Shown here: positions 1 to 64,000 of the stretch, piece after piece
Layout: each line of letters opens with the position of its first letter
Position numbering within the stretch: the first letter of the stretch is position 1
NCBI GenBank assembly: GCA_963704165.1
Contig: CAVPHD010000012.1
Coordinates: 96,001 to 160,000 of the forward strand
Origin: an uncultured delta proteobacterium
GTDB taxonomy: Bacteria > Myxococcota_A > UBA9160 > SZUA-336
DNA length: 64,000 bases
Direction of reading: 5' to 3'
The notes under the pieces: model-generated
What the model was told of the DNA's origin: nothing
Seen by the model: the letters and a program-made list of their open reading frames with translations, nothing else
Databases searched by the model: none
Translations under genes and position numbers: made by a program

Positions 1-2
1 GC

Positions 3-1007
3 GGCAAGCCGCGACCGATCGATCGAGGTTTCTGGGCCGAGCGGTTGCGCAACGCGATGTCGATCCGCGCTCCGCTGCTCGAGCAGGACACGACGGGCTT
101 CCGAGTCGTGAACGGCGAGAGCGATCTTCTTCCGGGGCTCGTCCTGGATCGCTACGAATCGACCCTCGTCTTGAAGCTCTACACCGCCGCATGGCTTCCG
201 CACCTTCGCGAGGTGCGGGCCGCGATCGACGAGGTTCTGACACCGGATCGTGTCGTGCTCCGGGTCGCGCGTGCGATCGCGCGGTCCTGCGAGGAGCGGG
301 CCGGGCTCGTGGACGGAGCCATCCTTTCGGGCGCGCCGCTCGACGCCCCGTTGGTCTTTCGCGAGAACGGACTGCGCTTCCGCTGCGATCCCGTGCGCGG
401 ACAGAAGACGGGGTTCTTCCTCGACCAACGCGAGAACCGCTCGCGCGTCGGCGAGCTCTCGCGCGGGAAGCGCGTCCTGAACGCCTTTTCGTACACGGGG
501 GGCTTCTCGCTCTACGCGGCCCGAGGCGGGGCGCCGAGCGTGATTTCGCTCGACTCGAGCGCCGCCGCACTCGACGAGGCGCGCGCGAACTTCGCGCTGA
601 ACTCGGATCACGCCGGGCTTTCGCGCTCGACCCACGAGTGTGTCTGCGAGGACGCCTTCAGCGCGCTCTCGCGCTTTCACCGTGAACGGCGCCTCTTCGA
701 GCTCGTGGTGATCGACCCGCCGGCATTCGCGAAGGCGAAGTCCGAGGTCGGCTCCGCGCTCTTCGCGTACGCGAAGCTCGCGGAGCTCGCCTGTCACGTG
801 CTCGCGCCGGGGGGAGAACTCGTGATGGCGTCGTGCTCCGCGCGGGTCGACGCGGCCGCCCTCGCGAACTCGATCCGGTCGGGTGCTTCGCGCGCGGACC
901 GGCGCCTCGACGAGTGGTTGCGCACCGCGCACGCGCTGGATCATCCGGTCGGCTTCAAGGAAGGTGCGTACCTGAAATGCATCTGGCTGCGCGATCCGCG
1001 CGCGTAG
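3..1007 (+). CDS. rlmI: 23S rRNA m5C1962-type SAM-dependent methyltransferase (RlmI family), 5'-truncated by window edge
   Basis: Motifs RVVNGESDLLPGLVLDRY, GQKTGFFLDQRENR, VLNAFSYTGGFS, DPPAFAK, DHP..EGAYLK; frame is open from position 3. Confidence 0.85.
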   Translation, partial: GKPRPIDRGFWAERLRNAMSIRAPLLEQDTTGFRVVNGESDLLPGLVLDRYESTLVLKLYTAAWLPHLREVRAAIDEVLTPDRVVLRVARAIARSCEERAGLVDGAILSGAPLDAPLVFRENGLRFRCDPVRGQKTGFFLDQRENRSRVGELSRGKRVLNAFSYTGGFSLYAARGGAPSVISLDSSAAALDEARANFALNSDHAGLSRSTHECVCEDAFSALSRFHRERRLFELVVIDPPAFAKAKSEVGSALFAYAKLAELACHVLAPGGELVMASCSARVDAAALANSIRSGASRADRRLDEWLRTAHALDHPVGFKEGAYLKCIWLRDPRA

Positions 1008-1475
1008 CTACGCCTTCCAGATCGTCGGCGGTTTTCCGGTGGCCATCTCCGCGCCGGTCCAGAGCTCGATCCGCGACGGTGTCAGCTTCAGCACGCCGAA
1101 GCCCGGGTCGGTGACGCCTGCCTTCCAGAACAGGCTCGGGTCGTAGCCGACGGGCGCGGGCGTCTCCTTCAGGAGGTTCCAGATCCGCTGCTTGGTCGCT
1201 GCGTCGTCGACCCACTCCGCGCGACACTGCGCCATCACCGTGTCGTGCTCCGGGGTCCAGTACGCGAGCGCGACGTTCGGGTTTTTCGCCAGGTGCCGGG
1301 TCTTGAGCGTCTGCCTTCCCGTCGCGATCCAGCCGACCTTCCCCTCCCACACCGGGTGCAGGATGCGCGAGAACGGTCGCCCGGCAGTGTCGACGGTGGT
1401 CACCGTGCACCAGACGATCCTGCGTACGCGCTCGTCGAAAACCCGCGCGATGTCCTCGAACTTCTCGACGCTCAT
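1008..1475 (-). CDS. Pyridoxamine 5'-phosphate oxidase-like (split beta-barrel, general stress/F420-type) protein
   Basis: C-terminal part of ORF 1008..2336: MSVEKFEDIA...WCTVTTVDTAGRPFSRILHPVWE...KTRHLAKNPNVALAYW; GGAG upstream of ATG 1475. Confidence 0.8.
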   Translation of the reverse strand: MSVEKFEDIARVFDERVRRIVWCTVTTVDTAGRPFSRILHPVWEGKVGWIATGRQTLKTRHLAKNPNVALAYWTPEHDTVMAQCRAEWVDDAATKQRIWNLLKETPAPVGYDPSLFWKAGVTDPGFGVLKLTPSRIELWTGAEMATGKPPTIWKA

Positions 1476-1553
1476 TCGTGTCTCCCCTACTCGCGCCCTC
1501 GAGTCGATCCAGCGTATCAGATTCGGGTAAGCTGCTCGGACAGGAGGCACTCG

Positions 1554-2600
1554 ATGAAACTCGGCATCGGGATCGGCTACTCGGGCCCGCAGCTGCGAAT
1601 TCCCGTCGAACGGATCCAGCTCGCGGAGCGACTCGGTTACGACTCGGTCTGGACGGCGGAGGCGTACGGTTCCGACGCGATCACGCCGCTCGCGTTTCTC
1701 GCGGCGAAGACGTCGCGCATCCGTCTCGGCACGGGAATCATCCAGCTCGCCGCGCGCACACCGGCCGCGACCGCGATGGCGGCGGCGACGGTCGATCAGC
1801 TCGCGGGCGGAAACCGCTTCATCTGCGGAATCGGTGTCTCGGGTCCGCAGATCGTCGAAGGCTGGTACGGTCAGCCTTGGGGCAAGCCGAACACGCGAAT
1901 TCGCGACTACGTCGCGATCATGCGGAAGATCTTCGAGCGCAAGGCGCCCGTGTCCCATCCGGGAAAGGAGATCGCGCTGCCTTACACGGGACCCGGTGCG
2001 ATGGGCATCGGCAAGCCGCTGATGTCGATCCTGCACCCGAACCCGAAGATCCCGATCTGGCTCGGCACCGGCACCGAGGCCAACGTGAAGATGACCGCCG
2101 AAATCGCCGACGGCTGGCTTCCGCTCGGGCTCGTGCCCGGGAACTGGAAGCTCTATCGGGACTGGATCGAGGCCGGCTTTGCGCGCGCGGGGAACGGGAA
2201 GTCGTGGAAGGACTTCGAGATCCAGGCGGCGACGACCGTGATCGTGACCGATGACGTGCGCGCCGCGCTCGCGCGTATCAAGCCGAATGTCGCCCTCTAC
2301 GTCGGCGGCATGGGTCACAAGAGCATCAACTTCCACAACCGGATGATGGTCCGGCGCGGATACGCCGAAGCCGCGGCACGCATCCAGGAGCTCTACCTCG
2401 CCGGGCGCAAGACCGAAGCCGCCGATGCCGTGCCCGACGAGTTCGTCGACGACGGCGCGCTGGTCGGCCCGCCCGCACGCATCCGCGAGCGCTTCAAGGA
2501 GTGGACGCAGATCCCCGTCACCGGGATGACGATCAACGGAGACGCGCCCGGCACGCTCGAGTTGATGGCGGAGATCGCCGGCCTGCGCGCTCCGGACTGA
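1554..2600 (+). CDS. LLM-class (luciferase-like) F420-dependent oxidoreductase
   Basis: AERLGYDSVWTAEAYGSDA, GIGVSGPQIVEGWYG; AGGAGG RBS before ATG 1554. Confidence 0.9.
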   Translation: MKLGIGIGYSGPQLRIPVERIQLAERLGYDSVWTAEAYGSDAITPLAFLAAKTSRIRLGTGIIQLAARTPAATAMAAATVDQLAGGNRFICGIGVSGPQIVEGWYGQPWGKPNTRIRDYVAIMRKIFERKAPVSHPGKEIALPYTGPGAMGIGKPLMSILHPNPKIPIWLGTGTEANVKMTAEIADGWLPLGLVPGNWKLYRDWIEAGFARAGNGKSWKDFEIQAATTVIVTDDVRAALARIKPNVALYVGGMGHKSINFHNRMMVRRGYAEAAARIQELYLAGRKTEAADAVPDEFVDDGALVGPPARIRERFKEWTQIPVTGMTINGDAPGTLELMAEIAGLRAPD

Positions 2601-2601
2601 T

Positions 2602-3261
2602 CTAGCGACCGAAGAGCTGCTTCAAGAGATCCGTGGCGCGGGCCGCCGGATCGGTGCGGATCTTCTTCTCCTCCTCGCCGACGACGGTGAAGAGGCCCTC
2701 GAGAGTCTCGTCGGTGACGTACCCGTCAAGGTCGAACCTCGGCGCCGAGCTGAACGGAATCGCCGACGTGTAGCGACCGATCAGCTCGTCGTAGAGCTTG
2801 GCGACACCGACGCTCTGCATCGCCTCGCTCACGATCGGGCCGAAGCGCGTGCGCAGCGGCTCCGAGGTCGTCTTCTCGAAGTACTCGGTCGCCGCGGTGT
2901 CGCCGCCCTTCACGATTCCGGTCGCGTCGGAGAAGCTCATCTGCGTGATCGCGTCGACGAAGACCGGAGTCGCCTCGCCGGTGGCCTTCTCCGCGGCGTG
3001 ATTCATCGCCACCTCGAGCTCGTCCACCTGCGCGCCCATGCCGATCCCGCGCAGCGCGCTCGCCACCGACGACAGCGCACCCGGAAGTCCGATGCGGATC
3101 TTCGGGTTCTCGAGGAAGCCGTTCGTCTGCGAGGTGCTTTGCACCGCGCGCTCGGTTGCGACGCGCAGCGCCTCCTTCAGGGCCGAGATCGTGGTCGATT
3201 CGTTGAGCGGCGAGGCGGTGATCGCCAGGAGCACGGTGAACGAGAGCGCGAGCGTCTTCAT
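2602..3261 (-). CDS. DUF4197 family exported protein
   Basis: Signal peptide MKTLALSFTVLLAITA; ALKEAL...GFLENPKIRIGLP...MNHAAEKA...EEKKIRTDPAARATDLLKQLFG. Confidence 0.85.
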   Translation of the reverse strand: MKTLALSFTVLLAITASPLNESTTISALKEALRVATERAVQSTSQTNGFLENPKIRIGLPGALSSVASALRGIGMGAQVDELEVAMNHAAEKATGEATPVFVDAITQMSFSDATGIVKGGDTAATEYFEKTTSEPLRTRFGPIVSEAMQSVGVAKLYDELIGRYTSAIPFSSAPRFDLDGYVTDETLEGLFTVVGEEEKKIRTDPAARATDLLKQLFGR

Positions 3262-3280
3262 TGCCGGTATCCTACATGGT

Positions 3281-6164
3281 GTGAAGCTCCCCGACCGAGA
3301 AAGTTTCTCGCGAGCCCTGCGAAGACCGCGAACGCGGATTCTGATCGGCATCGTCGCTCTGCTCGTGATCGTGCGTGTCGCGTTGCCGTACGTGCTTCGC
3401 GCGGTGATCGTCTCGCAGACCGACGCGGCGCTCGTCGGCCGGATCGCCCTCGCCGACCTCGATCTGTCGCTGATCCGCGGTGGTGTCACGCTCCACGGGC
3501 TCGAAGTCCACGTCGACGAGCTGCCGTCGGATTCCGAGCCGCTCTTCGAGGCGAAGCGGATCTGGACCGAGATCAGCTGGCTGGCTCTCGTCACCAAGAC
3601 GATCGAGGTCGAGGAGTTCGAGCTCGACGGCTTCGCCGTTCGACTCGACCGGCTGAAGGAAGGCCTGCTCTTGCCTCGGCCCGTGCCCGGTGACGCGGTG
3701 GACGAGCCGGAGCCCGAGTCCAGCGAACCTTTCGACTGGTCTCTCGCCGCCGACGCCGTCGCTCTCCGCGACGGCGTGATCGCGCTCCGCGATCACACCG
3801 TCGGCCCCGAGCCCCATCGCTTCGAAGTCGCGGTGAGGGATTTGTCTGCGAGTCAGCTGGCGCTGCGCATCGATCCAACCGACCAGGCGCCCGGGCGCCT
3901 CGAGATCCAGGCGCGCATCGGCGAGGGTTCGATCGGTCTCGACTCTCGGGTCACGCAGCATCCCGACGGTACCGGCGCACACTCGACGATCACGCTCGTG
4001 AACCTGCCGATCGACAAGGTCCGCGTGTATCTGACGATCTTCGGCTGGAGCGATCTCTCGGGAAAGCTCGACGCGGTGATCGAGCACCGCTTCGAGCCGG
4101 GTGGCCACCACGTGGCCTCGGGCGTGGCCTCGCTGTCGGAGGTCGTCGTCCGGGTGCCCGCGCTCGATCGCCCCGCGCTCGCCTGGCGGAAGCTCTCGGT
4201 CAACCTCGAGAAGCTCGACGTCGTGAAGCAGAGCGCCGTCGTCTCGGACGTCGCGCTCGTCGGCGCGCGGGTCGTCGTCGATCCGAAGTCGGCGACGCCG
4301 GTACCGGTGATCGCGCCCGGCAAGGCGGTGAACGCGAAGGTCGCGAAGGAGCCCGCCCACGAGGTGGCGCCGGCCACGAAGCCATGGAGCTGGAACGTGC
4401 GCCGGGCGCGCCTCGAAGACGCGACCGTCGAATTGGAGGGCGGCGCGCAGCCGCTCCAGCTCGGTGTCGCTGCAGAGCTGCGCTCGATCTCGAGCGAGCC
4501 CGGAAGCCGCTGGCCGGTGAAGCTATCGGTCTCGCAAGCGGAAGGATCGCTGCAAGTCGATGGCGAGCTCGCCATCGATCCGTTCGCCTTCGATGGCAAG
4601 CTCGCGATCGCGGATCTCGCGATCGCGCCGATCGCGTCGCGGATCGATGCGCCGGGTGCGAACCTCTTGCGACAAGGGAACGCACGCGCGGACCTCTCGA
4701 TCGCGCTCTCGACCGACCTGCACCTCTCGGGATCGCTCGGCGTTTCCGGGCTCGAAGTCGTCGACCCGGAGAAGCCGAAGGAGTTCGGTGTCGCCTGGAA
4801 GGACTTCGAGCTCGGCATTCGCGACCTCTCGGTTCCCGGAGTGCTCGCAGAACGGGAGCTCGCCACGGCCGCGCGACCGATCGGCGTGAAGCTCGATCTC
4901 GTGAGGCTCGACGAACCGTCGTTCACGATCACGCGAACCGAGCGGGGAATTGCACTGCCATCGTTCGGCGGCACTGCCGAAGATCCGGTGCCGAAGACGG
5001 AGCCGACGGCCGAGGTCTCGATCGACGTCGGTCGGATCCGGATCGATCGCGCGCGTGCCCGGATCCACGATCGCAGCGTGAACCCGTACTTCAGCACGCG
5101 AATCGACCGCCTCGATCTGCGCGCGCGCGGCGTTCGCTGGCCCGGACCTCGCGTCGAGGATCTGACGCTGGCCTTGTCCGGCTTGAACGGCGCGAAGCTC
5201 GAAGCGCGGGGACACATCGTTCCCGGCAACTCGAAGCTCGATGCGAAGCTCGTGAAGCTCCCGCTCGCCCAGTTCAATCCGTACGTGACGCCGACGGGCT
5301 ACGGTCTTGCCGATGGCTCGCTCTCGCTCGACTCCACCGCGACGATCGCGAACGAGACGTACGACACGCGCACGGACCTCGTCGTCTCCCGGCTCGAGGT
5401 CGGTGGCTCCGAGGGCGAGGCGCTCTTCCAGCAGAGCTTCGGGATTCCGCTCTCCGTCGCGCTCGGCCTGCTGAAGGACCTGGACGGAAACATCACGCTC
5501 CGGGTTCCGCTTGCCGGTGATCGCGGCGGCGCGAGGATCGGGCTGGGCAGCATCGCAGGACAGGCGCTTCGCGCGGCCCTGATGGGAGCGCTCGCCTCGC
5601 CGCTGAAGCTGCTCGGCGCCGTCACTTCCGACGGCAAGGTCCAGAGACTTGCACCGGCCCCGATCCTCTTCACGGTCGGCAGCTACGGCCTCGCGCCGGA
5701 CGGTGCCACCCGGATCGAGGAGATCGCGAGCCTGCTCTCGGGATCGCCGGGGATCACGCTGACACTGACCGGAGTCACCTCCGAGACGGACCGCAGGATT
5801 CTGCGCGAGAGAGCGCTGCTCTCGGAACTCGAGGCGACCTCAGGCCTGCGCGCGCTCGGCCAGCTCGGAGAGATCGGCACGCGTCGATCCGTGCGACACG
5901 CACTGGCCGCGAAGCTCGCGAACGGGCCGATCCCCGCGCTCGAGCCCGAGCAGGACGCCTGGCTGGAAACGCACGTGGCCGAGCAAGAGATCGACTCGGC
6001 TTCGCTCGTCACGCTCGCCGCGACACGCGCCGCCTCGGTGAAGGGACTCCTTTCACGCGAGCACGGAATCGCCGAGAGCCGCCTCGCGATCGGCGCGCCG
6101 GTGACGGAGCCGTCGGCATCGCAGCCCGGCGTCGAGATCGCGCTCGGTGCTGCTGAAGCGCTAG
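3281..6164 (+). CDS. DUF748 (AsmA-like) envelope protein with C-terminal OmpA-like region; stop apparently lost by an indel near 6150
   Basis: N-terminal TM, repeated AsmA-like beta-taco segments, GIPLSVALGLLKDLDGNITLRVPLAG motif; removing one base near 6150 gives TAG at 6162-6164. Confidence 0.75.
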
Positions 6165-6418
6165 CCGCCGCCGATCTGCGGCAGGAAGTGCACCTCGCTC
6201 TCCGGGCGCAATCGCTCGAGCAGTGCCTCGGCGCGCGGCAGGATCTCGCCGTCGATCGCGATCGCGATCGCGCCCGACTCGCCGATGCGGCTCGAGATCC
6301 CCGGAAACCTCGCGTCGAGCACACGCAAGAGCTCGCGCACGTCGCGCGCCTCGATCTCGATCGACTCGACGCCGCCGGCGAGTGGACGGAGCCCGGACGT
6401 GAAGAAGACGCGCGCCAA
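6161..6418 (-). CDS. MoaD/ThiS-family sulfur carrier protein
   Basis: 85-aa ubiquitin-like pattern ending EVHFLPQIGGG. Confidence 0.85.
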   Translation of the reverse strand: MARVFFTSGLRPLAGGVESIEIEARDVRELLRVLDARFPGISSRIGESGAIAIAIDGEILPRAEALLERLRPESEVHFLPQIGGG

Positions 6419-6421
6419 GGC

Positions 6422-8698
6422 TCAGCCCGCGCGGTCGATGGCCTCGAGCAGGCGCGGCGGCGAGATCGGCAGCTCCGCGAGCTTCACGCCCGCCGCGCGC
6501 TGCACGGCGTTCGCCACCGCGGCGAGCGGCGGCACGATCGGCGTCTCGCCGACGCCGCGCACGCCGTAGGGGTGCGTGGGATTCGGAACCTCGACGATCA
6601 CCGTGTCGATCATCGGCAGGTCGCTCGCGACCGGCATGCGGTAGTCGAGGAAACTCGCGTTCTCCATCGCTCCGTTGCGATCGAAGACGTACTCCTCGTT
6701 CAGCGCCCAACCGATGCCCTGCGCGACGCCGCCCTGGAACTGCCCCTCGACGTAGCCCGGGTGCATCGCCTTGCCCGCGTCCTGCACCGCCGTGTAGCGC
6801 AGCACGGTGACCGCGCCGGTCTCGCGATCGACCTCGACGTCGCAGAGATGTGTCGCGAATCCGGGTCCGGCGCCGCGCGCCGTCAGGGCCGCATGGCCGA
6901 CGATCGGACCGCCGGTCTGCGCGGCCCGCGACGCGAGCTCCTTCAGGCTGAGCGGCGCATGCACACCCGGCGGCTCGCTTCGAGCCAACGCGTGGCCGTC
7001 CTCCCAGGCGACGGCATCGGGCTCGACTTCCCAGATGCGCGCGGCTCGCGCGCGAAGCTGTCGCACGACGTCGCGCGCAGCCTCGACCACCGCCATGCCG
7101 GTCGCGAAGGTGACTCGGCTTCCGCCGGTCGAGTCCGTGTAGCCGATGGCCTCGGTATCGACGACGGTCGGCCGCACCTGCTCGACCGGGATGCCGAGCT
7201 CCTCGGCCGCCATCAGCGCGAGCGACGTGCGCGAGCCGCCGATGTCCGGGCTGCCGGTGGCCACCACCGCCGATCCGTCCTCGTTGATCGAGATGTTCGC
7301 CGACGACGACATGCCGGCGTTGAACCAGAATCCGCACGCCACGCCGCGGCCCTGGTTCGCCGCGAGCGCCGCTTTGTAGTGCGGGTGGCTCTTCGCCGCG
7401 CGCAGCGTCTCGACGAAGCCGATCGCGCGGAACTTCGGACCGTACGTCGCCCGGACGCCCTCGTGAACCGCGTTCTCGAGCCGGAAGTCGATCGGGTCGA
7501 GACCGAGCTTCTGCGCGAGCTCGTCCATCACGACCTCGACGACGAGCGCCACCATCGGCGCGCCCGGCGCTCGGTAGGCCGCGACCTTCGGCTTGTTCAG
7601 CACGACGTCCCAGCCCTCGATCCGGAAGTTCTCGAGCGCGTAGGGCGCGAAGGCCGTCATCATCGCGGCGCCGACGGGCGATCCCTTGAAGGCTCCGGCT
7701 TCGTAGTACAGCGTCGCCTCGGCCGCCGTCAGCTTGCCGTCGCGCCTGGCGCCCATCTTGACGCGGATCTGTGTACCCGAACTCGGGCCGGTGGCGCGGA
7801 AGACCTCCTCGCGCGTCATCACCAACTTCACCGGCCGACCCGAAACGCGCGAGAGCAGAATCGCGAGCGGCTCGACGTAGACCGTGGTCTTGCCGCCGAA
7901 GCCCCCACCGATCTCCGTCGGAATCACCTTGATCATGTCCGTCGAGAGGCCGAGCACCTTCGCGCAGTAGGCGCGAACCATGAACGCGCCCTGCGTGCAG
8001 CACCAGACGACCGAGCGGCCGTCCTGTCCGGTGCGCGCGAGCACCGCGTGCGGCTCGATGTAGCCTTGGTGGACCATCGGCGTGCGGAACTCGCGCTCGA
8101 CCACGACGTCCGCCACCGCGAATCCCGCGTTCAGATCACCGCGCGCCAACTCCCGCCGCGAAGCGACGTTGGTCGGCCCCTGTGGCAGCGGCTCGTGCCC
8201 GGTCGCGCGCGCGTCCTCGTGCAGGATGGGTGCGTTCTTCGCGAGCGCCTCGTCGAGCGAGAGAACGGGGACGAGCACGTCGTAGTCCACGACGATGCGC
8301 TTGCACGCCTCTTCCGCGATGCGAAGGCTGGTCGCGGCGACGGCCGCGACCGCGTGCCCGTGATAGAGCACCTTGTCGCGCGCCATCACGTTCATCGCGA
8401 GATCGCGAAAATCGGTCGCGGTCTCGCCGCCCTCGGCCGTCTCGGACGAGACGTCGGGGAAATCCCGGCCGCTGATCACCGCGTGCACGCCGTCGAGTGC
8501 GAGCGCGGCCGAGACGTCGATGCGCCGGATCCTCGCGTGCGCGTGCGGGCTGCGCAGAACCTTGCCCCAGAGCATGCCCGGGAGCGCGTAGTCCGCGCCG
8601 AATTGCGCGCGGCCCGTCACCTTGTCGAGTCCGTCGTGCCGGATCGGCCGCGTTCCGACGTACTTCCACTTCTTCTCGCCCGGAGTCGCTTCGCTCAT
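6422..8698 (-). CDS. Xanthine dehydrogenase family molybdopterin-binding large subunit
   Basis: DKVTGRAQFGAD, LRSPHAHARI, HQGYIEPH, IGGGFGGK, AYRAPG, GVRGVGE. Confidence 0.93.
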   Translation of the reverse strand: MSEATPGEKKWKYVGTRPIRHDGLDKVTGRAQFGADYALPGMLWGKVLRSPHAHARIRRIDVSAALALDGVHAVISGRDFPDVSSETAEGGETATDFRDLAMNVMARDKVLYHGHAVAAVAATSLRIAEEACKRIVVDYDVLVPVLSLDEALAKNAPILHEDARATGHEPLPQGPTNVASRRELARGDLNAGFAVADVVVEREFRTPMVHQGYIEPHAVLARTGQDGRSVVWCCTQGAFMVRAYCAKVLGLSTDMIKVIPTEIGGGFGGKTTVYVEPLAILLSRVSGRPVKLVMTREEVFRATGPSSGTQIRVKMGARRDGKLTAAEATLYYEAGAFKGSPVGAAMMTAFAPYALENFRIEGWDVVLNKPKVAAYRAPGAPMVALVVEVVMDELAQKLGLDPIDFRLENAVHEGVRATYGPKFRAIGFVETLRAAKSHPHYKAALAANQGRGVACGFWFNAGMSSSANISINEDGSAVVATGSPDIGGSRTSLALMAAEELGIPVEQVRPTVVDTEAIGYTDSTGGSRVTFATGMAVVEAARDVVRQLRARAARIWEVEPDAVAWEDGHALARSEPPGVHAPLSLKELASRAAQTGGPIVGHAALTARGAGPGFATHLCDVEVDRETGAVTVLRYTAVQDAGKAMHPGYVEGQFQGGVAQGIGWALNEEYVFDRNGAMENASFLDYRMPVASDLPMIDTVIVEVPNPTHPYGVRGVGETPIVPPLAAVANAVQRAAGVKLAELPISPPRLLEAIDRAG

Positions 8699-9174
8699 CG
8701 CGTCTCCCCGCGCAGGTCCGCGGCCGCGTCGAGCACGGCGCGGATGATCTTGTCGTAGCCGGTGCAACGGCAGAGATTGCCCGCCAGCCAGTAGCGCGTT
8801 TCCTCTTCGGTCGGATCGGGATTGCGTTCGAGCAACGCCTTTGCCGCGACGATGAAGCCCGGCGTGCAGACTCCGCACTGGAGCGCCGCGTGCTCGAGGA
8901 ACTTGCGCTGGAGAACGTGGATCTCGCTGCCCGTCGCGACGCCCTCGATCGTCTCGATGCTGCGGCCCTCGGCTTCGGGCGCCAGCACCAGGCACGCGCA
9001 GACCAGCCGACCGTCGAGCAGGATCGAGCAGGCGCCGCAATCACCGGTCGAGCAGCCCTCCTTCGTACCCGTGAGCTGCAGATCGTCGCGAAGCACTTCG
9101 AGCAGGCTGCGCTCGGCGGTGCAGAGGAACTCCGTCGGCTCGGCGTTCACGCGCGTCCGTACGTGGATCTTCAT
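8695..9174 (-). CDS. (2Fe-2S)-binding small subunit (CoxS/XdhC-like)
   Basis: LTGTKEGCSTGDCGACS, LQCGVCTPG, GNLCRCTGY. Confidence 0.93.
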   Translation of the reverse strand: MKIHVRTRVNAEPTEFLCTAERSLLEVLRDDLQLTGTKEGCSTGDCGACSILLDGRLVCACLVLAPEAEGRSIETIEGVATGSEIHVLQRKFLEHAALQCGVCTPGFIVAAKALLERNPDPTEEETRYWLAGNLCRCTGYDKIIRAVLDAAADLRGETR

Positions 9175-10046
9175 GCGGGGCTCCCGACTTCGCGCGCGCG
9201 CGCGAACGCGGCGGCGGCGGCGCGCCGGGTCAGCACGCCCGAGATCCTGCGGCGGAACTCGACGGTGCCGCGCTTGTCGGCGATCGGCCGCGCGGTCGCC
9301 GAGGCAGCCTCGGCCGCGCGCGATAGAGCCGCATCGTCCCCGCTCGAACCGACGAGTGCCGCCGAAGCTTCGGGAACGAGGAGCACCGTCGGCGCGACGG
9401 CTCCGAGGGCGACACGCGCGTGTGTACAGACGCCGCGCGCATCGAGGCGGACCGAGACGCCCGCGCCGACCACCGCGATGTCCATCTCGGTGCGCGGAAT
9501 GAAGCGCAGATACGCATCGGCCGTGCGCGGAGCCGGGCGCGGAATCCGGAACCCGACCAGGATCTCGACGCGCTCGAGCACGTTCACGCCCGGCGCGGTG
9601 TTGAAGCTCTCGACCGGAACGCGCCGCTCTCCGCCGGGCCCGTGAATCACGCACTCGGCACCGACCACGCAGAGCGCCGGAACGGAGTCGGCCGCGGGCG
9701 ACGCGTTGCAGAGGTTCCCACCGACCGAGGCGCGCCCCTGGATCTGCGTCGAGCCGATCAGACCGATCGCCTCGAGCAGGCCCGGCCAGATTCGCGAGAG
9801 CTCCGGATGCTCGGTGATCTGCGCAGCGGGCACCGCCGCGCCGAGCCAGAGATCACCCTCGTCCAGGCGAAGGGTCGTGAGCTCGGGAATGCGCTTCACG
9901 TCGACGAACACGCCCGGCGTCGCGCGACCCGTGCGCATCTGCACGATCAGGTCGGTCCCACCCGCGAGCACCCGTGCGCCGGGCTCGCGCAGAAGCTCGG
10001 TCGCGCGCGACAGCGACGTCGGTGCCTCGTAGCGGATCTCGTCCAT
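9171..10046 (-). CDS. FAD-binding medium subunit (CoxM/XdhB-like)
   Basis: VLAGGTDL, IGSTQIQGRASVGGNLCNASPAAD, ALGAVAPT. Confidence 0.92.
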   Translation of the reverse strand: MDEIRYEAPTSLSRATELLREPGARVLAGGTDLIVQMRTGRATPGVFVDVKRIPELTTLRLDEGDLWLGAAVPAAQITEHPELSRIWPGLLEAIGLIGSTQIQGRASVGGNLCNASPAADSVPALCVVGAECVIHGPGGERRVPVESFNTAPGVNVLERVEILVGFRIPRPAPRTADAYLRFIPRTEMDIAVVGAGVSVRLDARGVCTHARVALGAVAPTVLLVPEASAALVGSSGDDAALSRAAEAASATARPIADKRGTVEFRRRISGVLTRRAAAAAFARAREVGSPA

Positions 10047-10061
10047 GGAACTCCCGTTCGA

Positions 10062-10997
10062 TCAGCGAATCGCGATCGGATTGATGATCGCCTGCACCGC
10101 GCCTGCGAACTTCGGCTGCCCGAGCACGAACAGGAACTCGTAGCCCTTGTCCGCCGCGAGCGCGCCGACGTTCATGTTCTCGAGGATGTAGATGCCGTTT
10201 CGCGCGAGCAGGATCTGGTGCACGGGAAACGCCTCTTCGGGATTCTCGAAGGGGATCGCCTCGACGGCCCAGCCGTCCGATCCGACCGCGACCACGCCGA
10301 GCGACGCGAGGTACTCCGCGCCACCCTTCCCGAGGCCCGGCTCCTTCTCGAGGAACGCCTTCGGGTCCTTCTCGGCCATCGACGCGAGCCAGCCCGTGTG
10401 AAGCAGAACCACGTCGCCCTTGCGAATCGGCGTGCCCTGCTTGGCGACGGCTGCCTCGATCTCGGTGCGATTGATCGCGAAGCCCGGCGCCAGATTCGCG
10501 CCCTCGAGCGCGACGATGTCGAGCAGCACGCCGCGCGTGACGATCGGCGGGATCTTGTCGGTCGAGAGCGCGAGCAACCCGTGCGGTCGCAGGAACTCCG
10601 ACTCCTTGTGACCGTTGTAGTAGACGTAGTCGATCCCGAGGTGTCCGAGCCCGTCGATCTGACTGCCGATGCCCATCCAGGTGGCGAGGAAATCGTCGTT
10701 CCCGGTCGCCTTGTTGGTGCCCAGCGGCGTTCCGAAGATGCTCGCCTCGGTGAAGATCTGGAAGTTGCGGGTGCCGTACGCCGGCGTCTCCGGACCGATC
10801 GTCACACCGAGCGCGTAGGTCTTGCCGGTCTTCACGAGCTTTGCGGCTTCGACCACGCCCGCGGCCGAGAGGTTGTTCGCCGCCCCGATGGTGTCGTCCT
10901 TGCCGTACTTCGACGGGTACCAGGGATCGGCGGCGAAAGCGGTGCTCGCGACCGCGGCGATGGCGATGCCTGCGATGGCTCCGAGCGCTCGACTCAT
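10062..10997 (-). CDS. Exported cyclase-family (kynurenine formamidase-like) metallohydrolase
   Basis: Signal peptide ending AFA; GSQIDGLGH, IVTRGVLLD, GDVVLLHTGW, FPVHQILL...GIYILEN. Confidence 0.85.
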   Translation of the reverse strand: MSRALGAIAGIAIAAVASTAFAADPWYPSKYGKDDTIGAANNLSAAGVVEAAKLVKTGKTYALGVTIGPETPAYGTRNFQIFTEASIFGTPLGTNKATGNDDFLATWMGIGSQIDGLGHLGIDYVYYNGHKESEFLRPHGLLALSTDKIPPIVTRGVLLDIVALEGANLAPGFAINRTEIEAAVAKQGTPIRKGDVVLLHTGWLASMAEKDPKAFLEKEPGLGKGGAEYLASLGVVAVGSDGWAVEAIPFENPEEAFPVHQILLARNGIYILENMNVGALAADKGYEFLFVLGQPKFAGAVQAIINPIAIR

Positions 10998-11093
10998 GTC
11001 GGATCTCCCTCTCTTCTGTGGTTCCGTGGCCGCCGAACCAGAATGCCACAGAAGCGTCGCGACAATCCGCTCGGGCACCGGTAGGCTGCGACC

Positions 11094-11489
11094 ATGAGCG
11101 AGCGCGAGATCCTCGAGTTGGCCGATCGCTTCTTCGCCGCCATCCCGAAGGGCGACGTCGGGACCGTGCGCGCGATCTACGCCCCGGACGCCGTCATCTG
11201 GCACAACGACGACCAGATCCCGCAGAGCGTCGAGCAGAACCTCCGCGTCTTGTCGTGGGTGGCGAAGAACATCTCGGGTCTGCGCTACGAAGAGATCCGC
11301 CGGCACGTGACGGCTTCGGGATTCGTTCAGCAGCACGTACTCCGGGGCATCGCCCCGAATGGAAAGCCGCTCGAGGTGCCCGCCTGCATCCTGTGTACCG
11401 TGAAGGACGGACGGATCACGCGCCTCGACGAGTATCTCGACTCGGCGCAGGTCGCGGTATTGCGAAGCGACTCAGGAGGTCCGAATTGA
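11094..11489 (+). CDS. NTF2/SnoaL-like fold protein
   Basis: FFAAIPKGD...YAPDAVIWHN...FVQQHVL...DGRITRLDEYLDSA. Confidence 0.85.
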   Translation: MSEREILELADRFFAAIPKGDVGTVRAIYAPDAVIWHNDDQIPQSVEQNLRVLSWVAKNISGLRYEEIRRHVTASGFVQQHVLRGIAPNGKPLEVPACILCTVKDGRITRLDEYLDSAQVAVLRSDSGGPN

Positions 11490-11539
11490 TCCGGAAGCAC
11501 CCGCTCGGCGAGAAGCGAGACTGAGCTCGAAGCCGAACC

Positions 11540-12853
11540 ATGCGCAAGTCACTCGTTCTTCTCGCGATCGTCCCGACCCTCTCCTGTTCGGTCTTGAGCA
11601 ACGTCGGTCGGCAGGTGCAGTCGCTCGTTCCGGGCAACGGTGCCGTGACGCAGGCCGATCTGCGCGCCGCGCTCTTCGATTTCAGCGCAGGATTCGGCGT
11701 GCTCGTGACGGAGGCCGCGGACCGGATCGCGTCACAAACGACCTCGCCGAAGCTTCGCCGGCTCTCGCTGCTCTGGAAGATCCGAATGCCTCCGGCCGTG
11801 CAGCTCGCCGTGAGCGACACGAATCCGCGCACGGGCTACGTCGAGGCGCTCACCGTCGCGGTCGCGCAGCGTCAATACTTCGAGGACGGAGCGGGCAGCT
11901 CGCTCTTCGGGCCACAACAATCGATCGCTCTCGATGCGGCGAAGGAGATCGAGCGCAACGCGCTTCGGCTCGGCGAGTCGTTCCTGCCGCCGGCAAAGCT
12001 CACGGCTCTTCACGCGGACCTCGAGGAGCTGGCGAGAAAGCACCCGCTCCGCGGCGAGTTCCTGCGCGAGAGCATCCAAGCGGGCCTGCAGAAGGCCGAG
12101 ACCGGTGGCGCGTTCGACGACATCATCGGATTGCCGATGGCGCCGTTCCGCGCGATCGCCGGTGTCGAATCCGGCGCGCAGGCGATCCACGAATTCAACG
12201 CCACGGCGGCGCAGTTCACCGAGATCGTCGATCAGCTGCCGCAGCGCATGCGCTGGCAGATGGAGCTGCTCTCCTACGATCTTCAGGAGCAGGGCGGCGT
12301 GCTCGAGCAATCGCTCGGCTCGTTCAACCTGGTGGCGCAGAGCATGGACCGGCTCTCGCTCGCGGCGGAGAGTGCGCCGGAAGACGTGCGCGCTGCCGTC
12401 CACGAGGCCGCGGCAGAGATCGACCAGCGCAACGCGGCGCTGCGGCTCCTGCTCGCGGACTTCCGCGCAGCGCTCACCGAGACCGGCGCGACCGCGAAGG
12501 ACGTCTCCGGTCTGATGGATGCGCTCGAGCGCACGTCCGTGCAGGTGAACCAGGCCGGTGTCGCCTGGAGCGGGCTGGTCTCCGAGCTGAGTGCCCCGGA
12601 CCCGCCGCTGCCTCCGGGTGCGCCGCCGCCGAAGCCGTTCGACATCCTCGACTACGAGAAGACCGCGGTCGCGATCCAGACGACGGCCGCCGACTTGCGC
12701 GCGCTGATGGCCGAGATCGAGCGCACGGGCGATGGCGTCTCGTCGGCGGTCGCGGATCGCTTGCTCCGAAACGCGCTGATCCTGATCGTCGCCTTCTTCG
12801 CGGCTCTGCTCGGCTACCGGTGGCTCGCATCGCGGATCGCGCCAACGCGGTAG
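11540..12853 (+). CDS. Uncharacterised helical lipoprotein with C-terminal membrane anchor
   Basis: Lipobox-like TLSC at residue 16; coiled-coil-like body; C-terminal TM NALILIVAFFAALLGYRWL. Confidence 0.7.
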   Translation: MRKSLVLLAIVPTLSCSVLSNVGRQVQSLVPGNGAVTQADLRAALFDFSAGFGVLVTEAADRIASQTTSPKLRRLSLLWKIRMPPAVQLAVSDTNPRTGYVEALTVAVAQRQYFEDGAGSSLFGPQQSIALDAAKEIERNALRLGESFLPPAKLTALHADLEELARKHPLRGEFLRESIQAGLQKAETGGAFDDIIGLPMAPFRAIAGVESGAQAIHEFNATAAQFTEIVDQLPQRMRWQMELLSYDLQEQGGVLEQSLGSFNLVAQSMDRLSLAAESAPEDVRAAVHEAAAEIDQRNAALRLLLADFRAALTETGATAKDVSGLMDALERTSVQVNQAGVAWSGLVSELSAPDPPLPPGAPPPKPFDILDYEKTAVAIQTTAADLRALMAEIERTGDGVSSAVADRLLRNALILIVAFFAALLGYRWLASRIAPTR

Positions 12854-12888
12854 ACTCCGGGCTCCCCCGAAACCGCGAGGACACCCCC

Positions 12889-14291
12889 ATGGCCGACGCG
12901 ATTCGCTTCGAAGACCGCATGAGCGACAGCGACGCGCTGATGTGGAACATCGAGAAGGATCCGCTCTTGCGCTCGACGATCGCGGTCGTCTGGATGCTCG
13001 ATCGCTCGCCCGATCGCGCGCGCCTCGAAGCCAAGATCGAACGCGCAACCCGGACGATTCCGCGCCTGCGCCAGCACGTGGTCTCGAATCCGGCGTCGAT
13101 CGCGCCGCCGCGCTGGGAAGCCGATCCGAGCTTCGACCTCCGCTACCACCTGCGCTGGCTGCGCGCGCCCGGTGCAGGGGAGCTGCGCGACGTGCTCGAC
13201 TTCACCTCGCCGGTCGTCATGGCGGGCTTCGATCGGGCGCGACCGCTCTGGGAGCTCTACGTGCTCGACGGCATGAGCGGCGGCCGCGCGGCGCTCGTGA
13301 TGAAACTTCACCACTCGCTCTCGGACGGCGTCGGCCTGGTGCGCATGACGGAGGCGATGGTCGAACGCAAGCCCGAGCCCGGACGCGATCCCGGTCCGCT
13401 GCCGCCGCTCGCGGAATCCCGTCCCGATGACCCAGGGCGAGCGTTTCGTCGACGCGCTCGGTCACGAGTTCCGCCGTCAGCTCGGACGCGTGCAGCGCTC
13501 GATGCGCGCCGGGCGGGCGACGATGCTCGGGCTCGTGCGCGATCCCGCCGGACTCGTGCGCGGGACCGCGGAGTCGGCGGCCTCGGTCGGCCGACTGCTG
13601 CGTCCGGTCTCGGAGCCGCTCTCGCCGATCCTGCGCGGGCGCTCACTGAGTCTTCGGCTCGACACGCTCGCGCTCTCGACCGAGAAGCTCCGCGCCGCGG
13701 CCAAGCTCGTCGACGGCAAGTTGAACGACGCCTTCGTCGCGGGCGTCGCGGGCGGACTGCGGCTCTACCACGAGGCGCACAAGGCACCCGTCGAGAATCT
13801 GCGCATGACCATGCCGATCAACGTCCGCGAGGGCGAGAAGGCGAGGGTCGCGGGCAACCAGTTCGTGCCCGCGCGCTTCTCGGTGCCGGTCGGGATCCGC
13901 GAACCGCGCGAGCGCATGGCGGCGATCCGCGATCTCGTCGCGGGCCAGCGCGCGGAGCCGGCGCTCGCCATGATGGACGACGTCTCGGGCGTGCTGAACC
14001 GCCTGCCCACCGCCGTCACGACGTCGCTTTTCGGCTCGATGCTGAAGGGCGTCGACTTCGTGACCAGCAACGTGCCCGGTCCGCGCTTCGACGTGTACCT
14101 GTCGGGCGCGAAGCTCGAGTCGGTCTTCGGCTTCGGGCCGCTCACCGGCGCGGCGATCAACGTCACGCTCTTCAGCTACACCGATCGATCGCATCTGGGC
14201 ATCGCGAGCGATCCGGCTTCGGTGCCGGATCCGGACCTCCTGATCGCGTGCATGCAAAAGGGCTTCGACGAGGTGCTCACGGGCGTCTGCA
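12889..14291 (+). CDS. Wax ester synthase/diacylglycerol acyltransferase (WS/DGAT), frameshifted near 13420 and with stop lost near 14290
   Basis: FDRARPLWELY, catalytic HHSLSDG; C-terminal half (LNDAFVAGV, VTSNVPGP, INVTLFSY) continues in the +1 frame. Confidence 0.85.
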
Positions 14292-14302
14292 GGGGAGCTC
14301 GA

Positions 14303-15274
14303 ATGCCACGTCCCTTCCGGTTCGCGGTTCAGTCGTTCAGCGCGTCGTCGGCGAAGGAGTGGCGCGAGCGGGCGAGGAAGGCCGAGGCGATCGGTTATTC
14401 CGCGCTCCACCTCGCCGATCACATCCTCGGGCCGGGCCCGGCGATCGCGAGCACGAACCATCCGATCCAGGAGCTCGCCGCCGTGCCCGCGATGATGATG
14501 GCGGCCGAGGCGACGACACGGCTCCGTGTCGGCTGTCGCGTGTTCGGCGTCGATCACCGCCAGCCCGCGATGCTCGCGAAGGAGGCCGCGACGATCGACC
14601 TGCTCTCGGACGGTCGGCTCGAGCTCGGACTCGGCGCCGGCTGGCTCGCGGCCGAGTACGAGGCAATCGGAATCCGCTTCGACCCGGCACCGGTGCGCAT
14701 CGCGCGGCTCGCGGAGACCGTCGGCGCATTGAAGGCGCTCTTCTCCGGCGAGCAAGTTTCGTACGACGGAAACGACGTCCGCCTCCACGGCTTCGCGGGC
14801 CGACCGATCCCGGTGCAGAAGCCGCACCCTCCGATCATGATCGGAGGCGGCGGACGCCGCGTGCTCTCGCTCGCGGCGAGGCAGGCAGAGATCGTCTCGT
14901 TCAACTTCAACAATCGCGCGGGCGTGATCGGCTCCGACGGCGTCAAGAACTCCACGGCCGACGAAACCGCGCGAAAGGTCGCCTGGGTTCGCGACGCCGC
15001 GGGTGAGCGCTTCGACGCGCTCGAACTCGAGATCGGCGCCTACTTCACCTTCGTCGGCGATCGAGCCCGGGAGATCGCGGGCGGAATGGCCGGCGCGTTC
15101 GGGCTGACGGCCGACGAGATGATGCACCACCCGCACGCGCTCTTCGGCACTCCAGACGCGATCTGCGAAGAGCTCGAGCGACGGCGCGACGCGTACGGAA
15201 TCTCCTACGTCACCGTGCCCGACACCGCGCTCGACGCGTTCGCGCCCGTCGTCGCGAAGCTCACCGGGACGTGA
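14303..15274 (+). CDS. LLM-class F420-dependent oxidoreductase (TIGR03621-like)
   Basis: MPRPFRFAVQ...ARKAEAIGYSALHLADH, LSDGRLELGLGAGW, PPIMIGGGGRRVL; GGGGAG upstream of ATG 14303. Confidence 0.88.
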   Translation: MPRPFRFAVQSFSASSAKEWRERARKAEAIGYSALHLADHILGPGPAIASTNHPIQELAAVPAMMMAAEATTRLRVGCRVFGVDHRQPAMLAKEAATIDLLSDGRLELGLGAGWLAAEYEAIGIRFDPAPVRIARLAETVGALKALFSGEQVSYDGNDVRLHGFAGRPIPVQKPHPPIMIGGGGRRVLSLAARQAEIVSFNFNNRAGVIGSDGVKNSTADETARKVAWVRDAAGERFDALELEIGAYFTFVGDRAREIAGGMAGAFGLTADEMMHHPHALFGTPDAICEELERRRDAYGISYVTVPDTALDAFAPVVAKLTGT

Positions 15275-16245
15275 GCGGCGGCGCGTCGGGACGCGAGAAC
15301 CGCACGACGAAGCGGAAGATCTCGTCCGCCGCGTCGACCACGTCGGTGTTCGGACCGACGACCCGCTCGGGCAGCACCGATCCGCCGCCGGGCCAACCGT
15401 GTCCCGGGCCCGGTGAGCTTCCAGAGCGCGACGTCGCTGCCGCTCGTGCAGGGCCCGAAGTCGATCCGGACCGCGGTGTGTCCGCCGGCGCTGCGCTTCT
15501 CGATCTCGCGGCCGGCGCCCGTGCAGCCGTCGCGCTCGCGCCAGCGCGCGAGTCCCGCATCGACCGGACGGTGCTCGATCCGCTGATTCGTGAGCGGATT
15601 TCGGGGTCCCGCCCCGCCCGCGTACACCGCACGCGGATCGTCGACGCTGTGCACGTGCAGGACCGCGACGGGGCCCGAAGGCGCGAACGCGAGGGTCATG
15701 TCGGCGCCGGCGACGGGCACGATCGCGGCGATGCGCGGCGCCGCCTCGGCCGCGAGCCGGTACGACATCATCGCGCCGTTCGAGTGCCCGGTCGCGTAGA
15801 CGCGCGTGCGATCGAGCTCGAGGTCGCGAGAGAGATCGGCCAGGATCGCGAGCACGAATCCCACGTCGTCGACGTTCCGCTCCATCGCTCGCGCGCAGCA
15901 CGCGCCCGCGTTCCACGTCAGCAGGCGGCGTTCGAATCGGCCCGAGCCGTTCGGGTAGACGAGCGCGAAGCCGAGCTCGTCGGCTCGAGCGTCGAGCCCC
16001 GCGTACTTCTGGAAGCCCGCGGCGTTGCCGCCGCCACCGTGGAAGGCGAGCAGCACGGGGAGCGGGGAGCGAGCGCGGAAGTCCGGCGGCAGGCGCAGGA
16101 TGAAGCTGCGTTCGAGACCCGCATGCGAGATCTCGAGCTCGTGGTTTCCCGACCGCGAGAACCGCGGGCCCGGCTGCACCGACGACGGCGCGCAGCCGAG
16201 AAAGAGCAGAGCGACGAGCAGCGAACCTGTGAGCGCGCGCGGCAA
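15261..16245 (-). CDS. LpqC/PHB-depolymerase-like lipoprotein esterase, frameshift near 15405
   Basis: Lipobox FLGC; FHGGGG, WNAGACC, GHSNG nucleophile elbow; C-terminal GHGWPGG...DAADEIFRF in the adjacent frame. Confidence 0.82.
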
Positions 16246-16249
16246 GGAT

Positions 16250-17050
16250 TCAGCGACCGCTGAACTTCGGCTCGCGCTTCTCGAGGAAGCTGCGGATTCC
16301 CTCCTGGAAATCCTGCGAGCGGAAGAGCAGAAGAAGCTGCATCAGCACGTGGTGCGTGTGGGACTCGAAGTCCTCGGTGAGCCCGTGCCGGAAGAGCCGC
16401 TTCATCGCCTTCACGCCGAGCGGCGCGTTCGCGGCGATCTTCTCGGCCCAGCGCTGCACCTCGTCCAGAAGCTGATCGTGCGGAACGACCTTGTTCACCA
16501 GTCCGAGCTCGAGCGCGCGTTCGGGTCCGATGTCGTCGGCGAGGAACGCGATCTCGCAGGCGCGCGCCCAGCCGACCAGGCGCGGCAGGTACCAGGTGCC
16601 GCCGCTCTCCGGCACGATGCCGCGCTTGGCGAACCCGGGCAGGAGCTTCGCGCGATCGCTCATCAGCCGGATGTCGCAACCGAGCGCCAGGTCGAGCCCG
16701 TAGCCGGCGGCCGGCCCGTTCAACGCGCAGAGGATCGGAACGTCTACACGATTCAGCGTCACCGTCGGGATCTCGCGCGTCGAGACGTGCATGGCTCCGC
16801 CCTGCGGCGAGAGGACGCCGGCTCCGCCGATCCCCTGCCCCGACGCCGCGTCCTTCATGTCGAGCCCGCTGCAGAAGCCGCGTCCGGAGCCCGTCACCAC
16901 GATCACGCGCATGTCCGCGTCGCGATCGACCTCGACCAGCGCCGCGCCGAGCGCGTCGAGCATCGGCATGCTGATCGCGTTCATTCGCTCCGGCCGGTTC
17001 AGCGTCAGCCAGGCCGTGTGCCCGCGCTTCTCGAAGAGCAGATCCGCCAT
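16250..17050 (-). CDS. Enoyl-CoA hydratase/isomerase family protein
   Basis: LTLNRPERMNA, GRGFCSGLD, NGPAAGYG, DFQEGIRSFLEKREPKFSGR. Confidence 0.92.
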   Translation of the reverse strand: MADLLFEKRGHTAWLTLNRPERMNAISMPMLDALGAALVEVDRDADMRVIVVTGSGRGFCSGLDMKDAASGQGIGGAGVLSPQGGAMHVSTREIPTVTLNRVDVPILCALNGPAAGYGLDLALGCDIRLMSDRAKLLPGFAKRGIVPESGGTWYLPRLVGWARACEIAFLADDIGPERALELGLVNKVVPHDQLLDEVQRWAEKIAANAPLGVKAMKRLFRHGLTEDFESHTHHVLMQLLLLFRSQDFQEGIRSFLEKREPKFSGR

Positions 17051-17090
17051 CTCGTTCCTCCTCCAGCGGCGCGAGTATAAGCTGTTGGCG

Positions 17091-17768
17091 ATGAAGACCG
17101 TCGCCGCCCTCGCCGTGCTCTCGCTTCTCCTCGCGCCGAGCTGTCGGCGGCCCGATCCCAGCGCGGGTCCGCGGCTCAAGGCCGATCTCGCCGGGGCTTG
17201 GGTGCGCGATCAGCGCGACGCGCCGGGCGGCGTCGAGGGCTTCGACCTGCGGCCCGGCGGCGGCATCACGCTGATCGGAATCCTGTCGATGAACGCGATC
17301 GCCTGGACCGCCTCGCGAAACGAGCTCGTGATCTCGACGAACACGGACCGTTACGCGGAGCCGAACCCGGTCCGGCTCGAGATCGCATCGCTCGAGAACG
17401 ACGTCCTGACGCTTCGTGCGGATCCTCCGGACTATCTCGCAGGGGTCTGGCATCGGACCGACGCGCGCCGCATCTCGGGCGCGGTGACCTATCTCGAGCC
17501 GACGTCGCTGCCGCCGGACGCGCGCCTCGATTTGCGAGTTCTCCGAGCCGGCGAGCTACTCGCACGCACGCTGGTTTCACCGAAGGGTCCCGTTCCGATC
17601 GCGTTCGAGATCTCGTTCCTCCCGGCGCCGCCGGAGCGCGCGAGCGACGACTCGTTCGAGGCGAGCATCTTCACGAACGACGGCCCGCTCTTCACGACCC
17701 CGCGACCGATTCCGGTACCCGGCGGCGCGAGCGACATCGAGGTCGTCGTCCTGTCCGCGAATCGCTAG
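17091..17768 (+). CDS. Lipoprotein with lipocalin-like N-domain and YbaY/YscW-like C-domain
   Basis: Signal peptide with APSC; LAGAW...EGFDLRPGG; ISGAVTYLE...LPPDA...PVPIAFEI. Confidence 0.6.
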   Translation: MKTVAALAVLSLLLAPSCRRPDPSAGPRLKADLAGAWVRDQRDAPGGVEGFDLRPGGGITLIGILSMNAIAWTASRNELVISTNTDRYAEPNPVRLEIASLENDVLTLRADPPDYLAGVWHRTDARRISGAVTYLEPTSLPPDARLDLRVLRAGELLARTLVSPKGPVPIAFEISFLPAPPERASDDSFEASIFTNDGPLFTTPRPIPVPGGASDIEVVVLSANR

Positions 17769-17788
17769 CGGCTGCTATGCTCGCCCGC

Positions 17789-18179
17789 ATGAGCAAACGA
17801 CGGACGATCATCCCCAAGGGCATGGAGTTCTACTACGAGCAGTTCCAGTTCGCGCCGGCCGTTCGGGTGGGCAAGATGGTGTACTGCTCGGGTCAGATCG
17901 GCTGGGCCGGTCCCGGGCAGAAAGTCGTCGAGCGATCCGAAGGAGCAGTTCACGCACGCGTTCGAGAACCTGCGGCGGGTGCTCGAGGCGGCGGGGGCGG
18001 ACTTCGGCGACGTGGTCGAGATCACCACGTTCCACGTCGGCATGGAGCACCTGGCCGTCTTCGGCACCGTGAAGGCCGACTTCCTGAAGGAGCCGTTCCC
18101 GGCGTGGACGGCGATCGGCGTCTCGGAGCTCGCGATTCCCGGCGCGCTCGTCGAGATCCGCGCGACGGCACGGCTCTAG
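17789..18179 (+). CDS. RidA/YjgF family protein, frameshift near 17930
   Basis: APAVRVGKMVYCSGQIG then, in the +1 frame, AFENLRRVLEAAG...PAWTAIGVSELAIPGALVEIRATA. Confidence 0.85.
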
Positions 18180-18184
18180 CGAAC

Positions 18185-20463
18185 CTACTGCCTCGACATC
18201 GCGACGCGGTCCTCGGCCGCAGGGTCGCGGTACGGCGCGCCTTCGGCCTCGATCACGACCTGCGCCACCAAGCCGTCCGGTACCGTGAAGCGGCCGGGGC
18301 ACGCGTCGGTGATGGGCGGGCCGGGCTGATACCCGACGGCGAACCCGCCCGATCCGTACGTGACCGGCGTCGTGCGCGCGATCGCTCCCTCGCCGACGGG
18401 TACGCCGTCGTAGAAGAGCGCGAGGTTGCCGCGGAACGGCCCGGTCGGATTGAACTCCGCGCGAGCGACGACCCGACCCGCGGGAAGCTCGACGCTGGCC
18501 GAGATGGTCGTGCTCTGCATGCCGAGCAGGTTGTAGACGAAGTGGAGCCGACGGCCTTTCAGATACAGTGAGTACCCGCCCGCGCTCCCGCCGTGCGCGA
18601 CGAGCGTCCCGTCGATGCTCGCGCCCGCCGGGACGTTCAGGTGCGCTTCGATGATGAACTTCCGATTGCGCAGGTTCGGCGCCACCGGCCCGGGCAGCCG
18701 GCCGATGCCCGCGTGGTACACGTAGCGATCGCGCCGGAAGCGCCGGTCGCCGAAGCGTCCGGGCTGGTTGTTGAGCGGCAGGACCTGGTTCCGCTCCGCC
18801 TCCTTCCACCAAAGATCCTTCAGCTCGGCGAGCTTCTCGGGTCGCGACGCCGCGAGGTCGCGGATCTCGGCGAAGTCCTCGGCGACGTTGTAGAGCTCCC
18901 AGACGTCCTCGTCGAAGGGCTTCGAGACGTCCGTGCCGTCGTACACGGCGATGCGCGCGGGATGGAAGACGACCGCCTTCCAGCCGTCGTGGTAGAGCGC
19001 GCGCGATCCGATCATCTCGTAGTACTGCGTGACGTGGCGCGACTTCGCGCTCGCGTCGGCCAGGGTGTGCGCGAAGCTCGTGCCGTGCATCGGGCTCTGG
19101 ACGACGCCGGCGATCTCCTTCGGCGGCTCGACGCCGAGCAGGTCGAGAATGCGTCGGCACGACGTCGACGACGTGCACGTACTGGTGACGCGTCTCGCCG
19201 CGGGCGGCCGAGCCGCGAAGGCCAGTGGACGATCAGCGGATCGCAGACGCCACCCTCGTGCGTGTCGCGCTTGAAGCGCTTGAGCGGCGTGTTGCCGGCC
19301 CACGCCCAACCCCACGGGTAGTGGTTGTGCGCGTGCGGTCCGCCGAGGTCGTCGATCCGGCGCAGGTTCTCCTCGAGGCTCTCGGGCACCATGTTGAAGA
19401 AGAACGCTTCGTTGAACGAACCCTTCGGTCCGCCCTCGGCGCTCGCGCCGTTGTCGCTCATCAGGATCACGAGCGTGTCGTCGAGCTCGCCGAGCTCGTC
19501 GATGAAGTCGACGAGGCGCCCGACTTGCGCGTCGGTGTGCGTCATGAAGCCCGCGTACACCTCCATCATGCGCGCGTACAGACGGCGCTCGTCCGCGGAG
19601 AGCGATTCCCACGACGGCACCCAGGCAGGTCGCGCGCGAGAGCTCGGTCCCCTTCGGCAGGAGCCCGCTCGCGACCTGACGCGCGAAGACCTGTTCGCGC
19701 CAGTGGTCCCAACCCGCGATCGAAGCGGCCGCGGTAGGGCTCGATGAACGAAGCCGGCGCCTGGTGCGGCGCGTGACACGCGCCCGGCGCGACGTAGAGC
19801 AGGAATGGCTTGCGTTCGTACGTCGCGCGCAGGTCCTTCACGTAGGAGATCGCGTGGTCGATCATGTCGTCGGTGAGGTGGTAGCCCTGCTCCGGCGTGC
19901 GCGGCGGATCGACCTGATGATTGTCGTGAACGAGCTCGGGGTGGTACTGGTCGGTCTCGCCGCCCATGAATCCGTAGAAGCGCTCGAAGCCCGCGACCGA
20001 GCGGCCACTTGTCGCGCGGGCTCCCCATCGTCGTCTCGGTCGTCGGCGCCAGGTGCCACTTGCCGACGGCGAAGGTCGCGTAGCTCTGCTCGCGCAGGAT
20101 CTCCGGCAGAAAGCCGTTCTCCTTCGGGATCACCGCATCGTAGCCGGGGAAGCCGCTCGAAAAGTCCGCGATGCGGCCCATGCCGTTGGCGTGGTGATTC
20201 CGCCCGGTCATCAGGCACGCGCGCGTCGGCGAGCAGAGCGACGTGGTGTGGAAGTTCGAGTAGCGCAGACCGCCGGCGGCGAGGCGATCGAACGTCGGCG
20301 TCGAGAGGTCGGATCCGTAGCAGCCGAGCTGCGCGTAGCCCACGTCGTCGAGCACGACGATCACGATGTTCGGCGCGCCTTCGGGCGACTTCGGTAGCTC
20401 AGGCCACCACGAAGTCGACTCCGCGAAGGTTCGACCGATCTTTCCCCCGAACGGCTTCGGCAT
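18185..20463 (-). CDS. Arylsulfatase (Cys-type formylglycine) with C-terminal LamG-like domain; several frameshifts
   Basis: PNIVIVVLDDVG, CSPTRACLMTGRNHH, GKWHL, HAPHQAP, SDNGASAEGG, WELYNVAEDFAE spread over several frames. Confidence 0.88.
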
Positions 20464-20546
20464 CACGTCTCCCCAGGCGAATTCGTGCCGCGAAGTATCC
20501 CACAGATCGACGCCGCGGAGCCGCGATTCGGGGGTAGACTGCGAGG

Positions 20547-21275
20547 ATGATCGGCGAGCGCGAGGAACGGATCCCGCTGGACGGTGGCGCGTCGATGCGG
20601 GCCTTCCTCACCATCCCCGCTGGCACGCCACCGGACGGGGGCTGGCCGCTGGTCATCGCGATTCACGACGCGCTCGGTTTCTCGGACGACATCCGGCGCA
20701 TCGCCCGGCGCTTCGCGGACTCGGGCTACGCGGCGCTGGCGCCCGCGCTCTACGACGGTGCGGGCGCGCCACTTCTCTGTGTCGTGCGGACGTTTCGCGA
20801 CCTCTCGCGGAACCGCGGTCCGGCCTTCGATCGCCTCGAGACCGCGCGCCGCTTTGCCGCCGCGCTTCCCGAGATCGACGGCGCGCGGATCGCGGTGACG
20901 GGCTTCTGCATGGGCGGGGGCTTCGCGATCTTCTGGGCCGCGCGCGGGGGAATGCGCGTGTGCGCGCCGTACTACGGCGACACTCCCGCGCAGGCCGACG
21001 CGCTTCGCGACGTGTGTCCGGTGGTCGCCGGCTTCGGCGAGCTCGACACCCACTTCGCGACGGCCGGCCGACGACTCGAACGGCACCTGGAGTCGCTCGG
21101 GATTCCGCACGACGTCGAGATCTACCCCGGCGTCGGGCATTCCTACATGAACGACCACGGCATGCCGCTCGTCGCCGCGCTCTTGCGTCGCACGCCGATG
21201 CACGCGGCCTACGATCCCGACGCGGCCGAGGACTCCTGGCGGCGCATGCTCGCGTTCTTCGCCGAGCACCTCTGA
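20547..21275 (+). CDS. Dienelactone hydrolase family protein
   Basis: GFCMGG nucleophile motif, YPGVGHSY, AEDSWRRMLAFF. Confidence 0.9.
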   Translation: MIGEREERIPLDGGASMRAFLTIPAGTPPDGGWPLVIAIHDALGFSDDIRRIARRFADSGYAALAPALYDGAGAPLLCVVRTFRDLSRNRGPAFDRLETARRFAAALPEIDGARIAVTGFCMGGGFAIFWAARGGMRVCAPYYGDTPAQADALRDVCPVVAGFGELDTHFATAGRRLERHLESLGIPHDVEIYPGVGHSYMNDHGMPLVAALLRRTPMHAAYDPDAAEDSWRRMLAFFAEHL

Positions 21276-21287
21276 CACGGGCTTCGG

Positions 21288-22979
21288 TCAGAACTCCCCG
21301 ACCGTTTCGACCCACTCGAACGAGCCCTTTCGCACGTTCTCGAACGCGAGCTCGGGCAGGCTCCAGAAGGCCCCGAGCAGACCGGCGCGAAGGCGGGCGG
21401 AGCGATCGAAGGGAGCGGTGGCGACACCGTACAGCGTATATGCGGACGCCCAGGCGAGATTCGCGGCCCCGTAGAGCGGTCGGCGCCAGAACACGTCGTC
21501 GGTGAAGAACAGGAACGCGCCGTCCTCGAAACGCGGCGAGTAGATCGTCGAGCGGAGCGCCGTCGATTCGCGAATCCTCGTCAGCATTCCGGGTGACTCT
21601 CGAAGCACGCGCTCGAGCTCGCGCGCGCGGTGAGACGGAACCCGCTCGGTGCGCTCGATCTCGAGCCGTTCGCGTACGCGATCGAAGAAGACGAACGGGA
21701 TGAAGCCGAGCGTCTCGTCGGCCGGCACCCGACCCCCGAGCGCCTCGTCGGCCACGCGCGCGAGCAGGGTGATGCAGTTGCGCCGGACCAGGTCGTACCT
21801 CCAGCGCTCGCGGTCGCGGCGATCGGCGTTGGCGAGGCGCGTTCGCGCGGCGACGAGCGCGGTGTCGAGATTTCCTCCGAAGACAGGAGCTCCGACGGCG
21901 CGAGCACGGTCCGGTAGCACACGGCGCTCGAGATCGAGCCACGCCCCGTCCGCGACTCCTGACTCCGCACGCACGACGAGACCCACCGCGGCTTCGAGCA
22001 TGTTGTAGCTCGACTCGCCGGCGCGCCCGCTCACGAGCACCACGTCGCGTCCGCGCCGAAGAAGCTCGCCGGCGTACTCGGCGCGCCGCGCGAGCACGGG
22101 ATCGCTCGGCGACTCACGCGGCGTTTCGGACTCGCCGACGTGCCCGGCGAACGCATCGAGCAGAACGAGTCGATTCGAAGCGAGCGAGCGCCGGACCGCG
22201 ACGTAGCGAGCCTGCGCGAGCAGGAGCGCGTAGCCCCGATCCGGTCGCGAGGAGCGGAGCAGGTCGGCGACGCTGCGCTCGAGTCTCGATGCGAACGCCT
22301 CGAGGCTCGCACGTTCCGCGACGGAGAGCGGATCATCGAAGCGCTCGGGAACGCGCCCGATCGCCTCGGGCGCGAGCGAATATCCGCGATCGAGCGCGCG
22401 CAGCGCCTCGGCGAGCGCGAGTCGTTCGCGCAGGCCCTCGAGATCCCCCGCCGTCGCCACGACCGGTCGATTCGAGAGATCGCGATCCGCCGCTTCGAGC
22501 GCCGGGCGCGCGGCTTCGCGCAATCGCAGCGCCTCGGAATCCCCCGGGCGCGACGGGTCGAGGAGGCCCGCGGCGCGCAGGGGCGGAAGCGGCCGGCCGT
22601 CGGTCCAGGCTTCGAGCCAGGCGACGTCGGCCGCGAGCGTGTCTCGGCGCATCGCGGCGATGTCCTGCTCGACGTACTCCCGCGCGAAGCGATCGAGCAC
22701 ACGGTCGCGCGTCTCGGGCGGGACCTCGATCCGGGCGACCTCGAGCGGCCGGTTCTGGAGCCCGGCGTAGACGTAGGCGAAGTGGGACCAGTCGTCGCGC
22801 GCGATCCGGTAGCGACCGTCGCCGTCGGTCTGCACGTGGTAGACGGTGTCGCCCGAGACCAGCGCGGCGTGACCGCCGCTCGCGAACCCGACGTTCGCGC
22901 GCGCGTAGACGAAACCGATCTCCGCGGCCGAGGCGTCGATCGCGACGACGGCGAGGAACGCGACGATCGATGCCCGCAC
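21288..22979 (-). CDS. Uncharacterised exported protein with papain/NlpC-like His...Cys motifs (DUF4105-like)
   Basis: GTG start with signal peptide; ASGGHAAL near the N-terminus, YDLVRRNCIT and FIPFVF late; hydrophobic C-terminal segments. Confidence 0.65.
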   Translation of the reverse strand: MRASIVAFLAVVAIDASAAEIGFVYARANVGFASGGHAALVSGDTVYHVQTDGDGRYRIARDDWSHFAYVYAGLQNRPLEVARIEVPPETRDRVLDRFAREYVEQDIAAMRRDTLAADVAWLEAWTDGRPLPPLRAAGLLDPSRPGDSEALRLREAARPALEAADRDLSNRPVVATAGDLEGLRERLALAEALRALDRGYSLAPEAIGRVPERFDDPLSVAERASLEAFASRLERSVADLLRSSRPDRGYALLLAQARYVAVRRSLASNRLVLLDAFAGHVGESETPRESPSDPVLARRAEYAGELLRRGRDVVLVSGRAGESSYNMLEAAVGLVVRAESGVADGAWLDLERRVLPDRARAVGAPVFGGNLDTALVAARTRLANADRRDRERWRYDLVRRNCITLLARVADEALGGRVPADETLGFIPFVFFDRVRERLEIERTERVPSHRARELERVLRESPGMLTRIRESTALRSTIYSPRFEDGAFLFFTDDVFWRRPLYGAANLAWASAYTLYGVATAPFDRSARLRAGLLGAFWSLPELAFENVRKGSFEWVETVGEF

Positions 22980-22984
22980 GCGCG

Positions 22985-23446
22985 TCAGCTTCCGGCGCTC
23001 CGCCAACCTTCGAGCACGAGCTTCGCGGCCGCGGTCTCGCTGCCGATCTCGGTGCAGAACGCGTTCATCTCCGCCTCCGATACGTTCGCCTCGCGCATCC
23101 CCTGGCCGATCGCGTACGGGGTCGCGGGCTCCGCCTCCCAATCGGCGATGCCGTGATTTCCGGCGATCCGCGTCACGCCGCGCAGGAAGTCGGCCCGTGT
23201 GCCGCCGCCGCGCACGAACGATGCCGCGTACTGGCGAAGGTCCTGGCGATAGCTCTCCTGCTCCGCCGCGTCGCCACCTCCGCTTCCGGACGACCTCGAG
23301 ATGCTGCTCAGGACCCCGACGATCGAGTGACCCGTGCCCGAGATCGAATCCGACGGGGACGTGAGGCTCCCCGAGATGACCTGACATGCGAACGCGGGCA
23401 GAATCGCGACGATGATTCCGACCCGAAGGGCACGCTCGATCGACAT
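22985..23446 (-). CDS. Putative lipoprotein (resembles Leptospira LIC11139-type lipoproteins)
   Basis: Lipobox AFAC; Ser-rich linker; YRQDLRQY...DFLRGVTRIAGNHGIADWE...YAIGQG. Confidence 0.7.
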   Translation of the reverse strand: MSIERALRVGIIVAILPAFACQVISGSLTSPSDSISGTGHSIVGVLSSISRSSGSGGGDAAEQESYRQDLRQYAASFVRGGGTRADFLRGVTRIAGNHGIADWEAEPATPYAIGQGMREANVSEAEMNAFCTEIGSETAAAKLVLEGWRSAGS

Positions 23447-23485
23447 GGCTCACGACTCCTCTTCCCGGTTCGACGGGAAAAGCCG

Positions 23486-24133
23486 ATGGTACCGAATGGC
23501 AGGGAGGCGACCATCCGCACGATCTCCGACCGGGCCGTGATCCGCGCGCTCGCCATCGCCTACGCGATCTTCTGGATCGCGATGGCGATCGAACCGCTGG
23601 ACCGCGGCGACTGGCTGCTCGAGAACCTGCTGGTCTTCGCGTTCGTGCCGACCCTGATCCTGACGTACCGGCGCTTCGCCTTCTCGCGCACTTCGTACGT
23701 GCTGATCTTCTGCTTCCTCGTCATGCACACCTACGCCGCGCACTACACGTACTCGGAGACACCGCTCGGCTTCTGGCTTCAGGAGCTCTTCGACACCTCG
23801 CGCAATCACCTCGACCGGATCGTCCACTTCAGCTTCGGCTTGCTGATGACCCATCCGCTGCGCGAGATCGGCCTGCGTGTGCTCGGTCTGCGCAGCGGCT
23901 GGAGCTACGCGATTCCGCTGCTCGTCATGCTCGGCTTCGCGGGTGGCTACGAGGTCGTCGAATTCTGGGCCGCGCGAGCGGTCGATCCGGAGCTCGGGGT
24001 CGCGTTCCTCGGCACGCAGGGAGACGAGTGGGACGCGCAGAAGGACATGCGCCTCGCTCTCGTCGGGTCGGCGATCTCGCTCGCGCTCAGCGCCGCGGTC
24101 GGCGCGGCACGAGCGCGGGCACGCGCTTCATGA
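23486..24133 (+). CDS. DUF2238 (YjdF-like) membrane protein
   Basis: DWLLEN, HYTYSETPLG, RNHLDRIVHF, FLGTQGDEWDAQKDM; start uncertain. Confidence 0.85.
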   Translation: MVPNGREATIRTISDRAVIRALAIAYAIFWIAMAIEPLDRGDWLLENLLVFAFVPTLILTYRRFAFSRTSYVLIFCFLVMHTYAAHYTYSETPLGFWLQELFDTSRNHLDRIVHFSFGLLMTHPLREIGLRVLGLRSGWSYAIPLLVMLGFAGGYEVVEFWAARAVDPELGVAFLGTQGDEWDAQKDMRLALVGSAISLALSAAVGAARARARAS

Positions 24134-24962
24134 CTTCGGCGTAGCCGGGTCTCTGCGCGATGTGCCGACGGTCGAGCATGGGGATGCTGACGAAGAGGAA
24201 CATCGCGGTGATCGCGAGCGGACCGATCACGCTCCAGTACCAGTCGGGCGCGGCCGCGACACCGAAGAGCCAGAGGCCCCACCAGAACAGGATCTCGCCG
24301 AGATAGTTCGGGTGACGCATCCACGCCCAGAGCCCGCGTGCGCAGATCCCGCCCTGCTGCTTGGTGCGGTTGAACGCGCGGAGCTGCTCGTCGGCGATCG
24401 TCTCGAGCACGATCGCGGCGACGGTGACGACCGCGGCGATCACGTCGAGAAGTCCGAGCGGGCGGGCTCCGATCGCCAGCGCGGCGTAGAGCGGAAGGCA
24501 AGCGAGAAAGACCTGCAACGTCGGGAAGTAGTGGATGCCGGTCAGGCTGACGAGCCAGTACGGGGCGCTGCGGTTCTCGCGCAGCTCCCGGTAGCGCCAG
24601 TCCTCGTGGTGCAGTCCCGGCCAGCCGCGCGCCCAGTTCCAGGTGAGTCGGATTCCCCAGGCGAAGACCAGCACCAACACCAGGATCTGTCGCTCCGGGT
24701 CGGCGTGCGAGCCGGGAAGCGCGCTCGCCCAGTACAGTCCGATCACCGGCGGAACGGCGCTCCAGTAGGCGTCGTACAGGCTCGAGTTCGCGAGCGCCAT
24801 GCTGAAGACGAAGATCACGAGCGTCGCGACGAGATCGGCGACGAGAACGGTGAACACCGGCGAGTCACTGCCGAGTAGCGCGCCGGTCACGATCGCAGCA
24901 CCGAGCGCCACGAGGTAGGCGGCCCCGATGATCGCGAATGAGCGCGCTCTGTCGCTCGTCAT
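24087..24962 (-). CDS. DUF1295 / steroid 5-alpha-reductase-like membrane protein
   Basis: NSSLYDAYWS, EDWRY, ADEQL, GLWAWMRHPNYLGE. Confidence 0.9.
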   Translation of the reverse strand: MTSDRARSFAIIGAAYLVALGAAIVTGALLGSDSPVFTVLVADLVATLVIFVFSMALANSSLYDAYWSAVPPVIGLYWASALPGSHADPERQILVLVLVFAWGIRLTWNWARGWPGLHHEDWRYRELRENRSAPYWLVSLTGIHYFPTLQVFLACLPLYAALAIGARPLGLLDVIAAVVTVAAIVLETIADEQLRAFNRTKQQGGICARGLWAWMRHPNYLGEILFWWGLWLFGVAAAPDWYWSVIGPLAITAMFLFVSIPMLDRRHIAQRPGYAEVMKRVPALVPRRPRR

Positions 24963-24980
24963 CGTGCCATCATATCGCAC

Positions 24981-25571
24981 ATGAACCCCGAATCCCGAAT
25001 TCCCAGGCTGTCGATCGAGGAGGCGAAGCTCGAAGCCGAGAAGATCGGCCTGCCGGCGCAGATGGCGGAGCTCTCGGTCTTCCGCGTCTTGCTTCGCCAC
25101 CCCGACCTCGCCAAGGCGATCTTCGGATTGCTCGCCGGCCTGCTCTTCCGCGGAAAGCTCGATGCCCGCCTGCGCGAGTTCGTGATCATGCGCATCGGTT
25201 GGGTGACGGGATCCGAGTACGAGTGGACCCAACACTGGCGTGTGGCGACGCAGATCGGGATGAGCGAGGCCGAGCTGCTCGCGGTTCGCGATTGGCGGAA
25301 CGCCGGGAACCTCGGCCGGGCCGAGCGCGCGGTGCTCGCGGCCACCGACGAGACGCTCGAAGTCGGCGCGATCTCGACCGGGACCTGGCGCGAATGCGAG
25401 GCCACCCTCGGAGGTCCCGAGAACCTGCTCGAACTCGTGGCGGCGATCGGGAACTGGCGGCTCTTCTCGACGCTCCTGCGCTCGCTCGAGATCCCGCTCG
25501 AAGACGGCGTGATCGGCTGGCCGCCGGACGGGCTCGTGCCCACCGACCCGTCCGTCGCGCGCGATGTCTGA
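24981..25571 (+). CDS. Carboxymuconolactone decarboxylase/AhpD-like protein
   Basis: LDARLREFVIMRIGW...SEYEWTQH, ERAVLAATDE. Confidence 0.85.
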   Translation: MNPESRIPRLSIEEAKLEAEKIGLPAQMAELSVFRVLLRHPDLAKAIFGLLAGLLFRGKLDARLREFVIMRIGWVTGSEYEWTQHWRVATQIGMSEAELLAVRDWRNAGNLGRAERAVLAATDETLEVGAISTGTWRECEATLGGPENLLELVAAIGNWRLFSTLLRSLEIPLEDGVIGWPPDGLVPTDPSVARDV

Positions 25572-26133
25572 GCCGATTCTCGCCGACACGCACTTCGACA
25601 CCGTGCTCGTCGTCGGAGCGCACCCCGACGACGCCGAATACTTCGCCGGCGGAACGCTCGTCCGGCTCGCGGACTCGGGCGCGAGGATCGAGCTGGTCGT
25701 CTGCACCGACGGCGCGCTCGCGAACGACGAGACGCTTCGAGCCGAGCTCGCGCTGGCATTGCGCCGGATCCGTCCCGACCTGGTCCTGACGCACGATCCG
25801 CGGACGCTCTGGGCCGTGTATGGGGGCCGGGCGCATCCGGGTCACTCCGACCACCGCGCGGCGGGACAGGCCCTGCTCGATGCCCTGTATCCGCGCGCGG
25901 CCAGCCCGAACTTCTACCTGGAGCAGCTCGAGGCGCAGGGCGTGGAGCCCTGGTACCCGCGCGAGGTCTGGCTCTTCGACACGGCAGAACCGGACCTGCG
26001 CATCGACGTGTCGTCGAGCTTCGCGCGCAAGCTCGACGCGCTTCTCTACGGCGCACGCGCACTCGGGGAATCGGAGCCGTTCGCCCGGCTCGTGCTGCGC
26101 AAGCCGAAATCGCCCTGTGCGGACGCCCGCTGA
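25564..26133 (+). CDS. PIG-L family deacetylase, apparently internally shortened
   Basis: AHPDDAE, CTDG, RPDLVLTHDP, HSDH metal motifs. Confidence 0.75.
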   Translation: MSEPILADTHFDTVLVVGAHPDDAEYFAGGTLVRLADSGARIELVVCTDGALANDETLRAELALALRRIRPDLVLTHDPRTLWAVYGGRAHPGHSDHRAAGQALLDALYPRAASPNFYLEQLEAQGVEPWYPREVWLFDTAEPDLRIDVSSSFARKLDALLYGARALGESEPFARLVLRKPKSPCADAR

Positions 26134-26148
26134 TCCGAGAGGAGACCC

Positions 26149-27081
26149 GTGACGATCCCGACCGAAGCCGAGCTCCTGACCTGGTTCGAGACGCTCTCGA
26201 ACTGGCATCGCTTCGGCAAAGACGACGAGCGCGGCACGCTGAATCTGATCGACGACGCGAAGCGGCTCGAGGCTTCGCGTCTCGTGCGCGACGGGATCTC
26301 GATCTCGTGCGCGTGGGAGATCGATCCGCGCCCCGCGGCCGATCACGTCTTCGGCTCGCCCGAGCGAACGATGCGCGGAACCGGCGAGGATCTGCCCGCG
26401 GCACCGCGCTACGCGGGCGCGTCGGAACGGGTCGGCTTCGTCTTTCACGGCTACGCGATCACGCACCTCGACTCGCTCGCGCACTACTTCTGGGACGGGC
26501 GCATGTACGGCGGACGACCCGCGAGCGGGGTGACGAAGGCCGACGGCGCGACGACGAACGCGATCACGGCTGCGGCGTCGGGGATCACCACGCGCGGCGT
26601 TTTGCTCGACGTCGCGGCACTTCGCGGCGTGGACTGGCTCGAGCCGGGCGACGGCGTCCTTCCGGAGGAGCTCGAAGCCGCCGAGACACGCGCGGGCGTT
26701 CGCGCCGGCGCGGGGGATGCGGTTCTGCTGCGCACCGGTTACGGCCGGAAGAAACGCGAGCGCGGGCCCGACCGCGTACAAGAGGTCGGCCGCGCGGGCT
26801 GGCACGCGGCGTGTCTACCGTGGCTGCGCGAGCGCGACGTCGCGCTGATCGGCGCGGACACCGCGCAGGATGTACACCCCTGCGGCTACCCGAGCTTCCG
26901 CAGCCCGATCCACGCGATCGGCATCGTCGCGATGGGCCTCTGGCTGCTCGACAACTGCGACCTCGAGGCGCTCGCCAGCACCTGCGCTAGGCTCGGCCGC
27001 TCGGAGTTCATGCTGACGGTGAGCCCGCTCCGGCTCTCGGGTGCGACCGGAAGCCCCGTGAACCCGATCGCGCTACTTTGA
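26149..27081 (+). CDS. Cyclase-family metallohydrolase
   Basis: SNWHRFGKDDERGTLN, HGYAITHLDSLAH, GITTRGVLLD, GATGSPVNP. Confidence 0.9.
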   Translation: MTIPTEAELLTWFETLSNWHRFGKDDERGTLNLIDDAKRLEASRLVRDGISISCAWEIDPRPAADHVFGSPERTMRGTGEDLPAAPRYAGASERVGFVFHGYAITHLDSLAHYFWDGRMYGGRPASGVTKADGATTNAITAAASGITTRGVLLDVAALRGVDWLEPGDGVLPEELEAAETRAGVRAGAGDAVLLRTGYGRKKRERGPDRVQEVGRAGWHAACLPWLRERDVALIGADTAQDVHPCGYPSFRSPIHAIGIVAMGLWLLDNCDLEALASTCARLGRSEFMLTVSPLRLSGATGSPVNPIALL

Positions 27082-27106
27082 TCCGCGCGACATCAGAGGA
27101 GCGGAG

Positions 27107-27940
27107 ATGAATTCGACAAGGACTCGGGGCGCGTCGGCGGCGCTCGTCATTGCGACCCTGGGACTGCTCGCAGCCGTCGGTCACGCTGCGGATCCGGCCC
27201 CCGCGCAGCCGCCAGCGGTGTCCGCAGAGGACGGCGAGATCGATGACGATGCCGTCGCGCTGCTGGAGCGACTCGGCGCGTTCCTCGCGGCGCAGCCGCG
27301 CTTCAGCTTCGAGGCCGAACTCGCCTACGAGGTCGTGCAGGCCGACGGGCAGAAACTCGAGTTCGGCTCGTTCCGTCGCTACACGGTCCGGCGTCCCGAG
27401 CACCTGCGCATCGACGAACGGCGCCGCAGCGGCGGCGCGCGCGAGCTGTACTTCGACGGCGATCTGCTCACGGTCTGGATCCCCGACGAGAAGGCGTACG
27501 CGCGGGCGAAGCTCACGAAGCGCCGCGACCTGGACGAGACGATCGATCTGGTGCGCGGCGCGCTCGACCTCCAGGTCCCGCTCGGCGATCTGCTGCGCAG
27601 CGCGCCGCTCGCTCGGATCAAGGAGACCATGATCACGGCCTACGTCGTCGGCCGGGAGAACTTGGGGGGAGTCGCCTGCGATCACGTCGCCTGGCGCAGC
27701 GACGAGATCGATGCCGAGGTCTGGATCGCAGTCGGCGAACGGCCGCTGCCTCAGCGCCTCGTCATCCAGTACCGGGTGCTCGACGGGCAGCCGCGCTTCT
27801 CCGCACAGTTCGCGAGCTGGTCGCTCGAGCCCGACGTGGCGGAGGCGACCTTCCGCTTCGCGCCGCCCAATGACGCCGAGCGAGTGCGGTTCTCGGTGCG
27901 CGGACGCGACGTGCAGCCGACGGAGGCAAACGAACCATGA
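27107..27940 (+). CDS. DUF2092 family periplasmic protein (LolA-like fold)
   Basis: Signal peptide; GQKLEF, VRRPEHLR, YFDGDLLT, CDHVAWR..IDAEVWI..GERPLP, FRFAPP. Confidence 0.85.
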   Translation: MNSTRTRGASAALVIATLGLLAAVGHAADPAPAQPPAVSAEDGEIDDDAVALLERLGAFLAAQPRFSFEAELAYEVVQADGQKLEFGSFRRYTVRRPEHLRIDERRRSGGARELYFDGDLLTVWIPDEKAYARAKLTKRRDLDETIDLVRGALDLQVPLGDLLRSAPLARIKETMITAYVVGRENLGGVACDHVAWRSDEIDAEVWIAVGERPLPQRLVIQYRVLDGQPRFSAQFASWSLEPDVAEATFRFAPPNDAERVRFSVRGRDVQPTEANEP

Positions 27941-28740
27941 AGAACCGATCGATCGCGCGGACCCTGGCAATGGCCTGCGTCGGCCTGTGGCTATGCCTTC
28001 TCGCCCAAGAGGTCGATGCGCAGCGGCGCGGCGGCGGGGGACGTGGCGGCGGGGGCGGGCGTTCGATCTCGCGCTCGGGCCCCGCGGCGGGAGGCGGCTT
28101 CGGCGCGCAGCGCTCGGCGCGGCCCTCGCAGCACCCGTCGTGGTCGCAGACGTCCGGCGCCGGAGCGCGCCCCTCCACACAGCCGAGCCCGTCGACGCGG
28201 CCGACCACGCCCGCGACGCCGACCACCCGGCCGACCACGCCAACCGCGCCGACGACGCGGCCGACCACGCCAAGTGACAAGCGGCCGAGCGACTCGCGGC
28301 CGAGCCAACGGCCTGGGGAGGGCGAGAATCGACCCGGCGACTCCGAGAACCGCGAGGACTGGCAGCAGCACATCGACGAGTCTCGCGAAGATCGCCAGAA
28401 GTACGCCAACAACGCGCGAAACGACTGGCAGGACTTCTACGAAGAGGGCGGGTACTACTACGGCGGGTATTACGGCGGGTACTACGGGTACCCACCCGTC
28501 GTGATCGTGCACTACGACGATCACGACGAGGACTGGGAGGCGGCGCTCGCCGGCTTCGCGCTCGGAACCGCGCTCACCTCGGCTTCGTTCAGCTCGATGC
28601 AGACGAGCACGCAGTGCTCGCTCTCCGAGGTCACCGTGAACGAGGTGAAGTACTTCAAGTGCGGATCGACCTGGTACAACCGGGTGATCGAGGGCACGGA
28701 AGTCCAATACGTGATCGTGGGCGCGCCGCCGGGCTACTGA
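27937..28740 (+). CDS. Secreted low-complexity protein (Gly/Arg-rich, Pro/Thr repeats, Tyr/Gly stretch, C-terminal small beta domain)
   Basis: Signal peptide ending VDA; QRRGGGGRGGGGGR; C-terminal C...VNEVKYFKCGSTWY...YVIVGAPPG; ATGA overlap with the DUF2092 gene. Confidence 0.75.
   Translation: MKNRSIARTLAMACVGLWLCLLAQEVDAQRRGGGGRGGGGGRSISRSGPAAGGGFGAQRSARPSQHPSWSQTSGAGARPSTQPSPSTRPTTPATPTTRPTTPTAPTTRPTTPSDKRPSDSRPSQRPGEGENRPGDSENREDWQQHIDESREDRQKYANNARNDWQDFYEEGGYYYGGYYGGYYGYPPVVIVHYDDHDEDWEAALAGFALGTALTSASFSSMQTSTQCSLSEVTVNEVKYFKCGSTWYNRVIEGTEVQYVIVGAPPGY
28192..28272 (+). repeat. Intragenic tandem repeat of about 30 nt (x~2.7) encoding TRPTTPxxP units
   Basis: cggccgaccacgcc recurs three times at 30-nt spacing. 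Confidence 0.7.
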
Positions 28741-28752
28741 GTCGGCGCACGC

Positions 28753-29172
28753 GTGACGGCCCGATCGCTGCGCTGGCTGGCTCCGGCCCTGCTACTCGCC
28801 GTAGCCGCGAATCAGATCTGGCTGTCGTTCCGTGCCGACCTGACACCGTGGTGTGGCGGTGGCTTCGGGATGTTCTCGACCGTCGACGGCCGCTTCGCGC
28901 GCCACCTGCACGCCTTCGCGCTGAGCCCGTCGCTGCGGGTCGAGCTCGCGATTCCCGTCGAGCTTCGAGAGAGCGCGCTGGCCGCGGTCGCGCTGCCGAG
29001 TGAGTCGCGGCTGCGGGCGTTCGCCCGGGAGCTCGAGCCATACGCCGCTTCGGACTTCGAAGCGCCAGACACGATCCGGATCGAGGTCTTCACCCGACGC
29101 GTCGACCCCGGGACGCTCGCCCCACGCGGAGTGCTGCTTCGGGCTCTGGAGGTCCCGCTTGCGCGACCTTGA
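28753..29172 (+). CDS. Small membrane-anchored protein with GGFGMFS motif (HTTM-associated)
   Basis: N-terminal TM, LTPWCGGGFGMFSTVD; overlaps the next gene. Confidence 0.65.
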   Translation: MTARSLRWLAPALLLAVAANQIWLSFRADLTPWCGGGFGMFSTVDGRFARHLHAFALSPSLRVELAIPVELRESALAAVALPSESRLRAFARELEPYAASDFEAPDTIRIEVFTRRVDPGTLAPRGVLLRALEVPLARP

Positions 29173-29998
29173 CCCGGTCCTGCTCGCAGCACGGCTCTCG
29201 CTCGCGGATCTGGCGCTGCGCCCGATCGGGGTCGGCTGGTTGCGGCCCGGGCTGCTTGCGCTCGCCGTGCTCGGTCTGGTCCTGCCATCGCTGGCGAAGC
29301 ACCCCGGGTTCTGGCTCGCGCTCGCCGCGCTCACCGCATTTCGTGTCGTCTGGACCTGGCCGCTGGCCGACAACCACGCCTACCTGCTCGCGTACTGGTG
29401 TCTCGCGCTCGCGGTTTCCACGCGCGAAGTGGACCCGCGGCCGGCGCTCGCCTGGAGCGGTCGCATGCTCCTCGGCCTGGTCTTCGCGCTCGCGGTGCTC
29501 TGGAAGGCGATCTCGCCCGACTACCTCGACGGCCGGTTCTTCCGCGTGACGCTCGTGACCGACGAGCGGCTCGCATCGTACGCGGTCCTGATCGGCGGAC
29601 TCGACGGCGAGGAGCTGAGAGAGCGGCGTGAGCAGCTGACCCGGCACGTCGATGGCGCGCCGATCGCGGCAGCGCTTCTGCCGCTCGAGCCCGCACGATT
29701 CCGCGCGGCGGCGTGGCTCGCGACCTGGGGCGTGATCGCCATCGAGGCCCTGCTCGCGCTCGCCTTCCTCGGGTCACCCCGCCGCGCCCTCGCGCGAATT
29801 CGCGATCCACTCCTGCTCGCGTTCTGCTCGGTCACTTATCTTTTCGCGCCGGTGAGCGGCTTCGGCTGGTTGCTGATCGCGCTCGGCGTCGCGCAGACCG
29901 ACCCCGAGAGCTGGCGGACGCGCGCGTCGTACTTGGGGGTCTTCGGGCTGGTCTACCTCTACCGCGAGATCCCCTGGGCGCTGATCGGCGTGGGCTGA
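29159..29998 (+). CDS. HTTM/SdpB-like polytopic membrane protein
   Basis: TTG start after GGAGG; DNHAYLLAYW, LVFALAVLWKAISPDYLDG, multiple TM helices. Confidence 0.6.
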   Translation: MRDLDPVLLAARLSLADLALRPIGVGWLRPGLLALAVLGLVLPSLAKHPGFWLALAALTAFRVVWTWPLADNHAYLLAYWCLALAVSTREVDPRPALAWSGRMLLGLVFALAVLWKAISPDYLDGRFFRVTLVTDERLASYAVLIGGLDGEELRERREQLTRHVDGAPIAAALLPLEPARFRAAAWLATWGVIAIEALLALAFLGSPRRALARIRDPLLLAFCSVTYLFAPVSGFGWLLIALGVAQTDPESWRTRASYLGVFGLVYLYREIPWALIGVG

Positions 29999-30024
29999 CG
30001 GGCGTCGCGCGGCGCGGCTCGCGC

Positions 30025-31047
30025 TCAGTGCTCGTCGTAGGCGTCGTGCCAGCGCTCGCGATCGAGGAATGCGCCGCGCTCCGCGGCGAGCAAGAGCGCG
30101 CGATCGATGTCGAAGACGTACGGCCCCGATCGCTCGACACGCAGTCGAGCCTCCTGACCGGGCTTCAAGCTGCGCTCGCGATCGCCGTCGAAGGCGAGGA
30201 CGCCAGGCCCGCGCAGGACGATCGTCTCACCGAGCGCGATCACGCGCGAGCCCTTCACGTTCACGCGTCGATACAGCCCGGCGGAAACCGGCGCGAGCAG
30301 CACGCGCCCGGGCGCACCCGGCGCCGCGGTCTGCACCAGCAGTCCGGAATCGTCGGCGGCGCCGACGGGGTGCAGGAGACCGCCGATCGGCGACATCCCG
30401 ATTCCCGCGGGCTCCGCACGCGCGAGAACCAGCGCGCGCAGCTTCTCGGGCTCGAACGGCATCAGGTTTCCGATGTGGTCGTCGACGAGAAACGCCGCGT
30501 CCACGAGCGCCATGTCGGGACGCTCGCCGTCGATCTCGATGCGCACGCACTTCGATCTTCGCGAGACTTCGTCGAGTGCGACGATGCCGGCCGCGACCAG
30601 TCCCGCGGCTGCGCCCGCGATGGTCGGCTCGACGAGTCGCGGGAAGACGTTGTTCGTGCCGGTCGAGAGCGGAACGAGCGGCGCGTCCGGCCAGACGCGC
30701 GCGATCGCGCGATTCGTGCCGTCACCTCCGAGCACGACGAGCGCAGCGCAGCCCGCTTTGCGCATGGCCTCGGCCGCGCGCACGGTGTCGTTCGCGTCGA
30801 GCCGGGCGTCGACGTCGATCACCTCGAGACTCGCGTCGATCTCGAGGTTCTCGATCGCCGAGGTCGAGACTCGAAACGGCTCCTTCATGACGAGCACGCG
30901 CTTCGCGCCGGCCGCGACCGCACCGATCACGATCCGCGCGACCTGGTTGCGTTTGCTCTGCGGTGTCGACGTGTCCGCGCGCGCCGCAATGCGGCGGACG
31001 TCCCGGCCCGAGAGTGGATTCGCGATGATCCCGATGGGGCGCGTCAT
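30025..31047 (-). CDS. AcoX-like ATP-NAD kinase family protein
   Basis: GIIANPLSGRDVRR, LGGDGTNR, LSTGTNNVFP, AFDGDRE. Confidence 0.85.
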   Translation of the reverse strand: MTRPIGIIANPLSGRDVRRIAARADTSTPQSKRNQVARIVIGAVAAGAKRVLVMKEPFRVSTSAIENLEIDASLEVIDVDARLDANDTVRAAEAMRKAGCAALVVLGGDGTNRAIARVWPDAPLVPLSTGTNNVFPRLVEPTIAGAAAGLVAAGIVALDEVSRRSKCVRIEIDGERPDMALVDAAFLVDDHIGNLMPFEPEKLRALVLARAEPAGIGMSPIGGLLHPVGAADDSGLLVQTAAPGAPGRVLLAPVSAGLYRRVNVKGSRVIALGETIVLRGPGVLAFDGDRERSLKPGQEARLRVERSGPYVFDIDRALLLAAERGAFLDRERWHDAYDEH

Positions 31048-31123
31048 TTCAGGCGCGGAATCCTACCAGATCGATCGCTCCGCTCGCCGCGGTCGCGGCA
31101 TTCCTCCGCGTGCATCCCCGCGC

Positions 31124-33550
31124 TTAGTCCGGTTCGATGAGGCGCGAGATCGCGCGCCTAAGCTCCTCGCGCGTGAACGGTTTGGCGAGCACTCTCGCAC
31201 CGCCAGGGAGCGATGTCGCCCCCGTACTCGGGATCTCCGCGTACCCGGTCATCAGCACGACGTACAGATCGGGCCACCGCTCGCGCAGTCCGCGGGACAG
31301 CTCGAGCCCGGTCTGCCCGGGCATCATGTAGTCGCTGATCAGCACGTCGAACTTCGTCTGCGACCTCTCGACGAGTTCGAGCGCCTCTTCGGCGCTGGAC
31401 GCAGGCGTGACGACATGACCGAAGTTCCGGAGCATGATCGCGAGCAATCCGCGCACCGAAGCATCGTCCTCGACCAGAAGAACCGAGGCTCCCGGGCCGG
31501 CGGGTCCGGACCTCGGAACGGTGGGGCGCGCTGGGATCTCCGCCCGGGACTCCGAGGCGGGAAAGCTGGCTTCGACGCGCGTGCCCAGGCCCGGCGCGCT
31601 TTCGAGCGAGATCGATCCGCCGCTCTGCCGCACGATCCCGTAGACCATCGACAGCCCGATCCCGGTTCCTTCTCCCGGCGGCTTGGTCGTGAAGAACGGC
31701 TCGAACGCTCGCGCGCGGGTCGCCTCGTCCATCCCGTGACCCGTGTCCGACACGCATAAGTGTACGAGTCGACCGCTCGGATCGCATCGCGTCTCGATCC
31801 GCAGCGTACCGTGCTCCGGCATGGCATCGCGAGCGTTGAGTGTCAGGTTGAGCAGCATCTGATCGAGCTGCGCCGGGTCGATCTCGATCGCAGGCAGTGC
31901 GGGATCGAGCGTGAGCTCGATGCCGATTCTCTCCGGCAGCGACCCGCGCAGGATCGCCTCGAGTCCGCGAATCGCCGCGTTCAGATCGACGATGCCGGGC
32001 TGCGCGATCTTGTGTCGGGATAGCGCGAGAAGCTGGCGGGTCAGAGCCGCCGCTCGCGTAGTCGCCTCCGAGATCTCGTGCGCGGCCGTGGCGGCTTCAC
32101 CGGGGCCGAGCGACGTCTCGAGCACCGCCGCGTAGCCGCCGATCACCGTGAGCAGGTTGTTGAAGTCGTGCGCGACTCCACCCGCCAGACGTCCGATTGC
32201 CTCCATCTTCTGCGCCTGGCGAAGCTGTTCCTGGAGCGAGCGCTCCTCGGTGAGATCACGGGACTGCACGATCAACCGCACTTCGCCTTTGGCATTCGAG
32301 TATCGAACGACGGAGCTGCCGAGCCAGACGACTCCTCCGTCGGGGAGGATGGACCGGTACAAAAGGTACCTCGGCACACCGTCCAAAGCCGTCTGAGTGA
32401 ACCGTCGCTCGCACTGCTCTCGGTCGTCGGGGTGGATCAGGTCGAACCGTCTTCGCGAGCGGTACTCCTCGACGTCGATGCCCAGCATCTCGTAGACCCG
32501 CCGGTTCGCGAAGACGATCTCCCCCGATGCGTCGAACTCGCGGATCATGTCCGGAGCGTTCTCGGCCAGGAGCCGGTAGCGCTCTTCGCTCTCGCGAAGT
32601 GCCGCCTCGGTCCGCCGCTGCTCGGTCACGTCGCGGGCCACGGTGACCACGCGTCTGCGACCTTTGGCATCGACATAGGCCGCCGCGGTCGCTTCGAGAA
32701 AGCCGGGCTTTCCGTTCGCACCGAAGGTGCGAAACACCGCGCGATCCGCGCCTCCGTTCTCTGCGAGCGTGCGGAGCTGACTCATGACCCGGGGTGCGTC
32801 GTCCGGGTGCATCCACGCATCGAGACTCTCGTTGCGGAACTCCGCGAGCGTCGCCCGGCCCGCGCCCGCGATCGCACTCGCATTCCCGTAGATCACGCGC
32901 GCGTCCGGGCCGAGCTCCAGGATCATGTCGGGAGCGTGATCGGCGATCGCGCGGAAGCGCGCAGCGCTCTCCCGCTCGCGCGCGCGCGAGCGATTCGCCT
33001 GATGCGCCGCGATCGAAACGATCGCGGCGATGCCGATGTAGACGGACGACTGCATCAGCCACATTCCCAAGGTCATCGATGGACCCCAGTTGGGAGGTGT
33101 CTGCATCTCTGCGCCGAAGAGCGTGAAGACCGGAAAGACCGAGACCGCGAGAACGCTGAGGACGACGGCGCCTCTCGGCCCCAGGAGCAACCCGGCGATC
33201 ACGATCGGGACCAGGAAGGACGAGATCACCGGCGACGCGGTACCCACAGTCACGAAAAACCCGATCGCGAGGACGGCCCACCCACCGATCACGAGCACCC
33301 AGGCGCTGACCTTGGCCCGTCCGAAGCGCAGCGGCACCAGCGAACTGACGACCGCGACGATCATCGCGACGGTGACGAGCGTGCGCGGTCGGGGGTCGGG
33401 CCTGAGGAACCAGATCACGAGCGCCTGTGCGGTGAGGGCTGGAACAAGGACTAGCCCCATTCCTTGAATGATCGAGGCGATCCGGCTCTCTTCCTCGTCG
33501 GGAAACTCGGGAGGAGCGAGCAGGCCGCGAAGTCGTGCCAGGAGCTGCAC
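31124..33550 (-). CDS. Membrane-bound hybrid sensor histidine kinase (TM-PAS-PAS-HisKA-HATPase-REC)
   Basis: [43 protein letters not shown], receiver LLVEDD...SDYMMP...KPF. Confidence 0.93.
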
Positions 33551-33582
33551 GAGCCAGAGACTAACAGCCCGTCGCGCCTCGG

Positions 33583-34359
33583 TCAGTCACCGGCGAGTGA
33601 CAAAAAGCGCTCCAACATCGCATTCACCTGATCGGGGACTTCGAGCTGGTGAAAGTGCCCCGCGCCCGCGGTCTGCGCGGTCTGAAGATGCGTGCAGAGC
33701 GTGCGGAACCGGATCCGGTCGGCAACCGGGGCCTCGGCGTCGATCAGGAGCGCGGGAACCCGGCAGGCGCGCGCGGCACTCTCGCTGTCGAAGGCGAACA
33801 GATTCCGGAAGGCGGAGTGCATGACGTGCTGCGGCGTCGCGCACATCGCCTCGACGATCCGCTCCCTTCGAGCAGCGTCGTCGGTCGGCGAGAAGAGACG
33901 GTCGCGCATGAAGCCGGCGGCGATTCCGAGATGTCCGGGCCCGCCGAGCGCGTCGATGAACGGCCGGATGGACTTGCGCACGACCTCGGGCACGACCACG
34001 GCCGGGTCACAGAGCGCGATCGCACGCGGAAGTCCCGGATGCCGAACGGCGGTCGCGAGCGCGACCGCGCCTCCCAGGCTGTGACCGACGAGCGCCGGTC
34101 TCTCGATGCCGAGCTCGCCGCAGAGCCAGGCGAGATCGTCGGCGAAACCCTCGATCGTGTACTCCTGCTCGGGCTTGTCGCTCGAGCCGAAACCCCGCTG
34201 GTCGATCGACACGACCCGGTGTCGGGTCGAGAAGTACGCCGCCTGCGGCGCGAAGTAGCTCGAGTCGCAACACCAGCCGTGGATGAAGACGATCGGCGCG
34301 GCGCCCGTGCCAGCTTCCTCGTAACAGATTCTCACACCGTCGCGAACGAGGTTCTTCAT
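33583..34359 (-). CDS. Alpha/beta hydrolase
   Basis: FIHGW, DQRGFGSS, GHSLGG, AGHFHQLEVP. Confidence 0.9.
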   Translation of the reverse strand: MKNLVRDGVRICYEEAGTGAAPIVFIHGWCCDSSYFAPQAAYFSTRHRVVSIDQRGFGSSDKPEQEYTIEGFADDLAWLCGELGIERPALVGHSLGGAVALATAVRHPGLPRAIALCDPAVVVPEVVRKSIRPFIDALGGPGHLGIAAGFMRDRLFSPTDDAARRERIVEAMCATPQHVMHSAFRNLFAFDSESAARACRVPALLIDAEAPVADRIRFRTLCTHLQTAQTAGAGHFHQLEVPDQVNAMLERFLSLAGD

Positions 34360-34811
34360 AGCCAGTCCAGATCCTCCCAGAAGACCGCGAGAAGCTCCGT
34401 GTCACTCGAGATCGTCCAGGACTCGAGAACGTCCTGGTCGATCATGAGGTAGGCACCTGCGAACGATCCACGGACGTCGATCTCTCGACGTGTCTTCGCA
34501 ACGGACAGCCGGGCCTCGATCGCCCGATTCAGCTCGTCCCGCGCAAGCGGCTCGCAGAGCGCGTTCCCGACGATCGGCTCGAACCGCTCCGGTACGCCCG
34601 CGCGCTCGAGCCAGACGCGGAGCGCGTGGGCCCAGAACTCGAACTCCGTCGTGAACCCGCGGATCGGCGCGCGAAGCCAGGTCATGCGTTGCTGCGTCCC
34701 GGTCGCGCGGAAGTCCTCGGGCAGGAGCGCGTCGCAGACGAAGCCTGAGAATGGATGCGCGCGTGCGTCTTCGACGATTCTGCGCAAGACGCTCGTCGGC
34801 TGAATGCTCAT
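34356..34811 (-). CDS. Hypothetical protein
   Basis: 151-aa ORF with protein-like composition; ATGA overlap with the hydrolase gene; no recognised motif. Confidence 0.6.
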   Translation of the reverse strand: MSIQPTSVLRRIVEDARAHPFSGFVCDALLPEDFRATGTQQRMTWLRAPIRGFTTEFEFWAHALRVWLERAGVPERFEPIVGNALCEPLARDELNRAIEARLSVAKTRREIDVRGSFAGAYLMIDQDVLESWTISSDTELLAVFWEDLDWL

Positions 34812-34878
34812 CTCGGTCGGGCACGGTACCACGGGTCGCGCCTTCCCTCGACCGCTTCGTTCGCGGTAGAGTCGCGCG

Positions 34879-36051
34879 ATGCAGAGCGGCTGGGATCCGT
34901 CGAAGATCGATCTCTCGCTCGACTCGCGCGCGGTCACGTTCGAGAATCCGACCGGCGCGCGCGGCGCGGGCGGAACGGCCTTCGGCGGCCGCAAGGGCGC
35001 GCCGATGCGCGAGCTCGCGCCCGGCGAGAAAGTCGTGCTCGCCGATCTCGAGGGTCCGGGCACGATCCGGCACGTGTGGATGACCTTTCCACCCGCGCGA
35101 CCGGAATGGATGCGCGCGCTCGTGCTCGAGGTCTTCTACGACGGCGCGAGCGAACCGTCGATCTCGGTGCCGTGCCTGGACTTCTTCGGCCTTCCGCACG
35201 GACGGCCCGCACACTACGTGTCGGCGCTCACCGCCGCGCAACAGGGCCGCGGCTTCAACGCATACCTGCCCATTCCGTTCCACCGTCGAATTCGCATCGA
35301 GCTCACGAACGGCGCCGCGCGCCCGATGTACCTCTACTACCAGCTCGACTACACGCTCGAACGACAGCTCTCTCCCGACACCGGACTGCTCCACGTCTCG
35401 TTCCGCCGCGAGAACCCGACGCGCCTTCGCGAGGACTTCACGATCGCGAAGGGACTGCGCGGGCCTGGGCGATATCTCGGCTGCAGCGTCGGAATCCGAC
35501 CGCTTCCCGCCGACCACTTCACCTGGTACGGGGAGGGCGAGCTGAAGATCTATCGAGACGGCGACACCACCCACCCGACGATCTGCGGCACCGGCCTCGA
35601 GGACTACGTCGGCACGGCCTGGGGCATGGGCCAGCACTTCGCGCTCTACGGCGGTGTACCGCTCGAAGTGCGCGCGCCCGACGGTCCCGCGATCCCCGAG
35701 TTCACGAGCTTCTACCGCTGGCACGTGCTCGATCCCGTCGTCTTCGAGCGGGAGCTCCGAGTCACCATCCAGCAGATCGGGTACGTGATCGTGCCGAAGA
35801 GCGCCGAGGCCGGGTTCGAGAGCTTCGCGCGCGCGACCCCGGCCGCGGGCCGCGGGTGGCTGCGCGACAACCCCGCCCTCGCGGCGCACGGCCTCGGCGA
35901 ACGCGTGGACGACTACTGCGCGACCGCCTACGTGTACTGCCGCGAAGCCCAGCCGGTGCCGAGGCTCGATCTCGCGGAGGCGACGGCGGACATCGAGCGA
36001 CGTCCGTTCGAGAGCAAGTCGGATCCGAAGCAGGTTCTCGGCGTCGTCTGA
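34879..36051 (+). CDS. DUF2961 / glycoside hydrolase family 172 protein
   Basis: FENPTGARGAGG, GPGTIRHVWMT, WYGEGELKIY, GTGLEDY, FYRWHVLDPV. Confidence 0.88.
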   Translation: MQSGWDPSKIDLSLDSRAVTFENPTGARGAGGTAFGGRKGAPMRELAPGEKVVLADLEGPGTIRHVWMTFPPARPEWMRALVLEVFYDGASEPSISVPCLDFFGLPHGRPAHYVSALTAAQQGRGFNAYLPIPFHRRIRIELTNGAARPMYLYYQLDYTLERQLSPDTGLLHVSFRRENPTRLREDFTIAKGLRGPGRYLGCSVGIRPLPADHFTWYGEGELKIYRDGDTTHPTICGTGLEDYVGTAWGMGQHFALYGGVPLEVRAPDGPAIPEFTSFYRWHVLDPVVFERELRVTIQQIGYVIVPKSAEAGFESFARATPAAGRGWLRDNPALAAHGLGERVDDYCATAYVYCREAQPVPRLDLAEATADIERRPFESKSDPKQVLGVV

Positions 36052-36052
36052 C

Positions 36053-37483
36053 TCAGCCCGCCGCTCTGCGACGCTCCGCCAGCTCGAGCTGGATCTCGAC
36101 GACGCGTGCAGCGGTCAGCGAGTAACGGACCAGGAAGACGAACGCGATCAGCCCGAGCAGGAAGATCCCCGGTCCGTACAGGATGCCGAGATGCCGCACG
36201 ACCTCGGGCGCGACCTGTCCCGGAACGGCTTTCTCTGGGAACGCGATCAGGTCGATCGCGACGCCGGCGATCAGGTGACCGAGGCCGGACGAGGCCTTGC
36301 CCGAGAACGCGATCGCGCCGAAGAAGATGCCCTCTTGTCGCCGGCCGGTGTCGAACTCGTGCTCATCGACGAGGTCGGCCATCATCGACCCGGCCGCGAT
36401 CAGCGCCGCGGCACCGCCGAACGCGGCGAGAAACCCGCAGAGCGATAGCAGAGCGATGCTGAGACCGCTCTGCTCCTTCGCGGGCCAGAACTCGGCGAGC
36501 TTCAGCAAGAGCGGGAGCATGGCGAAGATCGCGAAGACGAGCGTACCGACGAGGAACGTCGGTTTCTTGTCGAGTCTTCGCGAAGCCAGCGTCCAGAACG
36601 GCACACCGAGCACGAGTCCCGCCACGCTGATCACGCCGACGATCAGGATCTGCTGCGTCGTGAGCTCCCAGAAGTGCGTCGACACGTGCAGGCCGAGTTC
36701 CATCTGCACACCTCGCATCACGAAGAACACGAGAACGCCGACGAAGAGCGAGCGGAACGACGGACTCGCGAGCGCGTCTCGAAGCTCGCTCGCGAGCCGC
36801 TTCAGGTTGAACGCACCGTGGGCGTGCAGAGGCTCGAGCAGATGTCGGATTCGCGAATGCGTACCTGCCGCCGACACGAGAACGACGATCACCGACGCGG
36901 CGGCGAAGAACATCGCGTAGGCCGGATACGCGCTCGGGTTCAGCTGACCCGTCGGGAACTCGGGCGTCGCACGCATGAAGAGGCCGAGTCCGAGCGTGAG
37001 CGTGATGAGCCCGCCCAGAACGCCGAAGACCGTGCGATAGCCGACGATCGCGGTGCGCTCGTGGTAGTCGGCGGTCAGCTCGGCACCGAGTGCGTTGTGC
37101 GGAACCAGGTAGGCGGCCATGGTCGCGCGCACCGCGACGGCCGTCACCGTCAGCCAGACGAAGAGCCCCGTCTGTCCGAGTCCCTCGGGCGGCACGAACA
37201 GCAGGTAGAACGTGATCCCGAACGGGATGGCCGCGGCGTACATGAACGGGTGGCGGCGTCCCCATCTGGATTTGTTCGCGTCCGAGAGCGATCCGATCAT
37301 CGGATCGATGATCGCGTCGAAGATCAGCGCGATCGCGGTCGCCAGACCCGCGAGCGTGCCCGAGAGCCCGAGCACCTGGTTGTAGTAGAAGAAAAGGAAC
37401 GTCTCGAAGGAGCTGTTCTTGAAGCCTTCGCCGAGCTGTCCGATTCCGTACGCGAGCTTGGTGGTGAGGTGCAGCTTTGACAC
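36053..37483 (-). CDS. MFS glycoside-pentoside-hexuronide (GPH/MelB-like) transporter
   Basis: DAIIDPMIGSLSD..KSRWGRRHPFM, ELTADYHERT, DEHEFDTGRRQEGIFF. Confidence 0.9.
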   Translation of the reverse strand: MSKLHLTTKLAYGIGQLGEGFKNSSFETFLFFYYNQVLGLSGTLAGLATAIALIFDAIIDPMIGSLSDANKSRWGRRHPFMYAAAIPFGITFYLLFVPPEGLGQTGLFVWLTVTAVAVRATMAAYLVPHNALGAELTADYHERTAIVGYRTVFGVLGGLITLTLGLGLFMRATPEFPTGQLNPSAYPAYAMFFAAASVIVVLVSAAGTHSRIRHLLEPLHAHGAFNLKRLASELRDALASPSFRSLFVGVLVFFVMRGVQMELGLHVSTHFWELTTQQILIVGVISVAGLVLGVPFWTLASRRLDKKPTFLVGTLVFAIFAMLPLLLKLAEFWPAKEQSGLSIALLSLCGFLAAFGGAAALIAAGSMMADLVDEHEFDTGRRQEGIFFGAIAFSGKASSGLGHLIAGVAIDLIAFPEKAVPGQVAPEVVRHLGILYGPGIFLLGLIAFVFLVRYSLTAARVVEIQLELAERRRAAG

Positions 37484-37532
37484 GCGCGCATTCTAGGTGA
37501 ACGGCTCAGGCAGCGTCGGGACCGCGTCTTCC

Positions 37533-38324
37533 CTACTTGGGCGGGATGAACTGCTTGAAGAGCGGAACCAGGTTCGGGCCCTTGCGAATCGTGTGACCGC
37601 CGTCGACGGCGATGAGCTGGCCCGTGATCCAGCTCGCCTCGTCGGAGAGAAGGAACGCGACCAGCCGGCCCACGTCTTCGGGCTCGCCGATGCGCGAGAT
37701 CGGCATCAGCGACAGGTACTCGTCGCGAGAGATGGGGACCGTGGCGAGCGCAGCTGCCAGGGGTGTGTGCACGATGCCCGGAAGAACCGAGTTCACGCGG
37801 ATCCGGTGCTCGCCGAGCTCGTCGGCGGCGCAGCGCGTCAGCATGTCGAGGCCGGCCTTCGAGACGCAGTACGAGCTCATCCACGGGTGCGTGAGCGCGC
37901 CGGCGATCGAGCTGATGTTCACGATGCTGCCGCCGCCGGCCTCGACCATCGCGCGCGCCTCGGCACGCGTGCATCGGAACGCGCCGGTGAGATTCGTCGC
38001 GAGCACGCGCTCGAACTCCTCCGTCGTCGTCTGCAGCAGCGGCCCGGCGGCTCCGATTCCCGCGCAGTTCACCGCGACGTGGAGCGCGCCGAAGCGCCGC
38101 ACCGTCGCCTCGACCGCGGCGTCGACCGACTTGTCGTCGGTGACGTCGCACGCCACCCAGGCGGCGTTCGGACCGAGGGCCTCCGCCGCCTCGCGCAGCG
38201 TGTCCTCGCGGCGGGCGCAGATCATCACCTTCCCCCCGGAGGCGACGATCGTCTGCGCGCAGGCGAAGCCGATCCCCGTCGCACCCGCCGTTACGAACGC
38301 GACCTTTCCCGATAGATCCGGCAT
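37533..38324 (-). CDS. SDR family oxidoreductase
   Basis: TAGATGIG, VNCAG, YCVSK, RVNSVLPG, ITGQLIAVDGG. Confidence 0.92.
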   Translation of the reverse strand: MPDLSGKVAFVTAGATGIGFACAQTIVASGGKVMICARREDTLREAAEALGPNAAWVACDVTDDKSVDAAVEATVRRFGALHVAVNCAGIGAAGPLLQTTTEEFERVLATNLTGAFRCTRAEARAMVEAGGGSIVNISSIAGALTHPWMSSYCVSKAGLDMLTRCAADELGEHRIRVNSVLPGIVHTPLAAALATVPISRDEYLSLMPISRIGEPEDVGRLVAFLLSDEASWITGQLIAVDGGHTIRKGPNLVPLFKQFIPPK

Positions 38325-38398
38325 CCGCTCCCCCCTTGATGTGAAGTCGTCGGCTTCGATTCTAGCCCGGTGAGCGCGAGCCGGAGCCTCACGGCCGC

Positions 38399-39568
38399 CT
38401 AGCCTGCGATCGCGTCGAGCCCCGTCAGCTGCTTCCCGATGATCAGCGTGTGGATGTCGTGCGTGCCCTCGTAGGTCCGCACGGTCTCCAGGTTCACCAT
38501 GTGCCGCATCGAGCAGTAGTCGTCGACGATCCCGTTCGCGCCGAGCATGTCGCGCGCGAGCCGGGCGATCTGCAAGGCCATGTCCACGTTGTTCATCTTC
38601 GCCATCGACACCATCGCGTGTTGAAGCTTCCCCGCGTCCTTGAGCCGCCCGAGCTGGAGTGCGAGCAGCTGGGCTTTGGTGATCTCGGTCGCCATGAACG
38701 TGAGCTTCTGCTGCGGAATCTGAAGCGAGCCAAGTGGACGATCGAAGACGATTCGCTCCCGCGCGTAGTGGAGCGCCTCCGAGTAGCAGGCCTGCGCCGC
38801 GCCGATCGCCCCCCAGGCGATTCCGTAACGCGCTTGCGTCAGGCATCCGAGCGGCCCCTTCAATCCCTTCACCCCGGGCAATCGGTTCGCCTCCGGGACG
38901 CGGACATCGGACAGGAAGAGCTCGCTCGTGATCGAGCCGCGCAGCGAGAACTTCCCCTTCATGTCGCGCGCCTCGAAGCCGGGCGTGCCCGCTTCGACCA
39001 GGAAGCCCTGGATCTCGTCGTCGGTCTGCGCCCAGACGATCGCGACCTGCGCGACGCTGCCGTTCGTGATCCAACGCTTGGTGCCGTTCAGGACCCAGCC
39101 GTCGCCCGATCGCTTCGCGCGCGTCAGCATGCCACCGGGGTTCGAGCCGTAGTCGGGTTCGGTCAGTCCGAAGCAGCCGATCACGCGGCCCTCGGCCATC
39201 GGCGGCAGCCAGCGCTCCTTCTGCGCGTCCGTGCCGTACGCGTAGATCGGATACATGCACAGTCCGCCCTGCACGGACGCGAAGCTGCGCAGACCCGAGT
39301 CGCCACGCTCGAGCTCCTGCATGACCAGCCCGTACGCGACGTTGTTCATGCCGGCGCAGCCGTAGCCGTGAAGGTTCGCGCCGAACAGACCCAGCTCGGC
39401 CATCTTGGGCACGAGCTCCATCGGAAACGATCCGTCCTGCCGGACGTGAGCAATCACGACGGGCAGGAATTCCTTCTCTACGAACTCGCGAACCGTGTCG
39501 CGCACGATGCGCTCTTCGGGCTCGAGCGAGTCCTCGATCCGGTAGAAGTCGAGCGGCTCGAAAGACAT
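38399..39568 (-). CDS. gcdH: Glutaryl-CoA dehydrogenase-type acyl-CoA dehydrogenase
   Basis: ELERGDSGLRS, GCFGLTEPDYGSNPGGM, LTQARYGIAWG, RHMVNLETVRTYEGTHDIH. Confidence 0.85.
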   Translation of the reverse strand: MSFEPLDFYRIEDSLEPEERIVRDTVREFVEKEFLPVVIAHVRQDGSFPMELVPKMAELGLFGANLHGYGCAGMNNVAYGLVMQELERGDSGLRSFASVQGGLCMYPIYAYGTDAQKERWLPPMAEGRVIGCFGLTEPDYGSNPGGMLTRAKRSGDGWVLNGTKRWITNGSVAQVAIVWAQTDDEIQGFLVEAGTPGFEARDMKGKFSLRGSITSELFLSDVRVPEANRLPGVKGLKGPLGCLTQARYGIAWGAIGAAQACYSEALHYARERIVFDRPLGSLQIPQQKLTFMATEITKAQLLALQLGRLKDAGKLQHAMVSMAKMNNVDMALQIARLARDMLGANGIVDDYCSMRHMVNLETVRTYEGTHDIHTLIIGKQLTGLDAIAG

Positions 39569-39606
39569 CTGCGCCTCCGGAAGCGATGAGCTTCCGGAGG
39601 CGCGGA
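39568..39606 (-). promoter_or_regulatory. Inverted repeat occluding the gcdH ribosome-binding site
   Basis: GCGCCTCCGGAAGC (39571-39584) pairs perfectly with GCTTCCGGAGGCGC (39590-39603); on the minus strand the 3' arm contains GGAGG just before ATG 39568. Confidence 0.7.
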
Positions 39607-39608
39607 GA

Positions 39609-39980
39609 TCAGCCGGCTTCGCTGTGGTGAGCGCGCGAGGCCGACCGGCCCTCGGAGAGCTCGGAAAGCTGCTTCGAGATCTTGTTCATCCGCTTGTTCA
39701 GCTTCTCGATCTCGTGCTTCGAGGCAATACCAAAGACGTCGTAGATCTGCGAGCGACTCGAATCGACGCGGTGCTCGAGATCCTTCCGGGCGCTCTCGGC
39801 GCGCTTGTAGAGATCGCTCTCCTGAACGCGCACCTGCAGCTTCTCGGCGCGTTTCTTCACATCGCGCTCGAGCTTTCGACGCTGGTGGTCGAAGCGCTCG
39901 CGCAGATCCTGGAGCTGCTCGTCGAGGCTCTTGAGCGCGTCGTTGAATCGGTCGAACCCACTGCTTCGGGTCTGGGCCAT
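39609..39980 (-). CDS. Phasin-like (PhaF/PhaI-type) granule-associated coiled-coil protein
   Basis: Amphipathic helical body ending FGIASKHEIEKLNKRMNKISKQL; AAGGAGG RBS. Confidence 0.6.
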   Translation of the reverse strand: MAQTRSSGFDRFNDALKSLDEQLQDLRERFDHQRRKLERDVKKRAEKLQVRVQESDLYKRAESARKDLEHRVDSSRSQIYDVFGIASKHEIEKLNKRMNKISKQLSELSEGRSASRAHHSEAG

Positions 39981-40016
39981 TTCGATTTCCTCCTTGTTTC
40001 TCTCGGGACGACGCGG

Positions 40017-40044
40017 AAACTAACACGATGCGTCAGAGCGTCAA
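40017..40044 (-). promoter_or_regulatory. Predicted sigma70 promoter for phasin-gcdH
   Basis: TTGACG-N16-TAGTTT with extended TG in an AT-richer intergenic region. Confidence 0.55.
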
Positions 40045-40137
40045 GGGAGGATCTTTTCGTGTGTTTTTCGATAGTTGGACCCGGAATCGCCCTTCCGGCT
40101 CAGGCGATTACAACGCGCCGAGTCGTAACTCCACGGC

Positions 40138-41147
40138 CTACCAGCGGATCAGCGCCGAGCCCCAGGTGAAGCCCGACCCGAAGCCCGCCATCGCGATCAG
40201 GTCACCCTCGCGGATGCGTCCGGCCTGAAGGCATTCGTGCAAGAGCATCGGAATCGAGGCCGCGGAGCAGTTCCCGTACTTCTGGATGTTGTTGTAGCTG
40301 CGTTCCGGCGGGATCCCGAGCCTTTGCGCGACGAACTCGTTGATGCGCAGGTTGGCCTGGTGGAAGAGGAACAGGCTCGACGTCCGAGATCTGGCACTTG
40401 TTCTGGGCGAGCGCCTCTTCGATCACCTCGGGCATGCGCTGCACGGCGTGCTTGAAGACGAAGCGGCCCTCCATCACGCGGGAACTGCCGACCTTCGTCG
40501 AGCATCTCGTGCGTGATCCGCTGCGGCCAGAACGACGACCCGGGCGCTTCGACCCAGAGCTTCTTGGCGTACTTGCCCTCGGCATGGGTGTGGACCGAGA
40601 GGATTCCGCGGTTCGGATCGGGTGAGGCCTCGAGCACGACCGCGCCCGCGCCGTCACCGAAGATCACGGCCACGTCGCGGCCGCGGGTCGTGAAATCCAT
40701 GCCCGTCGAATGCACCTCCGCGCCGACGACGAGCACGCGGTCGTACTGTCCCGACGCGACGTAGAGCTCGCCGACCTGCAGCGCGTAGAGGAAACCCGTG
40801 CACTGGCAGCGCACGTCCATCGCCGGGCAGCCGGCGATCCCGAGGTGGTCCTGCAGGAAGCACGCGATGCCCGGGAAATCGTGGTGCGGCGAGAGCGACG
40901 CGACGACGATCGCATCGACCTGCTCGGGCGTGATGCCCGCATTCGCGATCGCCTGTTTCGCGGCCTCGTGAGCGAGTTCCGCCGGACCCATTCCCGCATC
41001 GACGTGATGGCGCTCGACGACGCCCGTGCGCTGCTGAATCCACTCGTCGCTCGTATCCATCAGCTTCGTCAGGTCGGCGTTCGTCACCACGCGCGGCGGC
41101 ACGAACATGCCGGTGCCCGCGACCCGAACGCTGCGCATCACCCTCAT
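40138..41147 (-). CDS. fabH: 3-oxoacyl-ACP synthase III family, frameshifted in the 3' third
   Basis: DTSDEWIQQRTG, QCTGF, FGDGAGA, HQANLRIN, YGNCSAASIP, GFGSGFTWG across frames. Confidence 0.88.
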
Positions 41148-42778
41148 CCCTCACCTCCCTCGAAAACGACTCGCTCCACGGCTTGCAGCATCTCCTCGAT
41201 GCCGTCGCCGTTCAAGGCTGAAATCGGAACACCATTGAACCGCTTCGCCAGATTATCGCGCTCCTCGGGCGAGATCCGATCCGACTTGTTCAGGACGGGG
41301 ATCTCCGGTTTGTCGTCGAGCCCGAGCTCGGCCAGGATCTTGCGCACCGCGTCGATCTGCTGCACGAGCTGCGGGCTCGAAGCGTCGATCACGTGCAGGA
41401 GTGCCGTCGCGTCGCGGATTTCCTCGAGCGTCGATTTGAAGCCCGCGACGAGCTCGGGCGGGAGATCGCGAATGAACCCGACCGTGTCGGTGATGATCAC
41501 GTCCCGCTCGCGTGGAAAGCGCAGCCTGCGGGCCGAGGTATCGACCGTCGCGAAGAGCTTGTCCGCGGCGTGCACCTCGCTCTTCGTGAGCCGGTTCAGA
41601 AGCGTCGACTTCCCGGCATTCGTGTAGCCGACGATCGAGAGCACCGGCAGACCTTCGCTCTTGCGCCGCGCGCGCCGGGTTTCGCGCTGGCGCGTGACTT
41701 CCCGGAGGTTGCGCTCGAGCAGCGTGATGCGGTCGCGCACGCGCCGGCGGTCGGTCTCGAGCTTGGTCTCCCCGGGTCCGCGTCCCCCGATGCCGCCCTG
41801 CAGTCGGCTCATGCCCTCGCTCTGACCGGCGAGCCTCGGCAGGCGGTACTTCTGCTGCGCGAGCTCGACTTGCAGCTTCGCCTCCTTGGTGCGCGCGTTC
41901 TGCGCGAAGATGTCGAGGATCAGCTGCGTGCGGTCGACGATGCGCGCCTCGACGATGTCGGTGATGCCGCGCAGCTGGCCGGACGAGAGATCGCGATCGA
42001 AGAGCACGAGCGTCGCTCCGCGCTGCCACGCGCGCGTGACGAGATCCTTGATCTTGCCGGGCCCGACCAGGTAGCGCGGATCGGGACGCGGCCGACGCTG
42101 CCGCACGACGTCGACGATCTGCAGACCCGCGGTCCTCGCGAGCTCGCGCATCTCGTCGCAGCGCTCGTCGGCGAACGGGTCGTTCCCCAGCTCGACGCAG
42201 ACCAGCACCGCGCGCTCGCCCTTGCCGTCGACGGCGATGCCCTTCTGCGCTTCTCCGAAACGCGCTTCGAGCTCGTCGATCCACTCCAGGTAGTCGAAGT
42301 CCAGCCGGCTCGGAGACACGAGATCGTGGTGGGTGACGGTCTCGCCCGAGGCGTCCGGCGGCTGAAGCGATGCGTAGTCGACCTTGTCGGGAAGACCCTT
42401 GCCATCGACGAGCACGGCGACCATCGCGTCGAGCCGAAGCAGCGCGAGATCGGTCATGTCGTCCTGCGTGAGTCGCTCGCCGCCGAGATGCGTGTGGATG
42501 CAGCGAAGACCGCGGAAGCGCCCGGCGCCCGCGCGCACGCGCTTGAAGTCGGGCAGCGTGATCGAGAGTGCGTCGCCCACCATCACGTACTCGACGCGGC
42601 CACCGCGGCCGACGAGCACGCCGACCTGCCGGCCGCACTCGAACGAGAGCTCGGAGAGCTGACGCGCGAACTCCTGGGTGACGAGGCGATCACGCGGCAG
42701 CTTGCGCTTGTACAGGTTCTCGAGGCGCCGGAGCAGGCTGGCCTTCAGTCCGTAGGTCTGACCGTAGAGGTCGGAGAT
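41144..42778 (-). CDS. hflX: GTPase HflX, long N-terminal form; probable ATC start
   Basis: GYTNAGKS, LFATVD, DTVGFI, NKSD; the frame extends upstream of 42619 as ISDLYGQTYGLKASLLRRLENLY. Confidence 0.92.
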   Translation of the reverse strand: MSDLYGQTYGLKASLLRRLENLYKRKLPRDRLVTQEFARQLSELSFECGRQVGVLVGRGGRVEYVMVGDALSITLPDFKRVRAGAGRFRGLRCIHTHLGGERLTQDDMTDLALLRLDAMVAVLVDGKGLPDKVDYASLQPPDASGETVTHHDLVSPSRLDFDYLEWIDELEARFGEAQKGIAVDGKGERAVLVCVELGNDPFADERCDEMRELARTAGLQIVDVVRQRRPRPDPRYLVGPGKIKDLVTRAWQRGATLVLFDRDLSSGQLRGITDIVEARIVDRTQLILDIFAQNARTKEAKLQVELAQQKYRLPRLAGQSEGMSRLQGGIGGRGPGETKLETDRRRVRDRITLLERNLREVTRQRETRRARRKSEGLPVLSIVGYTNAGKSTLLNRLTKSEVHAADKLFATVDTSARRLRFPRERDVIITDTVGFIRDLPPELVAGFKSTLEEIRDATALLHVIDASSPQLVQQIDAVRKILAELGLDDKPEIPVLNKSDRISPEERDNLAKRFNGVPISALNGDGIEEMLQAVERVVFEGGEG

Positions 42779-42789
42779 CGTGGTCCCCT

Positions 42790-43632
42790 TCAGCCGACGC
42801 TGCGCGCGAGCTCGGCGTGGCGATCGAGAAGGGGTAGCAATTTCTCGGCCGGTTCGGGCGGCAGCCCGAAGATCACGCGCGTCACGCCCGCGTCGCGCGC
42901 CTTCTCGACCTCGGCCCGCTGCGACCCCATGGCGAAGATCGAGACCTCGAACTTCGCCGGGTCACGGCCCGCGGCCTCGAGCATGCCGCGCAGCTCGGGC
43001 AGACGCGCGACGATCGAGTCGCGGCCGAAGATCGGCATCCACCCGTCGCCGTACTCGACCGCGCGCTTCGCGCCGCCCGGAAAGCCGCCACCGACGTGAA
43101 TCGGCGGGTGCGGCTTCTGGACGGGCTTGGGCCAGGTCATGATCGGATCGAAATCGACGTGCTTTCCGTGGAACTCGGGCTTCGACTTCGTCCAGATCTC
43201 CTTCATCGCGAGCACGCGCTCGCGCATCACGGACGTGCGCTTCGAGAAGTCGGTGCCGTGATTCCGCATCTCTTCGGCGTTCCAACCCGCGCCGACTCCG
43301 AACAGGAAGCGCCCGTTCGAGACACGATCCAGTGTCGCCACGTTCTTGGCGAGCTGGATCGGGTCGCGCTGCACGACGAGGCAGATCCCGGTCGCGAGCT
43401 TGATCGTCTTCGTGACCGCCGCGGCCGAAGCGAGAGCGACGAACGGCTCCATCACGTCGTAGTACATCTTCGGGAGCTCGGGTCCGCCGGGCCAAGGCGA
43501 TTCGCGCCGGGCGGGGATGTGCGAGTGCTCCGGGAACCAGAGCGATTCGAAGCCACGGCCTTCCGCTTCGCGCGCGAGCTCGGCGGGCGCGATCGAGGCA
43601 TCGGTCGGGAAGATCGTGAGTCCGTACTTCAT
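42790..43632 (-). CDS. LLM-class F420-dependent oxidoreductase (Rv2161c-like)
   Basis: AEGRGFESLWFPEHSHIP, SNGRFLFGVGAGWNAEE, WPKPVQKPHPPIHVGG. Confidence 0.9.
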   Translation of the reverse strand: MKYGLTIFPTDASIAPAELAREAEGRGFESLWFPEHSHIPARRESPWPGGPELPKMYYDVMEPFVALASAAAVTKTIKLATGICLVVQRDPIQLAKNVATLDRVSNGRFLFGVGAGWNAEEMRNHGTDFSKRTSVMRERVLAMKEIWTKSKPEFHGKHVDFDPIMTWPKPVQKPHPPIHVGGGFPGGAKRAVEYGDGWMPIFGRDSIVARLPELRGMLEAAGRDPAKFEVSIFAMGSQRAEVEKARDAGVTRVIFGLPPEPAEKLLPLLDRHAELARSVG

Positions 43633-43663
43633 CGCGGCATTCTACGCTGCGGGCACGTCCGGT

Positions 43664-44353
43664 TCAGGGGAAGAGCTGGTACCAGAACCAACGTGCGCCG
43701 GGCTCGAACTCGAGCCTCGTCCGCGGCAGGGGACGGCCGTCGAGGTGGAGACCGTCGATCTCGAGCGCGCGTGGAAGCTCGGGCCAGTCGAGCGTCGGGA
43801 AGCTCAGCCAGATTTCGGCGTCGCCGAAGATCGCGAGCTCGGCGCCGTCGATCGACGTGCCGGGAGCGACGTCGGCCGAGCAGGGCTCGAGCGAATCGTC
43901 GATGTGTTCGGTGACGAGCTCGTATCGACTCGGAGCGACGCGGACGCCGCCCTCGCCCTCGAGGGCGATCGCTGCGAGGCTCGTGCGCCAGGATTCCGTG
44001 GCCGCGAGCGTCAGTCGCAAAACGGTCGTTCCGGGCCGACCCGCCGTGTTCCCCGGCGAGAGCAACGGAATCGGAAGCGGTGGGAAGACGACGAACCAGA
44101 CGCCGTCGTCCCAGTCGCAGACCGCGGCCGTGACGCTCGCGCCGCCGGCAAAGCTCGCGCGCGCGAGTGACGGTGAGTGAGAGAGCGCGTGTCCCTCGCG
44201 GCCGGGAGAGACCTCGAAGCTGCGATCGGGATCGATCGCGACCGCATCCGGTCCGCGGAGTGTCGTGTAGGTCTCGCGTGCGAGCACGATGCAGCCGGAA
44301 CTCGTGATCGAGAGTCCGAGCGCGAGCAGCAGCGTCGAATTCCAGTTTCTCAT
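43664..44353 (-). CDS. Hypothetical lipoprotein
   Basis: Signal peptide MRNWNSTLLLALGLSITSSGC; internal FPPLPIPLL. Confidence 0.6.
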   Translation of the reverse strand: MRNWNSTLLLALGLSITSSGCIVLARETYTTLRGPDAVAIDPDRSFEVSPGREGHALSHSPSLARASFAGGASVTAAVCDWDDGVWFVVFPPLPIPLLSPGNTAGRPGTTVLRLTLAATESWRTSLAAIALEGEGGVRVAPSRYELVTEHIDDSLEPCSADVAPGTSIDGAELAIFGDAEIWLSFPTLDWPELPRALEIDGLHLDGRPLPRTRLEFEPGARWFWYQLFP

Positions 44354-44393
44354 CACGGCCGATCGAGGCCGATTCTCTGCTACGATCGCGCGC

Positions 44394-45636
44394 ATGTCAC
44401 TTCCGAGAACGGGACGCGCGGCCGACGAAGTGCTGGACGAGCTCGAGCGGATGCGCGCCAGGGACGTCGACTGGCGGAGCGGACGCGCATTCAGTCTGGC
44501 CTACTTCGCCGGCGACGAGGTCCTGGATCTCGCCAAGAACGCGTACGCGCGTTTCTCGAGCGAGAACGCGCTCAACACCGACGCCTTCCCGAGCCTGCGT
44601 CGGATCCAGGGCGAGGTCGTGGCGATGACCTCGGGGCTCCTGAACGGCGGCGAGAGCGCGGCGGGATTCATGACCAGCGGGGGCACCGAGAGCCTGCTCA
44701 TGGCCGTGCTCGCCGCACGCGAGCGCGGTCGCAAGGAACGCGGCGTCGTCGCACCCGAGATGGTGCTCCCGACGAGCGCGCACGCCGCCTTCGAGAAGGG
44801 CGCGCACTACTTCGGCGTGAAGTCGGTGCGCGTTCCCGTGCGCGACGACTTCCGCGCCGACGTCGACGCCACCGCGAAGGCGATCAACGCGAACACCGTG
44901 CTCGTGGTCGGATCGGCGCCGCAGTATCCGCAGGGCGTGATCGACCCGATCGAGGCGCTCGCCGGACTCGCGGAGCAGGCCGGCGTGAACTGTCACGTGG
45001 ATGCGTGCATGGGCGGAATGATGCTCCCGTTCCTCGAGCGCCTGGGTGAGCCGATCCCGCGCTGGGACTTCCGCGTGCCCGGCGTGACTTCGATCTCGGT
45101 CGATCTGCACAAGTACGGGTACACGGCGAAGGGCGCGTCGGTGATCGTGCACCGATCGAAGGAGCTTCGGCGCCATCAGACCTTCGTCACGCAGAACTGG
45201 CTCGGCGGCACCTACGGAAGCTCCGGCGTGCTCGGCACGAAGTCCGGCGGAGCGATGGCCGCCGCCTGGGCCGTGATGAACCACCTCGGCGAAGACGGCT
45301 ATCTGCGACTCACGCGAATCGCGCGCGGTACCGCGCTCCGGCTGGCCGACGCGGATCCGAGAGATCCCGGGGCTGAGATTGCTCGCCGAGCCGCAAGTGA
45401 CGCTCGTCGCCTTCACGGGTACGGATGGGATCGACGCCTTCGCCATCGGTCAGAAGCTCGCCTCGCGCGGCTGGGTTCTCGACGCGCAGGGACCGCCGCC
45501 GAGCTTGCACGCGACCGTGAACGCGGTGCACGAGCGCGTGCTCGACGAGTTCCTGATCGAGCTGCGCGCGACCGTGTCCTCCGTGGGCGAGCCAGGGACC
45601 GCCGGACGCGCGAGCGCGTACGGCACCGTCGACTGA
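44394..45636 (+). CDS. PLP-dependent group II decarboxylase, sphingosine-1-phosphate lyase-like; frameshift near 45352
   Basis: MTSGGTESLLMAV, SAHAAFEKG, SAPQYPQGVIDPI, HVDACMGG, DLHKYGY. Confidence 0.85.
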
Positions 45637-45806
45637 TCGGGGGCCGATCGCCCCGGAGCCCGACCGCTGCGAACCTGCGACTGGCGGGAGCGATCCCTTC
45701 CGGCGCATCCTCGCCGATCCGCGGCTGCGCACGGGCCGCGACTTCCAAAGACTTCCTCAGGACGCGATGATCCAAGGCCGATCATCGCGGAATCAGGAGA
45801 GAATCC

Positions 45807-47201
45807 ATGGCTCGGGGCAATCTGGCGCTGGTCTTGATGGCGGCGGGAAAGGGCACGCGAATGCGTTCGCGTCTGCCCAAGGTGCTCCATCCCGTGTGCG
45901 GCCGGCCGATCCTGATGCACGCACTCGAGCTCGGGCGCGAGCTCGGCGCCACGCGCCGGATCGTGATCGTCGGCTCGGGCGGAGACGAGGTCCGCGCGGC
46001 CGTCGCGGGGCTGGACGTCGAGATCGTCCCCCAGCACGAGCAGCTCGGCACCGCACACGCCGCGCTTCAGGCGCGTGCAGCGCTCGCGGATCACGACGGA
46101 CCGGTGCTCGTGATGAACGGCGATCACCCGCTCTACCGGGCGCGCACCTTCGAGGCGCTGCGTGAAACCTGGGAATCGACCAAGGCGGGACTCGCGATCC
46201 TGGTCACGGAGATGCCCGACCCGAGCGGATACGGGCGGATCCTCCGCAGTTCGTCCGGGCGCGTCACGCGCGTGGTCGAGGAGAACGACTGTTCGGTGGC
46301 GGACCGGCGCGTGCGCGAGGTGAACCTCGGCGCCTACCTCGCCGACGCGCGAATCCTCTTCGAGCTGCTCGCGCGCGTGCGCAACGAGAACGCCAAATCC
46401 GAGTTCTACATCACGGATCTGGTCGAGCTCGCGCTCGCCTCGGGTCACACGGTCGAGACGTCGGCGGCGGAGGACTGGCGCGAATCGCTCGGCATCAACA
46501 CGCGCACGGAGCTCGCGCTCGCCGAGACGCTTCTGCGCGAGCGCATCGTCGGCAAGCTGATGCAGGACGGTGTCACGCTCGTCGATCCGGCCACGACCTT
46601 CGTCGAGGTGGACGTCGAGATCGGTGAGGACACCGTGCTCGGCGCGGGCGTGACGATCCGCGCGGGCTCGCGGATCGGTTCGGGCTGCCGGATCGACCCG
46701 GGCGTGGTGATCGAGGAGTCGGTGATCGGCAACGACGTGCGGGTCAAACCCGGCTGTTTCTTCGAGCGCGCTCGCGTCGGCGACCGCTGCGAGGTCGGCC
46801 CGAACGCCCATCTTCGGCCGGGCGCGGACCTGCGCGAAGACGTGCGCGTCGGGAACTACGTCGAGGTCAAGAACTCCGTGCTCGGCGCGGGTACCAAGGC
46901 CGACCATCTCTCCTACATCGGGGACGCGGACGTCGGCGAGGGCGTGACGATCGGCTGCGGCGCGATCACCGTGAACTACGACGGCGCGAAGAAGACGCGA
47001 ACCACGATCGGAGACCGCGCCTTCATCGGCTGCAATTCGAATCTGATCGCGCCGGTGACCATCGAAGCCGAGGCGTACGTCGCGGCGGGATCGACGATCA
47101 CCAAGCCCGTGCCGGGTGGGTCGCTCGCGGTGGCGCGCGCGCGACAGCGGGTGATCGAGGGTTGGCGCGAGAAGCGCTTCGGCGACGGCGGACAGGAATA
47201 G
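45807..47201 (+). CDS. glmU: Bifunctional UDP-GlcNAc pyrophosphorylase / GlcN-1-P acetyltransferase
   Basis: MAAGKGTRMRSRLPKVLH, EQLGTAHA, EFYITD, hexapeptide repeats, HLSYIGDA, NYDG. Confidence 0.97.
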   Translation: MARGNLALVLMAAGKGTRMRSRLPKVLHPVCGRPILMHALELGRELGATRRIVIVGSGGDEVRAAVAGLDVEIVPQHEQLGTAHAALQARAALADHDGPVLVMNGDHPLYRARTFEALRETWESTKAGLAILVTEMPDPSGYGRILRSSSGRVTRVVEENDCSVADRRVREVNLGAYLADARILFELLARVRNENAKSEFYITDLVELALASGHTVETSAAEDWRESLGINTRTELALAETLLRERIVGKLMQDGVTLVDPATTFVEVDVEIGEDTVLGAGVTIRAGSRIGSGCRIDPGVVIEESVIGNDVRVKPGCFFERARVGDRCEVGPNAHLRPGADLREDVRVGNYVEVKNSVLGAGTKADHLSYIGDADVGEGVTIGCGAITVNYDGAKKTRTTIGDRAFIGCNSNLIAPVTIEAEAYVAAGSTITKPVPGGSLAVARARQRVIEGWREKRFGDGGQE

Positions 47202-47214
47202 CGAGGAGCGAGGG

Positions 47215-49055
47215 ATGTGCGGAATCGTCGGTTACGTCGGGCACAGTGATCGCGCGCAGGACGTGATCATCGACGGCCTTCGCCGTCTGGAGTACCGCGG
47301 GTACGACTCGGCCGGTGTCGCGATCCTCGAGGGCGAGAAGCTCCGGGTGATCCGGGCCCAGGGCAAGCTCGTGAACCTCGAGAGCGCGCTGCGCGACGTG
47401 CCGCTCGCGGGCTCGCTCGGCATCGGACACACGCGTTGGGCCACCCACGGCAAGCCCAGCGAGCGCAATGCCCACCCGCATCTGGCCGGTACCGTCGCGG
47501 TGATCGGCAACGGCATCATCGAGAACTTCCGCGCGTTGCGCGACGAGCTCGCCGCCTGTGGCTCGGTCTTCAACTCCGAGACCGACACCGAGATCATCTC
47601 GCACCTCGTCTTCGCGGAGCGGAAGACCGGGAAGTCGCTGCGGGACTCGGTGCGCGCGGCGCTGCGCCGACTCGAAGGCTCGTACGCGATCGCGGTCGTC
47701 GACGAGACCGCTCCCGACGAGATCGTGATCGCGAAGAACGGCGGCAATCCGATCGTCGTCGGGCTCGGCATCGGCGAGAACTTCATCGCCTCCGACATCG
47801 CGACGATCCTGCCGTACACGCGCCAGATGCAGATCCTGCAGGACGCGGAGCTCGCGGTCGTGACCCGCGAAGGCGTCGCGATCACGACCTTCGACGGCGC
47901 ACCCGTCGAGCGCGCGCGAAAGCTGATCCAATGGGATCCGGTCCAGGCCGAGAAGGGCGGCTACGACCGCTTCATGCAGAAGGAGATCTTCGAGCAGCCG
48001 CGCGCGATCAGCGACACGATCGGCACGCGCGTGCGCGAGGACGAGGGCGACATCGATCTCGACGGCATCTCCCTCGACCGCGACATGGGTGCGCGCGCTC
48101 GCCGGGATCCAGCTCGTCGCCTGCGGAACGGCCTGGCACGCGGCGACGATCGGGCGCTCGATGATCGAGCGGCTCGCGCGGATCCCGTGCGACGTCGACC
48201 TCGCGAGCGAGTACCGCTACCGCGAGCCGATCGTCTCGGAGCGACATCTCGTGATCCCCGTCTCGCAGTCGGGCGAGACCGCGGATACGATCGCCGCGCT
48301 GCGCGAAGCGATGCGCCGCGGCGCGAAGTCGCTCGCGGTGTGCAACGTGCACGAGAGCACGATCGCGCGCGACCGCCGACCACGTGCTCTACACGCACGC
48401 CGGACCCGAGATCGGCGTCGCATCGACGAAGTGCTTCACGACCCAGGTCGTGGCGCTCAATCTGATCGCGCTCCGGCTGGCGCTGCTGCGCGGCACGATG
48501 TCGCACGAGGAAGTGCGCACGGAGTCGCACGAGCTGCGACGGCTGCCGCGCCTGGTCGAGGAGGCACTCGGTCTCTGGTCCCACGTCGAGGCGATCGCGC
48601 GCCGCCACATGCACGCACGCGACTTCCTGTTCCTCGGCCGCGGCTACGGGTTTCCGGTCGCGCTCGAGGGCGCGCTCAAGCTGAAGGAGATCTCGTACAT
48701 CCACGCCGAAGGCTACGCCTCGGGCGAGATGAAGCACGGGCCGATCGCGCTGATCGACGAGAACGTGCCGGTCGTGATCGTCGCGAATCAGCGCTCGGTG
48801 TACGGCAAGCTGATCTCGAACGCCGAGGAAGCGCGCGCGCGCGGCGGAATCGTGATCGCGATCGTCGAGGACGGGAACACCGAGGCCGAGAGCTTCGCCA
48901 ACGAGGTGATCCGCGTGCCCGCGACCTCGAGCGAGGCGCTCTCGGCCGTGATCGCGACCATTCCGCTGCAGATGCTCGCGTACCACGTGGCGACGCTGAA
49001 GGGCACGGACGTGGATCAGCCGCGCAACCTCGCGAAGAGCGTCACGGTGGAATGA
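47215..49055 (+). CDS. glmS: Glutamine-fructose-6-phosphate transaminase, frameshifts near 48085 and 48372
   Basis: [55 protein letters not shown]. Confidence 0.96.
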
Positions 49056-49123
49056 GCGGCGCCGGCGCGCGGCCGTCCGCGTCGCTTGCAGCGCTCGAAC
49101 CCATCGGCGACCCTCGCATCCGG

Positions 49124-51337
49124 ATGTCGAGGTTGGATCAGATCGTCGCCGGGCTGAATCCCGAGCAGTGCGAGGCCGTGCAGCACGTGGCGGGCCCCCT
49201 GCTCGTGCTCGCCGGCGCGGGCAGCGGCAAGACGCGGATGCTCACGCACCGCATCGCGCACCTGATCGAGAGCGGCGCTGCGCGGCCGTACGAGATCCTC
49301 GCGGTCACGTTCACGAACAAGGCCGCCCGCGAGATGCGCGAGCGCGTCGAACGCCTGATCGGCGCCTCGGCCGGCGACACGCGCGGCGTCTGGGTCTCGA
49401 CGTTCCACTCGACCTGCGTGCGCATCCTCCGACGCGACGGGGTCACAGCTCGGCTACGAGCCGAACTTCGCGATCTACGATCAGGACGACTCGCTCGCGC
49501 TCGTGAAGCGCGTGCTGAAGGCGATCGGCGCCGACGAGAAGGCTTGGCCGCCGCGAGGGATCCGCACCGCGATCGACCGCATGAAGAACCGCGGCCTGCT
49601 GCCGGCCGACCTGACGCACGACGACTCCCTCGAAGCGCGGCGTCTGCGCGACGTGTATCAGCGCTACCAGAAGGAGCTTCGTCGCGCGAACGCGCTCGAC
49701 TTCGGCGACCTCATCCTGTCTGACCGCGCGACTCTTCGAGCACCACCCCGACGTGCTCGCGAGCTACCAGCGCCGCTGGAAGTTCGTGCTCGTCGACGAG
49801 TACCAGGACACCAATCCGATCCAGTACCGGCTGCTTCGCCTGCTCACCGCCTCGCATCACAACCTGTGCGTGGTCGGCGACGAGGATCAATCGATCTACC
49901 GCTTCCGCGAGGCGGACATCCGCAACATCCTCGACTTCGAGAAGGACTTCCCGGGCGCGAAGGTCGTCCGCCTCGAACGCAACTACCGCTCGACCCAGCC
50001 GATCCTCTCGGCCGCGAGCGCGGTGGTCGCGAACAACGTCGAGCGCAAGGGCAAGCGCCTGTACACCGATCGCGACGGCGGCGAGCCGGTGCGCTTCTAC
50101 GAGGCGGCGGACGAGCGCGGAGAAGCCGCCTACGTCATCGGCGAGCTGCTCGCGCCTTCGCGACCGGGGCACGCCGCTCGGCGACTCCGCGATCTTCTAC
50201 CGCACGCACGCCCAGTCGCGGCCGCTCGAGGAGGAGCTGCTCAAGTACAACCTGCCCTACGTGGTCGTCGGCGGCACGCGCTTCTACGACCGCGCCGAGG
50301 TGAAGGACGCTCTCGCCTACCTGCGCGTGCTGCGCAATCCCGCCGACACCGAGAGCCTGCTCCGGATCGTGAACACGCCCACGCGCGGCATCGGCCGAAC
50401 GACGCTCGAACGCGTTCTGCTCGCCGCGGAGCAGGCCGACACCACCCTCTGGGACGCGCTCGTGCGCGGACTCGGCGGGCTTCCGAACGCGGCCACCAAG
50501 CGCATCGCCGAGTTCGTCGAGCTGATGAAGGACCTCGCGCCGCTCTTCGAAGGTGAGTCGATCGCGCAGCCGCTCGCGACCGTGCTCGAGCGCACGGGCT
50601 ACCTTCGCGCGCTCGAAGCGGAGAACACCGTCGAGGCCGAGGCGCGGCTCGAGAATCTGAAGGAGCTGCTCGCGGCGGTCGAGGAGTTCGAGCGCCAGAA
50701 CAGCGGCGCCCCCGACGAGAACGACATCAAGCGCGATCTCGCCGATCTCTTTCTCGAACAGGTGACCCTGCTCTCCGACGCCGATCGCGCCGAGCAGTCG
50801 AGCGACCGCGTGCCGATGATGACCGTGCACGTAGCGAAGGGGCTCGAGTTCCGGCACGTCTTCGTCGTCGGCCTCGAGGAGGGAATCTTCCCGCACTTCG
50901 CCTCGCTCGACGATCCATCCTCGATCGAAGAAGAGCGGCGGCTCTGCTACGTCGCGATGACACGCGCGATGGAGCACCTCACGCTCAGCAACGCGACGAT
51001 GCGGCGGATGCACGGCTCGGTTCGGTACAACGCCCCGAGCCGGTTTCTCGCCGAGATCCCCGAGGAGCTGCTCGCAGGACGACGCCTGCGACCGACCCGT
51101 TCGTCCGAACCCACGTTCGAACCGGGTCCGCGCGTGGACTACAGCGACGCCCAGTGGGCCGCGGACGATCTGCCGGTCCTTCGTACGGGCATGCGCGTGG
51201 AGCATCCGATCTTCGGTCTCGGACGCATCACCGAAGTGTCCGGTGCCGGCGAGGCTGCGAAGCTCTCGATCCTCTTCGAACGCGCGGGCGTGAAGATGCT
51301 GAAGCTCAAGTACGCGCAGCTTCGGATCCTGTCGTGA
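49124..51337 (+). CDS. pcrA: UvrD/PcrA superfamily 1 DNA helicase, frameshifts near 49440, 49720 and 50155
   Basis: [52 protein letters not shown]-terminal Tudor (VEHPIFGLG). Confidence 0.92.
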
Positions 51338-51912
51338 TCGACTATTCGCCGACGGAGCTTCTGACGCGAAGGCTCCGGCTGCGCGCGCCGAGACGCGCCG
51401 ACGCCGGACCGCTCCACGAGGCGATCGAAGAGACGCTCGATCAACTCGTGCCGTACCTGCCGTGGGCGCGCCGCGGTCACTCGCGCACCGAAACACGTCG
51501 CTACCTCCGTGCTTCGCGAATCGCGTGGACGCGGCGCGCGTCGTTCGAGTTCTTGATCGACTCGCCCCGTCAGGGAGTGATCCTCGGAGTCGCGAGTCTG
51601 CACCGCATCGATTGGCTGCGACGCTCCGCGGGCATCGGCTACTGGGTGCGCCGGAGCCACTTCGGCCAGGGCATCGCGACCGAAGCCACCGGCGCGCTGC
51701 TCGAGCACGCCTTCGGCACGCTGATGCTCCACCGGGTGGAGGCCCTCGTCGCGCTCTCCAACAAGCCGAGTCAGCGCGTGGTCGAGAAGCTCGGCTTCAC
51801 GCAGGAAGGCATCGCGCGCGGCTCCGAGTTCATCGACGGTGAGTTCATGGACCATCTTCAGTACAGCCTGCTCGAGTGCGACCGCCCTCTCGACTCGCGA
51901 GACACGGGCTGA
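51334..51912 (+). CDS. GNAT acetyltransferase, RimJ/RimL family
   Basis: GIGYWV...GQGIATEA, NKPSQRVVEKLGFTQEG; GTGA overlap with the helicase gene. Confidence 0.88.
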   Translation: MIDYSPTELLTRRLRLRAPRRADAGPLHEAIEETLDQLVPYLPWARRGHSRTETRRYLRASRIAWTRRASFEFLIDSPRQGVILGVASLHRIDWLRRSAGIGYWVRRSHFGQGIATEATGALLEHAFGTLMLHRVEALVALSNKPSQRVVEKLGFTQEGIARGSEFIDGEFMDHLQYSLLECDRPLDSRDTG

Positions 51913-51914
51913 GC

Positions 51915-52628
51915 ATGCGCTTCGCTCTCGAATCCGACATGGGGATGGTGCGGACCAACAACGAGGACTCCGCCGTCGCAGACCTCGACCTCGGCCTCTT
52001 CGTCGTCGCGGACGGAATGGGTGGCCACGCCGCGGGAGAGGTCGCGAGCCGAGTCGCCGCGGACGCGATCGTCTCCGCCATGCGTGCGCGCACGCGCCCT
52101 GCGCGCGCACGTGACGAGGCCGAGCCCCTGCTCCAAGCCGTGCACGACGCGAACGCCGCGGTGGTGCGCGAGGCCGTCGAGCGCGGGACGCACGGCATGG
52201 GAACGACGCTCTCGGTCGTGTGCCTGCGCAAACGCGCCGCGGTCATCGCGAACGTCGGGGACTCCCGCGTCTACCTGATCTCGCGCAAGGGCATCCATCA
52301 GCTCACCATCGATCACACGCTCGTCATGCAGATGGTCGAGCACGGGCTGCTGACTCGAGAACAGGCGCGAACCCATTCGGACAAGCACGTCCTGACGATG
52401 GCGATCGGAACGCCCGGCCCGCTCGAGCCACAGCTTCTCGTCGCGAAGGTTCCCCCGGGTGGGCGGCTCCTCTTGTGCAGCGACGGACTGCACGATCTGC
52501 TGCCGGACGATGAGATCGAGGAGCTCGCGAAGCTTCCGGACATCGATGCGGCGGCGCGCGCGCTGGTCGAGCGCGCGAACGCGCGTGGCGGGTTCGACAA
52601 CGTCACGGTCTTGCTCGTCGAACCCTAG
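51915..52628 (+). CDS. PP2C-family Ser/Thr protein phosphatase
   Basis: RTNNEDS, VADGMGGHAAGEVAS, NVGDSRVY, LCSDGL, GGFDNVT. Confidence 0.93.
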   Translation: MRFALESDMGMVRTNNEDSAVADLDLGLFVVADGMGGHAAGEVASRVAADAIVSAMRARTRPARARDEAEPLLQAVHDANAAVVREAVERGTHGMGTTLSVVCLRKRAAVIANVGDSRVYLISRKGIHQLTIDHTLVMQMVEHGLLTREQARTHSDKHVLTMAIGTPGPLEPQLLVAKVPPGGRLLLCSDGLHDLLPDDEIEELAKLPDIDAAARALVERANARGGFDNVTVLLVEP

Positions 52629-52664
52629 CGGAGCTCCGGTACGCTCCGCGCTCCGCTTGCGACG

Positions 52665-53213
52665 TCAGTCGGTCCCTTCGAGCACGCCGAGCCAGTCGAG
52701 CTCGCGGTAGGCGCCGTCGAGGTCCATCCCGTAGCCGACGATCCAGCCGTCCCCGACCTCGAAGCCGACGTGGTCGAGCACGACCGCGGTCCGCAGGCGT
52801 TCGGGCTTGCAGACGAGCACGGCGATGCGCACCGAACGCGGGGCGCCCGAACGCACGAGCTCGGAGACGGCCTCGAGGGTGCGGCCCTCGTCGGCGATGT
52901 CGTCGGTGATCACCACGTCGCGACCGCGAAACACACCGGCGTCGCAGCCTTCGAGCACGACGTCGCGCAGCTCCGTGCCGTGGCTCCGACGCGCCCGAAC
53001 CTCGGTTCGATCCGACGCGATGCCGAGCGCCTCGAGTCCGAGCGCGAGTCGTGTCGCGAACGGCCGCGCACCCTCCGCGATCACCACGAAGAGGGGCGTG
53101 CTCCCCGCAAGGGCGCGAGCGAGATCCGAGGCGAGCTCCTCGATCCGCGCGTCGACTTCACGCGCCGAGTGAAGCTCGAGCACGCGGCGCTTCTTTTCGT
53201 CCTCGAGCGGCAC
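52665..53213 (-). CDS. hpt: Hypoxanthine phosphoribosyltransferase-like protein (divergent)
   Basis: PRPP loop ITDDIADEGRTL; GFEV...WIVGYGMDLDGAYREL. Confidence 0.75.
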   Translation of the reverse strand: MPLEDEKKRRVLELHSAREVDARIEELASDLARALAGSTPLFVVIAEGARPFATRLALGLEALGIASDRTEVRARRSHGTELRDVVLEGCDAGVFRGRDVVITDDIADEGRTLEAVSELVRSGAPRSVRIAVLVCKPERLRTAVVLDHVGFEVGDGWIVGYGMDLDGAYRELDWLGVLEGTD

Positions 53214-53279
53214 GGCTTCGATCCTATCGCTGGTCGCGGCCCGCGCGCAAAGGCAGGCTCCATCGCGTATCGTTGGCCG

Positions 53280-54089
53280 ATGCCCGTCATCCCCGCACCC
53301 GCGGCCACCGTGATCCTGCTGCGCGACACCCGCCCGGGACTCGAGGTGCTGATGCTCGCGCGGCATTCCCGGAGCGAGTTCCTGCCGGATGCCTACGTCT
53401 TTCCGGGCGGGCGGGTCGAGGATTCCGATCACGATCTCGTCGAACGGGTCGCCGGCCTGTCGCGTACCGAGGCCGGTGCGCGGCTCGCGACGGTTCCCGC
53501 CGAACAGGCGCTCGGTTTCTTCGTCGCGGGCGTGCGCGAGACCTACGAGGAATCGGGCATCCTGCTCGCGCGAAGGCGCGGAAGCTCGGAGCTCCTCGAT
53601 GCCGCGAGTGCCGCGTCTCTCTCGCGTCTCCGACTCGACGTGCAGCGGGGCGATGTGTCATTCCGCGACCTGGTTCTCGGAGAGGATCTCGTGCTGGCCG
53701 CCGAACTGCTCTCGGTGCACGGACACTGGGTGACTCCCGAAGACTCGCCGCGGCGCTTCGACACGGTCTTCTTCGCGGCGCAGACACCGCCGGGCCAGAT
53801 GGCCGCTCACGACGGAGTCGAGCTGACCGACCACGTCTGGCTGTCACCCGAGCAGGCGCTCAGCGACTATCGCGCGGGCCGACGGCAGATGATCATTCCG
53901 ACCTGGGCGAACCTCGAAACGCTCGCCGGTTTCTCCACCGCGGAGGCCGCGCTCGAGGTCTCGCGACGAAGGCCGATCGTTCCGATCCTGCCGATCGTGG
54001 TCGAACGCGACGGTCAGCGCCGGATCGTGATTCCCGAAGACGCCGGCTATCCGACGACGGAAGAGAGGGTCGGGCAATTGCCGCGCTAG
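53280..54089 (+). CDS. NUDIX hydrolase (NUDT19-like)
   Basis: AATVILLRD, YVFPGGRV, RETYEESG, WVTPE..PRRFDTVFF. Confidence 0.88.
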   Translation: MPVIPAPAATVILLRDTRPGLEVLMLARHSRSEFLPDAYVFPGGRVEDSDHDLVERVAGLSRTEAGARLATVPAEQALGFFVAGVRETYEESGILLARRRGSSELLDAASAASLSRLRLDVQRGDVSFRDLVLGEDLVLAAELLSVHGHWVTPEDSPRRFDTVFFAAQTPPGQMAAHDGVELTDHVWLSPEQALSDYRAGRRQMIIPTWANLETLAGFSTAEAALEVSRRRPIVPILPIVVERDGQRRIVIPEDAGYPTTEERVGQLPR

Positions 54090-54133
54090 ACGCTTGCGCG
54101 GGCCGACTGGCGTCGTCAGAGTAGGCCGCGTTG

Positions 54134-55114
54134 ATGCGTGCCATCGTCGTTCTCGGAGGATACGGTCAGCTCGGACGCCTCTGCGTCCACGAGCTGGCCG
54201 CCCGGACCCGCGCGCCACTGATCGTGGCGGGTCGGAGCCTGCAACGAGCGGAGTCGCTCGCGCTCTCCGTCGGTGAGCGCGCTCGCGGCCTCTACGCGAA
54301 TGCAGACGATCCGCGCACGCTCGCGCGAGCGCTCGAGGGTGCCGGGCTTCTCGTCTCGTGCTGTGGAGGGAATCAGAGCGGAGCTCTGCAAGTCGCACTC
54401 GAGCTGCGAGTTCCCTTCATCGGCCTGTCACCGGTGCGGATCGAGGCGCGAAGCCGCGCGCTCGTCGCGGAGCAGGCCTGGCGCGCACAGATCCCCGTCG
54501 TGCTCTCGGCGGGCGCGCTGCCCGGGCTACCCGGAATACTCGCGGAGCTCTTGGTTCGAACGCTTCCGGCGATTCACCGGCTTCGGATCGCCTCGACCGG
54601 CGCCTTTGGCGACACCGAAACCGCGCGGCGCGACACACGGCAACTGCCGACCGCTGCGGGAGAGAGCGCGGGGGCGCTGCGCCGACGCATACCCGAGCTC
54701 TGGCGCTTTTCCGATCCCATCGGCATGCGTCCGCTCGTGCCCTCGTCGTGCGCCGATCTCGATGGATTCGCCGAGAGCCACTGCGTCGAGTCCGTCACCT
54801 ATCTCGAACCGCCCCGGGGCATGATCGGCCGGTCGATCGGCAGGCTGGTCTCGCGCCGAGCCGACTCCGGCTTCGCTCTCGCGGCCGCGGCAACCTGCGA
54901 TTCCGATCCAGCCGCGGCGGCCACGGCCTCGATCGAACTCTACGCGCCGAACGTCCTGATCCCCGCGGCGGCCATCGCCACCGCGCTCGGCGTCGCGATC
55001 CTCGAGGGGCGCGTGCCCGCGGGACTCTCGACCCCGCGCGAGATCCTGCACCCGGCCCTGGCCTTGGGTGAGCTCGAGAAGCGCGGGGTCCGCGTCAGCG
55101 CAGCTTCGCGTTGA
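54134..55114 (+). CDS. Saccharopine dehydrogenase-like NAD(P)-binding protein
   Basis: Rossmann VLGGYGQLG, LIVAGRS, AGALPGLPG. Confidence 0.7.
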   Translation: MRAIVVLGGYGQLGRLCVHELAARTRAPLIVAGRSLQRAESLALSVGERARGLYANADDPRTLARALEGAGLLVSCCGGNQSGALQVALELRVPFIGLSPVRIEARSRALVAEQAWRAQIPVVLSAGALPGLPGILAELLVRTLPAIHRLRIASTGAFGDTETARRDTRQLPTAAGESAGALRRRIPELWRFSDPIGMRPLVPSSCADLDGFAESHCVESVTYLEPPRGMIGRSIGRLVSRRADSGFALAAAATCDSDPAAAATASIELYAPNVLIPAAAIATALGVAILEGRVPAGLSTPREILHPALALGELEKRGVRVSAASR

Positions 55115-55976
55115 GGTAGTCGCGCAGCGGACGCATCCCGCTGGTCCGGATGCCGAAGCGATCCAGCTCTCGCTGCATCGACCCGTCGCTGTAGATGCGG
55201 TGTTCTTCGTCGCGCTGGCGCCAGTCGTGGGTGATCGACTCGAGCTCGGGACCACCCTCTGCGCAGTGCGTGATCAGGTAGGACAGTCCGGGGCCCAGGC
55301 GTTCGACGCGCGCAATGTTGTGCGCGAGGCCCTTGCCGGGCGTGAAGGACAGCGAATCCGCCTCGAAGTGGTCGAAGATCGGAAAGCCCGCCGCCTCGGC
55401 CGCGTCGATTCTCCGCTCGAAGTCGGCCAGACGGCTGCCCAGGTCGAGGACCCGCGCCTCCCGGCGCTGCAGGCGCGGAATGAAGGCCGGGAGCTTGAAC
55501 TCGTGCGCGAGGCGGAAGTAGACGTCGACGAACTTCAGGTCGAAGACCGTGCCCATGTGCGCGTCGATGTGCGTGACGTCGATTCCGGCGTCGAGCGCGC
55601 GGTGGATCTGCGCGCGCAGCTCCCGATCGACCTCCTCGACGATGCCGTGCTCGACCGTCTCGCGCACCGTGCGCCACATGCCACCGTCGGGCGCGACCAG
55701 GCTCGGCACGTCGCTTCGGACCGGCGCCCAGCGGTGCCCCTCGTATTCACAGTTCAGTGTCAGGTGGACGCCGAGATCGAGATCCGGCCGCTCGCGCGCG
55801 ATCCGGGTCATGTCGGAGAAGCCGGGACACGGCACCATGATGCTTCCGCAGGTCGCCGATCCGTCGAGCGCACGAACGCCGCCCACGTTGGCGGCGAGCG
55901 ACATGGCCAGGTCGTCCACGTGCACGACCACCACTCGTTCGTCCGGGGCGTAGCCGAGCTCGGCGAGTAACGACAA
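55095..55976 (-). CDS. YdjC/ChbG family carbohydrate deacetylase
   Basis: VHVDDLAM, DLGVHLTL, THIDAHMG; AAGGAGG RBS before TTG 55976. Confidence 0.88.
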   Translation of the reverse strand: MSLLAELGYAPDERVVVVHVDDLAMSLAANVGGVRALDGSATCGSIMVPCPGFSDMTRIARERPDLDLGVHLTLNCEYEGHRWAPVRSDVPSLVAPDGGMWRTVRETVEHGIVEEVDRELRAQIHRALDAGIDVTHIDAHMGTVFDLKFVDVYFRLAHEFKLPAFIPRLQRREARVLDLGSRLADFERRIDAAEAAGFPIFDHFEADSLSFTPGKGLAHNIARVERLGPGLSYLITHCAEGGPELESITHDWRQRDEEHRIYSDGSMQRELDRFGIRTSGMRPLRDYLNAKLR

Positions 55977-56034
55977 CGTCCGCCTCCTTGGGCCGGCCAG
56001 CATAGCGGCCGACGGAGATGAGAACATCATCCGC

Positions 56035-56910
56035 ATGGAGCCGGAACGCTCGTTCGAGATCGGTCCGGGCGACGCGGGCCGCCGCCTCGACGTCGTCGTG
56101 GCGCGCGTTCTCGGGCTCTCGCGCGGGTGGGTGCGCAAGCTGCTCGAATCCGAGCGGGTGCGGCTCGACGGCCGGCCGGCGACGAAGGGCGCGATCCTGC
56201 GCGCGGGTGACCGCATCGACGTGCTCGAGTTCGCGCGTCCCGACGCCGGCCCGATCGCAAACGCCGAACTCGCGGTGACGGTCGTTCGCGAGACGGCGGA
56301 CCTGGTCGCGATCGACAAACCGCCGGGCCTCGCCGTGCACCCGCTCGATCCGGACGAGACCCACACCGCGCTGAACGCGCTGGTCGCGCGCCACCCGGAG
56401 ATGGTCGGCGTGGGCGAGGGGGGCCTGCGCTCGGGCGTGGTCCACCGCCTCGATCCGGGCACGTCGGGCGTGCTCGTCTTCGCGAAGCACGAGCGCGCCT
56501 GGGTCGAAGCGCGTCGGGCCTTCACCGAGAGGCGCGTTTCGAAACGCTACGTCGCGCGAGTGCACGGCGCGTTCGCGGGCAAGCGCGACATCGAGCTCAG
56601 GCTCGAGAATCGCGGCACGCACGTTCGCGTCGTCGCGCACGGCGGGCGGCTGGCCTCGTCGCACATCCGTGCTCTCGAGACCGGGTCGGAGACGAGCCTC
56701 GTCGAGATCGCGATGCACACCGGTGTCCGGCACCAGATCCGCGCCAGCCTGGCCGAGCTCGGCCATCCGGTCGTCGGCGATCGGCTCTACGGCTCGAGCG
56801 CCGAGCTCGACCGGCACTGGCTGCACGCGGTCGCCGTCGCCTGGGACGATTTCGCGGCCGAAGCCGCGCCGCCGAGAGAGCTCAGACCCGCTCGAACCGC
56901 CGCAGTGTGA
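56035..56910 (+). CDS. RluA/RluD-family pseudouridine synthase with S4 domain
   Basis: DKPPGLAVHP, HRLDPGTSG, TGVRHQIR, GDRLYG. Confidence 0.92.
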   Translation: MEPERSFEIGPGDAGRRLDVVVARVLGLSRGWVRKLLESERVRLDGRPATKGAILRAGDRIDVLEFARPDAGPIANAELAVTVVRETADLVAIDKPPGLAVHPLDPDETHTALNALVARHPEMVGVGEGGLRSGVVHRLDPGTSGVLVFAKHERAWVEARRAFTERRVSKRYVARVHGAFAGKRDIELRLENRGTHVRVVAHGGRLASSHIRALETGSETSLVEIAMHTGVRHQIRASLAELGHPVVGDRLYGSSAELDRHWLHAVAVAWDDFAAEAAPPRELRPARTAAV

Positions 56911-57559
56911 GCAACACCGCTCGCGCGATCACGAGCACGAGCGCCGCGCCGAGCACCGGCGTGAGCAGGTGGCCGATCGTCTGGTGGAGCTCGTCCGGGT
57001 AGGCGCAGCCGAGAATTCCCGGCTGCGTGAGCCCCCCGAGCGGCGCCGCGGCGCCGACCGCGATCGCGACGGCCAGCTGGCGCGGCACCGCGCGCGAAGC
57101 GAAGCGCGCGAAGAGCAGCGCCGGGAGTACCGCGGGCAGGACCGCGTGGAGCGAACACGTGACGGTCGCAGCGAGCCAGCCGGGCGCGAGCGACGCCGCA
57201 CCAGGCCAGCCGGCGATCCGCACGGCGGCGATCCCTGCCAGCGCGGCGAGTGCGAGCGCGAGCGCGATCACACCCGACCGGGCGAGTCGCTCGCGTCCGG
57301 GCACACAGACGCCGAGCGCAAACACGAGCGCACCCGAGAACAGCAGCGCGTGCACCGCGATCGTCCACGCATCGAGGCCGCCGAAGTCGGGCTTCGGCCA
57401 CGGCGCCGGGCCGATCCACGCGAAGACGATCTGCGCCGCGACGAGCGCGAACGTCAAGCCCGCGATGCTCGCGGCGACGCGGCCCAGACGCGGCAGTCGC
57501 CGGACCGGCTGCAACTCCCGGGTGAGACTCCGGATCAGCACCTCGGTGCGCTCAGGCAT
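56882..57559 (-). CDS. NrsF/DUF1109-like membrane anti-sigma factor
   Basis: LIRSLTRELQPVRRL start, about six TM helices, Cys in VTC and LGCAYPDELHQTIGH; overlaps the ECF gene end. Confidence 0.75.
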   Translation of the reverse strand: MPERTEVLIRSLTRELQPVRRLPRLGRVAASIAGLTFALVAAQIVFAWIGPAPWPKPDFGGLDAWTIAVHALLFSGALVFALGVCVPGRERLARSGVIALALALAALAGIAAVRIAGWPGAASLAPGWLAATVTCSLHAVLPAVLPALLFARFASRAVPRQLAVAIAVGAAAPLGGLTQPGILGCAYPDELHQTIGHLLTPVLGAALVLVIARAVLLTLRRFERV

Positions 57560-58130
57560 CGCGCTCGCGACCTCCGAGCAACCCACGCAGGGCCTTGTAG
57601 CCGCGATGGGCTCGCACCTTGAGCGCGCTCACCGTCACCCCGACGCGTTCCGCCGCCTCGGCCACGGAGAGCTCGCGCACGTGGATCAGCAGGACGGCCT
57701 CGCGTTGGGAGGCGGGAAGCTCGGCGAGCGCGCGCTCCATCCGCTCCGAAAGCGGAGCCTCCATTCGCGATGGCTCGCGCTCGTCGGCGAGCAGGTCGGC
57801 GTCGGGCAGGGCCGCCTCGCGCTCGGCTTGCTTGCCGCGCGCGCGAAACGCGTCGACGACCGCGTTGCGCGCGATCGTGCGGAGCCACGGGCCGAAGGGC
57901 CGGCTCGGCTCGTACGTATGGCGGGCACGGTGGAGAGAGAGCAGCACGTTCTGAACCACGTCCTCCGTCGCGGAGGCATCGCGAAGCCGCAGATCGACGA
58001 ACACGCGCAGCGCAGGAACGATCTCGTTCAGCAGCGCCGCATAGGCCGCCGCATCCCCATCCTGGGCGGCGGCCATCCAGCGGCCCCAAGCGACTTCCCG
58101 ACGGGCGGCGCCGTCGCGTCGTCCACTCAT
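57552..58130 (-). CDS. ECF RNA polymerase sigma factor (SigF/ECF16-like)
   Basis: MAAAQDGDAAAYAALL, EDVVQNVLLSLHRARHTYEPSRPFGPWL, LKVRAHRGYKAL. Confidence 0.9.
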   Translation of the reverse strand: MSGRRDGAARREVAWGRWMAAAQDGDAAAYAALLNEIVPALRVFVDLRLRDASATEDVVQNVLLSLHRARHTYEPSRPFGPWLRTIARNAVVDAFRARGKQAEREAALPDADLLADEREPSRMEAPLSERMERALAELPASQREAVLLIHVRELSVAEAAERVGVTVSALKVRAHRGYKALRGLLGGRERDA

Positions 58131-58155
58131 ACGGTCCCCGAACCCACCTGGTTAC
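58130..58155 (-). promoter_or_regulatory. Putative ECF16-type autoregulatory promoter
   Basis: GTAACC-N16-CGTA immediately upstream of the sigma gene. Confidence 0.6.
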
Positions 58156-58186
58156 CGCGTTCCGTCGACGCGATGCGGGTGCGCAC

Positions 58187-59161
58187 TCACGGGGTGATGA
58201 TCACCTTGCCGTAGCTGCCGCGGGAGCCGAGCGCCTCGAGGGCCTTGGGAACCTCGTCGAGGGAGTAGGTGCCGAAGATCAGCGGCCGCACGTGGCCCGT
58301 CCCGTACAGCTTCGCGAGGTCGGCAAAGATCTCCGGGATCCGCTCGGGCTGGTGGATCGCGTACGCCCCCCAGTGCAGTCCGACGACGGCGATGTTCTTG
58401 AGCAGGATCCGGTTGGTCTTGACCTCGGGGATCGTTCCGCCGGCGAAGCCGATCACGAGCAGTCGGCCGTTCCAGGCGATGCACTTCATCGAGCCCTCGA
58501 AGATCTCGCCTCCGACGGGATCGTAGATCACGTCGGCGCCCTTTCCGGCGGTCGCCTCCTTCACCGCCTCGACCCAATTGCCGACCGAGTAGTCGATCGC
58601 GAGATCCGCGCCCGCGCGCCTTGCGACATCGAGCTTGTCGGCGCTGCCGGCCGTCGCGATCACGCGCGCGCCGAGCGCCTTGCCGATCTGCACCGCTGCG
58701 ACGCCGACACCGCCGGCCGCGGCGTGCACGAGCAGGGTTTCGCCCGCGCGCAGGTTCGCCCGATCGACGAGCGCGGCGTACGAGGTCGGGTAGACGACCG
58801 GAAACGCCGCAGCCTCGGGAAAGCTCATCGCGTCCGGCATCGCGTGCAGCGACGCCACCGGCAACGCGACGCGCTCGGCGAATGCTCCGAGCGCCAGCCC
58901 CGCGAAGACGCGATCCCCGATCGCGACTCCGCTCACGTCCGGACCGAGCTCTCGAACCACGCCGGCGACCTCGGCCCCTGGCGTGAAGGGGAACGCCGGC
59001 TTCATCTGGTATCTGCCCTGCACGAGCAGGATGTCGAAGAAGTTGCAGCCGGCGGCTTCGACGTCGATCACGACCTGGTTCGCGCGCGGCACCGGATCGG
59101 GCAGCTCGCGAACGACGAGATCCTTCGGCTCCGTCCAGCGATCGACGACGACGGCTCGCAT
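58187..59161 (-). CDS. NADPH:quinone oxidoreductase (zeta-crystallin/MDR family)
   Basis: PFTPGAEVAG, HAAAGGVG, YDPVGG, GRLLVIGFAGG. Confidence 0.92.
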   Translation of the reverse strand: MRAVVVDRWTEPKDLVVRELPDPVPRANQVVIDVEAAGCNFFDILLVQGRYQMKPAFPFTPGAEVAGVVRELGPDVSGVAIGDRVFAGLALGAFAERVALPVASLHAMPDAMSFPEAAAFPVVYPTSYAALVDRANLRAGETLLVHAAAGGVGVAAVQIGKALGARVIATAGSADKLDVARRAGADLAIDYSVGNWVEAVKEATAGKGADVIYDPVGGEIFEGSMKCIAWNGRLLVIGFAGGTIPEVKTNRILLKNIAVVGLHWGAYAIHQPERIPEIFADLAKLYGTGHVRPLIFGTYSLDEVPKALEALGSRGSYGKVIITP

Positions 59162-59230
59162 GCTCTCCTCCCGGGGGCCGCTCGCGCGGCTCGCCGAGTC
59201 TAACACCGCGACGCTGCGCTTAAATGCGAA

Positions 59231-59256
59231 CGCCGGCCGGGTCGATCCGGCCGGCG
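59231..59256 (-). terminator. GC-rich hairpin downstream of the histone gene (probable intrinsic terminator)
   Basis: CGCCGGCCGG / CCGGCCGGCG 10-bp stem followed by TTCGCATTTA on the minus strand. Confidence 0.55.
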
Positions 59257-59281
59257 AGCGTAGTCGGGGCGGAAACCCCGA

Positions 59282-59491
59282 TCAGACGTCCTGCGGGCGC
59301 AGCGTCTTGCGACCGTTGGCTCCGGCGCGGGCTTCGGCCTGCGCGATCACCGATCGCACGTGAGCCTCGAGCGCACCGTAGAACTCGCTTCCGACGTTGC
59401 ACTTCTTCGCCGCCGCCTTGACGCGCGACTTCGAGATGATCATCGAATCGCCGCCCTTCTTCGCGGCGCCCGCCTTCTTCTTCGCTGCCAT
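59282..59491 (-). CDS. Bacterial histone-fold protein (face-to-face/DUF1931-like) with Lys-rich N-terminal tail
   Basis: MAAKKKAGAAKKGGDSMIISKSRVKAAAKKCNVGSEFYGALEAHVRSVIAQAEARAGANGRKTLRPQDV; GGGGAG RBS; histone-fold pattern ending A..RA..NGRKTLRPQD. Confidence 0.85.
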   Translation of the reverse strand: MAAKKKAGAAKKGGDSMIISKSRVKAAAKKCNVGSEFYGALEAHVRSVIAQAEARAGANGRKTLRPQDV

Positions 59492-59570
59492 TTCAAGCTC
59501 CCCGTTTTCGCGACCGCCGATCGTGCGCGAGCGCGGATTCGTGTCTGGGCCGAACATTCGGCACAGGGCG

Positions 59571-59598
59571 CAAATAGCACGCGGCCTTTCGAAAGCAA
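59571..59598 (-). promoter_or_regulatory. Predicted sigma70 promoter of the histone gene
   Basis: TTGCTT-N16-TATTTG with extended TG. Confidence 0.4.
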
Positions 59599-59630
59599 GG
59601 GGATTGCGGGTTTCCGGCTAGACTCCGGAA

Positions 59631-60440
59631 GTGCGATCGATTCGGTGGACGACGATTCTGTTCTCGATCTTCGCGTTCGTCGCGGCGTCGGCGCATGCGC
59701 GCGATGGCGGCGTGGACGGAAACTGGAGCAAGCGTCGCTCGAGCCACTTCGAGCTCTTCCAGGACGTCGCGCTCGAACGCTACTCGGGGCGAGATGGCTC
59801 GCGCGCCTTCGAGATCTCCCTGCTCGCCGCGCTCGAGTCGGCGCACGATCGCGTCCGCGACGGCATCGGCGTCGAGCCGCGCGCCCGTGTGCGCGTCTTC
59901 GTCTACGACCCGGACGTCTTCGACGCCTCGTATTCGGCGCGCTTCGGTTTTCGCGCGGCGGGTTTCTGGGACGGTGCGATCCACGTGCGCGGCGGAACGG
60001 CCGTCGACGCGAGGATCGTCGGAACGCTCGTTCACGAATACGTGCACGCCGCGCTCGCATCCCTGGCTCCCGCTGGAATCTGGCCGGCGTGGTTGAACGA
60101 AGGGCTCGCCGAGCACTTCGAACGCGAGGCTCTCGGCATCGTTCGACTCGGCGCGCACGAACGTGCGGAGATCCGAGCTGCGATCGCGCGCGGGCGCTGG
60201 CTTCCGCTCGAAGCTCTCGGTGGTCCCTCGTTCGCCGGGCTCGACGAGTCGTCGGCGCGGATCGCCTATCTCGAGTCCTACGCGTGTGTCGAAATGATTC
60301 TGCGCCGCTACGGCCGCGAACGGATCGAACGGCTCGTCGAAGAGCACGCGAAGGCCCGCCGGATCGAGCGCGCACTCCAGCGCGCGTTGCGCACCGACCT
60401 CGCGAAGCTCGAGGCGCAGCTCCTCGCCGAGCTCGACTGA
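59631..60440 (+). CDS. Exported peptidase MA-clan (gluzincin-like) metalloprotein
   Basis: Signal peptide ending AHA; HEYVH...PAWLNEGLAEHFE; AYLES. Confidence 0.85.
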   Translation: MRSIRWTTILFSIFAFVAASAHARDGGVDGNWSKRRSSHFELFQDVALERYSGRDGSRAFEISLLAALESAHDRVRDGIGVEPRARVRVFVYDPDVFDASYSARFGFRAAGFWDGAIHVRGGTAVDARIVGTLVHEYVHAALASLAPAGIWPAWLNEGLAEHFEREALGIVRLGAHERAEIRAAIARGRWLPLEALGGPSFAGLDESSARIAYLESYACVEMILRRYGRERIERLVEEHAKARRIERALQRALRTDLAKLEAQLLAELD

Positions 60441-60461
60441 CGCAGCGTCGACCGCGCCGGA

Positions 60462-60611
60462 CTACTGAAGCGTGTAGACGAAGTTCCCTTCGGAGCCGAG
60501 GCTCGCGATCACGAGCAGTGCGAAGAAGGCGAAGACGATGATCAAGGGAAGCAACCAGAACTTCTTGCGTGCCTTGAGGAACTCCCAGACACCCGCTTCC
60601 GTGCTCCGCAT
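60462..60611 (-). CDS. DUF5989-like small membrane protein
   Basis: WEFLKARKKFWLLPLIIVFAFFALLVIASLGSEGNFVYTLQ; GGGAG RBS. Confidence 0.75.
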   Translation of the reverse strand: MRSTEAGVWEFLKARKKFWLLPLIIVFAFFALLVIASLGSEGNFVYTLQ

Positions 60612-60652
60612 TCGCGATCTCCCGAAGTGCCGCGGATCGTAGCTCCGCGCCG

Positions 60653-61927
60653 TCAGATGTGAAGGTCCTCCTTCACGAGCGCCTCGGGTCCCCGCAGGAA
60701 TCTCTCGCCCGCGAGCGCCGAGAGGTCGAGCGTGCGGAAGGCGCCGTCGCAGACGAGCTCGGCAACGCCGCGCCCGACCGCCCAGGACTGCATCACTCCA
60801 CGGCCCGTGAAGCTGTGTGCCTCGAGCGCGTTCGAGAAGCCGGGAAGTCGCCCGAGCACGCCGCTGCAGTCGGGCGTCACCGAGTAGAGCCCCGACCAAC
60901 CGCGCACGTGGTGACAGCGCTCGAAGGCCGAGGCGCGGTGCGCGAGCCTCGGCCACACCTCTCGTTCGAAGTACGCGTCCCCGTCGTAACGGAAGTCGTA
61001 TCCGGCGGGCTCGTCGGGGTTCGAGAAGCCCGCGAGCGTGTACGTTCCCTCCGGGTGGAAGTAGAGACCCGAGGCGTCGACGATCATGCCGGCGTCGTGG
61101 AGATCGACCCCCGGCGGGAGATCGCGCGCCCGCACGTCGACCATCGCGATCTGACGCCGCACCGGCACGGCCCAGTCGCGGACTCCGAGCCTGGCCGAGA
61201 GCAGCGGGCTCCAGGCGCCGAGCGCGTTCACGAAGATCTCGGGCCGAAGCGACGGGTGGTCGACGCTCGACTCGGGTGGAACACGGTGCTGTGTCAGAAT
61301 GCGGTGCACGAGTCCGCTCTCGTCGGCCGGATCGCCCTTCTCCACCTCGACGACGTGTACGCGCGCGATCCGACGCTGGCCGGGCTCGCGTTCGCCCACC
61401 TCGACCGCCTCGACGTAGTGACGGTTCAGGAATCGTGCGCCGCCTGCGGTGGCCCGCTCGCGGTACAGGCGCCGCACCGCGTTGGGGTTGACCAGACCGT
61501 CTCGCGGCGAGAAGGTCGCACCGACGATCTCATGCAGGTTGCGGTCGAGCAGGGGGAAGCGCCGCGAGATCTCGGGCAGGTCGAGCAGATCCACGCTCAC
61601 GCCGAGACGCTTCTGGAACTCGCTCCGCTCCCGCGCGCGCGCGAATCGCTCGACGTCGTCGTAGAGCCACAGGTAGCCGCGCTGTCGCAGCGAGACCTCG
61701 GCCGCATTCGCCTCGAAGAACGCGATCGTGTCCCGGCAGGACGCGACGTTCGGCTCCTGCCACCAGGTCGCGCGTGCCCCGCCTGCGTTCAGCTCCGAAG
61801 ACGCGTACAGACCCGCGAGGTCGAGATCGACCACACAGACGTCGCTCACCCCGCGTTCGACGAGCGCGCAGGCGATCGCCGAGCCGATGATTCCACCGCC
61901 CGCGATGAGCACTCCGACACGTTCCAC
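60653..61927 (-). CDS. FAD-dependent oxidoreductase (DAO/sarcosine oxidase beta-like)
   Basis: IAGGGIIGSAIA, SSELNAGG, VNALGAWS, GWSGLYSVTPD, FTGRGVMQS. Confidence 0.88.
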   Translation of the reverse strand: MERVGVLIAGGGIIGSAIACALVERGVSDVCVVDLDLAGLYASSELNAGGARATWWQEPNVASCRDTIAFFEANAAEVSLRQRGYLWLYDDVERFARARERSEFQKRLGVSVDLLDLPEISRRFPLLDRNLHEIVGATFSPRDGLVNPNAVRRLYRERATAGGARFLNRHYVEAVEVGEREPGQRRIARVHVVEVEKGDPADESGLVHRILTQHRVPPESSVDHPSLRPEIFVNALGAWSPLLSARLGVRDWAVPVRRQIAMVDVRARDLPPGVDLHDAGMIVDASGLYFHPEGTYTLAGFSNPDEPAGYDFRYDGDAYFEREVWPRLAHRASAFERCHHVRGWSGLYSVTPDCSGVLGRLPGFSNALEAHSFTGRGVMQSWAVGRGVAELVCDGAFRTLDLSALAGERFLRGPEALVKEDLHI

Positions 61928-61993
61928 GTTCTGCCTCCGGGGAAGACGATGGGAGTCGTTCGAGAGGGATCGATCCGAAGCGTAGGGGCTACA

Positions 61994-62476
61994 ATGACGC
62001 CGCGAAAGATGGAGTCATCGAACGCGCCGACCGGTGGGAGTGAGGGCGAGCTCGCGGCGCGTCCGGCCCGGCGCGTATTCGTCGAGAATCACGAGATCCC
62101 GTGGCTCGTGATCGGGACGGCGCGCGGCGATGCGGCCGCCTGCCGCCGCGTGCTCGGCGCGCGGCGCGGCGGGCGAGTCGGATTCGTTCTTGCGCTCACG
62201 GGACTCGCGCTGGCGGCTCCGAACCTGCGTGCGGCCTTCGTGTCGGCTCTCGTCCACGTCGTTCTGGCCCTGCTCGTCGGGATCGGAGCGCGAAGGCGAG
62301 GCGGGCAGACTACTCGAGAGGTGCAGCGGCTCGCGCTCTGGACCGTGCTGACACCACTTGGCGTCGCTGCGCTCGCGCGGCTCGCGGGATTCGGCTCGCT
62401 TCGGCTCTGCCTCGCCGCCGCGATCGTCGGTCAGATCCTGCTCGTCCGCGCGCTCCGCGTGACTCGCTCGGCCTGA
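61994..62476 (+). CDS. Hypothetical membrane protein
   Basis: About four hydrophobic segments; start at 61994 or 62009. Confidence 0.5.
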   Translation: MTPRKMESSNAPTGGSEGELAARPARRVFVENHEIPWLVIGTARGDAAACRRVLGARRGGRVGFVLALTGLALAAPNLRAAFVSALVHVVLALLVGIGARRRGGQTTREVQRLALWTVLTPLGVAALARLAGFGSLRLCLAAAIVGQILLVRALRVTRSA

Positions 62477-62480
62477 TCGA

Positions 62481-62813
62481 CTACTTCGAAGCGGGCGCGG
62501 CGGGCACTTCCTCGAGCTCCTCGGGAAGCACGCCGTCGGGAACGCCCGAGGGGCGCACGGACGGATCCGGGTGCCATTGACCCTCGAGCGGGTAGTTGTA
62601 GCCGCTCGTGTTCAAGACGATCGACCTGTTGTCGGGGTTGGCTCGCGGCACCTGCGGCTTCGCGGTCGCGGACCTCTTGATCACGACCGGCGCCGGACAC
62701 TGGCTCTGCGCCGCGGCACCGTCCGCACCCGAGTCCGCGTGACCGACGATCGCCACGCCGCCGGTCGTGAAGACCAGCGTCAGGGCGACGAGCGAGAGAC
62801 CGAGCCAACGCAT
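62481..62813 (-). CDS. Hypothetical secreted protein
   Basis: AGGAGG RBS; signal peptide; IVLNTSGYNY motif; Pro-rich tail. Confidence 0.6.
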   Translation of the reverse strand: MRWLGLSLVALTLVFTTGGVAIVGHADSGADGAAAQSQCPAPVVIKRSATAKPQVPRANPDNRSIVLNTSGYNYPLEGQWHPDPSVRPSGVPDGVLPEELEEVPAAPASK

Positions 62814-62883
62814 GCCCTCCTGGATCGGCGAAGTCCGTTTGCGACTTGAGCGCCACGGGCCGCGCGCGTACGTTGCGCGCTCG

Positions 62884-63615
62884 ATGCCCGCGAAGGAGAG
62901 CCCGCTCGAGCGCCTGGAACGCGAGATCCCCGCGTGCTCGGAGTGCCCGCGCCTCGCGGACTTCCTGGCCGATCTGCGCACGCGTCATCCCGAGTATTGG
63001 AATCGGCCGGTGCCCGGCTTCGGCGACCACTCCGCGACGCTCGCGATCGTCGGCCTCGCCCCGGGACTGCACGGTGCGAATCGCTCGGGCCGACCCTTCT
63101 TCCTCGACGCCTCGGGTGAATGGCTCTACGGAGAACTCGCACGTCGGCGGCTCTGGGACGGTGAGCGACTCGATGGTGTGTACATCGTGAACGCGGTGAA
63201 GTGCCTCCCGCCGGGAAACCGGCCGAGCTCCGACGAACAGACGCGCTGCCGGCCCTGGCTCGAGCGCGAACTCGGTTTGCTCGAACGCGTGCAGGTGGTG
63301 CTCGCGCTCGGCCGGATCGCGCACGAGGCCGTGCTTCGTAGCTGGCGCGTGCGTCCGCTCGCCCGCCATCCGTTCGCGCACGGACGCGTCGCGCGGGTGC
63401 CGGACCGGCCCACCCTCGTCTCGAGCTATCACCCCTCGAGACAGAACACGAACACGGGCGTGCTCACGCGCGCGATGTGGCGGGAGGTGTTCGCACGCGC
63501 GCTGCGAGTTGCCGCGAAGCGAAGAACGTCCACAGGATCACGGGCAGAATCCCCGCCGCGGCCGTCCGGTGCAGACCCTCGACGAAGCCGAGCGAGATCA
63601 GAAAGGGACGCGTGA
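62884..63615 (+). CDS. Uracil-DNA glycosylase, family 5 (UdgB-like, Fe-S)
   Basis: CSECPRL, YWNRPVPGFG, GLAPGLHGANRSGRPF, NAVKCLPPGNRP, SYHPSRQNTNTG. Confidence 0.9.
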   Translation: MPAKESPLERLEREIPACSECPRLADFLADLRTRHPEYWNRPVPGFGDHSATLAIVGLAPGLHGANRSGRPFFLDASGEWLYGELARRRLWDGERLDGVYIVNAVKCLPPGNRPSSDEQTRCRPWLERELGLLERVQVVLALGRIAHEAVLRSWRVRPLARHPFAHGRVARVPDRPTLVSSYHPSRQNTNTGVLTRAMWREVFARALRVAAKRRTSTGSRAESPPRPSGADPRRSRARSERDA

Positions 63616-64000
63616 CGGCGATGCCCCGGAGGGCTTCCCGTTCCCAACGTTCGACGTCGCTCATCAGCATCGCGACGCAGAGCAGGAAGACGAGCCCACC
63701 GCCGGCGAGCAACGCCACGCCGACATCGCGAGCACGGAGCCGTGGCGTCGCGAGCACGAGCGCGACGAAGAGGACGAGAACGAACGCGTGCTTGTGGTAC
63801 GGGCGCTCGAGCTTTCGCACGACCGCTCCGACGCGGAGATCGTAGACGTAGACGGAGGCGTCTCCCTTCCACTCGAAGCCGAGCGCGCGGGACTGCATCG
63901 CGCCTCCGGTGAGCGATGCGTTCGCAACGCGCGTCGCGCCCGACTCGATGAACGCGTAGACGGGCACGCTGGCGCAGAGCCAGACGAGCAGCCCGTAGAC
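63464..64000 (-). CDS. Membrane protein, 5'-truncated by window edge (exosortase-associated-like)
   Basis: Several TM segments including VLFVALVLATP; the frame continues to the window end. Confidence 0.5.
   Translation of the reverse strand, partial: VYGLLVWLCASVPVYAFIESGATRVANASLTGGAMQSRALGFEWKGDASVYVYDLRVGAVVRKLERPYHKHAFVLVLFVALVLATPRLRARDVGVALLAGGGLVFLLCVAMLMSDVERWEREALRGIAVTRPFLISLGFVEGLHRTAAAGILPVILWTFFASRQLAARVRTPPATSRA

Follow-up and report, generated by a model that had tools for sequence, protein, structure and literature searches.

A tailed face-to-face histone in a class of Myxococcota and the complementary distribution of HU-like genes

The 69-residue protein encoded on the minus strand at 59282..59491 of the window, the whole 64,000-nucleotide stretch of DNA analysed here, is by its sequence a face-to-face (FtF), alpha3-truncated histone. 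As a protein it is an unremarkable representative of a family known from the literature, where its kind of tail has also been described. What appears to be new is that FtF histone and HU-like genes show a complementary distribution within its class of Myxococcota; passages of PMC11390915 are silent on this pattern, which the supplement of that paper may cover. We consider it likely that the FtF histone closes into a four-subunit ring, wraps about 60 bp and acts as the main DNA packer of its lineage, replacing HU.

The gene and the histone class of its product

The features of the histone gene and of its surroundings are as follows.

59282..59491, minus strand: FtF histone gene, 69 aa, identified from its sequence, PDB profile matches, Foldseek and an AlphaFold2 monomer
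59285..59443, minus strand: alpha3-truncated histone core (residues 17-69), with K25, R55, N59, R61, T63, D68 and the C-terminal V69
59444..59491, minus strand: basic Lys/Ala/Gly tail (residues 1-16), predicted to be disordered
59498..59501, minus strand: Shine-Dalgarno (SD) site GGAG
59571..59598, minus strand: candidate sigma-70-like promoter, TTGCTT-16 nt-TATTTG, a pattern shared with relative loci
59231..59281, minus strand: two GC-rich hairpins past the stop, the second followed by a weak U-tract; possible terminator
58187..59161, minus strand: downstream neighbour, zinc-type alcohol dehydrogenase/quinone oxidoreductase (Pfam ADH_N, ADH_zinc_N); synteny marker
59631..60440, plus strand: divergent upstream neighbour, peptidase MA family (Pfam Peptidase_MA_2); synteny marker
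56882-58130, minus strand: ECF sigma factor (Pfam Sigma70_r2, r4_2), then a 234-aa membrane-type protein with no Pfam match

The open reading frame starts with an ATG at 59491 and ends with a TGA at 59282; its sequence is the one given in a preliminary description of this DNA, which had left the strand unstated. The good ribosome-binding site reported there was confirmed as GGAG at 59501-59498, with a spacing of 6 nt to the ATG, and SD-like sites are found at the tail start in relatives too. An in-frame ATG at 59557, which would extend the reading to 91 aa, was rejected as the start since it lacks an SD-like site and relatives do not share it. Out of 531 candidate homologs 527 were confirmed, and, as 56 of 61 related genomes also contain a match, a chance ORF is excluded. 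Pfam and NCBIfam gave no significant match for the 69-aa protein alone, and the gene was a correct catch of one that small-ORF annotation would easily miss, as had been anticipated.

The candidate promoter of the preliminary description can be kept as a lead only, because its pattern, which 21 of 30 relative loci carry upstream while shuffled sequences give a mean of 0.4, was written after the sequences had been seen and the 30 loci are kin. A consensus scan of positions 58500-60300 returned neither a sigma-70 promoter nor a terminator, and it therefore missed both this element and the downstream structure. The latter, announced as one hairpin, was found by folding to comprise two (59281-59264 and about 59256-59231; −41.8 kcal/mol, z = −2.65, 2 of 200 shuffles as good), and similar hairpins were recognised by eye in relatives. 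The codon usage of the gene, at the 61st percentile on a weak proxy by which ribosomal genes range from 17 to 96, does not mark it as highly expressed. No functional link between the histone and its neighbour genes was seen, and the neighbours differ outside family f1. The 234-aa membrane-type protein is likely the anti-sigma factor of the adjoining ECF sigma factor; in 7 of 30 loci the sigma gene is again found close to the histone. An ordinary uracil-DNA glycosylase family gene lies at 62767-63615 (plus strand) of the window.

The histone fold proposed in the preliminary description was recovered by sequence and structure searches. With phmmer, the protein matched HTkC (PDB 9F2C) at E = 3e-6. 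A profile of 61 homologs gave six matches in the PDB: HTkC 9F2C (E = 7.6e-11), HLp 9QT0 (1e-5), HBb (0.083 and 0.096), HmvA (0.086) and HMfB (0.19); five of them are named histones or histone-fold proteins, and the sixth, HmvA, is a DNA-binding protein. Foldseek ranked HTkC and HLp chains in positions 1 to 4 with a best E of 0.014, and no match reached E = 0.001; among the 61 homologs, 16 gave a weak match to PF00808 (E up to 0.1). In the AlphaFold2 monomer, whose mean pLDDT is 71, helices span residues 21-30 and 35-58 and nothing past residue 58 is helical, and the chain ends one residue beyond D68, in agreement with the earlier statement that a full helix 3 is missing. From the loop-1 Gly/Ser to RKT there are 27 residues, where the full-length histone encoded elsewhere in this genome has 31. 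The protein thus shows the features of alpha3 histones, namely an alpha3 of just 3-4 residues and an alpha2 reduced by 4-5 residues; the full-length alpha2 and 10-residue alpha3 of nucleosomal histones (HMf, H3/H4) were not found.

The FtF signature published for the Haloferax FtF histone comprises K11, R41, N45, R47, T49, D54 and the terminal residue 55 (PMC11390915), and K25, R55, N59, R61, T63, D68 and V69 reproduce it at a constant offset of +14. The first six of these residues are invariant in 61 aligned homologs, and the signature Arg, the Asn and the single residue after the Asp occur in all 91 distinct loci (110 loci minus duplicates, the remaining ones being still related to each other). 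The RxTxxxxD motif and the helix-1 lysine K16 typical of FtF histones correspond to R61, T63, D68 and K25. Likewise, the tetramer residues R48 and N52, with the C-terminal carboxyl beside D61, have their counterparts in R55, N59, D68 and V69. R55 aligns with R45 of HTkC, whose change to Ala gives dimers (10.64898/2025.12.06.692711). Since the published signature is conserved and the bacterial dimer histones lack R48 and N52 (PMC11390915), both of which are present here, we assigned the protein to the FtF class; the toroidal homotetramer that defines this class is likely formed, to judge from these residues.

The preliminary description had related the protein both to the FtF class and to Bdellovibrio Bd0055; the first relationship stands, with all the tetramer residues in place, and the second, to a dimer type with a weaker HBb match, does not. 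A dimer of the Bd0055/HBb type would bend or coat DNA instead of wrapping it. This alternative shares the alpha3-truncated fold and draws on the weak PDB matches to HBb (E = 0.08-0.1), but the Arg/Asn pair missing from bacterial dimers is present in 91 of 91 loci, and true HBb-type genes exist separately in the class, in all 11 genomes of family f5, which makes it highly improbable. As an FtF histone, the protein would close into a ring of four subunits, on the model of HLp and HTkC. By analogy with HLp (PMC12701072) and HTkC, both shown to wrap about 60 bp, the tetramer would wrap a similar length of DNA, with no sequence preference as in HLp, and its four tails would probably add non-specific electrostatic contact with the DNA.

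The lysine-rich N-terminal tail

The 16-residue tail with five Lys claimed in the preliminary description was confirmed, and in the AlphaFold2 monomer pLDDT falls below 50 over residues 1-4 and 6-16. A start at the internal Met17, which would leave the protein tail-less and which that description had raised, was rejected: of the 91 distinct loci, 63 have Leu and 28 have Met immediately before the core, so the tail is translated. A basic tail was present in 89 of these loci, 86 of them recognised by a script and 3 on visual reading, and absent from 2. The called tails are 9 to 37 aa long with a median of 16, consist of about 31% Lys, 28% Ala and 12% Gly (computed before de-duplication), and start with MAAKK in 44 and with MAARK in 12 of 86 cases. 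In the survey of tail conservation suggested earlier, the basic tail is kept while its length and sequence vary. Two FtF homologs from Planctomycetota (L085 and L108) have basic tails of more than 45 residues, and two others, L086 and L105, are entirely tail-less.

The preliminary description regarded the tail as unusual, eukaryote-like and modifiable, and none of these attributes was supported here. Tails are common on bacterial FtF histones, most of them positively charged and with no conserved sequence, according to passages of PMC11390915; the earlier surprise is understandable because prokaryotic histone tails are still described as generally absent in part of a recent paper (Hu et al. 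2025, PMC12701072).

The tails of H3 and H4 contain the motifs ART, RTKQ, ARKS, SGRGK, GRGK and KAARK. None of these six motifs was detected in the 86 tails, and KGG appeared in 7. The conserved sequence context around modified lysines that characterises eukaryote-type tails was not found in tails of such variable length, and similar N-termini occur on other proteins, including HU-like ones. In genome G000, which carries the window, 10 of 10,023 SD-preceded starts, the histone included, have at least 5 Lys within the first 16 residues. Among the non-histone proteins of this genome with MAAKKK- or MGAKKK-type ends are a 135-aa helical protein and a SnoaL-fold protein; the following were located.

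L155:941-1348, minus strand: sll1863-like helical protein with a MAAKKK-type basic N-terminus
L156:1036-1629, minus strand: SnoaL-fold protein with an N-terminus of this type
G000:C2 near 28,300, minus strand: third such protein, with no annotation

These observations suggest a generic basic extension, comparable to the Lys/Ala stretches that some HU proteins carry, rather than a coded tail of the eukaryotic type. The titles and abstract openings covered by our literature search, with most subscription papers outside its scope, included none on the function or modification of a tail in a bacterial histone.

The other reading of the tail is that it serves the FtF tetramer as a regulated platform, on which acetylated or methylated Lys would be read, perhaps by the ZZ-finger histone that is also encoded in G000.

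G000:C3, L154:1519-2040, minus strand: ZZ-type (ZZ-finger) histone, 173 aa, with Cys/His at positions 12, 15, 28, 33, 43, 47, 51 and 57

Seven of the eight Cys/His ligands of this protein have the spacing of D0LYE7, and a histone domain matching it is found in 48 of the 61 class genomes, in most cases within a longer frame, with the ZZ part observed in two of them, G000 and G020. This wide occurrence, the retention of the tail with its recurrent first residues, and the acetylation reported for Asgard histone tails (10.64898/2026.07.02.735847, seen in part) are compatible with such a platform. However, the length and sequence of the tail vary freely around no H3/H4 motif, similar tails are present on unrelated proteins, and no modifying enzyme was identified among the seven window neighbours scanned. 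Furthermore, passages of PMC11390915 state that the ZZ binding-pocket residues are not conserved in bacteria and judge tail reading unlikely, and the ZZ-type match persists in the two genomes, G015 and G032, that have HU-like genes and no FtF histone. A role as modification platform is thus quite unlikely, and we continue to regard the tail as a generic basic extension.

Distribution of FtF histone and HU-like genes

An FtF match was obtained in 56 of the 61 genomes of the class, with one strong copy in each, and in 45 of the 46 high-quality genomes. In a phylum-wide sample the gene was found in 27 of 28 class genomes, and, outside the class, 5 of 123 genomes gave weaker matches. Among the best 80 of 407 confirmed records, the closest named ones bear Myxococcota or Deltaproteobacteria titles, and the next ones belong to Planctomycetota, Eisenbacteria, Latescibacterota and Methylomirabilota, at roughly 60-78% identity; 68 pattern matches in viral contigs included none that was confirmed as a histone. 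The five class genomes with no match are G004, G015, G030, G031 and G032. G004 was rejected as a case of loss, given that its contig ends inside the histone gene, and the absence in G030 and G031 is uninterpretable at 58% and 73% completeness (G000 itself is 84% complete).

Both PF00216 genes of G000 code for IHF subunits, over the NCBIfam cut-offs, and a six-frame scan of the whole genome with a profile of nine HU-like proteins revealed nothing besides these two genes. The 61 class genomes contain 121 PF00216 matches, of which 58 are IHF alpha and 59 IHF beta (over cut-offs), and the four others are all located in G015 and G032. Consequently, none of the 56 histone-matching genomes has an HU-like gene, their PF00216 genes being IHF alpha or beta only; direct searches with a divergent and with a more typical HU-like query gave no further HU-like genes in the 61 genomes. 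G015 and G032 belong to different families and are among the four genomes with no trace of the histone, a coincidence with a nominal p of 0.003 when relatedness is ignored. The four genes score 42-60 bits with PF00216 but match the HU and IHF models of NCBIfam marginally or not at all; because they pass PF00216 and no NCBIfam HU cut-off, HU-like is our own probable label for them.

In G015 the histone gene is cleanly deleted: 131 nt, free of N, separate the dehydrogenase and peptidase genes, versus 469 nt in the window. Next to the dehydrogenase lies an HU-like gene whose product has a 43-residue tail with 19 Lys/Arg, and the second HU-like gene of this genome also begins with a MAARKK-type tail.

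L162:52-471 and L161:1896-2252, minus strand: the two HU-like genes of G015, whose products have long N-terminal tails of Lys/Arg/Ala; one of them is one gene away from the deletion site

Finding such a tail attached to an HU-like protein speaks for a portable module that grips DNA and against a forerunner of the eukaryotic histone code. G032 is the only high-quality class genome with no FtF match, and has two short-tailed HU-like genes (L163 and L164). The histone is missing there beside the gene that flanks it in G039, of the same family, but a clean loss is not established because the region is rearranged, the assembly consists of 820 contigs and the search left out 11,484 bases. For its HU-like genes, transfer or misbinning is possible because the local GC content is 53%, versus 58% at the long-histone locus of this genome.

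The exclusivity of FtF histone and HU-like genes in the class rests on two apparent events, and it does not hold across phyla. Outside the class, at least three PF00216 genes are present in 112 of the 123 phylum genomes, and in the five of these inspected by eye two genes are IHF subunits and the third is non-IHF. Ten genomes were checked for coexistence of FtF and HU: the five Planctomycetota that have a close FtF homolog all retain a gene whose best score is to an HU model, below its cut-off, for which reason a general exclusivity was rejected, and the other five were mixed or ambiguous.

As related histone-bearing bacteria have no HU, the histone likely does HU's job, and the histone-based chromatin suggested in the preliminary description becomes plausible in that the class genomes with a histone have no HU-like gene. 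By analogy with the proposal made for Leptospira, which has no HU according to passages of PMC12701072, the FtF histone would be the bulk nucleoid packer where HU is missing. An alternative is that it is one minor component of a chromatin packed by IHF and two other histones, the HU pattern being a matter of lineage history. This would fit the three histone-fold genes and both IHF subunits of G000, the unremarkable codon bias (a weak proxy), the coexistence of FtF and HU-like genes in the five Planctomycetota and the fact that related genomes are not independent. On the other hand, the histone-lacking genomes G015 and G032, the only ones with HU-like genes, come from different families, and among the three histones the FtF one is retained in the largest number of genomes (56 of 61, versus 48 for the ZZ-type and 46 for the long one). 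We consider this alternative unlikely and maintain that the FtF histone is the main packer.

The long histone, the remaining member of the set, is encoded as follows.

G000:C4:271336-271548, L111:1498-1710, plus strand: second histone, 70 aa, archaeal in length, tail-less and with a complete helix 3 (PF00808 49.7 bits, PF00125 44.4 bits)

Its best PDB match is the archaeal histone HPhA, and its helix 2 is of archaeal length. Phe, His and Leu of HPhA correspond to Ser, Arg and Lys in this protein, at positions that we take to be the archaeal stacking interface. The long histone was found in 46 of 61 class genomes and in none of the 123 outside the class. Nucleosomal histones were described as exclusively archaeal in 2024 (PMC11390915), and a bacterial histone of archaeal length is absent from passages of that paper, whose supplement may cover it. 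The 11 genomes of family f5 have no long histone and all carry a stand-alone Bd0055/HBb-type histone (L142-L146), a swap that is one evolutionary event. An obligate heterodimer of the FtF and long histones was set aside, since f5 keeps the first without the second and G015 and G032 keep the second without the first. At G039:C87:5585-5971 (plus strand), two tandem HBb-like histone domains lie in one 247-codon open frame, possibly a doublet.

Tentatively, the whole class might have swapped HU for a three-histone chromatin, made of the tailed FtF bulk packer, the archaeal-length singlet (an HBb-type dimer in one family) and the ZZ-finger histone. The exchange would be reversible, with FtF-losing lineages regaining an HU-like protein, once with the same kind of basic tail; in its strongest form, this possible scenario has the ZZ histone reading the FtF tail, and it would amount, if true, to a bacterial histone reader system.

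The way in which bacterial histones cooperate with nucleoid proteins or take their place is listed as an open question in passages of Hu et al. (2025; PMC12701072). The complementary genes in one class, with two apparent reversals, are comparative evidence for substitution, and they raise the testable question of whether the histone is able to replace HU and whether the tail is needed for it. The titles and abstract openings covered, with most subscription papers outside the scope, included none on HU loss in this class.

Comparison with known systems

Like eukaryotic and Asgard histone tails, the tail described here is basic, disordered and N-terminal, but none of the six motifs above was found in it and it sits on a different histone class. 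In archaea, histone abundance and other chromatin proteins were reported, in the part of the source seen, to be mutually exclusive (10.64898/2026.07.02.735847). Bd0055/HBb (PDB 8CMP, 8FVX) shares the alpha3-truncated fold, the SK motif in helix 1 and the RKT..D loop, whereas it has no tetramer Arg/Asn and is a much weaker match. The tailed FtF histones of Schwab et al. (2024), as presented in passages of PMC11390915, resemble this one in their Myxococcota and Planctomycetota hosts and in the positive tails that most of them carry.

HTkC of Thermococcus kodakarensis (PDB 9F2C) is the best match in sequence and fold, with 43-45% core identity and the tetramer arginine conserved; in contrast, it is 59 aa long with no tail, has Glu at the position of N59 and acts beside nucleosomal histones. 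HLp of Leptospira perolatii (PDB 9QT0-9QT2), as described in passages of PMC12701072, likewise has a truncated alpha3, a short alpha2 and a host with no HU, and its R49, N53, R55, D62 and terminal residue 63 correspond to R55, N59, R61, D68 and V69. With 63 aa, HLp has a shorter N-terminus, whose first six residues are unresolved, in place of the 16-aa Lys-rich tail, and Leptospira has one histone, whereas the genome studied here combines three histone-fold genes with IHF.
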